The notes beneath the pieces were generated by a model, which worked only from the letters and a program-made list of their open reading frames with translations, had not been told where the DNA came from and did no database searches. From the NCBI RefSeq assembly GCF_036365525.1, contig NC_090378.1, positions 121,071,593 through 121,135,592 of the forward strand: a stretch of DNA of 64,000 nucleotides, written 5' to 3'. Origin of the DNA: Heterodontus francisci (Eukaryota). The position numbers were made by a program, and so were the translations under genes. Positions 1-64,000 of this stretch are shown here, piece after piece. How positions within the stretch are numbered: the stretch's first letter is position 1; each line of letters begins with the position of its first letter.

Positions 1-12
1 AACAGAGACAGT

Positions 13-49
<37 letters not shown>

Positions 50-416
50 AGAGAGAGGGAGAAACAGAGATAGTGGGAGAGAGAGAGAGAGAGAAACAGA
101 GACAGTGGGAGAGAGAGAGAAACAGAGACAGTGGGAGAGAGAAAGAGAGACAGTGTGAGCGAGAGAGAGAAAAATACTGACAGTGGGAGAGAGAGANNNN
201 NNNNNNNNNNNNNNNNNNNNNNNNNNNNNNNNNNNNNNNNNNNNNNNNNNNNNNNNNNNNNNNNNNNNNNNNNNNNNNNNNNNNNNNNNNNNNNNNNNNN
301 NNNNNNNNNNNNNNNNNNNNNNNNNNNNNNNNNNNNNNNNNNNNNAAAGAGAGAGAGAAACAGAGACAGTGGGAGAGAGAGAGAGAGAGAAAGAGAGATA
401 TCGGGTGAGAGTGTGA

Positions 417-453
<37 letters not shown>

Positions 454-595
454 TGAGAAGCACCAAAAGACAAAGAGAGGGACAGATTGAGACAGAGACA
501 GAATGAGTGAGAAAAAGAGAGTCAGAGTGAGAGATAGAGAGAGAAACAGAGAGAAAGATAGAGTGCTAGAGGGATGGAGTGATAGAGAGAGAGAT
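1..595. repeat. GA-rich low-complexity/microsatellite tract containing an assembly gap (N run 197-345)
   Basis: (GA)n with recurring 'aacagagacagtggga' units; Ns are visible. Confidence 0.95.
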
Positions 596-1359
596 GTCTG
601 GATGTCCCAGTGGACATTGGGACCCTGACGTTTGGCCTATATGAGGGTCCCGAGCCTGCCCATGTCATCACGCCCGCCGGACCAACCTTCTGGGAGGCAG
701 CCTCCTAATTGGTCACCTCCATACTCACTGTCCTATTAATGATGGCGGTCAGACTCCCGAGGCTGTAGGCCCAATCAGAGGGCCCGCAGTGATGTCAGGC
801 TGGCAGCTCCACCGGGAGAGGTGGGCCCTGCTGAAACAGGCAGGTGAGAGTGAGGACCCCTCAACATGGAGACGCCCTCGGCTGCCTGCAGAGGAATAGT
901 AAAATAAAAAGGGCTGAAGCCAGTAGGTCCATCAGGTTGGAGGTGACACCCCTCCACAGGATTATTCATGGACAGGGCAGCAGCCTTTCATCCCTCTGGC
1001 TCCGTCATTGGGACATGGTGTCTCCGTCTCCGATGGTCCCCTGGCCTGCTGCCGGGAAGCCACCTCCATTGAGCTGGGGGCTTCCACACACGGGGGTGGG
1101 GAGGCCGCTCCGACGTTGGTAAAATACAATCACCGGCTCAAAATGGCCCCTAAGTGGGGCCTTCATTGCTCTAATTGTCTGCCCATCTCCATGGAGCTGC
1201 CAGCTGACCCAATTCCCAGTCCGCCCCTGGGAAAGTACCCCGGAGGTGGGAATGTGTCAGGGAGCCGTGTTGATGCAGCTCCCCACTATTTTCCCAGTCC
1301 TTCCTGCCTCCAACCCAGAATACTGTCTCCATGGCACCGGGAGTATTCATCCCAGCCTG

Positions 1360-1838
1360 TGAGAGACAGAGTGAGAGCGTGAGAGAGGGAGTGAGAGAAT
1401 GAGAGAGAGAGTGAAAGAGAGTGAATGAGAGAGAGAGAGAGAGAGAGTGAATGAGAGAGAGAGAGAAAAAGAGAGGCAGAGTGAGAGAGGGAGACAAAGT
1501 GAGAGAGAGACAGCGTGTGACAGAGACAGAGTAACAGCGATTGGGAGAGAGGGACATAATGAGAGGGTGAAAGAGACAGAGTGAGAGAAAACAATGAGAG
1601 AGGGACAGAATGGGAGAGAAACCCAAAGTAGCAGAAACAGAGTGTGACACACTGAAAGCGACAAACACAGACAGAGACAGACAGAAGCACACATAGAGAC
1701 AGAGACAAATAGATATATATAGAGAGAGTGTGAGAGACAGAGACACACATACACACAGGCAAAGAGTGACAGAGAGAGAGACACAGTGACAGTGAAAGAC
1801 AGAGAGAGGGTGAGAGTGAGTGAGTGAAACACAGAGCA
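1360..1838. repeat. GA-rich low-complexity tract immediately upstream of the J RSS
   Basis: Degenerate (GA)n; the minus-strand LS-rich ORFs are artefacts of it. Confidence 0.9.
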
Positions 1839-1840
1839 GA

Positions 1841-1879
1841 GGATATTGTACAGCCCCTGCACTGGAAGCTGTCAGTGTG
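1841..1879 (+). promoter_or_regulatory. Recombination signal sequence (23-RSS) of the light-chain J segment
   Basis: Nonamer GGATATTGT (1841-1849; consensus GGTTTTTGT), exactly 23-nt spacer (1850-1872), heptamer CAGTGTG (1873-1879; consensus CACTGTG) abutting J coding sequence. A J-side 23 spacer is the kappa configuration. Confidence 0.92.
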
Positions 1880-1914
1880 GTATACGTTTGGTAAAGGAAC
1901 CAAGCTCAGACTGA
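1880..1914 (+). CDS. IGKJ: Immunoglobulin light-chain J segment (kappa/NS4-like)
   Basis: Translates YTFGKGTKLRL (FGxGTxL motif), followed by a phase-1 consensus donor A|GTAAGT at 1915-1920. Confidence 0.95.
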
Positions 1915-2451
1915 GTAAGTAAACCTCAATCCTCCGTTACTAATCCTTTAAATACTGAAACTTTCTAAAACACAAATGCTGAATAGTGGAAGGTGTTAGT
2001 AAGGAACTGCAGTCAATGAAATGTTTCATTGAAGAGCACTGTGTATAACAGGGTGCCCAGCTGTATTTCTTTAGTTACATTCCCCCTTTAACCAGCAAGA
2101 TATAAGTAACCAACTTTTACCGAGTGTGTAGAGGAGATCTGGACGTTTGCAGACTGTGGTCACATTCCTGCTCCATGGAGTGAAATCCCTCACTAGACTC
2201 CTGCCAGTCTCAGTGTGAGCTCTGGGTCTCTGTCACAGTCTCTGATATAACTGATCTCAGCACCAGCACAGTGAGACACCGAGGTCCCACCTCCCCCAGC
2301 TTTAACTCTGCTCTGTCCACTCCCTGCTTATCTCTTGTCAAAGTTCTGATGACAAACAGTGACAGCAGGGCTCGCAATCCAGTGGCTTCAGTGTTCCAGG
2401 GTTTTGGGGAAACTCTCAGTTGCTTTGTCTTTGGGTCGAGTTCAGGTCGAT

Positions 2452-3398
2452 TGTTCTGACCAGGTGATGAAAGTCTCTAGGGGTCTTTCACAGCCTTCAC
2501 CTGGTCTTACTGTAACAAGATTTAATTTGAAACACACTGTGTTTTGAGCTCCTTCTCGGTGAATCCTTGTTCACCGCTTTCCAATTGTGAGGCAAAGAAA
2601 TGAGCACAAACAGGTTTTCTTAGGTTTAAAGAAGAAAAGTGAAATTTATTAAAACATAAACTAAAACTGTAATTCAGTTAACGCGTACGGATACACGCCA
2701 TGCCCCACGCTAGCATGCATATGCGATACGAACATGCAAATAGAGACAGAAAAGAGCAGAAGAAAAATAAAGTACAGAGGTTTGAGGTAATCTCTGAAGA
2801 GAGTTTTTGTTACTGTGCTTCGAGCTCACTGGAGTCCTTGCTTGTCGGTAGATCTTGCTTTTCATTGGGGCCCAGTATTCTTCTTAAACCTTGTTCACTG
2901 TGGGAGACTTTTCCCTCTTGCGGTTCATATGTCTTCAATGATTTCTGAAGCTGGTGAGAGAGATGAAAGCCGATGGGAGAGAGACAGTGGCAAGCCAGCC
3001 ATGAAAAGTCTTTTCAGTCCAGGAGCAAACAGCTTTCTGAGTTCAAATTCTCTGTGGCAAGTTCAAATTCAAAAAACTACAACAGCCAGTTAGTCATGTG
3101 ACTAAACTGGTCTGGCCATGTCCGATGGTGTTGTCGGCCATCTTAGTAGTCAAGCCGGAATGGGAGCTCCTCACCCTCAATGTCTGGTAATCAAAAGTCC
3201 ATTGTGGATTAAATTTGTCAGGAAATGATCTTTTGTCCCTTCCAAGTACTGTCTGTTACTATGCAAATGTCTTTCCAGTTCAGGGTCAGTTTTTTTTTAA
3301 AGCAAGTTCTTTCTTCACTCCAGTGACAGTTTAAAAATCAACGTTCATATGGTGAAATTAATGTGCCTCATTCTTGGCAGGTGGGGGCCTGCATGACA
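2452..3398 (-). mobile_element. Solo LTR of a Gypsy (Gmr1-like) family
   Basis: Minus strand reads TGTCATGCAGGCCCCCAC...GGTCAGAACA (TG..CA). Homologous to 30977-31666 and to the LTR at 53414 that precedes a gag. TSD not convincing. Confidence 0.8.
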
Positions 3399-4007
3399 CT
3401 GATATTTATCTCTGAACCAACATCACTAAAAATGCTCATTTACCTTAATGCTATTGCGGGATCTTGCTGTGCACAAATTGTCTGCCACATTTCCTACATT
3501 CCAACAGTGACTGCTCTTTAAACAAGTCCTTCATTGTCTGTAAATGACTTTGGGAGGTCCTGAGGTGTGAAATACTCGATATAAATACAAGTCTTTCTTT
3601 TCTTTTTATTAACCGGGAGCTCCCACAATACCCCTGTTGATTAAAGCTGAACCCAGCAGAAAATCCACAGAAAACTGACTAATGTTTGTCTGATTTGTCT
3701 GTGTGTTTATTAGACATGACTGAGCAGATAGCAAGAGTTTCAGCAGCAACAAAGGTGTTACTCTAGTGCCCCTCCCACTTTCCCCATCGACTTACATAAT
3801 ACTTACGGGGAAAGGGCTCAGCACCTGCCATCGACTGGTTAAATGTCACCCCTCTAGACTACAGGTCTCCCACAATCTGCTCTCCATCTCTCTCCTGAAG
3901 GCACTATCTCTGGCTGGGGCACAGCTCCACCCTCCCCAAGTGGCCTCATTCCTCCAAGTGTGAGCCGGGAGGTTGAGAATGGCAGGCTATTCGACTGTGA
4001 GGTGTTA

Positions 4008-4397
4008 GTGTTGTCTCAGTGGGTAACACTCTCACCTCTGAGTCAGAATGTCGTGGCTTCAAGTCCCACTCCAGAGACTGGAGCACATAATCCAGGCTGA
4101 CACTGCAGTGCAGTATTGAGGGAGTGCTGCATTGTCAGAGGTGCTGTCTTTCAGATGAGACAAACTGACGTCTGCCCTCTCAGGTGGATGTAAAGGATCC
4201 CACTGCGCTATTAGAAGAGCAGGGGAGTTCTCCTCGGTGTTCTGGACAATGTTTATCACTCAACCAACGGCACTGAAAATCAGATGATCTGCTCATTATC
4301 ACTCAGCTGTCTGGGATCTTGTTGTGCACAATTGGCTGTAAAGCACTTTGGGACATCCTGAGGTGGTGACAGGCGATATAGAAATGCAAGTCTTTCT
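4008..4397 (+). mobile_element. tRNA-derived SINE, DeuSINE/SacSINE1-like
   Basis: A/B-box-like head (ctcagtgg...ttcaagtccc), core 'gctgacactgcagtgcagtattgagggagtgctgc', tail 'atatagaaatgcaagtctttct'; a partial second copy lies at ~3430-3600. Confidence 0.65.
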
Positions 4398-4644
4398 GTG
4401 AGTTTGGAGGCTCCTGATCCTGACCCTCGCCCAGTGTGCGCACACTCTCACCTTCCAGGGGTCATGGGGTCATTTGGAGCAGTGACCCTGCCTGACCCCA
4501 GTACACTGAGACTAATTATAGCCTCACCCTTGACCTCACCCCAGTGCTGGGCAAGAAGATTTTAAATGAAATCTAGAACATTCTACACCGACACCCAACA
4601 TGAATCCTTTCTGACGTGTGTTGATACAAGTCTGCTCCAATGTT

Positions 4645-4979
4645 AGTTTAGTGATACAGCACTGAAACAGGTCCTTCGGCCCACCGACTCTGTGCCGACC
4701 ATCAACCATCCATTTATACTAATCCTACACTAATCCCATATTCCTACCACATCCCCACCTGTCGCTATATTTCCCTACCACCTACCTATACTCGGGGTAA
4801 TTTATAATGGCCAATTTACCTACCAACCTGCAAGTCTTTTGGCTTGTGGGAGGAAACCGGAGCATCCGGAGAAAACCCACGCAGACACAGGGAGAACTTG
4901 CAAACTCCACACAGGCAGTACCCGGAATCGAACCCGGGTCCCTGGAGCTGTGAGGCTGCGGTGCTAACCACTGCGCCAC
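4645..4979 (-). mobile_element. HE1-type V-SINE
   Basis: Minus strand: A box TGGCGCAGTGG, B box GGTTCGATTC, V-domain, CR1-like tail ending (AAACT)n; flanked by direct repeat CCAATGTT (4637-4644 / 4980-4987). Confidence 0.9.
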
Positions 4980-6884
4980 CCAATGTTCTCGGAGAAAGTT
5001 CTCCTGAAGTGTGTGTGATCTGAGATTTGTTAACACTGAGCCTGTTTCCTCCGGATAGACTGATCTATAGTTCGAGCTTCCTGCCAGGTTAACAGTGTCT
5101 TAAAGGGACACTGAGTCTTTAAACACTCTTACTATTAACCATTTCAGTGCTGAATTGGTGATAACCCTTCATTATAAAAGTTTAAACAGAGAAATATAGA
5201 AAGATTTACAATGCAGATGAGGCCATTCGGCCCATGGTGTCCATGCCAGCTGAAAATGAGTTAACAAACCTAATCCCACTTTCCAGCTCTTATTCCCATA
5301 TCCCTGTAGGTTTCAGCACCTCAAGTGCATATCCAAGTGTTTTTTAAATGTAATGAGTGTTTCTGCCTCGACCACCCTTTCAGGCAGTGAGTTCCAGACC
5401 CCCAACACCCTCTGGGTGAAAAAATTACTCCTCAACTCACCTCTCATCCTTCCACCAATTAATTTAAATCTATGCCACTGGGTTATTGACCTCTCTGCTG
5501 CGGGAAGTAGGTCCTTCCTATCCACTCTATCTAGGCTCCTCATAATTTTATACACCTCAATTAAATCTCCCCTCAGACCCCTCTGTTCCAGAGATAACAA
5601 TCCCAGCCGATCCTATCTTTCCTCATAGGTAAAATTCTCCATTCCTGGTAACATCCTCGTAAATCTCCTCTGTACCTGCTTTTGTTTGATCACATCCTTC
5701 CTGTAATGTGGTGACCAGAACTGTACACAGTTTTCTAGCTGTGGTCTAACTAGTGTTTTCTACAGTTCTGGCATAACCTCCTTACCCTTATACTCCAGGC
5801 CTCAGCAAATAAGGGCAAGCATCCCGTAAGCCTTCTTAACCACCTTATCTAGATGTCCTGCTACCTTCAGGGATCTGTAGACATGAACTCCAATGTCCCT
5901 CTGTTTTTCTACACTTCTTGGCATCCGACCATTTATTGTATATTCCTTTGCCTCGTTTGTCTTCCCCAAATACATTACCTCACATTTCTCTGGACTGAAT
6001 TCCATTCTCCATTTTCTGTCCACCTGACCAGACCATTGATATCTTCCTGCAGTCTACAGCTCTCTTCCTCATGAACAACCACAAGGTTAATTTTTGTATC
6101 ATCTGCAAACTTCTTAATCATGCCCCCTGCATTTAAGTCGAAATCATTGATATATACTATAATCAGCAGGGGACCCAGTACTGAGCCCTGCAGAACCCCA
6201 CTGGAAACAGCTTTCCACTCACAAAAACATCCATCAACAATAAACATTTGCTTCCTGTCACTAAGTCAATTTTGGATCCAATTTGCTACTTTCCCTTGGA
6301 TCCCATGGGCTTTTAATTTTCTGATCAGTCTGCCATGTGGGATCTTATCAAAAGCCTTGCTAAAATCCATGTCGACTATATCAAACATGCTGCCCACATT
6401 GACACTCCTTGTAACCTCTTCAAGAAATGTAATCGTTAGTCAGACACAAACTTCCCTTAACAAATCCATGCTGACTGTCTTGAATTAAGGCACCATGCCT
6501 TTAACAAGAGAGGATCGGAAAATGAGGATCAGAGCCTCTGCTATTTCTTCCATTGCTTCCTTTGGAACCTGGGATGCATTTCATCTGGGCCTGGTGATTT
6601 ATCCATTTTCTAGGATGCTTAAAAACTTCATATTTCCTCCCTCACTAAGTTTATCCCATCCAAGATTTCACGCTCCTCCTCTTTAACTACAATGTCTGCT
6701 TTGTCACTTCTCTTTTGTGAAAAAAGGCACAAAGTATTCATTCAGAAACATGTCCACATCCTCCACATCCACGCACAGGTTAGGTTTATGGACTCTAATT
6801 GACCCCACTCTTTTCTTAGTGATCCTCCTGCTCTTTATGTATTCATTAAACATCTTTGGGTTTCCTTGATTTTATTTACAAAGA

Positions 6885-8845
6885 AACTTAGAAAATAGGA
6901 GCAGGAGTAGGCCATTCGGCCCTTCGAGCCAGCTCCGCCATTCATTATGATCATGGCTGATCATCCAACTTACTAACCTGTTCCCGCTTTCCCCCATATC
7001 CTTTGATCCTTTTCGTCCCAAGAGCTATATCTAACTCCTTCTTGAAAACATACAATGTTTTGGCCTCAACTGCTTTCTGTGGGATCAAATTCCACAGGCT
7101 CACCACTCACCTCATCTCAGTCCTGAAAGGGTTACCCCATATCCTTCGACTATGACCCCTGGTTCTGGACTCCCCCACCATCGGGGAACATCCTTCCTGC
7201 ATCTACCCTGTCAAATCCTGTTCGAATTTTATAGGTTTCTATGAGATTCCCCTCTCACTCTTCTGAACTCCAGTGAATATAATCCTAACCGAATCAATCT
7301 CTCCTCATACGTCAGTCCCACCATCCCAGGAATCTGTCTGGTAAACCTTCACTGCACTCCCTCTATAGCAAGAACATCCTTCCTCAGATAAGGAGACCAA
7401 AACTGCACACAATATTCCAGGTGTGGCCTCACCAAGACCCTGTATAATTGCAGCAAAACATCCCTGCTCCTGTACTCGAATCCTCTCACTATGAAGGCCA
7501 ACATACCATTTGTCTTTTTTACCGCCTGTTGGACCTGCATGCTTACCTTCAGCGACTGGTGTACGAGAACACCCAGGTCTCGTTGCATATTCCACCCTCT
7601 CAGTTTATAGCCGTTCAGATAATTATCTGCATTCTTGTTTTTGCTACCAAAGTGGATAACCTCACATTTATCCACATTATACTGCATCTGCCATGCATTT
7701 GCCCACTCACACAACTTGTCTAAACCACCCTGAAGTCTCTCTGCATCCTCCTCACAACCCACCCTCCCACCCAGTTTTGTGTCATTTGCAAATTTGGAGA
7801 TATTACATTTAGCTCCCTCATCTAAATCATTAATATATATTGTGAATAGCTGGGTTCCTAGCACTGATCCCTGCAGTACCCCACTAGTCATTGCCTGCCA
7901 TTCAGAAAAAGACCCATTGTTCCCTACTCATTGTTTCCTGTCTGCCAACCAATTTTCTATCCATTGCAATACACTACCCCCAATCCTCATGCGCTTTAAT
8001 TTTACACGCTAACCTCTTATGTGGGACTTTGTTGAAAGCCTTCTGAAAGTCCAAATGAACCACATCCACTGGCTCCCCGTCATCAACTCTACTAGTTACA
8101 TTCTCAAAGAATTCTAGTAGATTTGTCAAGCATGATTTCCCTTTCGTAAATCCATGCTGACTCTGTCCGATTCTACCACTGTTCTCCAAATGCTCTGCTG
8201 TAAAATCTTTGATAATGGACTCTAGAATTTTCCCCATTACCGACGTCAGGCTGACTGGTCTATAATTCCCTGATTTCTCTCTACCTCCCTTTTTAAATAA
8301 TGGGGTTTCATGAACTACCCTCCAATCTGTAGGAACTGTTCCAGAGTCTATACAATCTTGGAAGATGACCACCAATGCATCCACTATTTCTAGGGCCACT
8401 TCCTTAAGTACTCTGGGATTCATACCATCAGGCCCTGGGGATTTATCGGCCTTCAATCCCATCAATTTCCCCAACACCATTTCTCCATTAATACTGATTT
8501 ACTTCAGTTTTTCTCTCTCACTGAACCCTGTGTTTCTGGTATGATATTTGTGTCCTCCTTTGTGAAGACAGAACCAAAGTATGCATTTAGTTGGTCAGCA
8601 ATTTCTTTGTTCCCCACAATAATTTCCCCTGTTTCTGACTGTAAGGGACCTACATTTGTCTTCACTAATCTTTTTCTCTTCACATACCTATAGAAACTTT
8701 TACAGTCAGTTTTTATGTTTCTTGCAAGCTTGCTCTCACTCTCTATTTTCCCCTTCTTAAACAATCCCTTGGTCCTCCTTTGCTGAATTCTGAACTGCTC
8801 CCAATCTTCAGGTATGTTGTTTTTTCTGGCGAATTTATTTGCCAA
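6885..8845 (-). mobile_element. 5'-truncated CR1-clade LINE nested in the older CR1
   Basis: KSPGPDG, NYRPVSLTS, QHGFTKGKSCLTNL, LDFQKAF, LVRPHLEYC motifs; its own 3' tail at ~6890-6960. Confidence 0.88.
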
Positions 8846-9534
8846 TATTTTTTCATGTCCTCTCTTTGTTTCCCTAATTTCCTTTTCAATTTCACCCCTG
8901 AAATATCTACACTCCTCCAGGTTTTCTGCAGTATCAAGATCTCAGAATCTGATATAAGTTTCCCTTTTGTCCCTTATCCTACTGCATATGCTGTTTGACA
9001 TCTGCGGTAAATGGAGATTTGGGAGTCTCACCCTTTTTCTTTGTGTGAACATGTTTGTTCTGAGCCCTCACTATCTCCTCCTTGAATGCCTCCCACTGCT
9101 CTGACACTGATTTACCTTCAAGAAGCTGTTTCCAGTCTAATTCTGACAAATCACATCTCAGCTTAGTAAAATTGGCCTTTCCCCAGTTTAAAACTTTTAC
9201 TCTTGGTCCAGCTTTATCCTTTTCTATAACTGCTCTAAATCTAATTGAATTATAATCACTGCCACTAAAACACTCTCACATTGATCCCCTTCCACCTGCC
9301 CAGATTCATTCCCAAAAACTAAGTCCAGAACTGTCCCTTCTCTTGTTGGTCTTTCTACTGACGAGAAAAGTTCTCCCGAATGTATTTTAGGAATCCTGCG
9401 CCCTGAATTTATCCCAGTTAATTTTTGGAAAGTTGAAATCCCCTCCTATTACTGGCCTGTTGTTTCTGCACTTTTCAGTAATTTGCCGACACATTTGCTC
9501 TTCTCTCTCCCTCTGACTGTTTGAGGGTCTATAG

Positions 9535-10228
9535 CAGGAGTCTGGAACCTGCGGCTCCGGAGCCACATGTGACTCTTTAACAGCTCATTTACAGCTGCCA
9601 ACCTTTTCCAGTTGGATTACATTAACATGAAAAAGGCCAAAAAAATTAAATCAAGAAAAATAAACCATGTTTTTATTGTGGGGATAAAAGACTAATCATT
9701 ATGTTGTACTTTATAGTTTCAAATGATTATTTGAATGCAAAACATTATCATTGTCTAAATGAACTTGTTTGAGTGGTACAGCTTCCATTGGAGGAACAGC
9801 TTTTATGTTTGTGACCATTATTGTTTCTAATATCACTGAGATGATAAATTATTCTGCTATTAGAAACTTCTTTTTTATTACGAGAATCAATAGCTGAAAA
9901 AATTGTCTTAATTTTACACATCTGAAGTCAAAGTTTTTTTTTAAATTTAGACTTTACTGACGAAATTATACAAAAACAAGTCAAAAAAACACAATAATTC
10001 AGAGTGAAACCTATTCTGATTTTGATTTATTTTTATTGATACATAAATTCAATACATGTATTTTATTTATTATATATACAAAGTGTGCATTCTACCAGAG
10101 ACACTTGGCAATTTAGAAGGTATTTGGTTTAGAAATGCTGCATTTTGGTCTTGACACTCCCAGTAGTTTTTATTTTAGGTAATTATTTGAAAACAGTCTC
10201 TTCAGGTAATAAAGGTTACCGACCCCTG
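9535..10228. mobile_element. Non-autonomous hAT (Charlie-like) DNA transposon
   Basis: TIRs CAGGAGTCTGGAACCT / AGGTTACCGACCCCTG (13/16 match); 8-bp TSD GTCTATAG (9527-9534) / GTCTATAT (10229-10236); AT-rich interior. Confidence 0.85.
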
Positions 10229-10475
10229 GTCTATATATAGTGCAGCAATGTGATTGCCCCTTTTTTGTTCCTACGTTCAATCATATGTCCTCATTCGATG
10301 ATCCTGCTTGAATATCATCCCTCCTCACAGCTGCGATTTTTTCTTTTGACCAATATTGTGAAACCCCTGCCTTTTTTATCTCGCTCTCTATCCCGTTGGG
10401 AAACCCAGTATCGGGAATGTTGAGCTGCCATTCCTGCCCTTCTTTAAGAAACATTTCAGTAATAACTGTCATCAA

Positions 10476-11325
10476 GGCAGCATTTGAGCGAGTCTGGAAT
10501 CAAGGAGCCCGAGCAAAACTGGAGTCAATGTGAATCAGGGGGAAGTCTCTCGACTGTTTGGAGTCATACCTAGTGCAAAGGAAGATAGCTGTGGTTGTTG
10601 GAGGTCAATCATCTCAGCTCCAGGATGCCACTGCAGGAGTTCCTCAGCGTAGTGTCCTAGGCCCAACCATCTTCAGCTGCTTCATCAATGACCTTCCATC
10701 CACCATTAGGTCAGAAGAGGGGATGTTCGCTGATGATTGCACAATCTTCAGCACCATTCGCGAATCTGCAGAAACTGAAACAGTTCGTGTAGAAATGCGG
10801 CAAAACCTGGACACTGTCCAGGCTTGGGCTGATAAGTAACAAGTAACATTCACGTCACACAAGTGACAGGCAATGACTATCTCAAATAAGAAAGAATCTA
10901 ACCATCTCCCCTTGACATTCAATGGCATTACGATCGCTGAATCCCCCACTATCAACATCCTGAAGGTTACCATTGACCAGAACCTGAACTGCAGTAGCCC
11001 TGTAAATACTGTGGCTACAAGAGCAGGTCAAAGGCTAGCCACCTAGGAGGAAAGGCCAGCAGTTGCATGGGAACACCACCAACTGCAAGTTCTCCTCCAA
11101 GTCACACACCATCCTGACTTGGAACTATATCGCCGTTCCTTCACTGTCACTGGGTCAAAATCCTGGAACTCCCTGCCTAACAGCACTGTGGGTGTACCTA
11201 CCCCACATGGACTGCAGCAGTTCAAGAAGGCAGCTCACCACCACCTTCTCAAGGGCAATCAGTGATGGGCAATAAATGCTGGCCTGGCCAGCGATGCCCA
11301 TATCCCATGAATGAATAAAAAAAAA
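10476..11325 (+). mobile_element. CR1/L2-group LINE 3' fragment with internal deletion
   Basis: GVPQRSVLGPTIFSCFINDLP, MFADDCT; tail 'gggcaataaatgctggcc...aataaaaaaa'; same family as 36457-37590 and 22160-22506. Confidence 0.85.
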
Positions 11326-11539
11326 CTACCATATCATACTTCCAAGTGCAGTCGAACACAATTTAACCAGTTGAACATCAAACCATCCACTGTCTTTGTA
11401 TTTTAGACTAAACCTAGCAAGCGAGGCAAATTAAGAAGTGATGGTGCTCATTTCTAACGATTCAACACCAGCCGTAGTTCATCAACCCAGCTGTCTGTTA
11501 TCTGATGTGACATATCCAAACACAGAAACACCCACAGAA

Positions 11540-12660
11540 ACATACACATAAATATACACATAGAACACACAAATATACACAGAGAATACACAAATGTACA
11601 GACAGAACACACAAATATATACAAAAGCATACAAATATATACAGGACACACCAATACAGACAGAAGACACAAATATATACATGGAACACACAAATATACA
11701 CATGGAACACACAAATATATACATGGAACACACAAATATATACATGGAACACACAAATGTACAGACAGAACACACAAATATACACATGGAACACACAAAT
11801 ATACACATGGAACACACAAATATATACATGGAACACACAAATATATACATGGAACACACAAATGTACAGACAGAACACACAAATATAGACATGGAACACA
11901 CAAATACACACATGGAACACACAAATATACACATGGAACACACAAATATATACATGGAACACACAAATATACACATGGAACACACAAATATAGACATGGA
12001 ACACACAAATATACACATGGAACACACAAATATATACATGGAACACACAAATGTACAGACAGAACACACAAATATAGACATGGAACACACAAATATACAC
12101 ATGGAACACACAAATATATACATGGAACACACAAATATAGACATGGAACACACAAATGTACAGACAGAACACACAAATATAGACATGGAACACACAAATA
12201 TACACATGGAACACACAAATATACACATGGAACACACAAATATATACATGGAACACACAAATGTACAGACAGAACACACAAATATAGACATGGAACACAC
12301 AAATATACACATGGAACACACAAATATATACATGGAACACACAAATATATACATGGAACACACAAATGTACAGACAGAACACACAAATATACACATGGAA
12401 CACACAAATATATACATGGAACACACAAATGTACAGACAGAACACACAAATATACACATGGAACACACAAATATATACATGGAACACACAAATATACACA
12501 TGGAACACACAAATATAGACATGGAACACACAAATATACACATGGAACACACAAATATACACATGGAACACACAGATATACACATGGGACACACAAATAT
12601 ATATATGGAAGACACAAATATACAGAGAGCACAAAATATACACATAGAACACAGAAATAC
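11540..12660. repeat. 21-bp minisatellite (ACACACAAATATACACATGGA)n, roughly 50 copies, just upstream of the C-exon acceptor
   Basis: Direct tandem periodicity; 7-aa repeats in the ORF track. Confidence 0.97.
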
Positions 12661-12701
12661 ACAAACATGCAGTGATTCACAGTATTTCTCTTCTCTTTCA
12701 G

Positions 12702-13030
12702 GCCGAGAAAAGTCTCAACCCACACTGACCCTGATGCCCCCCTCCCCGGAGGAGGTCAAGGCCAAGGGCACTGCCACCCTGTTGTGCCTTGCCGATCACT
12801 TCTATCCCGATGAAGTGGGGGTGGAGTGGAAGAAGGACGGTGCAGCCATTTCGGCCGGGGTTCAGACCAGCAACTACCTGCGAGCTTCGGACAGCACCTA
12901 CAGTGTCAGCAGCCTGCTGACCATCTCTGGCTCCGACTGGGAGTCCAATGCCCGCTTCTCCTGTGCCCTCACCCATGAGACCCTCTCCTCTCCCCTCAGT
13001 AAGAGTGTGAGCAGATCAGAATGTGTGTAG
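12702..13030 (+). CDS. IGKC: Immunoglobulin light-chain constant exon, kappa type (NS4/type III-like)
   Basis: C1-set domain REKSQPTLTLMPPSPEEVKAKGTATLLCLADHFYP...VEWKKD...DSTYSVSSLL...FSCALTH...SRSECV*, with both canonical Cys, the Trp and the penultimate interchain Cys; no stops or frameshifts. Confidence 0.97.
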
Positions 13031-13186
13031 AATGTTAGAGACAGTCCGCAGAGGAGACACAACTTTAAATATAACAGGGGTGAGCTGGGAGGATAAAGGT
13101 CATTGTCAGCACGGAATTTCAAGTCTCTTCCTTCTCGTGACTGGGTCTGAGACACTTCTGAGGATCAGGGGTTAAGGCTCGAAATT

Positions 13187-13403
13187 GGGACAGTGTAGAG
13201 GGAGCTTTACTCTGTATCTAACCCCGTGCTGTACCTGTTCTGGGAGTGTTTGATGGGGACAGTGTAGAGGGAGCTTTACTCTGTATCTAACCCTGTGCTG
13301 TACCTGCCCTGGGAGTGTTTGATTGGACAGTGTAGAGGGAGCTTTACTATGTATCTAACCCGTACTGTACCTGTCCTGGGAGTGTTTGATTGGACAATGT
13401 AGA
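13187..13403. repeat. ~68-bp tandem repeat (~3 copies) in the light-chain 3' UTR
   Basis: Unit GGACAGTGTAGAGGGAGCTTTACTCTGTATCTAACCC...GGGAGTGTTTGAT with periods 69/68/67; related units at ~29780-29850 and ~30060-30145. Confidence 0.9.
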
Positions 13404-13597
13404 CTCGTGATGCCAAGTAAAACCTCTCCAAGATGCTGAAGACTGTCAGCTGAGCTAAAATAATGTGAACCTCAGAAGTCGCTGCTTCAGTAAACCAGAT
13501 CTCCTTCCTGCTCACCCTGCAGTTACAATTTAAAGTTTAGTCTCTGTTTAAAGCGACAGGATTCTCATGTTATTGAGAAAATCTCCACAACTGTTTT

Positions 13598-13698
13598 AAT
13601 AAACCTTCATTCTCCCTGTGAATTTCTCCAGCTTCCTCTCACTGAGCTGTTTATTCAAGTCTTTTTTCTGTAAATGTAAATCAGTAAAAGGTAATAAA
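13598..13698 (+). terminator. Candidate polyadenylation signals of the light-chain gene
   Basis: AATAAA at 13598-13603 and 13693-13698, ~570 and ~665 nt after the stop codon. Confidence 0.6.
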
Positions 13699-13854
13699 CA
13701 TTAAGAATATTCAGTAAATGTCTCGGGAGTACTTTGGAAATGTCCCACCTTCCTGTCAGCTGATTGGCTGTATTTCAACAAGTGACTCTAATGATTGGCT
13801 GGTTGAACTCTCAATCAATAGCACATTAGCATAAGATTTGATTCCAAACATATA

Positions 13855-14372
13855 TACAACATATGAATTAGGAGCAGGAGTAGGCCACTCGGCCCCTCGA
13901 ACCTGCTCCACCATTCAATAAGATCATGGCTGATCTGATTGTAATCTCAACACTACATTCCCTCCTACCCCTGATAACCTTTCACCCCCTTGCTTATCAA
14001 GAATCTATCTTCCTCTGCCTTAAAAATATTTATAGACTCTGCTTCCATCGCCTTTTGAGAAAGAGAGTTCCAAAGAGTCACGACCCTTGGAAATAAAAGA
14101 ATTCTCAACTCTGTATTAAATGGGTGACACCTCATTGTTAAATTGTGACCCCAAGTTCTAGTTTCTCCAACAAGAAGAAACAACCTTTCCACATCCACCC
14201 TGTCAAAACCCCTCAGGAATCTTATATGTCTCCATCAAGTCACCTCTTACTCTTCTAAACTCCAGTGGATATAAACCTAACCTGTCCAACCTTTCCTCAG
14301 AGGAAAACCTGCACATTCCAAGTATTAGTCTAATAAACCTTCTCTGAACTGATTCCAACACATTTACATCCT
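13855..14372 (-). mobile_element. CR1 LINE 3' fragment
   Basis: RVVTLWNSLSQKAMEAESINIFKAE; tail 'ggagcaggagtaggcc' on the plus strand. Confidence 0.85.
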
Positions 14373-15797
14373 GCAGGTGTATGTGTCTGAGTGTGTGTGT
14401 GTTAAACTGTACTGTCTGTAGGTGTGTGTCTCTGAGTGTGTGTGGGTTACCCTGTACTGTCTGTAGGTGTGTGTGTCTGTGTGTGTGTGGGTTACCCTGT
14501 ACTGTCTGTAGGTGTGTGTCTCTGAGTGTGTGTGTGTTACCCAGTACTGTCTGCAGGTGTGTGTGTCTGAGTGTGTGTGGGTTACCCTGTACTGTCTGTA
14601 GGTGTGCGTGTCTGAGTGTGTGTGGGTTACCCTGTACGGTCTGTAGGTGTGTGTGTCTAAGTGTGTGTGGGTTACCCAGTACTGTCTGTAGGTGTGTGTC
14701 TCTGAGTGTGTGTGGGTTACTCTGTACCGTCTGTAGGTGTGTGTCTCTGAGTGTGTGTGGGTTACCCTGTACGGTCTGTAGGTGTGTGTGCCTGAGTGTG
14801 CGTGTTACCCTGTAAAGTCTGTAGGTGTGTGTGTCTAAGTGTGTGTGGGTTACCCTGTACTGTCTGTAGGTGTGTGTCTCTGAGTGTGGGTGTGTTACCC
14901 AGTACTGTCTGTTGGTGTGTGTGTCTGAGTGTGTGTGTGTTACCCTGTACTGTCTGTAGGTGTGTGTCTGGGTTACCCTGTACTGTCTGTTGGTGTGTGA
15001 GTCTGAGTGTGGGTGTGTTATAGAATCATAGAGTTATACAGCACAGAAACAGGCCCTTCAGCCCATCATGTCTTTGCCAGCCATCAAGCACCTATCTATT
15101 CTAATCACATTTTCCAGCACTTGGCCCGTAGCCTTGTATACTATGGCATTTCAAGTGCTCATCTAAATACATCTTAAATGTTGTGAGGGTTCCTGCCTCT
15201 ACCACCTCTACAGGCAGTGCGTTCCAGATTCGCACAACCCTCTGGGTGAAATTTCTTGTCCTCAAATCCCCTCTAAACCTCCTACCCCTTACCTTAAATC
15301 TATGCACACTGGTTATTGACCCCTCTGCAAAGGCAAAAGGTTTCTTCCTATCTATCCTTTCAATGCACCTCATAATTTTGTATACCTCAATCAGGTCCTC
15401 CTTCAGCCTTCTCTGCTCTAAGGAAAATAACTCTCGCCTATCCAGTCTCTATTCATAGCTATCCAGTACTCTCTGTAGGTGTGTATGTCTGAGTATGTGT
15501 GTATTACACAGTGCACTCTGTCGGTGTGTTTCTCTGAGTGTGGGTCTGTTGAACAGTACTGCCTGTAGGCGTATCTCTCTGAGTGTGGGTGTGTTACCCA
15601 GTACTGTCTGTACATGTGTGTCTCTGAGTGTGGGTGTGTTACCCAGTACTGTCTGTTGGTGTGTGTCTCTGAGTGTGGGTGTGTTACCCAGTACTGTCTG
15701 TAGGTGGGTGTCTCTGAGTGTGGGTGTGTTACCCAGTACTGTCTGTAGGTGTGTGTCTCTGAGTTTGAGTGTGTTACCCAGTACTGTCTGTAGGTGT
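14373..15797. repeat. ~42-44-bp TG-rich minisatellite, split by a CR1 fragment
   Basis: Unit GTGTGTGTCTCTGAGTGTGTGTGGGTTACCCTGTACTGTCTGTAG on both sides of the insert. Confidence 0.92.
15021..15460 (-). mobile_element. CR1 (HER1-like) 3' fragment inserted in the minisatellite
   Basis: FTQRVVRIWNALP; tail 'tagaatcatagag'. Confidence 0.85.
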
Positions 15798-15894
15798 GGC
15801 TGCTACGTTTTGAAGATGCAATGGCACGTTCCACTATCACAGACATCACAAGGAAAAAGGCCTTACTTCGACACTTGGAGGTGAAGAATTAGAA

Positions 15895-16998
15895 TATGGT
15901 TTTCCAGCATACGGCCCACGGGCCAGACTTTCGCCCTTCAAAGCACTTTGGTGGGCAGCTATATTTTTATTAGGATCCTCTACCCAAACAAGGTGGCTGT
16001 GCCCAGCGGGAGAGCGGCATTCACATCCTGTCTCTGTAATGCACATTGCTGGAGAGTGAACAGATGGGGAATGGGCAGCAGAGACGAGGAGTGGGGACTG
16101 GAGAGAGGGGTGTGGGATGCGGGGAGTGGAGTGTGGAGTGGGGATGAGAGAGAGGGAGTCAGAGGGAGGGGGAGAGAGAGAGAGAGGGGGAGAGAGAGGG
16201 AGGGAGGGGAGAGAGACAAAGGCGGATGAAAGTGGGACAGAGAGGGGGAGAGAGAGACAGAGAGGGGGGAGAGGGAGAAGGGGAGAGAGGAGGGAGAAAG
16301 AGAGATACAGACGGGGGAGAGGGAGAGACAGATAGAGGGAGAAAGAGAGAGAGACATGGAGGAGAGAGAGAAAGGCAGAGAGAGGTGGGAGAAAGAGAGA
16401 GGGGGAGAGGGAGAGATGGGGAGGGTGATAAAGACAGAAAGTGGGGAGAGAGATTGAATGCGGGGGAAGGAAGAGACAGAGAGGGAATAGAGAGGGACAG
16501 AGAGAGGGGAGAGAGAGACAGAGAGAGGGGATAGTGGGACAGACAGAGAGAGGGAGAGTGACAGAGAGAGTGGGGAGACAGAGGTAGGGGAGAGGGAGGG
16601 ACTGAGAGGGGGAGAGAGAGATGGAGGGGGGAAAGAGAGACAGAAAGATACAGAGAGCAAGAGGAGAGAGGAAGAAAGATCAATATCTCTCTGACACATG
16701 GACATCTATCTGGAATACTCTGCATCGCTTTGTCAAGTGCACAGGCAGAGATTGAGTATTAATGCAAGCAAAAACAATGTCAGGTAGGTCACTAAATTAA
16801 TGTTCAACATAGTGATGAGAAAGTACGTCAATAAATTACTTCTCAATTAAAGCTTCTCCATAAAAATGCACATTTATTGTAGTTTTCATACAAGGATAAA
16901 TTTTTAATGCCTTTATCTTCCAAAATGTTCTCACTGGCCCCCTCTGGAGGGTAAAAATTGGAATCTGGCCACTGACACGAAAAAGTTGGACACCCCTG
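15895..16998. mobile_element. Probable decayed hAT/Charlie-like element with internal GA-rich expansion (~16060-16680)
   Basis: Right TIR AAAAGTTGGACACCCCTG at 16981-16998; left end only degenerate ('tggttttccagcatacggcccacgggcc'); no TSD match. Confidence 0.4.
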
Positions 16999-17069
16999 TT
17001 ATCAAATCACAAAACTGGAAAGACGTGATCTAGAAACGTCTACAGATTAATTCTGACACACTACAAGAT

Positions 17070-19768
17070 TTTGTTGCAGCAGCTTTTTCGGAAGCAGAGA
17101 TAGTGCGAGCGAGTTATCATCTGGGAAGGTCAGTTTCAACTTCAAGTAAATTACGTTTTGTTTTGGCGGACCAGGGGACTGCTGGGTAAGTAAACACCTA
17201 TATATTTGGGCAGTTTAAAATAACTTTCCTTTTGTTGCAGCAGCTTTTTCGGAAGCAGAGATAGTACGAGCGAGTTATCAGCTGGCAAGGTCAGTTTCAG
17301 CTTAAAGTAAATTACCTTTTGTTTCGGCGGACCAGGGGACTGCTGGGCAAGTAAAAACCTTTATATCTGGGCAGTGGCTGAACCTGAGAAACGACACGTG
17401 TAGTGTCTCCCACCCGCCCTCGTTCTCTACCCAAAAAAAAGGACTCTGGTGTGTTGATAAGGTAACTTTGTTATTTCTTCTGTATCGTGTGATCGGTTAA
17501 AAATTTACTTTCTTTTTTTACTTTTTTTTTGATTTATCTATTAATTGGTTATTTGACAAAGACCATAGCAGAGAAGCGTCAAAGTATTTAACTCATAAAT
17601 TTATATAAAGTAATAAAGTAATTAACTAAGTAGAGATGGCTGGGCAGGTGATGTGCTGTAGCTGTATGATGTGGGAGCTGGCTGACCACATTGTGAACGG
17701 CAGGGACCACATCTGCAGCAAGTGTTGGTTGCTGGAAGAACTCCGGCTCAGAGTTGATGATCTGGAATCTGAGCTTCAAACACTGCGGCACATCCGGGAG
17801 GGGGAGAGTTACCTGGACGTTTTGTTTCAGGAGGCAGTCACACCTGGTAGATTAAGTAATTCAAATTCAGTTAGTGATCAGGGACAGCAGGGTGTGATTG
17901 CAAGTGAGGCAGGTAGGGGGATCCTGAGTTCAGGAGTAGAGGAGCCTCAGCCTTTGACCTTATCCAACAGGTATGAGATACTTGCTCTCTGTGTGGATGA
18001 GGAAAAGGGTTGTGGGGAGGATGAGCCAACTGACCATGGCACCATGGTGCAGAAGGCCATTCAAGAGGGGGGAGCAAAAAGACAAGTGGTAGTTATAGGG
18101 GATTCTATAATTAGGGGGATAGATAGTAACATTTGCAAGCCGGATCGGGAGTCCCGCATGGTGTGTTGCCTGCCAGGGTGCAGGACATCTCTGACCGGCT
18201 TGAAAGGATATTGGAGCGGGAGGGGGAGGATCCAGTTGTTGTGGTCCAAATTGGGACTAACAACTTAGGCAAGGCTAGGATGGAGGACCTGTCCCAGCAG
18301 ATTGGAAAACAGCAGATGTGACGCCACTGTTTAAAAAGGGAGGTAGACAAAGATGGGGAATTATAGACCGGTTAGCTTAACCTCTGTAGTGGGGAAGATG
18401 CTTGAGTCTATTATCAAGGAAGAAATAGCAGTGCATCTCAATAGAAATTGTCCCGTTGGGCAGACGCAGCATGGGTTCATGAAGGGCAGGTCATGCTTGA
18501 CAAATCTTTTGGAATTCTATGATGACATTACGAGCAAGGTGGACAATGGGGACCCAGTGGATGTGGTGTACCTAGATTTCCAAAAGGCCTTCGACAAGGT
18601 GCCGCACAAGAGGCTGCTGCATAAGATAACATGGCGTTAGGGGTAAAGTATTAGCATGGATAGAGGATTGGTTGACTAACAGGAAGCAGAGAGTGGGGAT
18701 AAATGAGTGCTATTCTGGTTGGCAATCAGTCACTAGTGGTGTGCCTCAGGGATCGGTGTTGGGACCGCAATTATTTACAATTTATACAGATGATTTGGAG
18801 TTGGGGACCACGTGTAGGGTGTCAAAGTTTGCAGATGACACTAAGATGAGTGGCAGAGCAAAGTGTGCAGATGACTGTGAAACTTTGCAGAGGAACATAG
18901 ATACATTGAGTGAGTGGACAAAGGTCTGGCAGATGGAATACAATGTTAATAACTGTGAAGTCGTTCATTTCGGTAGGGGTAACAGTAAAAAGGATTATTA
19001 CTTGAATGGTAAAAAGTTGCAGCATGCTGCTATGCAGAGGGACCTGGGTGTCCTTGTGCATGAATCGCAGAAGGTTGGTCTGCAGGTACACCAAGTAATT
19101 AGGAAGGCAAATGGAATTTTGTCCTTCATTGCTAAAGGGATTGAGTTTAAAAGCAGAGAGGTTATGTTGCAGCTGTATAAGGTACTGGTGAGGCCGCACC
19201 AGGAGTACTGTGTGCAGTTTTGGTCTCCTTACTTGAGAAAGGATGTACTGGCACTGGAGAGGGTGCAGAGGAGGTTCACTATGTTGATTCAGAGTTGAGG
19301 GGGTTGGTTTATGAGGAGAGACTGAGTAGATTGGGATTATATTCATTGGAATTCAGAAGAATGAGGGGGGATCTTACAGAAACATATAAAATCATGAAGG
19401 GAATAGATAAGATACAAGTAGAGAGGATGTTTCCACTGGCAGGTGAAGCTAGAACAAGAGGGCATAGCCTCAAGATTAGAGGGAGCAGATTTAGGACTGA
19501 ATTAAGAAGGAACTTCTTCACCCAGAGGGTTGTTAATCTATGGAATTCCTTGCCCAGTGAAGTAGTTGATGCTTCTTCAGTAAACGTTTTTAAAGCTAAG
19601 GTAGATATCTTTTTGAACAATAAAGGAATTAAGGGATACGGTGGAAGCGCGGGTAAGTGGATCTGAGTCCACGAAAAGATCAGCCATGATCTTTTTGAAT
19701 GGCGGAGCAGGCTTGAGGGGCCGGACGGCCTACTCCTGCTCCTCGTTCTTATGATCTTATGATTATGA
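17070..19768 (+). mobile_element. CR1 LINE with 5' UTR, ORF1 (zinc finger/leucine zipper plus esterase), internal deletion of the endonuclease, RT and tail
   Basis: ORF1 17636-~18285 (CCSCMMW...CSKC; VVVIGDSIIRG); jumps at ~18290 into VPADWKTADVTPLFKKG; KFADDTK; tail (TCTTATGA)n; ~160-bp duplication in the 5' UTR. Confidence 0.9.
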
Positions 19769-19769
19769 A

Positions 19770-21180
19770 GATCTTCACACGAATGTTCGAAATGAGCTCA
19801 CTGTTACAACTACATCTGATCTCATATTACACAACAACTGTATGGTCATTTCACACTCATTAAGAGAATGTGCTGTTGATAAAGGACACCAGGGAATAGT
19901 CAAGAGCAAACAACTCCTTAGGCAAAAGGTTTAGGTTCCAGGAATGAACTGCATGGCAGTGATAAAATCAATCAGTGTTTACCATGTCAACTACCCACAA
20001 TGTCAAATCTTCATGATCCTCTCGTGATGTCTGAACTACCTCCAGGACCAGGGATTGTGTCAGTGTTGATGTCACAGATTTACCCACAGGTGAACACCTG
20101 CTTGTTGTCACTGACGACTACAGCAGATTCCCAATCGTGGAATTAGTTAAGTCAACTCCAACAAAAGCAGTGATTCCAAAGCTTGACCAGATCTTTACCT
20201 TGTTTGGAATCCCTCAAACAGTAAGAAGTGACAATGAACCCCCATTCAACAGCAATGAGTTCAGTAAATTCACAAACTACCTAGTGTTCACTCATTGGGA
20301 AATCACACCCCATTGGCCAAGAGCTAATGGAGAAGTCGAGACATTTATGTGAACCTTGAAAATAGTGATACGGACAGCTACAGCTGTGAACAAGTCATGG
20401 GAGCAAGAGTTATATCACTTTCTTCATAATTACAGAGTGACTCCTCACTCAACTACTGGAAAACCTCCAGTCACTCTCATCTTTACACATCCTCTGTGCA
20501 CACGTCTTCCTCAATTACCCTACGGAGATAATGATCAACATATACATCAACACGATCGATATCAGAAGGATAGATTGAAGGTAAATGCAGAACGAAACAT
20601 GAAACTTCGAGCTACACCATTAAAGCCAGGAGATAAAGTACTTGTGAAACGTGATGGTCATGTTGGAAAACAAACAACCCCTTATAACATCCAACCATTT
20701 GTTGTGACCAACACAAAAGGATCAATGATCACTGCTGAGCACGATTCACAAATTATCACAAGAAACGTGTCATTCTTCAAACACTGAAAACACCTCTTGT
20801 AAACATTGAATCCAATTTCAGCATCGACACCTCCGATGAAGAACATGAGTTAAATGAGACTTCACCTGATGTCAGACAATATCCTACTTGTGAGAGAAAA
20901 TGCCCATCATACATAGGTGACTATATAACGAAGTGAACTATTTATGTGTAAGTTTATACTTTACATTTTTGGAAACAAACCATTGACACATACAACATCT
21001 CTCATTTACTGAGAAGGGGAGGAATGTCGTGTTGTCCTGTTTTGAAATTGCATTGTACATTTTGTACAACTTGAAGCCACTGTAGAACACACAGGCTAGC
21101 AAAGGGAAAGTGGAAATAAAACAGAATAAAGAAGAAGCCTTTGTGTTTTACAGCCTGCAGTCTCAGTCTCACATATCTCA
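19770..21180 (+). mobile_element. Gypsy integrase remnant, PPT and start of 3' LTR
   Basis: GHQGIVKSKQLLR, DDYSRFP, FGIPQTVRSDNEPPF, ITPHWPRANGEVE, YRVTPHSTTG; purine tract GAGAAGGGGAGGAA (21011-21024) followed by TG at 21025. Confidence 0.82.
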
Positions 21181-22159
21181 TCCTAAACTCGGCTAAACCT
21201 CACTAAGTCCCGAGGACATCACTCGCTGTTGGGCTGGAGTGGGCTGTGAGTGATTGGGCAGTGGAGAGGATCGTCACCCTCTTGGCATCGTGAGGGCAGA
21301 AGAACAGGGGGCGAGGCTGCCACGGACAATTGGGTGGCCATGTGACCAGCGGGAAGGCAGCCAAGCCTCTGGCTTTGCTGGACCATTATGTAAATCAAGT
21401 GCTCTGTGTTCTCCCACTCTGCAGTATGAGCACTCAAACAGCGGCCACAGGAATGGCTGCCGTGGTGAGTTTAAATTGGACTCACACTTGAGGTGCCCCC
21501 CAAAACCCCCGTTATTGCATTAATTAACTGGTCACCACTGTGAAACCCGGAACTCATTTCTGTTTCCCCCCAGGGACGGGTTTGGGACCCGGAAAAAGTC
21601 CCGACGTCCATTTCCTGCCCCCGATATGAAAATCCAGCCCCATCCACCTGATTGGAGAGATTCAAAGAGGGAAGTCTGGGGAAAATGGGCACAGATTAAT
21701 GAGGCAAAAATACATTCACACTTTGGAGAGGAAAGGGAGATTAGTGATGGGGTAGTTTACAAGGACACATTGGTTGAGTGTGGATTTTTTGAGGAGATGG
21801 TGATGGTGATGATGATGATTTTGAGAGCGAGGGGGTCATTACCTGTGGAGAGCCCGAACCTCTGATACCTGAACTCTCCCAGTGAAGCTTTCCCTTGGCT
21901 ACTTTATCTCTCTCATCATGGCTCCAAACTGTAATCTGAATAATTCCAATGGTTTTCCCTCTGTTTCCTTGTTTTCCTTATTATTCCAAACATATTCCCC
22001 TCTGAGTCAGGAATATTTACCTGATCGATGCTGTAATTTTTCTGTCACTACTTTCCATTAACTTCATCAGCTTTTACCATCGAATCCGAGAATCACACAA
22101 CACTGAAGGAGGCCATTCAGCCCCTCGGGCCTGTTGTTGGAATCTGCTTTGATCTACAT

Positions 22160-22506
22160 TTTTAAAATTCTTTCTTGGGATGTGGGTGCCGCTGGCTAGG
22201 CCAGCATTTATTGCCCATCCCTAATTGCCCTTGAGAAGGTGGTGGTGAGCTGCCTTCTTGAACCCCTGCAGTCCGTGTGGCGTAGGTGAACCCACAGAGC
22301 TGTTAGGAAGGGAGTTCCAGGATTTTGATCCAGTGACAGTGAAGGAACAGCGATATAGTTCCAGGTCAGGATGGTGTGTGACTTGGAGGGGATCTTGCAG
22401 GTGGTGCTGTTCCCATGCATCTGTTGTCTTTGTCCTTCTTGGTGGTAGAGGTCGCGGGTTTGGAAGGTTCTGTCTAAGGAAACATGGTGTGTTGCTGCAG
22501 TGCATC
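22160..22506 (-). mobile_element. CR1/L2-group LINE 3' fragment
   Basis: SKSHTILTWNYIAVPS and tail shared with 10476-11325. Confidence 0.85.
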
Positions 22507-25500
22507 TTATTTATTTTGAAGAAAGCTTTTATACCCCAGGCCCCTTTTATTTTGCTGAGGGGGCCTTTATTCCTCAGGTCCCCTTTAAATAAAAAATAAC
22601 TTGACTAAAAACAGATAAATAGAACAAAAATCAAATTAAAATGCCATTCTCAGCATTGATGATGCACTCCAGCCCCTGCGGTGACCACCGGTGGCAGACG
22701 GCCTCGATCGAACCCGCGATCACCGCGTGCTCCTTCTCCAGGGACACCCGGGCACGAACGTAACCTGGGAAGAGGGACAGGCAATCAGGGCGGATAAACC
22801 CCCTGATGGCCCGCAGCCTGGACCTGTGAATTGCCATCTTGGCCAGGCCCAGGAGCAGACCGACGAGGAGATCCCTCCCCCGGCCAATGCCCCTCCGCAC
22901 CGGGTGCCCAAAGATCAGGAGCGTGGGGCAGAAGTGCAGCCAGAACTGGAGGAGCAGCCCCTTCAAATTCTCAAAGAGGGGCTGCAACCTCGCACATTCC
23001 ATATAAACATGGAACACAAACCCGTCCAGGCCGCAGAAATTACAGGCAGCCTGGGGGTCCGTGAACCAACTTAAAAGAATATTGCAAGAGACTACCCTAT
23101 ACAGCACTCTCCACCCCGGGTACCCAATGTAAAGGGGGAGGACTCCCACAAAGAGAGACCTCCACTGGGGTTTCCCCTCGCCGCAAGATGGCAACATGGA
23201 CTGCAAGGACATGACGCTGACTGATGAGAGCGAGGAAGTGGAGAGTGTGCAGAAGCAGCCTGTACAGGAAACCCCTCCGCGCCGTGTGGAATGGAACGGA
23301 AGTTATTTCCAAGAGGCATTTCGGGTTGTGCGGGACCGGCTCCCGAGGTGGGTTTCGGGGCCTGGGTCTGATGAGCACGCCGAGCCGAGCGGGGGTAGCT
23401 CGGCCAGGAGCTCTCCGCTCTCCCAAGCCCCCTCGTCACCTGCAATGAGGGGCGTCCTGGGGGCTTCAGCTACTCCTCCGCCCGTCGGTCCGTCCCCAGA
23501 GTTGGCCGCCTGGACAGCCGAGGCGCTCTCCTCTGCCGACGTGGGAGCACCCTGACTGGAGACGACCATGTTCCAGACTCTAAATAGATCCCGGGAAAAG
23601 ACACGCAACTCCCTCAGAGAGGCGCGGCTAACGTTCTCCACTGGGAGCTGCGTGTTGTCTTAAAGGCAGTGCCCCTGGTGGAAAAAAGTACATCGCCATC
23701 GCACACCATCTGGGAGGATGCTCCACATACAGGGTCTACAGGGACTGAAGGCGGAGAGTCGCAGTCTGGGTGCGGACGCACACCAGCGACTGGCTGCCCT
23801 CCTCGATCAAGAGGCTCAAGACCGCAGCAGAGACCCAGTGTTTCGTCTTGCCCCAGAAGAAATCGACGAGCTTCTTCTGGATCTTGGTAGCAAATGCAGG
23901 GGGCGGGGCCAAAGTGGCCAACCGGTTCCACAGCAGCGAGGCCACCAGTTTGCTTATGACCAGCGCTTGGCCCCTGTAGGAAAGCACTCGGAGCTGTCCT
24001 GTCCAGCGCCCCAGCCGAGTGGTGACTTTTGCCTCCAACACCTGCCAGTTTGCCGGCCAGGCTTCCTCAGTGGAGCTAAGGTGGAGTCCCAGATAGAGGA
24101 GGTGCTTGATGCTCCACGCAAAATGTGTCAACTCCTCCGGCAGGGTGTCGACCCGCCACTGACCACCAGGAGTCCGGAATATTTCTCCCAACTGATCCTT
24201 GCGGAGGACACGGCAGAAAAGGTCTGCTGGCAGTCGCGCATCCTCCGCAAGTCAACGGGATCTGTGATCGTGAGGAGCACATCATTGGCGTAAGCTGAGA
24301 GGACGACCCACATGGCCAGCCCAAACAGAGCCAATCCCGTCAACCTCCTGCGAAGCAGGCACAGGAAGGGCTCCACGCAGATGGTATGCAATTGGCCGGA
24401 CATGGGGCATCCCTGACGCACTCCTCTCCCAAAGTGAAGGGGAGCCATCAACGACCCGTTAACTTTGACCAGACACTCTGTGCCGGCGTATAAAAGTCGT
24501 ACCCGGGCCACATAATGAGGCCCGAGTCCGAATGCGCACAGAGTCCCGAAAAGGTATTCGTGATCCACCCTGTCGATCGCCTTCCCCTGATCGAGGGAGA
24601 GAAAGGCGACCGACAGACCAGCCCTCTGGGAAAGTTAGATCAAGTCTTGGATCAGGAGGATGTTGTCCTGGATGTACTGGCCCAGAACCTGGTCAGGGTG
24701 GATCATGTGGGCCAGCACGGTGCCCAGGCGGGTAGACATAGCCCGGGCAAAGATCTTATAATCCATGCCGAGGAGGGAGACCGGATGCCAGTTTTTAAGC
24801 AAGTGGAGATCGCCCCCCTTCGGCAGCAGGGTGATGACTGACCTGCGCCACGAGAGGGGCATCTCTCTGGTCGCCAGGCTTTCCCCCATGACCCGCGCAT
24901 AATCGTTGCCCAGGATCCGCACATAATTGTTGCCCAGGATGTCCCAGAACGTCCTGAGGAACTCCACGGTCAGTCCATCCAACACTGGGATTTTCCCCCT
25001 GAGAGGTGATGGAGGGCACCGGTCAGCTCCACCAACATGAGTGAAGCCTCCAATCCTTCGGCGCCCTCCAGGCTGACCTTCAACAGGTCCTCCCACAAAA
25101 CTCTGCATGCGTCCTCGTTGGATGGATCGGAGAGAACACCACACATTAATAGATGCGGACAACGAGGGTCATTCCCTCCGGATCCGGGATGGAGGATCCG
25201 TTGTGGCCAGCAGCTCAACAAGCTGCTTACGGACCCCCCGCCATTTTTTCAGCGAGTAGAAGAAGAGAGGTGATAGCTGAGCCTAGGTAGGTGAACTCTT
25301 GAACCACTTCCAGAGCGTGTCGCCGATATTGATGGAATCACCAGTAACCTGTCGCTCGATGCAGAAATCAACAAGCGCATGAGAAAGGCGTCCGCTGCTA
25401 TGTCCAGACTGGCCAAGAGGGTGTGGGAAAATGGCGTACTGACACGGAACACAAAAGTCCGAGTGTTTCAAGCCTGTGTCCTCAGTACCTTGCTCTACGG

Positions 25501-28500
25501 CAGCGAGGCCTGGACAACGTATGTCAGCCAAGAGTGATGTCTCAATTCATTCCATCTTCATTGCCTCCGGAGAATCCTTGGCATCAGGTGGCAGGACCGT
25601 ATCTCCAACACAGAAGTCCTCGAGGCGGCCAACATCCCCAGCTTATACACACTACTGAGTCAGCGGCGCTTGAGATGGCTTGGCCATGTGAGCCGCATGG
25701 AAGATGGCAGGATCCCCAAGGACACATTGTACAGCGAGCTCGCCACTGGTATCAGACCCACTGGCCGTCCATGTCTCCACCTTAAAGACATCTGCAAACG
25801 CGACATGAAGTCCTGTGTCATTGACCACAAGTCGTGGGAGTCAGTTGCCAGTGATCAAGGCGGGGCTAAAGAATGGCGAGTCGAAGAGACTTAGCAGTTG
25901 GCAGGAAAAAAGACAGAAGCGCAAGGAGAGAGCCAACTGTGTAACAGCTCCGACAACCAATTTTATCTGCAGCACCTGTGGAAGGGTCTGTCACTCTAGA
26001 ATTAGCCTTTATAGCCACTCCAGGGACTGCTCCACAAACCACCGACCACCTTCAGGCGCTTACCCATTGTCTCTCGAGACAAGGAGGCCAAAGAGAAAGA
26101 GAAGACAAGTGACGCGCGGTCCAAATCTTCCAGGATCTGGATCCACGACCTCACGTACACGGCTCGGGACCCTACGAGCTGCAGGTCCCTCAGCACGCCC
26201 TTCTTCTCTTTGTACACCTGCCACATGGCCGGGTCCGTGACGTCATGGCCGAGTCGGAACTCCAAGTCGAGCACCTCCCTCCCTAGGCGCCCGATCTCGG
26301 TTTCCTACCTCTTGGTCGACCCCTTCGCGTACTCCTGACAGAAGACACAGATGTGAGTCTTGCCCACATCCCACCATAGCCTCAAGGAGGGGAAGCCCCC
26401 TTGCTTCCTTCTCCAGTCGGCACAGAATCGACTGATCGAGTCCCGGAATTGCTCATCCTCCAGCACCCGGTTGTTAACGTGCCAGTACGTGGACCCTCCC
26501 CGCGTGCGGAGTGGAGTGAACTCCGCTCACACCAGGTGGTGGTCTGAGCACGGCACCAGCCACATGGAGGCCGCCGAGACGTGGGAGACGAATGCCTGCG
26601 GAACATAGAGGCGGTCGATTCGGGACCCTCCTCCTCCAAACCTGCATGTGACGGCGCTGGAGTTGGGATGGAGATTCCGCCAAACGTCCACCAAGTTAAA
26701 GGAGCTGATCAATTCCCTCAAGTTTTCCACCGATGCTTGGCCATGCTGGGGATCAGAGCGATCCCCCACCTCGAGGGTACAGTTAAAATTCCCCCTGAGG
26801 ATGATGCACTCGCCGCTATCGATAGGGCTCAAGAGAGTGGACACTTCTTCAAAGATGCACGTTTGCAACGCACCGGGCCTGGGCGCGTACATGTTCACAA
26901 AGTGGAGCGGCACGGTACCCAGGCGAACGGCAAGGTGGAGCAAGCGGCCCAGCACGACCTCCTTGACCCCCACAATCCCCGGCTGAAAAGTCGGGGCCAA
27001 CAAGACAGCCACGCCACTAGAAATAGGGGTGAGGTGACTCATGTAGACCCCACCCTGCCACTCCAGGAGCCAGGTGGCTTCGTCTCCCAGAACAGTGTGT
27101 GTTTCCTGCAGAATGCTCACCACATATCTCCCTTCCCTGAGGACTGAGAGATTGTGAAATCTGTGGTGAGACTCCCTACTGCCATTGATGTTGAGGCTGG
27201 CTATGGTTCTCTTCATGTCAAAAGTACTTAGAAACCTGTCACCAACACCTCACTGTGAGGAGGGTGCGGAAGTGACCTCGCCTTCCACTCCTCCACCGAC
27301 CCATTGAGGAACAACTTAAATAATCGCCTCTCAATCAGTTTCATGCCCACGCCCTTCCCGCTTTGTTGAGGGCGGAACCGACGGCCTGGATGATTAGCGC
27401 CAGATTTGACCATCGGCCGAGTGCCAGCTGAACTTTATTGCGGCAACACTTGCATTCCACAAGGAAGTCCCGGAGTTCCGCCGTGGGGATGAGAGGAGAC
27501 TCGATGGGAGGCACGAGGGAGTCCACCCCCTTACTGGCAATGGATTCAAGTCATCCTCCGTGCCCCACATCGAGTCCCCATCCTTCTCCGGGTCGTCACC
27601 GCCAGTGGCCGACACATCCACCACTCACCATGCGGCAGACGTCCCGGCCACACAAGCTGGTCCCGCCTCCATCACGATCCCACCCCCAGGACCGATGGTG
27701 GAGTCCTCTCTGGGTTCTTGAATGGGACTGGAGCCCAGGGGAAACTACCCCCCCTCCACCTCCGTCCCCTGGCCATTGAGCAGCCCAGGGGAGACAGGAG
27801 TTGCCGACTCCGAAAATCCAGCTGGAGCCGGGCATGGAGGTACAGAGAGGAGGCCATCTCCCACCCCACCAGTGCCCACAGACCCAGCAGATGGGGATTA
27901 CACAAATTGCCATCTGGGTCGGGCACATCCTGGGCAACAGCATCAGGCTGCTGGGAGGATTGACCCTCACAGGGCTCACCCCCACCCAGGACACCCGACC
28001 CAGTGGCAGATGGAATATTTTCTCCCGGGGAATACACAGGATCCCCCACCACGGGCAGGCCCCCCTCCTCAGGAGTTACTGAGATTACAGCAGCATCTCC
28101 CCCCTTCTGTTCAGAGGGGCAGAGGGTGCTCTCATGGTGCTGGACGTGGAGGGAGCCCGAGGACCCGCGCCAGGAGATGGGCCCTGCAACTCACAGCCCT
28201 CTTCAGAGGAGGTACGTCACCTCCTCTTATTTCGGGAGGGCACGTATGCTCAGAGACCTCCATCTCAGCAGAGGGCTCTGCTTCTCCCTCCGCGCCCCCT
28301 TTCCCAGGTTTCTTGGGCCCGAGCTTATCCGCGAGGCACATGGGCTCCCCTGGATCAGCTGTAGGGCTGAACTCAGGCTCAGGAATTTTTTCCATGTCCA
28401 GGGGACACACCTTCAGGTTTTTGTTTTGCGCCGCACCCTCCTTCCACCCGGACGGGTCTCTACCTCCCCACCGGAGGCCGTGAAGACCACAGCCTCCGGA

Positions 28501-29580
28501 ACTGCCTGAGCAGTGTCTGATACAGGTACAGGGGGAGTAGGGGGAGGTACATCATCGCCACCCTGGGCCGCCAAGGTGGAGTTGGCAGCTGGGAGATTAG
28601 GGCAGAAGGCGCGGTAGGCCGACCTCTGGAACTCCAGATTGAATGGCCCTCCAAGACCTCCTCCCATGCCAGTTACATAAATAGCTGGTGGCAGAAGGAG
28701 TACACATGCTGGAGGCTGTTCTCCTGAAGACTTTGTGGGACTGGGGTGATCTCCGAGCTCATCACCCCCAGATGGTGCAGATGTGGGTGGAGGAGCTCAT
28801 GGGGAATGAAAGGCAGGACATTTGATTGCATGATCCGCTGCACAGTGGACCCCAGAGGGTCCACCGGCAGGAATGTCCCCCACAGAGAGCCCCTTACTCA
28901 CGGCCAAAGACACTGCCCGCTCGATCTTCAGGAGGAACACAGCTTTCTTGTATATCTTTGAGGCTCCGACAATGGCCGAGGGGCCGACAACCTCGGCCAT
29001 TGCCTTAACGCAAGCCTCAATAGTCATAGTTGGGTGGGCGTAACTCATCGCCCCATGCTTTGTTGTCATGATTTTAAATAGTGACGGGGCAACAGGGAGA
29101 GGCTGCAGCAGCTGCTGCAGAATAGGAAGGCCCCGCCATCGGAGAGGAGGAGAAGCCATGGGGTAGAAGAGTTACACGCACTGTTTGTTTAGAGAGCAAA
29201 AAAAAAGTATACACTATAATAAATCGATAATGCAAACACTTAAATGATTGTAACAAAGGGGAAGAGGCTGAGAGAGAGGAAGGCCAGGAGGAATCAGACT
29301 TTGTTGGCATTTACAAAAGAAAAGTATTTTTGCTGGTCTTCCGGTTGGGAGGGTGGGGGTTGTCTTCACCTGGGAAAGCTGTAAGCTGCCCAGGCACACG
29401 CCTCTTCTGATATTGAGATAAATCGTCTCTTCACCTGGGCAGCTCCAGCTGTCCCAGGCGAGGTAGTTGGGGTGGGGAGGGAGTTCCCATCCAAAGGTGT
29501 TAAACACAGGAGCTCCCTTTTCAACAATACAGCCCCACCCAAGATCTTCAGGTCTCTTCTTCCCCCACCCCAACAATCAA
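22507..29580 (-). mobile_element. Near full-length, frameshifted Tx1-clade (L1 group) non-LTR retrotransposon
   Basis: ORF1 from 29159 (TIEACVKAMAEVVGPSAIVGASK, Tx1 ORF1-like); ORF2 from 27216: APE (SLNING, LQETH, SRIDRLY, SDH), RT (NWHPVSLL, GVRQGCPMSG, SAYAND), C-terminal Cys/His motif (CNFCG...HVYMEC). Confidence 0.9.
25270..26105 (+). mobile_element. RTE-clade LINE 3' fragment with inverted 5' segment, inserted in Tx1 ORF2
   Basis: ITSNLSLDAEINKR...TKVRVFQACVLSTLLYGSEAW, LRWLGHVSRMEDGRIPK, terminal CSTCGRVCHSRISLYSH; 25270-25335 is the adjacent upstream RTE sequence in reverse orientation. Confidence 0.88.
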
Positions 29581-30619
29581 TGAAAAAGACTTCAATGTGA
29601 AACAAACTCACAGAAGAGCTTTCAGTTCTTTGCATTCCTTTCGTGCCAACATGGATAAACGTATCTTTCAATCTCAGTCTCTCCTTCTACAACAACACCT
29701 CCAGCAACTGACTCTAGCACTGTCAGCTGTTCTTCGTTGCTGCAATCAGCAGTCAGCAATTAAATTAGGCAGCAGACATACCCCATGCTGTACCTGCCCT
29801 GGTAGCGTTTGAAGGGACAGTGCAGAAGGAGCTTTACTCTGTATCTAACCCTGTCTCTTTCTTCCCTTCTCTTTTACTCTCTCAATTCCTATTTCAATTC
29901 TCTGTTCATCTCTCCCTTTTCTCTCTCCATCTCTTCCTTCCTCTGTATCCTCTCTCTCCTGATCTCTCCCTTTTGCTCTCCAGATGGGGAGAAGGAGAAA
30001 GAGAGACAGAGACATGGTGTTGCAGGTTGGGGAGACAGGAAGATTGAGGATAGCATAGGTAGATGGAGCATTACTCTGTATTGAACCTGTGCTGTAACTG
30101 CCCTGGGACTGTTTAATGGGACAGTGTAGAGAGAGCTTTACTCTGGATCCAATCAGTTCAAAACTTGCCCAGGGACTGATCAAGAGAACCTGCAAGAATA
30201 TTCCTGGCTTGTACCTCCAGAAATTCCTCTTAATCACTGTTTGTTTGAAGAATTCCTTCCTGACCTTAGACCTGAACTTACCTTCTACCAATCAGAACAC
30301 ACTTCCTGCAATTGTGACTGAACTGACAACAGTGCTCTGGATTAACCTATTCTATTACACTTCCTGTCGTCAATCCCTCCTTTCATGGTTTAGATCCTGA
30401 GTCTCTCTGACCTTTCCTCCCAACACTGTCCTCTAACACACAGTGTCAGCCTCCTGGCCCATCTCAGCACCACACCCAGGGCTTGGGATGTTACCCATGT
30501 GACCAAACCTGGGCCCAGCCCTCAATGGGAGCCCCTCTCTGCTGAGATGTTCTTGTCTTGAGAGATGGCATGACTGGACTTCACACAGCCTGCTTGGAAT
30601 GATGGAATGATAAAGGAAG

Positions 30620-30975
30620 ATGATGGTGTCATGGTAAAGTCACTGGAGTAGGAATCCAGAGGCCTGGGCTAATGCCCTGGAGGCATGGGTTCAAATCCCA
30701 CCACAGCAACTGGTAGAATTTAAATTCAAATAATCAATAAAAATCTAGAATTGAAAGCTAGTCTCAGTCATGGGTGCCAGGAAATATCATCGATTGTTGT
30801 AAAAACCCATCTGGTTCACTAATGCCCTTTCAGGAAGGAAATCTGCCATCCTTACCTGGTCTGGCCGACATGTGACTCCACACCCACAGGAATGTGGTTA
30901 ACTCTTAACTGCCCTCTGAAATGGCCCAGTAACCACTCAGTTCAAGGCCAATTAGGGATGAGCAACAAATGCTGA
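30620..30975 (+). mobile_element. tRNA-derived SINE with a tail matching the 10476/36457 LINE family
   Basis: A-box-like TGGTGTCATGG, B box GGTTCAAATCCC, tail 'caattagggatgagcaacaaatgctg'. Confidence 0.65.
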
Positions 30976-30976
30976 A

Positions 30977-31666
30977 AAAATACTTAAAACTTAAACTAAA
31001 AACTCTAATTCGGTTAACGCCTACGCATACACGCTGTGCCCCACGCTAGCATGCATGTGCGATACATACATGCAATTAGAGACAGAAAAGAGCTAAAGAA
31101 AAAATAAAGTAGAGAGGTTTGAGGCAATATCAGAAGAGTTTCTTATTACTGTGCTTCGAGCTCACTGTCATTCTTTCGAGGTCGTTCTTGCTTGCAGGTA
31201 ATTTTTGCTTTTCGTTGGGGCCCAGTATTCTTCTTAAACCTTGTTCACTGTAGGAGACTTTTCTCTCTTGAGGTTCCTGTGTCTTCAATCGATTCCAAAG
31301 CTGGGGTGAAAGAGATGAGCAGACAGGAGAGAGGCGGCAGCAAGCCAGCCATGAGAGGTCTTTTCCAGTCCAGGAGCAAACAGTTTTCTGAGTGTAAAAC
31401 ACTATGTGGCAAGTTCAAATTCAAACAGGCAGTTAGTCATGTGACTAAACTGGTCTGACCAGGTCTTCTGTGTATTGGAGAAGCAGGGACTGGTTCCTTT
31501 GTTCCAGCACTGGCTGCTAGTTTGCAAAAAAGGTCTTTCTGGCGAGGGGCCTGGCAATTCCTTGTGATAGGCCCCCTTTCCATCCCAGCAGCAATGTTAA
31601 ATTTTAATGTTCATGTGGTGAAATAATGTGTGCCTCATTCTTGGCAGGTGCGGGGCCTGCATGACA
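30977..31666 (-). mobile_element. Truncated copy of the Gmr1-like LTR
   Basis: Collinear with 2655-3398; same TGTCATGCAGGCCCC start on the minus strand. Confidence 0.85.
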
Positions 31667-31669
31667 GTC

Positions 31670-31910
31670 TATGTGGAGGCCTATAGAAAACCCCCAGTTG
31701 TGTGATCATCCCCTTTTGTTTCTCAACACTAACCAAATGGATTCTGTCTTTGTCCCCTCAATAACATCCTTCCTTTCCAACACTACAATGTCTTCTCTAA
31801 TCAGTACTCCTACTCCACCTCCATTTTTACCTTCCCTAACTTTTCTGAACACTTTGTATCCTTGAATATTAAGCACCCAGTTCTTGTCAAATTGAAGCCA
31901 CATTTCCATT
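31670..31910 (-). mobile_element. CR1 endonuclease fragment
   Basis: WVLNIQGYKVFRKVREGKNGGGVGVLIRE...ESIWLVLRNKRG. Confidence 0.8.
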
Positions 31911-32159
31911 ATGTGGAGGTGGAGGAAGTAGAATGGAGCATGTGAGGTGGAAGGGGACTGGGGTGGGTGAGGGGTGATGGGGGAAAGGGATGGGTGAGGG
32001 GTGATGGGGGAGGGGGTAGGTGAGGGCGATGGGGGAGGGGGTGGCAGTGGGTGAGGGATTATCACGTGCCGCAGGCTGCTACTGTAGGGCACTGAGTTGA
32101 AAGGGACTGTGACCACAAACACTCTCCCCCTCCCATGTTCCCCCGCCCTCTCCCCAGTT

Positions 32160-35100
32160 TAGATACTGACCTATTCCTGATGTTAAAACATGACGACATT
32201 CACTATATTTCCCACTCCATAAACAAACACAACAATGTGGGGTTTTAAACAGCTTCTGTTGTTCAGATTTCATACTTCGTATAAAAATTGTGAACTTGAG
32301 AAATATTTCCTGCAAAGTACTGTTTGATGTAATGATTAATAAATTATATTGTCCTACTTGCTATTCGATGTTTTCATTTGAAAATTGTATCTGATCTATT
32401 TGAAAACAGGAGTTGAGTGAGTGTGACTGAGTGATCGGACGGCTCAGTGCAATATGTGATCAACAGTGATGTCTCAGCACAGCTTTCCCTTCTTATCTGA
32501 GGGAGGTTTTCAACAAGTATCACTTTGGAAACTCCATCTGGACATTGTGTTCTGTCCCAGGGCAGCTCCATCTGGACATTGTGTTCTCCCCCAGGACAGC
32601 TCCATCTGGACATTGTGTTCTCCCCCAGGGCAGCTCCATCTGGACATTGTGTTCGGTCCCAGGACAGCTCCATCTGGACATTGTGTTCTCCCCCAGGGCA
32701 GCTCCATCTGGACATTGTGTTCTGCCCCAGGGCAGCTCCATCTGGACATTGAGTTCTCCCCCAGGGCAGCTCAATCTGGACATTGTGTTCTGTCCCAGGG
32801 CAGCTCCATCTGGACATTGTGTTCTGCCCCAGGGCAGCTCCATCTGGACATTGAGTTCTCCCCCAGGGCAGCTCAATCTGGACATTGTGTTCTGTCCCAG
32901 GGCAGCTCCATCTGGACATTGTGTTCTGTCCCAGGGCAGCTCCATCTGGACATTGAGTTCTCCCCCAGGGCAGCTCAATCTGGACATTGTGTTCTGTCCC
33001 AGGGCAGCTCCATCTGGACATTGTGTTCTCCCCCAGGGCAGCTCCATCTGGACAATGTGTTCTGTCCCAGGGCAGCTCCATCTGGACATTGTGTTCTGTC
33101 CCAGGGCAGCTCCATCTGGACATTGTGTTCTCCCCCAGGGCAGCTCCATCTGGACAATGTGTTCTGTCCCAGGGCAGCTCCATCTGGACATTGTGTTCTG
33201 TCCCAGGGCAGCTCCATCTGGACATTGTGTTCTGTCCCAGGACAGCTCCATCTGGACATTGTGTTCTGTCCCAGGGCAGCTCCATCTGGACATTGTGTTC
33301 TCCCCCAAAGCAGCTCCATCTGGACATTGTGTTCGGTCCCAGGACAGCTCCATCTGGACATTGTGTTCTGTCCCAGGGCAGCTCCATCTGGACATTGTGT
33401 TCTCCCCCAGGGCAGCTCCATCTGGACATTGAGTTCTCCCCCAGGGCAGCTCAATCTGGACATTGTGTTCTGTCCCAGGGCAGCTCCATCTGGACATTGT
33501 GTTCTGTCCCAGGGCAGCTCCATCTGGACATTGTGTTCTCCCCCAGGGCAGCTCCAGCTGGACAATGTGTTCTGTCCCAGGGCAGCTCCATCTGGACATT
33601 GTGTTCTGTCCCAGGGCAGCTCCATCTGGACATTGTGTTCTCCCCCAGGGCAGCTCCATCTGGACAATGTGTTCTGTCCCAGGGCAGCTCCATCTGGACA
33701 TTGTGTTCTCCCCCAGGGCAGCTCCATCTGGACATTGTGTTCTCCCCCAGGGCAGCTCCATCTGGACATTGTGTTCTGTCCCAGGGCAGCTCCATCTGGA
33801 CATTGTGTTCTGAACCAGGGCAGCTCCATCTGCACATTGTGTTCTGTCCCAGGACAGCTCTATCTGGACATTGTGTTCTGTCCCAGGACAGCTCCATCTG
33901 GACATTGTGTTCTCCCCCAGGGCAGCTCCATCTGGACATTGTGTTCTGTCCCAGGACAGCTCCATCTGGACATTGTGTTCTCCCCCAGGGCAGCTCCATT
34001 TGGACATTGTGTTCTGTCCCAGAGCAGCTCCATCTGGACATTGTGTTCTGTCCCAGGGCAGCTCCATCTGGACATTGTGTTCTCCCCCAGGGCAGCTCCA
34101 TCTGGACATTGTGTTCTGTCCCAGAGCAGCTCCATCTGGACATTGTGTTCTGTCCCAGGGCAGCTCCATCTGGACATTGTGTTCTGTCCCAGAGCAGCTT
34201 TATCTGGACATTGTGTTCTGTCCCAGGGCAGCTCCATCTGGACATTGTGTTCTGTCCCAGGGCAGCTCCATCTGGACATTGTGTTCTGTCCCAGAGCAGC
34301 TCCATCTGGACATTGTGTTCTGTCCCAGGGCAGCTCCATCTGGACATTGTGTTCTGTCCCAGGGCCGCTCCATCTGGACATTGTGTTCTGTCCCAGAGCA
34401 GCTCCATCTGGACATTGTGTTCTGTCCCATGGCAGCTCCATTTGGACATTGTGTTCTGTCCCAGGGCAGCTCCATCTGGACATTGTGTTCTGTCCCAGGG
34501 CAGCTCCATCTGGACATTGTGTTCTGTCCCAGGGCAGCTCCATCTGGACATTGTGTTCTGTCCCAGAGCAGCTCCATCTGGACATTGTGTTCTGTCCCAT
34601 GGCAGCTCCATCTGGACATTGTGTTCTGTCCCAGGGCAGCTCCATCTGGACATTGTGTTCTCCCCCAGGGCAACACCATCTGGACATTGTGTTCTGTCCC
34701 ATGGCAGCTCCATCTGGACATTGTGTTCTCCCCCCGGGCAGCTCCATCTGGACATTGTGTTCTGTCCCAGGGCAACTCCATCTGGACATTGTGTTCTGAA
34801 CCAGGGCAGCTCCATCTGGACATTGTATTCTGTCCCAGGACAGCTCCATCTGGACATTGTGTTCTGTCCCAGGGCAGCTCCATCTGGACATTGTGTTCTC
34901 CCCCAGGGCAACACCATCTGGACATTGTGTTCTGTCCCAGGGCAGCTCCATCTGGACATTGTGTTCTGTCACAGGGCAACTCCATCTGGAAATTGTGTTC
35001 TGTCCCAGGGCAGCTCCATCTGGACATTGTGTTCTCCCCCAGGGCAACACCATCTGGACATTGTGCTCTGTCACAGGGCAGCTCCATCTGGACATTGTGT

Positions 35101-36045
35101 TCTCCCCCTGGGCAGCTCCATCTGGACATTGTGTTCTGTCACAGGGCAGCTCCATCTGGACATTGTGTTCTCCCCCAGGGCAACACCATCTGGACATTGT
35201 GTTCTGTCCCAGGGCAGCTCCATCTGGACATTGTGTTCTGTCACAGGGCAGCTCCATCTGGACATTGTGTTCTCCCTCAGGGCAGCTCCATCTGGACATT
35301 GTGTTCTGCCCCAGGGCAGCTCCATCTGGACATTGTGTTCTGTCCCAGGGCAGCTCCATCTGGACATTGAGTTCTCCCCCAGGGCAGCTCCATCTGGACA
35401 TTGTGTTCTGTCCCAGGGCATCTCCATCTGGACATTGAGTTCTCCCCCAGGGCAGCTCCATCTGGACATTGTGTTCTGTCCCGGGACAGCTCCATCTGGA
35501 CGTTGTGTTCTGTCCCAGGGCAGCTCCATCTGGACATTCCCCCAAAGTTGAACTTAACATAGTATTCCACACAAATTACAGTGTTGTCTGTCTCTAGAAG
35601 ATTCATGGTGAAAAGTCCAGCTCTCTGACTCTGTGCTGTTCTCCCATGTGAATTGCACTGCACCACTGGGTAACAATACATCCTGGTATGTTGGTTGTTC
35701 CCATGTCCTTATTGGCCATTGAGGATTCACAATGTCTATTAAGGAAAGGAGCTCTGGTTACTGGAGAACAGTGAGTTTGGAAGTTGTGACTGAGACCTTT
35801 CTCTGATTGTTGTGTCTTCTGAGAGTTGGAACTGGTGAGTCTGATTGTACATCAGAACCAGCATCAGTCAGATCCAATGTTGGGAAGTTCAGCGAGGGAA
35901 TGACTTTCCAGTTTTAAGGCACAATTATAGGCCACTGGAACTCTGTATAAATTCCACAATAGTGTAACAGGACAAGATTCCAGGTCTCAGACTTAACAAT
36001 GAGCTGAAAAGTCACAGATATGAGCAGACAAAAAGCAAGTTCCAT
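32160..36045 (-). pseudogene. Candidate decayed LRR receptor gene B, interrupted by the 34-bp minisatellite
   Basis: Signal-like MELAFCLLISVTFQLIVKS from 36045, then SCP; LRR cores MLVLMYNQ, GLSHN, VRELDFS-MNLLET (one frameshift), FGGMS..ELxLGQN; after the array STLQEIFL and KLFKTPHCCVCLW (LRRCT-like). Confidence 0.5.
32530..35538. repeat. 34-bp minisatellite (GGCAGCTCCATCTGGACATTGTGTTCTGTCCCAG)n, ~88 copies
   Basis: Uniform tandem array with no unique spacers. Confidence 0.98.
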
Positions 36046-36456
36046 GTCTACAGCACTCTCACTGACAGAACGCAACCTCCCAGTGCTTACAGTCCACAGG
36101 AGAAGGGAAAACTGGGATATAAACTTGGAAAATTCACAAGTCTCTTCCTCAAACCAGTTCCAGCCCATACACCACGTTTCTGTTCAGTCCCCAGTTATAA
36201 ACAGAATGCATTCCAGCCTCGTGTTTTGTTCATTTAAAACAAAACCTGTCTCTCATTCTATAATTTGATCTTTGTTATGGGTACGGTGATGAAGTGGATA
36301 TGATACTCAACTTGGAATCCAATGGACTAATAATCCAAACTGTGGGAGTTCAAATCCCACAATGGTTGTGAGAATCATAGGCTCATTGAATGGTTACAAC
36401 ACAGAAGGAGGCCATTCGGCCTGTCACATCTGTGCCAGCTTTTTCCAAAAGACATT

Positions 36457-37590
36457 AAGGCAGCATTTGACTGGCATCAAGGAGCCCCAGTAAAACTGGA
36501 GTCAATGGGAATCAGTGGGAAATCTCTCTGCTGGTTGGAGTCATACCGAGCATAACGGAAGATGGCTGTTGCTGTTGGTGGTCAGTCATCTCATCTCCAG
36601 GACATCGCTGCAGGAGTTCCTCAGGGTAGTTTCCCAGGTTCATCCATCTTCAGCTGCTTCATCAAAGACCTTCCTTCAATAATAAGGTCAGAAGTGGGGA
36701 TGTTCGCTCATGATTGCACAATGTTCAGCTCCATTCGCGACTCCTCAGATACTGAAGCAGTCTGTGTAGAAATAAGGCAAGACCTGGACAATATCCAGGC
36801 TTGAGATGATAAGTGGCACATAACATTCGCGCCACACAAGTGCCAGGCAATGACCATCTCCAATAAAAGAGAATCTAACCAACATTCAATGGCATTACAA
36901 TCGCTGAATCCCCCACTATCAACATCCTGGGAGTTATCATTGACTAGAAACTTAATTGAATTAGCCATATAAATACCGTGGCTACAAGAGCAGGTCAGAG
37001 GCTAGGAATCCTGCAGTGAGTAACTCACCTCCTGATTCCCCAAAGGCTGCCCACCATCTACAAGGCACAAGTCAGGAGTGTGATGGAATACTCTCCACTT
37101 GCCTGGATGGGTGCAGCTCCAACAACACTCAAGATGCTCGAGACCATCAAGGACAAAGCAATTGCTTGATTGGCACTTCATCCACAAACATTCACTCCCT
37201 CCATCACCGACGCACAGTGGCAGCAGTGTGTACCATCTACAAGATGCACTGCAGCAACGCACCAAGGCTCCTTTGACAGCACCTTCCAAACGCGCGACCT
37301 CTACCACCTAGAAGGGCAAGGGGTGCAGATGCTTGGGAACACCACCACCTGCAAGTTCCCCACCAAGTCACACACCATCCTGACTTGGAACTCGATCGCT
37401 GTTCCTTCACTGATGCAGGGTCAAAATCCTAGAACTCCCTTCCGAACAGCACTGTGGGTCTACCAACCCCACATGGACTGCAGCAGTTCAAGAAGACAGC
37501 TCACCACCACCTTCTCAATAGCAATTACGGATGGGCAATAAATGCTGGCCCAGCCAGCGACACCCACATCCCACGAACGAATCAAAAAAA
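36457..37590 (+). mobile_element. CR1/L2-group LINE 3' fragment
   Basis: AGVPQGS, MFAHDCTMF, IYKAQVRSVMEYS, HHRRTVAAVCTIYKMHC; A-rich end. Confidence 0.87.
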
Positions 37591-37594
37591 ACGC

Positions 37595-37955
37595 AACTCA
37601 ACTCATTCCACTCCCCTGCCTTTCCCCCATTGCCCTGCAAATCGTTTCTCTTCAGGTGTTTATCCAATCCCCTTCTGAAAGCCCCGATTGAATCAGCCTC
37701 CACCATACTCTCAGACAGTTCATTCCAGATCCTGACCACTCTCTGGGTAAAACAGTTTTTCCTCATGTCATCATTGGTTCCTTTACCAACCTCCTTAAAT
37801 TGGTGTCCTCTGGTTCTCAACCCTTCCACCAATGGGACCAGTTTCTCTCTATCTACTCTGTCCAAACCGCTCATGATTTCGAACACTTCTATCAAACCTC
37901 CTCTCAAGATTCTCTTCCCCAGGAGAACAATCTCAGCTTCTCCAATCTGTCCACG
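37595..37955 (-). mobile_element. CR1 3' fragment
   Basis: LRGGLIEVFEIM...FTQRVVRIWNEL. Confidence 0.85.
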
Positions 37956-37984
37956 TAACACAGGCAGAACAGAAGCTCGGTGTC

Positions 37985-39885
37985 GAGGAATTGATTATAT
38001 TTTGGGAGGATTAACAGGACAAGCAGGATAGGAATAAGGTAGAAAAGGGGGAAGAAATGAAATGTACAGAAGATGAAACCCCAGGTAACTCCAGACCCGA
38101 CCTCTAAGCAGAACCTGGGGAGACAGTGTAGATATGAAGGAGTAAAACCTGTGAGAAAAGTGAATGTAGGTAACCAGCCAGGTAGAGGTATCAGGGAATG
38201 GTATAACTGCAGGAAATTCAGTCATCTAACATGGGAGTGCTATGTGTCGAGGAACAGGGAAGGACTGAGAAAGAATCCTGAGGCTGGGGGATCTCAGGAT
38301 GCAATGGTACATCTGGCCCATACCTTGGAGAAGGTAGGAAGCCAGGCTGGAGGTGAATGTAATTCCACCAAGAGAGAAGTCGGAGAGGAACCTGAGCTGG
38401 AACTCTCCGCACCCTCTGACCAATGAAGGGGTCGTCAGAGCCAGTTATCATTCCTGTGCCCATTCGGGTATGACAGCCATGGAAGTCTGACTGGAGATTT
38501 AATAGTAGAAGGAAAGAAAGGGGAATACCTGGTAGATACAGGGGTGTCACATACTGTGGTCCACACAAAGGATCCGCAGAGGTCCAAATGGTCTAGCGAC
38601 AAACTTTACAATTTGGGAGGATTTACAGGAAATACACTGGCTGGCACGGGATTAAAGTCCTCTTCACATACAAGTGGGGCCACTCGAAACAAAGTGGATA
38701 TGCATATTAATGAATTGGGATGAGGAGAGAGGAGTATTGGGATCAGACTGTATGGAAGCAAATGGGTTAGTGATAGATCTAGTTAATCACTGTTTATGGA
38801 GGGGAATGAAGGACAGTGCGTTCTGCTGGATGGACAAGGAATGATGTGTGTGGTTTCAGGAAAGGGGGCATCCGACTGGGAGACATTAGTGAAAAGAAGC
38901 CTGGAGTGGAGTAAAGCCATTGTAGAGCAGGAGAAGGGAGCGTTTGCCCAGCACAAACACGACTGCAGGAGAAAGCCAGGAGTAGAGGTAGTAGTGGAAG
39001 GTGAACCTATGAAAACCCCACAGAGGCAATATCATTTCCCCAAAGAAGCAGAGAAGGATTTAGAGAGAGCAGTAAAGTCCATCGTGAATCAAGGGGTCTT
39101 AAGACCTCTGATAACACACGTAAGTTCACCAATTTGCCTGTTAAGAAACCAGATGATCATGGAGAATGACGATAGATTATAGAATATTAAATAAGAACAT
39201 TCCAGTCTGTGACCCAATGGTTGCTGCTGTTGCAGATTTGCTTGGCAGTATACCCACTTCTGTGAAAGTGTAAACTCTATTGGATATTTCAAATGGGTTT
39301 TGGTCTATTCCGATGAGGACAGAAGATCAATACAAATTTGTCTTCACCTTTAATGTGGAGTTGAGGTTACAATCAGATCAGCCATGATCTTGTTGAATGA
39401 CAGAGCATGCTAGAGGGGCCGAGTGGCCTACTCCTGCTCCTAATTCGTATGTTTAAGGGGCAGCAGTACATGTGGACATGTCTGTCACAAGGGTTTCATA
39501 ATAACCCGTCAATATTCAATCAGTAAATGGTGAAGTGTATCGAAGGGCTCTCTGGCAGGGACAAGCTGATCCAGTATGTAGATGATTTATTACTATTCAC
39601 ACAGACTCTTGAGGAACATATGGTATTGCTGAGGGAGTTGTTGCAGCTCCTAATGTGATACGGGTTGAAGGTAAACCCTAAAAAGGCCCAGATCGGGCAA
39701 AAGGAGGTACAATATTTGGGGCTTTCGCTGAGACTGGGAGAGAGAGACAGAGATGAGGCAAAAAGGAAAGCAGTACAAGAGTTACCGATACCACAGGAGG
39801 TTTCAGCTTTAAGATCATTTTTCAGACTGACGGGATATTGTGGTGAGTTTATAGATAATTATGCAGGTATATCTGGACCTCATTA
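37985..39885 (+). mobile_element. Decayed retrovirus-like gag-protease-RT fragment related to the 54-62 kb provirus; contains a 98-bp CR1 tail insert (39354-39451)
   Basis: Zinc knuckle (W)YNCRKFSHLTWEC; protease YLVDTGVSHT; RT PQRQY, VKKPD..WRMTIDYR, LDISNGFWSI, QYVDDLL, KVNPKKAQIGQ, LTGYC; TTTAA duplication flanks the insert. Confidence 0.85.
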
Positions 39886-39889
39886 ACAT

Positions 39890-40320
39890 GGAGCTATTCT
39901 TGTGAATCTTTTCTACACCCTCTCCAATGCCTTCACATCCTTCCTAAACTGGATGCAATGCTCCAGTTGAAGCTGAACCGGTGTTTTATACATGTTTAAC
40001 ATAACTTCCTTGCTTTTGTACTCTATGCCCTTACTGATAAAACTTAGGATGATGTATGCTTTATTAACCACCCTCACAACCTGTCCTGCCACTGCAATGA
40101 TTTACACACGTATACACCCAGGTCCCTCTGTTACTGCACCCACTTTAGAATCTTACCCTTTATTTTATATTGTTTCTCCACATTCTTTCTACCAAAATAA
40201 ATCACTTCACACATTTCTACATTAAATTTCATCTGCCACTTGTCTGCCCATTCCACCAACCTGTCTATGTGCTTTGGAAGTTCTACACTATCCTCCTCAC
40301 AATTCACAATGCTTCCAATG
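39890..40320 (-). mobile_element. CR1 RT fragment
   Basis: LVEWADKWQMKFNVEMCEVIYFG. Confidence 0.85.
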
Positions 40321-40329
40321 TGATCACAA

Positions 40330-40980
40330 ATGACAGAATCTGCCCACACTGACAGTGAGTGAACTACACAGCACATTCAGACAGACACGAACCACATCCC
40401 TATCCTATTAAATGATGCACGAACTTTGTTTCTCAGTGAAATCAGTAATAATCAACATCACAGGAACCAGCTCGGAAGTTATTTTCGAGAAACACAATTT
40501 AACTTCAAGCACGAATGCCCAGCAAGCTGTACAAAGAATGTTACTGTTTATAAAGCAGCAAAGCAGTGAACTGCATTAGGCCCAGGATAGTTTAACTACT
40601 TAGTAAAGGGTGCCCTCTATTGACTGTCATCGCTGTCACATACACAGAATACACTGAACCATTAGTCATACTCAAGTATAGTCGACAGGAGTTTATAATC
40701 CACCAGGGCCCTGAGCAGACATTTGCTTCGAGGTGTCTCTTGGTCTCCAATTACTGTCTGTTGCTCGAGAATGTTGTTGGAAACGGGAGATACACACAAG
40801 AAAATAGGAAATATGTAACAAACTGATATGGTTGTACAAAATGTACCATCCTGGATCAATGGTTTAATTGAAATTAATTTTCACTCCAAGAATGTGTGTG
40901 TGTTCTGTGGAAATAATTCTTCACAAATCAAATTAACAATAGCATCAAATTAATCGCCTCAATTGCTCCAAGGTTAAACA
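40330..40980 (+). pseudogene. Candidate decayed LRR gene C (LRRNT, several LRRs, LRRCT)
   Basis: DRICPH; TNHIPILLNDARTLFLSE (typical IPxxLPxxTxxLxLSEN); EVIFEKHNLTS; ELH*AQDSLTT; LGLQLLSVA; LKLIFTPRMCVCS. Confidence 0.5.
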
Positions 40981-41189
40981 GGTTGACAGTGAGTGGCAAC
41001 AGGCTATTCAATCATGGGGGCATCACAGGAAACCTGATTCTGTAATAATCTGACAACCCAACATACAGACTTTCTAGTGAGTAACATGTACAGTGATTGG
41101 AAACTGACACTTTAATTTAATTCAAGTTTTTATATAAAACTCACAAACTCCTGTTAAAATGCATTTGTGAAGTTACCAAATATTGTCTT

Positions 41190-41575
41190 GTATTCCTCTG
41201 AGTTTAGAAAGTTGAACGGATGATTTAATTAAGTTGCTTAAAATAATAAAAGGATTTGATAGGTTTGATGAAGAGAAGTTATTTTATCAAGTTCGGGAAT
41301 CCACAACAAGGTGACATAATCCTAAAATTAGAAGATTCGAAATCAGGAAGCACTTCTTCACACAAAGGGTGGTGGAAATTGGAATTCTCTCCTCTAAAAC
41401 ATTGGAGATGTTGGTCAATTGACATTTTAAAGGCAGAGATTGACTGATATTTATTAGATAAGGATAATAAGGAATATGGATCAAAGGTAAATGGAGTACA
41501 GATCAGACATGATTGAACTGAATGATGGAACAGTCTTGAAGGGGCTGAATGGCCTACCCCTGTTCCTATATTCTA
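41190..41575 (+). mobile_element. Old CR1 3' fragment
   Basis: 'aggaagcacttcttcacacaaagggtggtgg' and tail 'ggggctgaatggcctacccctgttcctat'. Confidence 0.75.
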
Positions 41576-41814
41576 CATAGCAGAGTAACAGTTAAGTGCT
41601 CATTTGGAGGCTCATATCTGGGGCTTTGTTCTTTGCTGGGTTTCTGCTTCTGTGTTTACTTCCCGAGATACTAAACACAAAACACAACTTCACAAATTGA
41701 AGCAGAAGCAGCATCTTCAGCTACAGATGAAAGTTGAGTTTTGCTGCCAGTTCAAACTGCAGCACATTAGGGTCATTACAGCCGTAACCTTGGAGCGACT
41801 TCCAATTTCCACCA

Positions 41815-42470
41815 GGTGCCATTCAATAAGATCATGGCTGATCGGATTGTGGCCTCAACTCCACTTTCTTGCCTGTCCCCTCTAACTTTTGAATCCCTTG
41901 TAGATTAAAAATCAGTCTAACTCAGCCTTGAATATATTCAATGACCCAGCCTCCACTGCTCTCTGGCGTAGAGATTTCCAAAGATTAACAATCCTCTGAG
42001 AGAAGAAATTCCTCCTCATCTCCTTGTTCTGAAACTGTGTCCCCTAATTCTAGATTCCCCCACAAGGGGAAACATTGTCTCAGCACCTACCTTGTAAAGT
42101 CACCTCAAAATCTTATATGTTTCAAAAAGATCATCTCTCATTCTTCTAAACTCCAATGAGTATAGGCCCAACCTGCTCAACCTTTCCTCATAAAACAACC
42201 CCTTCATCCCAGGAATCAGCCTCGTGATCCTTCTCTGAACTGCTTCCAAAGCAAGTATATCCTTCCTTAAGTCAGGGGGTTAAAAATGCATTACTCTAAG
42301 TGCAGTCTCGCTGTACCTGCATGCTATCTTTCTGTGTTTCATGTGCGAAAACACCAAAATCTCTTTTCTATCCTTCCTGCCAAAGTCGGCAACCTCACAT
42401 TTTCCTACATTATCCTCCACCTGCCAAATTTTTGCCAACTCACATAACCTATCTATATTCCTTTTCAGAC
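41815..42470 (-). mobile_element. CR1 3' fragment
   Basis: Homologous to 13855-14372 and 6890-7400. Confidence 0.78.
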
Positions 42471-42475
42471 TCTTT

Positions 42476-42833
42476 GTTTAGTTTAGTTTAGTTTAGAGAT
42501 ACAGCACTGAAACAGGCCCTTCGGCCCACCGAGTCTGTGCCGACCATCAACCACCCATTTATACTAATCCTACACTAATCCCATATTCCTATCACATCCC
42601 CACCTGTCCCTATATATTTCCCTACCACCTACCGATACTAGGGGCAATTTATAATGGCCAATTAACCTATCAACCTGCAAGTCTTTGGCATGTGGGAGGA
42701 AACTGGAGCATCCGGAGGAAACCCACGCAGACACAGGGAGAACTTGCAAACTCCGCACAGGCAGTACCCAGAATTGAACCCGGGTCGCTGGAGCTGTGAG
42801 GCTGCGGTGCTAACCACTGCGCCACTGTGCCGC
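42476..42833 (-). mobile_element. HE1-type V-SINE, full length
   Basis: A box TGGCGCAGTGG, B box GGTTCAATTC, (AAACT)n tail; near-identical to the copies at 4645 and 61905. Confidence 0.92.
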
Positions 42834-43844
42834 CAATGTTTGGTTGGTCTCTTATGGAGGTGATGGGGCTTCGGGATCAGGTTCAAAAGGCAGGGAGCCC
42901 CACCTCGGCCTTCTTATGCCCCCCACCACCCTCCACTGTCACAATCCTCCGTTGATCCAGAGGTGAAGTTTCCGGTGTCGGGTACCCTGTCCCTTTAAAG
43001 ACAGGGATTCCACCTCCAAGAGCTGCCGGCCAATTACAGGGCCAGTAACTCAGCAGTATCGGCAGCACCACAGGTACTGCAGAGGCCTTGGAACCAGACC
43101 CAGCACTGGAAGCACAGACCTCAGGTAAGTGAGGCAGGGTCGTCGGGGCCGGTCTGGAAGGCCCCAGTGAGGTGGGATGGGAAGGTGGGGATGAATTCCA
43201 GGGGGAGGGGAGTCCAGGGAGGTGGAGGTTTTGCCAGAGGGGTTCTCCGTGGGCCACAGAGCACCTAACTGGACTCTGCTTCTGCTGAATACAATTCCAG
43301 ATCCACATTGTCTGACAGTCCCACACCTGACCATCCCTCTGTTACTGACCATCACAGAATCTTCTTCAAAACATTCCTGAAATAAAAGCCACCACAAAAC
43401 AACCATTCCACCCCACCATTAGGCAACAAAACATCCAATAATCCCTCCAAAACTCAACTAATCCCCCTTGTGCATTCCCTTAGTGCCTGCCTTGTGGGTC
43501 CTTTGCCTGTTCTAGTGCTCCTACACAGTGCTACCCCAGTGGATACAGCATGGCTGGTGGAAGGTTACTGACTTTCACTGGGGGAGACTGCAGATAGCCT
43601 TGCAGGAAGTCCTCAAGCTGCTCTAGGCCTAGGAGGCCTGGCTTCAGACTGCAGCACCACAGCATGGGTGGCAGTATTTAGCTGGCTGACTAACAGGCAA
43701 CAGCAGGGGTACTGGAGAGTGACAGTGGTGGGAATATAAACACTTTCATCCTGAGAGAGGACAGCAGGTTTGTGCTCCACGGAGCCACTGCCACTGCCCA
43801 GGGTGACACCTCCACAATCCTAGTAATCTGCTGGAGCACAGAGT

Positions 43845-46800
43845 TACAGAAATCATACAATTTACAGCACAGAAGGAGGCCATTCAGCCCATTGTGTCCA
43901 CACTATCTGACAAGGAGCCATCCAGCCTAATCCCACTTTCCAGTTCTTGGTCCATAGTCTTTATCACTTCAAGTGCATATCCAAGAACTTTTTAAATGTT
44001 ACGAGGGTTTCTGCCTCTACCATCCTTTCAGGCAGTGAGTTCCAGATTCTCACCACACTCTGGGTTAAAAAGTCCCCCTGAATTCCCTCTAAACCTCCTA
44101 CATCTTACCCTAAATCTATGCCTCTGGTTATGGACCCTCCAGCCAAGGGGAATAGGTCCTTCCTATCCACTCTATCGAGACCCCTCATAATTTTATACAC
44201 TTCATTTAGGTCTCTCCTCAGCCCTCTCTGTTCCAAAGAAAACAACCCCAGCCAATCATATCTTTCCTCATAACTAAAATTCTCCGGTCCCAGCAACATC
44301 CTTGTAAATCTCCTTTGTATCCTCTCCAGTGCAATCACATCTTTCCTGCGGTGTGCAGTGACCAGAACTGCACACAGTACTCCAGCTGTGGACTAACTAG
44401 TGTTTTATACAGTTCCATTATAACCTCCCAGTTCTTATATTTCATGTCTCAGTTAATGAAGACAAGTATCCCATGTGCCTTCGGACCACCATATCTACCT
44501 GTCCAGCCACTTTCAGGGATCTGTGAACGTGCATTCCAAGGTCCCTCTGCTCCTCTCCATTTTTCAGTAACCGACCATTTATTGTGTATTCCTTTACCTT
44601 GTCAGCCTTCTCCAAATGCATTACCTCACACATCTCTGGATTGAACTCCATTTGACACTGCTCCGCCCACCTGACTAGTCCATTGATATTTTCCTGCAGT
44701 CTACAGCTTTCTTATTTATTAACAACCACACGGACAATATTTGTATCGTCTGCAAATTTCTTATTCATACCCGTTACATTGAAGTCCAAACTGTTGATAT
44801 ATACCGCAAAAATCAAGGAGCCTATTACTGAACGCTGCAGAACCCCATTGGAAACAGTCTTCCAGTTACAAGAACACCCATTGACCATCATTCTTTGCTT
44901 CCTGCCTCTGAGCCAATTTTGGATCCAATTTGTCATTTAGCCTTGGATCCCCTGGGCTTTTACTTTCATGACTAGTCTGCCATGTGGGACTTTATCATAA
45001 ACCTAGCTATAATCCATATAGACTACATCAAATGCACTACCCTCATCGACCCTCCTTGTTACCTCCTCAAAAAATTCAATCACGTTAGTCTGACACGACC
45101 TTCCCTTAACAAATCCATGCTGACTGTCTGTGACTAATCCATGTCTGTCTAAGTGAAGATTTATCCTGTCCATCAGAGCTTTTTCCAATATTTTTCCCAC
45201 TAACGGAGGTAGGCAGACTGGTCTGTAATTTATTCCTTTCTTCCGTTTTAAACAATGGTACAATGTGAGCTGTCCTCCAGTCCTCTGGCACCACACCTGT
45301 AGACAGAGAATATTGGAAAATTATGGTCAGAGCCTCTGTTGTTTCTTCTGTTGCTTCACTTAACAGCCCAGGATATATTTCATCTGGGCCTGGGGATTTA
45401 ACCACTTTCAACGTGTTAAATCCCTTAATACCTCATCTCATTAAAATAATTTTATGTAGTATTTCGCAGTCCTCCTCCCTGATTGCAATTTCTGTGTCAT
45501 CCCACTCTTTAGTGAAAACAGATGCAAATTATTTATGAAGAACCATACCAACATCCTCTGCCTGTACCCACAGGTTACCCTTGTGGACCCTCATAGGCCC
45601 TCCTCTTTCTTTAGTTATAATGTTGCTCTTTATGTATTTTTTAAAAATCTTTGAGTTTTCCTTGATTTGATTTGACTTGCCAATATTTTTTCATGCCCTC
45701 TCTTTGCTTTCCTAATTACCTATTTAATTTCTCCCCTACACTTTTTATACTCCTCTAGATTTTCGGCCCTTGGTATCTGTCATTAATCTTCCTGTTTTAC
45801 TTTATCCTCTCCTTTCAGCCCCTTGACATCCACAAGACTCTGGATTTGTTAGTCCCACCCTTTTTCTTTAAGGGAACATACTTGCTCTGAACCCTCACTA
45901 TCTCTTCCTTGAATGCCTCCCACTGATCCAGCACTGATTTACTTTCAAGTAACTGTTTCCAATCCCATTTAGCTACATCACATTTCAGCTTAGTAAAATT
46001 AGCTTTCCCCAGTTGAGAACTTTTATTCCTGGTCTGTCTTTGTCCTTTTCCATAACTACCCTAAATTTAACTGAATTATGATCACTTCCACCAATGTTGT
46101 CCCCGTCTGATCCCCCTTCCACCTGCCCAGCTTCATTCCCTAAAATTAAGTCCAGAACCAGAATCTGTCATGTTGGACTTGATACATACTGGATAAAAAA
46201 AGTTCTCCTGAATGTATATTAAGAATTCTATGCCCCGAGTCTTTCACATAAACTCTACGCCTTTTAATATTAGGGCAGTTGAAATCCCCCACTATTACTG
46301 TTTAATTGTTTTTGCACTTCTGAAATTTGTCTACATATTTGCTCTTCTCTCTCCTTCTAACAGTTTCAGGGTCTACAGCACACTCCCAGTAATGTGATTG
46401 CCCCTGTTTTGTTCTTCAGTTCAACCCATATGGCAACATTTGTTTATCCTTCTACCATATCTTCTCTCCTCACAGCTATAATTGTTTCTTTAATCAATAT
46501 TGCAACGCACCCCCTCCTGAGATATCCCCATCTCTGTCTCGTCTGAAAACCCTGTAACTAGGAATGTTGAGTTGCCATTCCTGCCCTTCTTTCAGCCATG
46601 TCTCAGTAATAACTATAATATCATACTGCCGTGTGTCAATCTGTGCTCTCAGCTCATCTGCCTTATTTCCTCAACTTGTATTGAAGTATATATTATTTAG
46701 CTCTGTCAAACTCCCTTGTTAATTTTCTAACCTTCGTTTTCTCTGCCTTCCAAACACGCTGACTAATTTACTGCCTTCCATTTCCAACTTTTCTTCTCTC

Positions 46801-47860
46801 CCTTCTGAATCTACTCTCAGGTTCCCATCCCTGTGCTCAACTAGTTTAAACTCTCCCCAACAGCACGAGTAAAACTCACTGTGAGGATATTGGTCCCGAC
46901 CCTGTTGATTTGCAAACAGTCCGTCTTGTACAGGTCCCACCTCCTCCAGAAGCAGTCCCAATGCCTCAGGAATCTAAAGCCCTCCCTCCTGCATAATATC
47001 TCCAGCTCTATGTATTCATCAGCTCTATCTTCCTATTTCTGTACTCACTAACACGTGGCACTGGGAGTAATCTGGAGATTAATACTTTTGAGGTTCTGCT
47101 TTTCAATCTCCCTCCTAGCTGCCTAAATTCTGCCTCAGGACCTCATCCCTCCTTCTGCCTCTGTCATTGGTGCCAATATGGACCACGACCTCTGGCTGTT
47201 CACTCTTCCCCGTCAGAATGTCCTGCAGCCGCTCAGTGATATCCTTGTCCCTGGCACCAGGGAGGCAACATACCATCATGGAGACACCTCTGCAGTCACA
47301 GAAGCACCTCTCTATTCTCCTCAATAACGAATCCCCTCCCACTATTGCTCTTCCACTCTTCTTCCTCCCTCCCTGTACAGCTGAGACACCCATGGTGCAG
47401 TGGACTTGGCTCTGCCTGCACTCCCCAGAGGAACCATCACTCTGACCAGTATTCAGAACTGAATACCAGTTGGAGAGTGAGATGTACTCATGGGATCACT
47501 GTCCTGCATGCCTGGTCCTCCTTGTTCTTCTGGCCCTCACCCATTCCCCCTCTGCCAGCACATTTTTAAACTGCAGGCTGACCACCTCCAGAAAGCTCTC
47601 AGCCTCGTGGATGCTACATAGTGACTCCAGTCACTGCACAAACTCCGAAACCCAGAGCTCGAGCTGCTGTCACCGGTGACACTTCCTGTACATGTGGTCA
47701 TCCAGTTCATGTGAAGTGTCCAGGATTTCCCACATGACACAGGGTGTGTATTCCACGGGGCTGAGGTTCCCTGCCATGTTTTACTTTCTAGACTAATATC
47801 TAGAAACACTTAGAGCTGATCACCAGGTCTCGCTGTCTCCCGCTTCATCACTCAGACTGC
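43845..47860 (-). mobile_element. Near full-length decayed CR1 LINE (ORF1 esterase-type plus ORF2)
   Basis: ORF1 AIVGGDSLLR, MVCCLPGARDKD, VVVHIGTND; ORF2 KSPGPDEIYP, QHGFVKGRSC, KFADDT, FSLEQRGLRRDL. Confidence 0.9.
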
Positions 47861-48457
47861 TCCGTGTTTTGCAAAAGATCAGAACAGAACCTCTTCAGTC
47901 ATTGCACTGAATTCCCTCAATCCCCAATTCTCCGAGTTAGGTATCTGTTGAAGCAGTACTCCATCAAGCTGGACTTGGTGCTGGGTTGCTGTGTGAGCCT
48001 GCAAGCCCCTTTGAGCACTGGCATCCACAGCCATGATGGCAGCAGTCTGAGCCTGTGTGGCAGCAAGCTCAGATTACAATACCTCAGTCTGAGCTTCCAC
48101 TGCAGCACTCAGACATTGGGGTGGCCTCTACTTGTACTGCAATTCACTCATCCATGTCTCTGATAGTCTGGAAATGTTAATCTGCTCACTTGTGTTTATA
48201 ATATTCAAATCATCAGAGGAATTTGTAACAGCAATATAATCATGGAGCTTCAGAGGGCAATATAACCATTGAAACAGGATGATTTGAAGGGATAGAGAGG
48301 AATAAAGAGCCTATGCTGGCTCCATGTGGTTATTCTAATATCACTTTTATGTATCTTTGATGTCCTCTGATTCAGTGGCAGTATGAATGGAATGTAGATG
48401 TAGACAAAGTAGAATTAGGATAAGACTTGTGAGTGAAACACTGCATGTTGTATTCAT

Positions 48458-51400
48458 ACTGGATTGTGAAGTGTGATGTATCTGAGTACACAGACTGGAT
48501 TGTGAAGTGTGATGAACCTGAGTACACAGACTGGATTGTGAAGTGTGATGAACCTGAGTACACAGACTGCAGTGTGAAGTTTGATGTACCGGAGTACACA
48601 GACTGGATTGTGAAGTGTGATGTACCTGAGTACACAGACCAGATTGTGAAGTGTGATGTCCCTGAGTCCACAGAATGGATTGTGAAGTGTGATGTACCTG
48701 AGTACACGGACTGGAATGTGAAGTGTAATGTACCTGAGTACACAGACCGGATTGTGAAGTGTGATGTATCTGAGTACACAGTTCAGATTGTGAAGTGTGA
48801 TGTACCTGAGTACACAGACTGGATTGTGAAGTGTGATGTAACTGAGTACACGGACCAGATTGTGAAGTGTGATGTACCTGAGTACACAGTCCGTATTGTG
48901 AAGTGTGATGTACCTGAGTACACAGACTGGATTGTGAAGTGTGATGTACCTGAGTACACAGACCAGATTGTGAAGTGTGATGTCCCTGAGTCCACAGAAT
49001 GGATTGTGAAGTGTGATGTACCTGAGTACACGGACTGGAATGTGAAGTGTAATGTACCTGAGTACACAGACCGGATTGTGAAGTGTGATGTATCTGAGTA
49101 CACAGTTCAGATTGTGAAGTGTGATGTACCTGAGTACACAGACTGGATTGTGAAGTGTGATGTAACTGAGTACACGGACCAGATTGTGAAGTGTGATGTA
49201 CCTGAGTACACAGTCCGTATTGTGAAGTGTGATGTACCTGAGTACACAGACTGGATTGTGAAGTGTGATGTACCTGAGTGCACAGACTGGATTGTGAAGT
49301 GTGATGTACCTGAGTGCACAGACTGGACTGTGAAGTGTGATGTATCTGAGTACATAGACTGGACTGTGAAGTGAGATGTACCTGAGTACACAGACTGGAT
49401 TGTGAAGTATGATGTACCTGAGTACACAGTCCGTATTGTGAAGTGTGATGTACCTGAATACACAGACTGGATTGTGAAGTGTGATGTACCTGAGTGCACA
49501 GACTGGACTGTGAAGTGTGATGTATCTGAGTACACAGACTGGATTGTGAAGTGTGATGTACCTGAGTACACAGACTGGATTGTGAAGTGTGATGTACCTG
49601 AGTACATAGACCGGATTGTGAAGTGTGATGTATCTGAGTACACAGTCCGTATTGTAAAGTGTGATGTACCGGAGTACACAGACCGGATTGTGAAGTGTGG
49701 TGTATCTGAGTACACAGTCCGGATTGTGAAGTGTGATGTATCTGAGTACACAGACTGGATTGTGAAGTGTGATGTACCTGAGTACACAGACTCGATTGAG
49801 AAGTGTGATGTACCTGAGTACACAGACCGGATTGTGAAGTGTGATGTCCCTGAGTCCACAGAATGGATTGTGAAGTGTGATGTATCTGAGTACACAGTTG
49901 GGATTGTGAAGTGTGATGTACCTGAGTACACAGACCAGATTGTGAAGTGTGATGTACCAGAGCACACGGACTGGATTGTGAAGTGTGATGTACCTGAGTA
50001 CACAGACCGGATTGTGAAGTGTGATTTATCTGAGTACACAGTTCGGATTGTGAAGTGTGATGTACCAGAGTACATAGACTGGATTGTGAAGTGTGATGTA
50101 ACTGAGTACACAGACTGGATTGTGAAGTGTGATGTAACTGAGTACACGGACCAGATTGTGAAGTGTGATGTACCTGAGTACACATACTCGATTGTGCAGT
50201 GTGATGTACCTGAGTACACAGACCGTATTGTGAAGTGTGATGTAACTGAGTACACGGACCAGATTGTGAAGTGTGATGTACCTGAGTACACAGACTGGAT
50301 TGTGAAGTGTGATGTACCTGAGTGCACAGACTGGACTGTGAAGTGTGATGTATCTGAGTACATAGACTGGACTGTGAAGTGTGATGTACTTGAGTAAACA
50401 GACTGGATTGTGAAGTGTGATGTACCTGAGTACACAGAATGGATTGTGAAGTGTGATGTACTTGAGTACACAGACTGGATTGTGAAGTGTGATGTATCTG
50501 AGTACACAGACTGGATTGTGAAGTGTGATGTACTTGGGTACACAGACTGGATTGTGAAGTGTGATGTACCTGAGTGCACAGACTGGATTGTGAAGTGTGA
50601 TGTACCTGAGTGCACAGACTGGATTGTGAAGTGTGATGTATCCGAGTACACAGACTGGATTGTGAAGTGTAATGTACCTGAGTACACAGACCGGATAGTG
50701 AAGTGTGATGTACCTGAGTACACAGACTGGATTGTGAAGTGTGATGTACTTGAGTAAACAGACTGGATTGTGAAGTGTGATGTACCTGAGTACAAGACTG
50801 GATTGTGAAGTGTGGTGTACCTGAGTACAAGACTGGATTGTGAAGTGTGATGTACCTGAGTACACAGACTGGATTGTGAAGTGTGATGTATCTGAGTCCA
50901 CAGTCCGGATAGTGAAGTGTGATGTATCTGAGTGCACAGACTCGATTGTGACGTGTGATGTACCTGAGTACACAGACCGGATTGTGAAGAGTGATGTCCC
51001 TGAGTCCACAGAATGGATTGTGAAGTGTGATGTATCTGAGTACACAGACCAGATTGTGAAGTGTGATGCACCAGAGCACACGGACTGGATTGTGAAGTCT
51101 GATGTACCTGAGTACACGGACTGGATTGTGAAGTGTGATGTACCTGAGTACACAGACTGCATTGTGAAGTGTGATGTACCTGAGTACACAGACCAGATTG
51201 TGAAGTGTGATGTAACTGAGTACACAGACTGGATTGTGAAGTGTGATGTAACTGAGTACACGGACCAGATTGTGAAGTGTGATCTACCTGAGTACACAGA
51301 CTGGATTGTGAAGTGTGATGTACCTGAGTACACAGTCAGTATTGTGAACTGTGATGTACCTGAGTACACAGATTGGATTGTGAAGTGTGATGTAACTGAG

Positions 51401-51982
51401 TACACGGACCAGATTGTGAAGTGTGATGTGCATGATTGCACAGACTGGATTGTGAAGTGTGATGTACCTGAGTGCACAGACTGGACTGTGAAGTGTGATG
51501 TAATTGAGTACATAGACTGGACTGTGAAGTGTGATGTACCTGAGTACACAGACTGGATTGTGAAGTGTGATGTACCTGAGTACACAGACTGAATTGTGAA
51601 GTGTGATGTACCTATGTACCGAGACTGCATTGTGAAGTGTGATGTACTTGAGTAAACAGACTGGATTGTGAAGTGTGATGTACCTGAGTACACAGACTGG
51701 ATTGTGAAGTGTGATGTACTTGAGTACACAGACTGGATTGTGAAGTGTGATGTACCTGAGTACACAGACTGGATTGTGAAGTGTGATGTACCTGAGTACA
51801 CAGACTGGATTGTGAAGTGTGATGTCCCTGAGTACACAGACCAGATTGTGATGTGTGATGTATCTGAGTACACAGACTGGATTGTGAAGTGTGATGTATC
51901 TGAGTACAAAGAGTGCATTGTGAAGTGTGATGTACCTGAGTACACAGACTGGATTGTGAAGTGTGTTGTACCTGAGTACCTG
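48458..51982. repeat. 36-bp minisatellite (GACTGGATTGTGAAGTGTGATGTACCTGAGTACACA)n, ~98 copies
   Basis: Tandem array with 12-aa periodic ORFs; two 34-bp deletion units near 50790-50830 shift the frame. Confidence 0.98.
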
Positions 51983-52115
51983 AGGTGGTGGGGGCGGGGA
52001 GGGCGGGGGGTGGGGGGTGTTGGTGGTGGTGTGGGTGCGGTGGGGGCGCGGGGAGGGCGGGTGGGGGGGGGGGGTGTTGGTGGTGGTGTGGGGGCGGTGG
52101 GGGGTCGGAGGTGTG
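51983..52115 (+). repeat. G-rich tract (two ~60-bp units), G-quadruplex-prone
   Basis: Many G3-G12 runs; 'ggggtgttggtggtggtgtggg' occurs twice. Confidence 0.8.
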
Positions 52116-55100
52116 GGCTGATGTTGGAAGTCATACTGACCACATCAGATATTCTGTGGATATGCCCACTGTCATTTTCCAGCTGATGATCAATAATAAA
52201 AAATACTTACTGGGGAAAACTGGTACAAATCAGGAGGAAAAACAAAGACCTTGCATATGAAGAATGCAAATAGTTCACTATATTGTTTTCCAGCGACTAG
52301 GCCATTGAAGTGTATGTGGCTTTGTTACTCTGTTTTGATCAGCTGTTGTAAAAACATGGTAACACTGCTGTTACCCAGTCACTGGCCTTGGTTTCGAGGA
52401 TACGGCTATCAATAAAGGTCAGATGGTCTCATTCAAGTAGGTGAGCTCTCAATTCATGAAACATGCAGATGGCAGTAATTATGGGCAGTGAAGTAACATT
52501 ATTTATATATGAAGTACACACATCATACCAGAACTTTGCTTCCATTTCAAAATAAAATCACAAAACATTTATGCACTGAAATGTATTTTAGTAACTTTTT
52601 AAAACAAATTACATAATATAAAAGGAATATGGAAAATATTTACAAAAATGTACACTTAGAAAATGTCACAAATAACTCAGATGATTTCCTTTAATATCTG
52701 TGTCTACTGTTGTTGGCAAAGCCCAGATTCTGAACCTTTTTATAGTGAGTGGCTTTCTGTAATTGTGTCTGATTAGTAAATCCTTTACAGGGCACCAAGT
52801 GATGGATAGGAGGAGGAAAGAAAATACATAGGCCTCCCAAAACCAGGGTAATGAGCTCCATAAAGACCCTCCTCATCACAGCACATAGATTCATATTGGG
52901 AAAGGACACTTGAACAGTGTGTGTGGAAGACACTAGAAATGTTAAAGTGCTTCAACACTTGCTTTCTCTGCTGGTTAATTTACACATAGTGCAAAACTGA
53001 ATTTCATTGGGTCTCATATACTGTTAAGACATTCTTGGCATTTTTGCTACTTTGAAGGGATTTTGTTTTGGATAAATCTATTGAGTGAACATACAGAATC
53101 AATGCTGTCCTACACCTGTGAAGTGATTGCACTAAAATGAAGAGGTCAATGAATTGGTGTCTTATGAGGATCTTGAACATCAAGGCCCCTGCACTTTCAC
53201 TCACAAAGGGTATTGCTTATTCTTTTAACAGATCACTGTAGGCTAGCCCACACGGGATAATGGCAGTTCCAAGTAATTGAACACAAATAAGGATAAATGG
53301 GGGACAAAAATAAGTGTAAAAGTATTCATATCTCAGGGATCTGGTCCCCCCTCTGCATCCTTTGAAGATTTCTTTCCCAAACAAGGCTAACATTTACAAA
53401 TATATATATACATTGTCATGCAGGCCCCCACCAGCCAAGAATGAGGCACATTAATTTCACCACATGCACGTTAAACTTCAAATTGTTGCTGGGAAAAGAG
53501 GGCCTCTTACAAGAAATTTCCAGGCCCCTGGCCAGAAATACATTTTTGCAAACTAGCAGACAGTGTTGGCACAAAGGAACCAGTCCCTGCTCCCGATACA
53601 CAGACGACGTGGTTAGACTAGTTTAGTCACATGACTGTAATAAATAATTATAATATAGCATTTGCAGTATTGTGCTTTTATTTGAGTCACATGACTAACT
53701 GGCTGTTGCAGGTTTTGAACTCGCCACAGTGAATTTGAAGACAGAAAGCTACTGGCTCCTGGATTGAGAACATCTCACTCCTGTCTGCTCTCATCTCATT
53801 CTCCCCAGCTTTGAAATCCATTGAAGACACAAGAAACCCAAGAGAAAGAAATGTCTCCGACAGCGAGCAAGGTTTAAGAATACTGGGCCCCAATGAAAAG
53901 CAAGAATTACCTACAAGAAAGAACTACCGACAAAAGGACTCTACAGTGAGCTCGAAGCACAGTAACAAGAAACTGTTCAGAGATTGCCTCAAATCTCTCC
54001 ACTTGATTTTTCTTCTCTTTCTGTCTCTATTTGCATGTGCCTATTGCGTATGCATGCGAGCTGAAGGATTATCATTTTTAATCCAAGACTTTACTCGCCA
54101 GGGGTAACATCCCAGTTGGGGGAAAATGGCTGTGAAAAGTCGAGTGTTGAAAACACAGTTACCAGAGGACAGGCTGTTGGTCTCACATCGGAAAGGACAA
54201 GCTTTTCAAATGCCAAACCAAAACCCACTCCACCCAACAGAGACATTGCCTTCTGCTCTCAACCAGCCACCCACATCATCACTGGTTCCAAGGTGCCTAA
54301 GGAGACAATGAAAGCCACCGGTTTTATATATAATCAAGTCAATCGGACAACAGAACCCATCGGAAACAGTTCACACCTCGTATAGTACTCAACTAGATGA
54401 TGCAAGACCAACAGTTCCCACTGTCCGTCCGCCCCCTCCCCCACCGAAACCAGCTAGATGAGAGGAGGGAAAATACTACAGATTCAAACAAAGCTTTCTC
54501 TCCAGGGACCAATCAAAGCATTTTCCATCGTCTGACAAGATCAGTCAGAAAAAAAGGGAACATTCTGGTTTTTGTGGAAAAAGCAAGACCGCTGATCAGT
54601 CGAAGTGAAGCAGCCTGAGGAAAGAGAGGGTCGAGCAGTTGATGTCAAATGGACAGCTGCCACACAGCTCTACAGGACAGAAGATCAGAGCACGCTGCTC
54701 CCTCTACAACCAGGACCAAAGGAAGTCGCATGCCCTAAGGAATGGGTACGGCCCCAAGGACTTCGATCGTAGAAGACACGACCCGGCATCCAAAGTCAGC
54801 AGGGTGAGCATTTCATCCACAGCCTGCAGAATACTCAACTCACAGCCATGTGGAGAGTTACCTCTGCATGTCCCGACCAAACCTTAGAAAAGTGGGTTAG
54901 TGTCGTGTTGGGAGTTAACTGACTGTGAGTTAGGGAACACAGAGGGGATTAGTTTAAGAAGTCCAAGGGGAAGTAATCTATTTGTTGTTCGTCATATAGG
55001 AACATTAGCATGGGTTTTGCCATATTGATATTTACTGTACATATTAAACATACTTTTATAATTCGAAATCTGAAACCTGTGTCGATTGAATTATTTATCA

Positions 55101-55140
55101 TCCTTCAGTGTGATTCATAAGGCTAAGCCCAGACCTTCGA

Positions 55141-58100
55141 CCACTTTGGCTGGTCACGAAACCGGACAATTCGTGGAGAGCTACTGTGGACTATCGAGTC
55201 CTCAATAAAAACATTCCAGCATACGCGCCTGCAGTGACAGCAGTAGCTGACCTCATAGGGAGCATGCCAGCCACCGCAACCACATTTTCAGTGCTGGATA
55301 TTTCAAACAGGTTCTGTTCAATCCCCTTGAAATAGGAGGACTGGTATAAGTTCACTTTCACTTTTAAAGGCCAACAATATACTTGGCCTTGTCTTCCCCA
55401 GGGCTTCTACAACTGTATCTATCATTCACCAGAGCATGGCTGATGCACTCAAAGCGTTCAGCCGGCCACACCAACTAGTCCAATACATGGACGATTTGTT
55501 GCTCTTCTCAGAGGGGGAGGAGAAACATGGCCCATTATTAGCAGAGTTGCTGGGGCTAACGAAGGAAATGGAATTCAAGGTGAATCCCAAGAAAGCCCAG
55601 ATTGGTCAGCCTGAAGTAAAATTTCTGGGTTTGACCATGCTGGCAGGAAAGCGCTGCATAGATGAGGCAAGGAGGAAGGCAATACAGGAGTTGCCAGCGC
55701 CGAAAGACGTGACCGGGGTAAGGTCTTTCCTGGGGCTCACAGGGTACTGCCACAACTTCATTGAGCGCTACACCACCACAGCAGCCTCTCTGCTCCGGCT
55801 CCTCCTGAAGGGAGTCGGATGGGAGTGGGATGAGAACTGCCAGGCAGTGTTAGTGTGCCTCAAGGAGGACCTCCAAATGGCACCAGCACGAGTGGTGATT
55901 AATGGGGGTGAGAGTTTCTTCTTGGAAGTAACCTCCAGTGGGGATACCTTAGGTGCAGTGTTGCTCCAGGAGTGTACTCCTCAAGGGTCCTCATAGACGT
56001 GGAGCAAGGATACTCCAATTGCGAAAGGCATCTTCTATACCACCTATTGGGCCATGAAACACTCTCAGCTTTTCACGGGGTGCTCGCTCATCACATTGTT
56101 AACTATCCATATCCCCACTCAAATACTGCTGGACGGAAGAATAAAGGACGGCACAGAGACCAGTGCTCACATTGCGCGCTGGACTTTACTACTGTCTCAG
56201 CTAAATTTGAAAGTGCTGGGGCTCACGGAGCCCAAACTCACCATGAACCTCACATATGCAGGGGAAGCTCTTAGGTGCACCGTTGAAGGGGTTTGGGATC
56301 GCGATGTAGGGGTCAAGGCCGCAGTCCAACCTTCCGGCAGGGACACCTATGTTGCTGGATCAGGTTCTGTCGTAAACGGGACGCGACTCACGGGATGTGG
56401 GATTTGTGACCTTCAGGCCAAGGTGGCCAAGGCAATTAAACTCCCCGACACCATGAGTGTCCGATACACAGAATTCTCAGTGGTGGCGTATGTGGTTACA
56501 CATCCCGAGGAATTCCCCCCTCCTTTCACCATTTGTTTGGACTTGATGTTCACCTGCAACCCGTGTACCGAATATCTGGCAATTTGGAGCCACCGTGACT
56601 TTAAAGCAGCAGACGGGAAACCCTTTACAACGGCCCCTTTGTTGAAAATGATCCTTGCGGCCGTAGGCAGTGGAGAGGACTTTTACATCCACAAAGTGAA
56701 AGCCCACTCCAGGTCAGAGCCGAGGTGGCAGGGAAACTTTAAGGCCAACGAGCTTGAAAAACAGGGAACAAGAGAGAGAGAATTCTGGGATCCCTATCAG
56801 GCAGGGCTGCTCACAGCACTTCGGGACAAAGGAGGGACCCAGGAGATAGTGTTAGCCCCTGACCTAACCAAGGTCTGGGCAGAGGACTCGGCTATCAGAG
56901 CGGTCCGAGAAAAGCTGGTTCGGGAAGAAAAGGTTGAAGGTGCGGTCGGGGCAGCGGACATGGTTGTCAAAGAGGGTATGCTCTTTAAGGGGGATCGATG
57001 GGTAGTTCCCGAACAGCACCGGGAACAATTTCTTCAGTTGGCCCACGTGGGTCTGGGAACAGGGCAGCCAGGGCCAGAAACCACCTGGAAGAGGGTAGAG
57101 GAGGTAGGGTGTTGGGCCCAGCTCAGGGAAGAAGCTTGGGAGTTCTGTGTGAACTGTTTGGTGTGCACGGTGAACAACCCTGATCCCCAGAAAAGAAAGG
57201 CACCCTTAGGACACGCGAGAAGGGTAGAGGGGCCATGGTGGTCTTTGCAGATCGACTTTATTGGACTGCTACCGAGGACAAAGGCTGGGAACAAGTACTG
57301 CTTGGTCCTGGTCGATGTATTCGCCAAGTTGGTCGAAGCTTTTCCTTGTAGATCAGCCACCGCACTAGCAACCGTGAGGCTGCTGGGGAGAGAGTTGTAA
57401 TCCTGGTGGGGATTACCACATGTGGTGGAATCCTACCAGGGGAGTCATTTCACAGGCCAGGTCAGGAGGAATACCCTCAGACTCTTGGGAATACACGGAA
57501 GGTGGCATGTGTCTCACAATCCCCAGTCTTCAGGGATTGTGGAGCGCATGAACCAAACTTTAAAAGAAAGGATGAGGAAGGAGATAGGGTTGTTCCCTCA
57601 GTGCTGGGATGAAGTCCTTCCATTGATTCTAATGGGAGTTCGATCCAGTCCCTCTAAAAGCACAAGGTACTGCCCACATGTGCTCATGACGGGAAGAGTA
57701 ATGAAAGCTCCCATACATGTGACAGCTCCAGGGCTATCAGAGCTACAGGTGAGGGAGGTCATCCAGGATCATTTTGTGCAGAATCTGTACGAGACACTCC
57801 AGAGCATTCACTGACAGGCTGTCAGCAATCTGGGGAAGCAGCATCGCCAGAGCCAGTTGCTGCAAGAACCACAGTGCTGCCAGGAATGGAAGATAGGAGA
57901 CATGATGATGGTGAGGAATTACGCCCGGGGAGGGGTTTTCGAACCACTGGACATGGGGACGTACAACATCGTTGATGAGGCGAGCCCCATGGTCTATGCA
58001 GTGAAGCCTCCCAGGAGGACAAAATGGTTTCACATCAACCAGTGTAAACTGTTTACTCCTGAGGAAGGGAAGGTAACGGTCAAAAGGAGCCCAGGCCCAG

Positions 58101-58333
58101 TCATGAGTCTGGTGGATACGGGCCTGTCACTGTTCATCTGGGACGATGACGAGGACCCAATATCCGGGGCTGTAAGGAGGAGCAACAGGACCTCAAGGCC
58201 AAGAGTTCCATGGCCATCTCCCGACGAGCCAGTGCAGAAACACAAGAGGCCCTGGCTGGATACCATCTGGCCGTGGGTGCCTCAAGTAAGGCAGTGGAGT
58301 TTTGTAGATAGTTTTTCCATGTTTTGTAAATAA
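55141..58333 (+). pseudogene. pol: pol (RT, tether, RNase H, integrase), frameshifted
   Basis: PLWLVTKPDNSWRATVDYR, QYMDDLLL, RSFLGLTGYC, YSNCERHL; second RNase H DTYVAGS...KAADGKP...HKVKAH...GNFKANEL; IN CVNCLVC, LQIDFIG, PQSSGIVERMNQTLK. Confidence 0.9.
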
Positions 58334-58425
58334 GCAGTTGGACCTGTGGAGGATCAAACCTCTCACAGAGGATTATGCATTCGGTCAGTTTGTTTTCAAG
58401 CAGGGAAACATCAGAAGAATGAACG

Positions 58426-60650
58426 ATGCAGACCTCCCGATGGGAATTCATATTATTGATGGCCGTATAGACCGGCAGGGTGAGAAGGGGAGACACTGAA
58501 GCATCCATTCTGTGCGGGGGCTCTGGAGGACACGGACCCACTGTGACTAAAGGTGATACAGGGGTGATGGACGGACAGAGGGTCTATTTCCACAAGGGAA
58601 GGTGGCCAGGGTGGGTGGGGTCGAATTCGGCCAGGCACATGAACCACGCTGGCTACACTTTCGGGGAGGCTTCCATGCCGTGTGTAAAAATAAAGGTTAC
58701 TGCCACGAGGGTTAGGGTGACTGAAGGGAAAAGCGTCTATCTCAGACGTGAAGGAAACATTCCCCGGGAATTTGGTGGTGGTTGAGAAAGTTAGACCCAG
58801 TAAAAGGGAACCAGACCACGGACCGGGAATGACTGGGGAACGACACATAACGGATGATCACGGGGTAGAAAGGGGTGTAGAGGTGTGCTGGAACAAGTGG
58901 TGGAAGGAGGAACAGGGCATTTACGTGTGTGTGGGGGGGTCTCTGAGGGCCTGCCCCAAAGGAATGTCGATTGCGTTTATAAGGCAATGGGAGGATTTCA
59001 GGGCAGGGGTGGGTTGGCACAGGAATATGGTCTCCGGGGAAACCCTGAGACATCCCAACACAGTAAATGCCACAGAACTTGTTGCCCAGGAAAGAAAGCC
59101 TCTGTCCACAGCCCCACTGGTAAGGGGAGCTGAGATCAATTGCCCCGCCACCACACCGGGCTCAGGGAATGGCTTGGTTTTAGTCCCCACAGGAAAGATA
59201 CTGTACCACATGGTGCACCATCAGGTCATTTCAGTTGTTTGAAACCTGATCTGTGTGCATCTGCCAGAATGGTGTCTGGTGGAAATGGAGCATTTGTATG
59301 AAACCCTGCTCCAGGAAATGTACCATCAATTTTATGAGTTAATTTAATGGGATGTACAGTTAGATGTATTGTATACACAGGATAAGGAGAGCAGCGTTGG
59401 CTCTATAAGGTACAAATGGGGATTGATAAATGATGCTGCAACCGCTTTCGGCACAGGAACGTCAGCCATCAATAGTTTAGATGATGCTGAATTGCAGATT
59501 CAGGTCAATACCCTCAGAACCAGTTACGAAAGGTCCTGGGAGAGGGGAACGCGGTCGAGGCAGGGGAGTTGCATGAAGACCAGGCTATGACTATCCATTT
59601 AAGGGAGGTCATAGCACAGTTGGAGTCTCAGGCACACTCCATTAACGAGTTAATCAAGGAGGATAGGAATGCCTCGGCTCAGACTGCAAGGAATGACACG
59701 TGTGTACTTTATGGGGCCTGGTTGCTAAATGAAGGACGCAGTAATTGGAGGACCTGAGGGAAGATCACGTTCCTTCTTGGGTTAGTAACAGGCACCTCAG
59801 TCTGTACAGCAACCGTTTGAGCCCGTGTCAGCTCAGGCTGGCTTCAGAAGCCTACCCGGTTCCTGTGGACTGTGGTCAGTCAAACCACATGATTATGGGG
59901 ATAGTGTTGCGGATGCCAGTACTGAGCTAGACCCAAACGCCTGCACCGGTGTACCACGTGGAGAGCATCGGCGTCATCTGAGTTGGGGTATACGTGCACT
60001 ATCGTGAGGTCCCACTGTACGTGGTTAGGTGGGAGCAAGCCATGACTGACAGTGACCTCAAAGGCTGCCAGGTGCAGGCCTGTGTGTGGGTTTAAATACA
60101 AAGGCTTAGAGCCAGTCAATTGCACCATGGAGGTGATGGTCCTGGCCCACGTGTCACCTCAGGTAGCATATTCTGGCAGTGGAACATACTGTGTGACGAC
60201 TCGCCTCGACCACGACAGGGTTCACAACGACACCTGGTGTCCTGTGAACAAGCGGCCCTTCTGCTTTAAACCCCGCACAGAGGTTCAGAATTCTTCCCAC
60301 AATCGAGACCACAGTTCACCTCGACATTAACAAGTCTGTAGACAATCTACAGAGTTACATCACCACGTACGGGTATGAGATACCAGCCCTGCCCGTACAT
60401 CTCAAAAAACTCCTAAAACAAGTGGTGGTGTCCCAAAAACATTTTTACACATTCGAACAATGCAACAGAGAGAAGGTGGGAGAAGGTGGAAGAAATAAAA
60501 GACATAACGTCCCCTCCATGGTGGGATTTCAGTTTAAATGTAGAGATCCCAATTGATGTTTCACCTCCTGGCAGTGGCACAGTCTAGAGTAGTGTGTTAC
60601 TTGGTTTTTATTGACTGCAGAAACGCAAGAAAGCCCTCCGACGCCAATGG
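58426..60650 (+). pseudogene. env: env-like class I fusion glycoprotein, frameshifted
   Basis: Acceptor-like tttgttttcaagcag (58389-58403), then ATG with a hydrophobic leader; RYKW|GLINDAATAFGTGTSAINSL (degenerate furin site plus fusion-peptide-like segment); heptads LQIQVNTL and LREVIAQLESQAHSINELI; Cys-rich region; PPWWDF before a hydrophobic/basic end. Confidence 0.7.
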
Positions 60651-61904
60651 ATTGCTCTCACCGAGAGAAAATTGTGATTTTAAAGATTTGGGTCAGGAGG
60701 GAAGAGTTATTTTTGCAGACTGTATAAAACCAGTACTTGTATGTACAAAGGTTTTTCTCTTTTCTGTATACTGTAAAGTGAAGTTTCTATGTGGCATAAG
60801 AGAGGAGAGTTTTTGCCAAGGCTATATGTTTTGACAAGAGGAATGTACTGTCTTGTTTGTATGTGTTTTAGCAATAGTAAGTTTGTTTAAAGCGGGAGGG
60901 AGGGTTTCCCCAGAGTTTAGTTTAACGGGGAAGGATATGGTTTGATTTGAACATGAGGGGTGCTCACACACGACAAGAAGAGGACGAAGGAAGATATTTG
61001 TGCAAGGGGTCTCAGTCTCGGTAGACAGAAGATCCTCGTAGGGGCAACTAAAGGATTATCATTTTTAATCCAAGACTTTATTCGCCAGGAGTAACACCCC
61101 AGTTTGGGGAAAATGGCTGTAAAAAGGACAGTGATTAAAACACAGTTACCAGAGGACAGGCTGTTGGTCTCAGACCAGGAAGGACAAGCTTTTCAAATGC
61201 TGAACCAAAACTCACTCCACGCAACAGAGACATTGCCTTCTGCTCTCAGCCAGCCACCCACATCACCACAGGTTCCAAGCTGCCCCAGGAGACAATGAAA
61301 TCCATCAGTTGATATAATCAAGTCAATCGGTCTGGACAACAGAACTCATCGGAAACAGTTCACACCTTGTATAGTACTCAACTAGATGACGCAAGACCAA
61401 CAGTTCCCACTGTCCGTCCCCCCCTCCCCCACCGAAACCAGCTAGATGAGAGGCGGGAAAATACTACAGATTCAAACAAAGCTTTCTCTCCAGGGACCAA
61501 TCAAAACATTTTCCATCGTCTGACAAGATCAGTCAGAAAAAAAGGGAACATTCCGGTTTTGGTGGAAAAAGCAAGACCGCTGATCAGTAGAAGTGAAGCA
61601 GCCTGAGGAAGGAGAGGATTGAACAGTTAATGTCAAATGGACAGCAGCCACACAGCTCTCCAGGACAGAAGATCAGAGCACGCTGCTCCCTCTACAACCA
61701 GGACCAAAGGAAGTCGCATGCCCTAAGGAATGGTTACGGCTCCAAGGACTTCGATCGTAGAAGACACGACCCGGCATCCAAAGTCAGCAGGATGAGCATT
61801 TCATCCACAGCCTGTAGAATACTCAACTCACAGCCATGTGGAGAGTTACCTCTGCATGTCCCGACCAAACCTTAGAAAAGGGGGTTAGTGTCGTGTTGGG
61901 AGTT

Positions 61905-62233
61905 TAGTTTAGTTTTAGAGATACAGCACTGAAACAGGCCCTTCGGCCCACCGAGTCTGTGCCAACCATCAACCACCCATTTATACTAATCCTACACTAA
62001 TTCCATATTCCTACCACATCCCCAACTGTCCCTATATTTCCCTACCACCTACCTATGCTAGGGGCAATTTATAATGGCCAATTAACCTATCAACCTGCAA
62101 GTCTTTGGCATGTGGGAGAAAACCTACGCAGACACAGGGAGAACTTGCAAACTCCACACAGGCAGTACCCAGAATTGAACCCGGGTCGCTGGAGCTGTGA
62201 GGCTGCGGTGCTAACCACTGCGCCACTGTGCCG
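61905..62233 (-). mobile_element. HE1-type V-SINE inserted in the 3' LTR
   Basis: Absent from the 5' LTR, where the site reads GGGAGTT-AACTGA-CTGTGAG. Confidence 0.93.
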
Positions 62234-64000
62234 CTGTGAGTTAGGGAACACAGAGGGGCTTAGTTTAAGAAGTCCAAGGGAAGGTAATCTATTTTTTGTT
62301 AGTCATATAGGAACATTAGCATGGGTTTTGCCATATTGAGATTCGCAGTACATATTGAACACACTTTCATTATTAAAAATCTGAAACCTCTGTCAATTGC
62401 ATCATTCATCATCCTTCACTGTGATTCATGAAGGTAAGCCCAGACCTTCGACTGTAAATAAGTGGGTTCGGTCTTGACCAGCAAGGCTGAATGAACCTCC
62501 CACGATCTGAAACACCCTACAGGGCGTGGGGCGTGATGTGTATCCGTGGGCATTAACCAAATTACCGTTTAAATTTTAATAAAGTTGACTTTTCTTCTTT
62601 AAACCTAAGAAAGCCTGTTTGTGCTCATTTATTTGCCTTATGTTTGGAAAGCGGTGAACAAGGATTCACCAAAGGGGGAGCTCCAAACTAGCAGTTCACC
62701 AAGTCAGGGTGAAGTAACTTGGGATAACTTAAAAGCAATGCTATAGAGGAGTTGAGGAACACGGCTGAGCAGTGTGGGATCACAGTACTAGGAAGTCTGA
62801 ACTCCAAAGGCTAGTGGCCAACTATTGTCTCCTTGAATCTGAAGAAGCAGAAACAGGGTCAGAAGCAGAATCCGACAGGGTATTGTTACCAAGGGAAAAT
62901 TGGAACAGAGGAAACTTGACTTTGAGGAAAGAGAGTGGGAGAAGGAGAGAGCCTTCCAAAAAAGAACGGTAAGAGAAAGACAGAGCCTTCCAGAAAGGAA
63001 TGAGAAGAGAGAGAGAGAAAGACAGGAGAAGGAACAAGAGAGAGAGGAGCGAGAGAGAGAAAGAATATTCCAGAAAGAATCCGAAGAAAGAGAGCTGAAG
63101 TGGCTTGAGTTAACTCAGGGGTGACAGAGTAACCCCAGTGAAAGCATGGCCAATATGGAGCATAATTTAGGCTGGGCAAAAAATTGCTAAAACTCACCGA
63201 ACTAATTCCAAAATTCAACGACGAAGATGTGGAGACCTTTTTTGTCTCTTTTGAGAAACTGGCAAGCCAGCTAAAACAGCCAGCTGAGACCTGGTCTCTT
63301 TTACTACAAAGCAAGCAAACTGGAAAAGCCATGAGGTTTATTCCTTGTTGCCAGATAAGAGTTCAGCAAATTATGAATTGACCAAAAAGGCTATCCTTGG
63401 AGCATATGAACCCTCAAGAAGCAAGCGAATCAAACCTAGCTAGAGTTTAAAACAAGTAAGCAGCTGGCTTTTGACCAGTGGCTGAGGACTCTTAAAATAT
63501 CGCACAGCTATGTGAATCTCAGGGAAGTAGTTCTGTTGGAGGAATTTAAAAACTCTCTCCCACTCTGAATAAAGACCCATGTAGAGGAGCAGTGCGTCCA
63601 GAGAGGCTGGCAAGAGGCCATTCTGGCTGATGAGTTTGCTTTAATTTATAGGTCGGTTTCCCAGGGGAAAACCTTTCCTAATCACTCCCACAAATCCGAA
63701 AAGGACAAAGGGTGGGAAGGTGATCTCCACCCAGGCAATCCTGGGAGAGAAAGGAAAGCAGGAGACACAGGGAGCCCTCCTCCAAACAAAAAGGAAGGTG
63801 CAGTGAGCAAGAGTAAGACCCGAAGACCTGTGTGCCTCCATTGTAATAAAGCAGGGCATTTAAAAGCTGACTGCTGGAAACTAAAGGGAAAACCGATAGA
63901 GTTAATCAGGGCACACCCCGTGAAGACGGGGACCTGGTGCAGAACACAGAACAAGCTGTGGCTTTAACTACAGCAAGAATGCAACCCAGGAAGCTTACTA

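Follow-up and report, generated by a model that had tools for sequence, protein, structure and literature searches.

A decayed shark provirus with a Pol grouping near SnRV and a probable F-type Env

Lokiretroviruses were defined by Wang and Han (2021; PMC7947760) as retroviruses of which the reverse transcriptase (RT) clade is sister to all other retroviruses. The accessible text of that paper gives them the plan LTR-gag-pol-env, a tether plus RNase H, an Env like the F proteins of Mononegavirales (PF00523), a gag with a capsid fold, an optional smc gene and an integrase that groups with loki/CGIN1. According to the same text, 0 of 6 chondrichthyan genomes were positive in the original screen, and four scenarios for the origin of Env were offered, none of which could be excluded. 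A shark lokiretrovirus was not found in the accessible portions of the literature. Other relatives are on record in the portions of the sources at hand. An SnRV-like ERV lineage (CmiERV lineage I) exists in the elephant shark, a chimaera (Han 2015; PMC4422223), and the SnRV-related clade Huo is distributed across all major vertebrate lineages (Xu et al. 2018; PMC6001957). Besides, the foamy virus Env is F-like (PMC11468914), and gamma-type Env occurs with some SnRV-related Pol, recombination being frequent (10.1101/2021.11.23.469661). An F-type Env of SnRV or SnRV-like elements was not found in the accessible literature, and it is not described for SnRV-like elements in the accessible text of 10.1101/2023.10.26.564294, PMC11089739, PMC12583693, PMC11521997, PMC10435555, 10.1101/2024.03.17.585361, PMC12287698 or PMC13709493.

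The window analysed here is a stretch of 64,000 nucleotides from Heterodontus francisci (NC_090378.1, positions 121,071,593 to 121,135,592), in which a provirus spans 54062-62521 (Table 1). The explanation that we consider probable is a decayed provirus with gag and protease deleted, the Pol of which groups with SnRV-like ERVs and the Env of which is likely a class I fusogen of F type. The element would add a member to the SnRV-like group, which was known from cartilaginous fish before.

Table 1. Coordinates of the provirus, its parts and its host element in the window
Feature	Position	Strand	Evidence or remark
Gypsy-type host element, left part of its LTR, split by the provirus	53402..54061	+	
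Left target-site duplication copy, GAGC	54058..54061	+	Empty host sites have one copy
5' LTR, last ~69 bp missing, abuts mid-RT	54062..55141	+	
Reverse transcriptase, N-terminally truncated	55141..55825	+	PF00078; tblastn with P0001; frame change near 55410; YMDD 55484-55495
Connection/tether, degenerate first RNase H	55826..56270	+	PF17919 E 0.0012; out-of-frame short stretch near 55966-56094
Second, retrovirus-type RNase H, partly decayed	56357..56767	+	PF00075 E 5.6e-5; RNase H tree
Integrase and pol C-terminus, in-frame stops	57005..58333	+	PF17921 zinc finger 57005-57181; PF00665 core 57236-57523
env before the cleavage site, broken	58426..59407	+	Start resembling a signal peptide; near 58650-58950 a probable Ig-like domain; strand and helix like those of F2
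Decayed env cleavage site with the F1-like part behind it	59408..60620	+	Frame changes near 59515, 59745, 60070 and beyond; alignment to relatives
Order in the F1-like part: fusion-peptide-like segment, long heptad helix, Cys-rich beta domains, second heptad, membrane anchor region	within 59408..60620	+	
3' LTR, complete but interrupted by insert	61049..62521	+	
SINE-like insert inside the 3' LTR	61905..62233	-	Two further copies in the window
Right target-site duplication copy, GGGC here, GAGC in duplicates	62522..62525	+	
Right part of host LTR and broken SCAN/zinc-knuckle gag of the host, outside the provirus	62522..63997	+	PF02023, PF00098

An earlier note, made from the letters of the window, had proposed a provirus with LTRs of ~1.15 kb and a 4-bp target-site duplication, and both were confirmed. 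The two LTRs are direct repeats in the window, with identities of 93% and 89% on the two sides of an insert of ~325 bp that interrupts the 3' LTR and that we take to resemble the shark V-SINE/HE1. The ends were set from dispersed genome copies, in which the LTR runs from TGAAGG to CCCTACA over ~1.15 kb. The duplication is GAGC/GGGC at the window provirus and GAGC/GAGC in duplicate copies, and host sites without the insertion have the 4-bp target sequence only once. An exact 4-bp duplication also surrounds 5 of 10 dispersed solo LTRs retaining both ends. The truncated 5' LTR is joined directly to the RT at residue 219 of the related Pol P0001; the primer site, gag, protease and RT start are deleted in the window copy, and protease and gag are retained in more distant copies. 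The LTR end plus primer site, searched as a pattern, had 0 matches in the genome, the primer site itself being deleted in the window copy. This copy cannot yield any functional protein.

To describe the remaining pol, we searched Pfam domains along the window. The order is RT (PF00078), a weak RT_RNaseH_2 (E 0.0012, below the cut-off), an RNase H with a PF00075 score just under the cut-off, an integrase zinc finger and an integrase core; decay has reached some of the acidic residues of the RNase H. Where the gag-pol frame is still open, in a sister lineage, the same domains score above the cut-offs and are preceded by a zinc knuckle and a retroviral protease, and PF17917/PF17919 is strong in the tether of relatives. 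The succession read in the earlier note, from an RT with YMDD through a degenerate RNase H/tether and a second RNase H to the integrase, is borne out by Pfam and passes all cut-offs in that lineage. RT and integrase are separated by a tether and a second RNase H, an arrangement common to all retroviruses and not diagnostic of lokiretroviruses. Closest to the window Pol are a protein of Heptranchias perlo (61%), the nearest one with a name, and a Logan Pol (58%); next come proteins of frogs and coelacanth whose only annotation is NYNRIN-like or Gypsy integrase-like.

After pol there is an env-like frame interrupted by stop codons and frame changes. Its pieces were aligned with natural open frames of relatives at 20 loci. 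The alignment spans a cleavage site and, behind it, a fusion-peptide-like stretch of small residues, then a long heptad helix and Cys-rich beta segments, and lastly another heptad and the anchor; the ectodomain after the cleavage site has ~380 residues. The Env anatomy that had been noticed from the letters is recovered in this alignment, but the basic cleavage motif is decayed in the window copy. A motif scan of env detected neither CX6CC nor ISD, which gamma-type Env ERVs, in contrast, carry in a short TM ectodomain.

For prediction we used a 400-residue natural frame of a relative, 53-61% identical to the window pieces. Its language-model features are nearest to the clusters Baculo_F, Gypsy env and PF00523 F0 (0.95-0.92), with a low recognition score. 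The structural model, a step that had been suggested in the earlier note, is poor (pLDDT 51, pTM 0.27); its first 12 of 12 Foldseek rows in PDB are foamy Env (the best, post-fusion, E 0.01) or the F protein of RSV or hMPV, with E-values of 0.01 or worse and TM-scores <0.2. In a viral library a torovirus spike and F0 came at the top, while a wide aligner returned coiled coils only. It turned out that no Pfam family, PF00523 included, reached the cut-off for the window frame or its relatives, and that Env had no sequence match to solved structures or in the protein database. The lack of CX6CC and ISD, the features and the low-confidence Foldseek rank favour an F-like rather than a gamma-type Env, as had been proposed, and these predictions make a class I fusogen of the F type of paramyxoviruses and pneumoviruses (measles/RSV) the likely identity of Env. 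Upstream in a related frame, nearly all of 50 weak PDB matches are Ig domains (best E 0.004), and Pfam Ig_3 gives E 0.5 on the N-terminal part of a related Env frame. The N-terminal part of Env is probably Ig-like, judging from this weak signal in a related copy. The parent would have been an enveloped virus whose Env was presumably cut at the basic site, bound cells via the N-terminal, probably Ig-like domain, and may have fused membranes by heptad refolding as F proteins do.

The Env of SnRV resembles the shark Env in being long, with a basic cleavage site and a long Cys-rich ectodomain behind it, and gamma-type motifs are absent from it; the similarity is weak. Between cleavage site and anchor the two align co-linearly with 16-22% identity, their conserved cysteines and strands falling together; hhalign gives E 0.006 and a probability of 6%, and a search with a shark Env HMM missed the SnRV Env. 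Independently, the features of SnRV Env are F-type (0.91-0.90). Its model has pLDDT 44 and is partly circular, since shark Env rows were used as its alignment; on this model 41 of 42 listed Foldseek rows are F proteins, none below E 0.001. The N-terminus of SnRV Env has a faint V-set score (E 0.21), so that a weak Ig-like signal stands at the N-terminus of both. The lengths differ, 1,134 residues in SnRV vs ~730 in the shark.

Reference rows for the polymerase trees were labelled by host and by the motifs that they share with the alignments in the accessible part of the PMC7947760 supplement. By motif and host, the 4-5 loki rows are Labeo, Latimeria, an eel and one further. The SnRV row is P0111, WDSV is included, and the foamy, gamma, beta and delta rows come from IMG/VR. 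The beta, delta and epsilon labels are in part provisional. Foamy rows are mammalian only, and the trees have no rows of ERV-L, fish foamy-like ERVs, lentiviruses, Odin or published clade Huo members. With 59 rows, the RT tree separates four loki RTs as a clade (100/99) that excludes the window; the window itself lies in the sister clade (100/99), together with SnRV, the frog/coelacanth/shark group, foamy viruses and orthoretroviruses. The foamy clade (100/100) does not include the window, which also falls outside Gypsy (100/100). The element is not an ordinary Gypsy but of retrovirus type with dual RNase H, as previously noticed. In RT+tether trees the window is on the retrovirus side at 100/98, and with 37 rows under LG it groups with SnRV and frog, coelacanth and turtle elements at 81/97; the SnRV grouping has support 90 in a reduced RT tree (39 of 59 rows). 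Under a mixture model (29 rows) loki is still out at 100/97, and the SnRV grouping is not firm, likewise in the 59-row RT tree. Across the RT, RT+tether and mixture trees, the window RT lies inside Retroviridae and outside foamy, epsilon, gamma, beta and delta viruses. It also stands apart from the lokiretroviruses and Gypsy.

In its RT and RT+tether neighbourhood and its dual RNase H, the element is like SnRV, clade Huo and CmiERV lineage I, and the gag of its relatives has one zinc knuckle, as in SnRV-like ERVs. It differs from SnRV, an exogenous virus, in being endogenous, deleted and broken. The RT of P0001, a close relative, has 50-60% identity to frog, coelacanth and other group members, only 42% to SnRV and 34-36% to loki. 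The tether has 37-39% identity to loki vs 26% to SnRV, the integrase 42-45% vs 35%, and the RNase H and integrase trees join the element to neither. Such identities of tether and integrase, together with the unsettled SnRV position under the mixture model and the frog and coelacanth proteins without named classification, would suit shark, frog and coelacanth elements that form their own lineage between lokiretroviruses and other retroviruses, SnRV coming near through long-branch effects; a constraint joining the whole group to loki without SnRV was not rejected on RT alone (p 0.20). We consider this unlikely, given the SnRV clade in the RT+tether and reduced RT trees, the co-linear Envs with their weak N-terminal Ig-like signals, and SnRV-like ERVs already described, in the accessible text of PMC4422223, from a chimaera. 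The other proposal of the earlier note, a new related lineage, may hold in view of the 81/97 support for the SnRV grouping under LG and its unsettled state under the mixture model.

Membership in the lokiretroviruses, as the earlier note had proposed, is very improbable. The dual RNase H fits the loki description in the accessible text of PMC7947760, and so do the probable F-like Env, with its fusion peptide and coiled coil, and the LTR-gag-pol-env plan of the element's relatives; dual RNase H and F-like Env are together insufficient to call a lokiretrovirus. The integrase identity to loki also points that way, and a constraint joining shark and loki on RT alone (39 of 59 rows) was not rejected (p-AU 0.071). 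However, the same constraint on RT+tether is 71.5 log units worse and rejected (p-AU 0.0002), and the loki clade lacks the window in 4 of 4 RT-based trees. The RT signature of the published loki alignment is absent from the window RT, and its exact back-translated pattern had 0 matches in the genome. Loki integrases form a clade at 99 without the window, in a tree without a CGIN1 row whose deeper nodes are not settled. Besides, the part of Env before cleavage is ~330 residues in the shark vs ~115 in Loki-Xtr, HMMER gives no PF00523 match for the shark Env, and the host class was without loki in the original screen. The earlier note had counted against its own proposal an RT within a known ERV group, joined with a gamma-type Env or no fusion protein at all: the RT does fall in such a group, that of SnRV with the frog and coelacanth elements, and the Env is probably F-like. 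As for the RT and integrase phylogeny suggested there, the RT trees exclude loki, and the integrase tree leaves the window with neither loki nor SnRV.

Like the foamy viruses (Spumaretrovirinae), the element would have an Env built on an F-type scaffold plus a receptor-binding addition. It differs from them in that the window RT lies outside the foamy clade (mammalian rows), the Envs have no similarity at sequence level, and the element's relatives have a zinc knuckle in gag. To our knowledge, foamy Gag has no zinc knuckle.

An env-bearing Gypsy element or errantivirus, or a chimera with the LTRs of the neighbouring Gypsy element, is refuted and scarcely conceivable: the top Env feature matches are arthropod Baculo_F/Gypsy env clusters, errantiviruses share an F-type Env by features (10.1101/2023.10.26.564294, accessible text) and a SCAN gag follows the 3' LTR, but the RT is retroviral, a tether and second RNase H are present in a vertebrate host, the LTR is also seen at unrelated sites, flanked there by 4-bp duplications of its own, and forms the end of a separate provirus of the same family, and the SCAN gag is that of the host element, whose LTR is split by the insertion.

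The locus is an inert relic, and its value lies in comparison. If SnRV-like viruses, which fall with the other retroviruses and not with loki, have an F-type Env, an F-type ancestor with later replacement is the simplest scenario, and loki, foamy and SnRV-like viruses would be three deep retroviral lineages with such an Env. We suggest tentatively, short of calling it probable, that the F-type Env may be ancestral in retroviruses, being a likely trait of the three deepest branches of these trees (loki, the SnRV-like shark lineage with SnRV, and foamy viruses), each with a different receptor-binding addition, here Ig-like. Gamma/beta-type Env would be a later replacement, and the shark/frog/coelacanth group an unnamed, abundant deep clade documenting the step. 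This scenario is open to a structural test on SnRV.

To follow the history of the locus, we searched the genome with the 3' end of the LTR and obtained 40 matches, 28 of the best 30 having the downstream host flank of the window. The provirus sits within the LTR of a SCAN-gag Gypsy-type element, and a solo LTR stands at the same host site in 15 of the loci fetched. Copies examined on four contigs (C8, C9, C23 and C44) have in common the site, the deletion, ~2 kb upstream and >6 kb downstream; therefore, the close copies are duplicates of one insertion. Reverse transcription places one and the same U5 in both LTRs. Since only the 5' LTR is cut and the 3' LTR retains the U5 end that is absent from it, primer site, gag and protease were most likely lost once the provirus had integrated. 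The course would be a germ-line integration inside a Gypsy LTR, loss of the primer site and gag-pro, and later passive multiplication within a duplicated segment, with some duplicates presumably reduced to solo LTRs. The LTR divergence is 0.0735 (K2P, 1,074 columns), which corresponds to ~17 My with the mammalian rate in the accessible text of PMC7947760 and ~167 My with the shark rate assumed in that of PMC4422223. The family is abundant, with at least 161 genome matches to the tether-RNase H and at least 150 to an env piece (150 of 150 scored).

The provirus in the window lies in duplicated DNA. At about 116.9-124.4 Mb, its contig (C8) carries an array in which duplicated segments occur in either orientation, and the window is located inside this array with its positions 52090-64000. 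The unit shared by the duplicates starts directly after a 36-bp minisatellite, and more copies of the segment were found on four other contigs of the source genome (C9, C23, C25 and C44) as well as on unplaced contigs. Besides, more than 30 copies of a related provirus fragment (72-75% protein identity) are distributed over about 182-186 Mb of contig C3, and their spacing of about 90 kb suggests another large tandem array. The tandem repeats of the window itself, together with two solo LTRs of the Gypsy-type element that hosts the provirus, are listed in the table.

Tandem repeats and solo LTRs in the window
Feature	Position	Remark
36-bp tandem repeat, long	48350-52100	units about 90% identical; several frames open
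Tandem-repeat array	32400-35600	yields long repetitive open frames
Tandem-repeat array	11450-13030	yields long repetitive open frames
Solo LTR of the host Gypsy-type element	2541-3409	provirus insertion site empty
Solo LTR of the host Gypsy-type element	31045-31672	provirus insertion site empty

The snakehead retrovirus (SnRV)-like group also contains a younger sister lineage (loci L013/L014, L023-L026 and L091-L094), in which gag and pol are long open frames. Among the env-like frames read from this lineage, two retain of the F-like ectodomain only its C-terminal part, together with the anchor, and may mark an env-reduced, retrotransposing branch. A third frame differs in its N-terminal part and is interrupted by a SINE.

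The genome contains two or more additional types of F-like env (L111:1846-3438, L112, L113, L119, L123-L127 and L130), which share 28-44% identity with the env pieces of the window. Among them, one open frame of 531 codons has no pol match within 6.5 kb upstream.

Beyond the shark, the group is represented by frog and coelacanth proteins (P0085, P0086 and P0094). In frogs, many of its full-length Pol proteins carry the annotation NYNRIN-like or Gypsy integrase-like (24 cluster members), which suggests a recently active, unnamed family in these animals.
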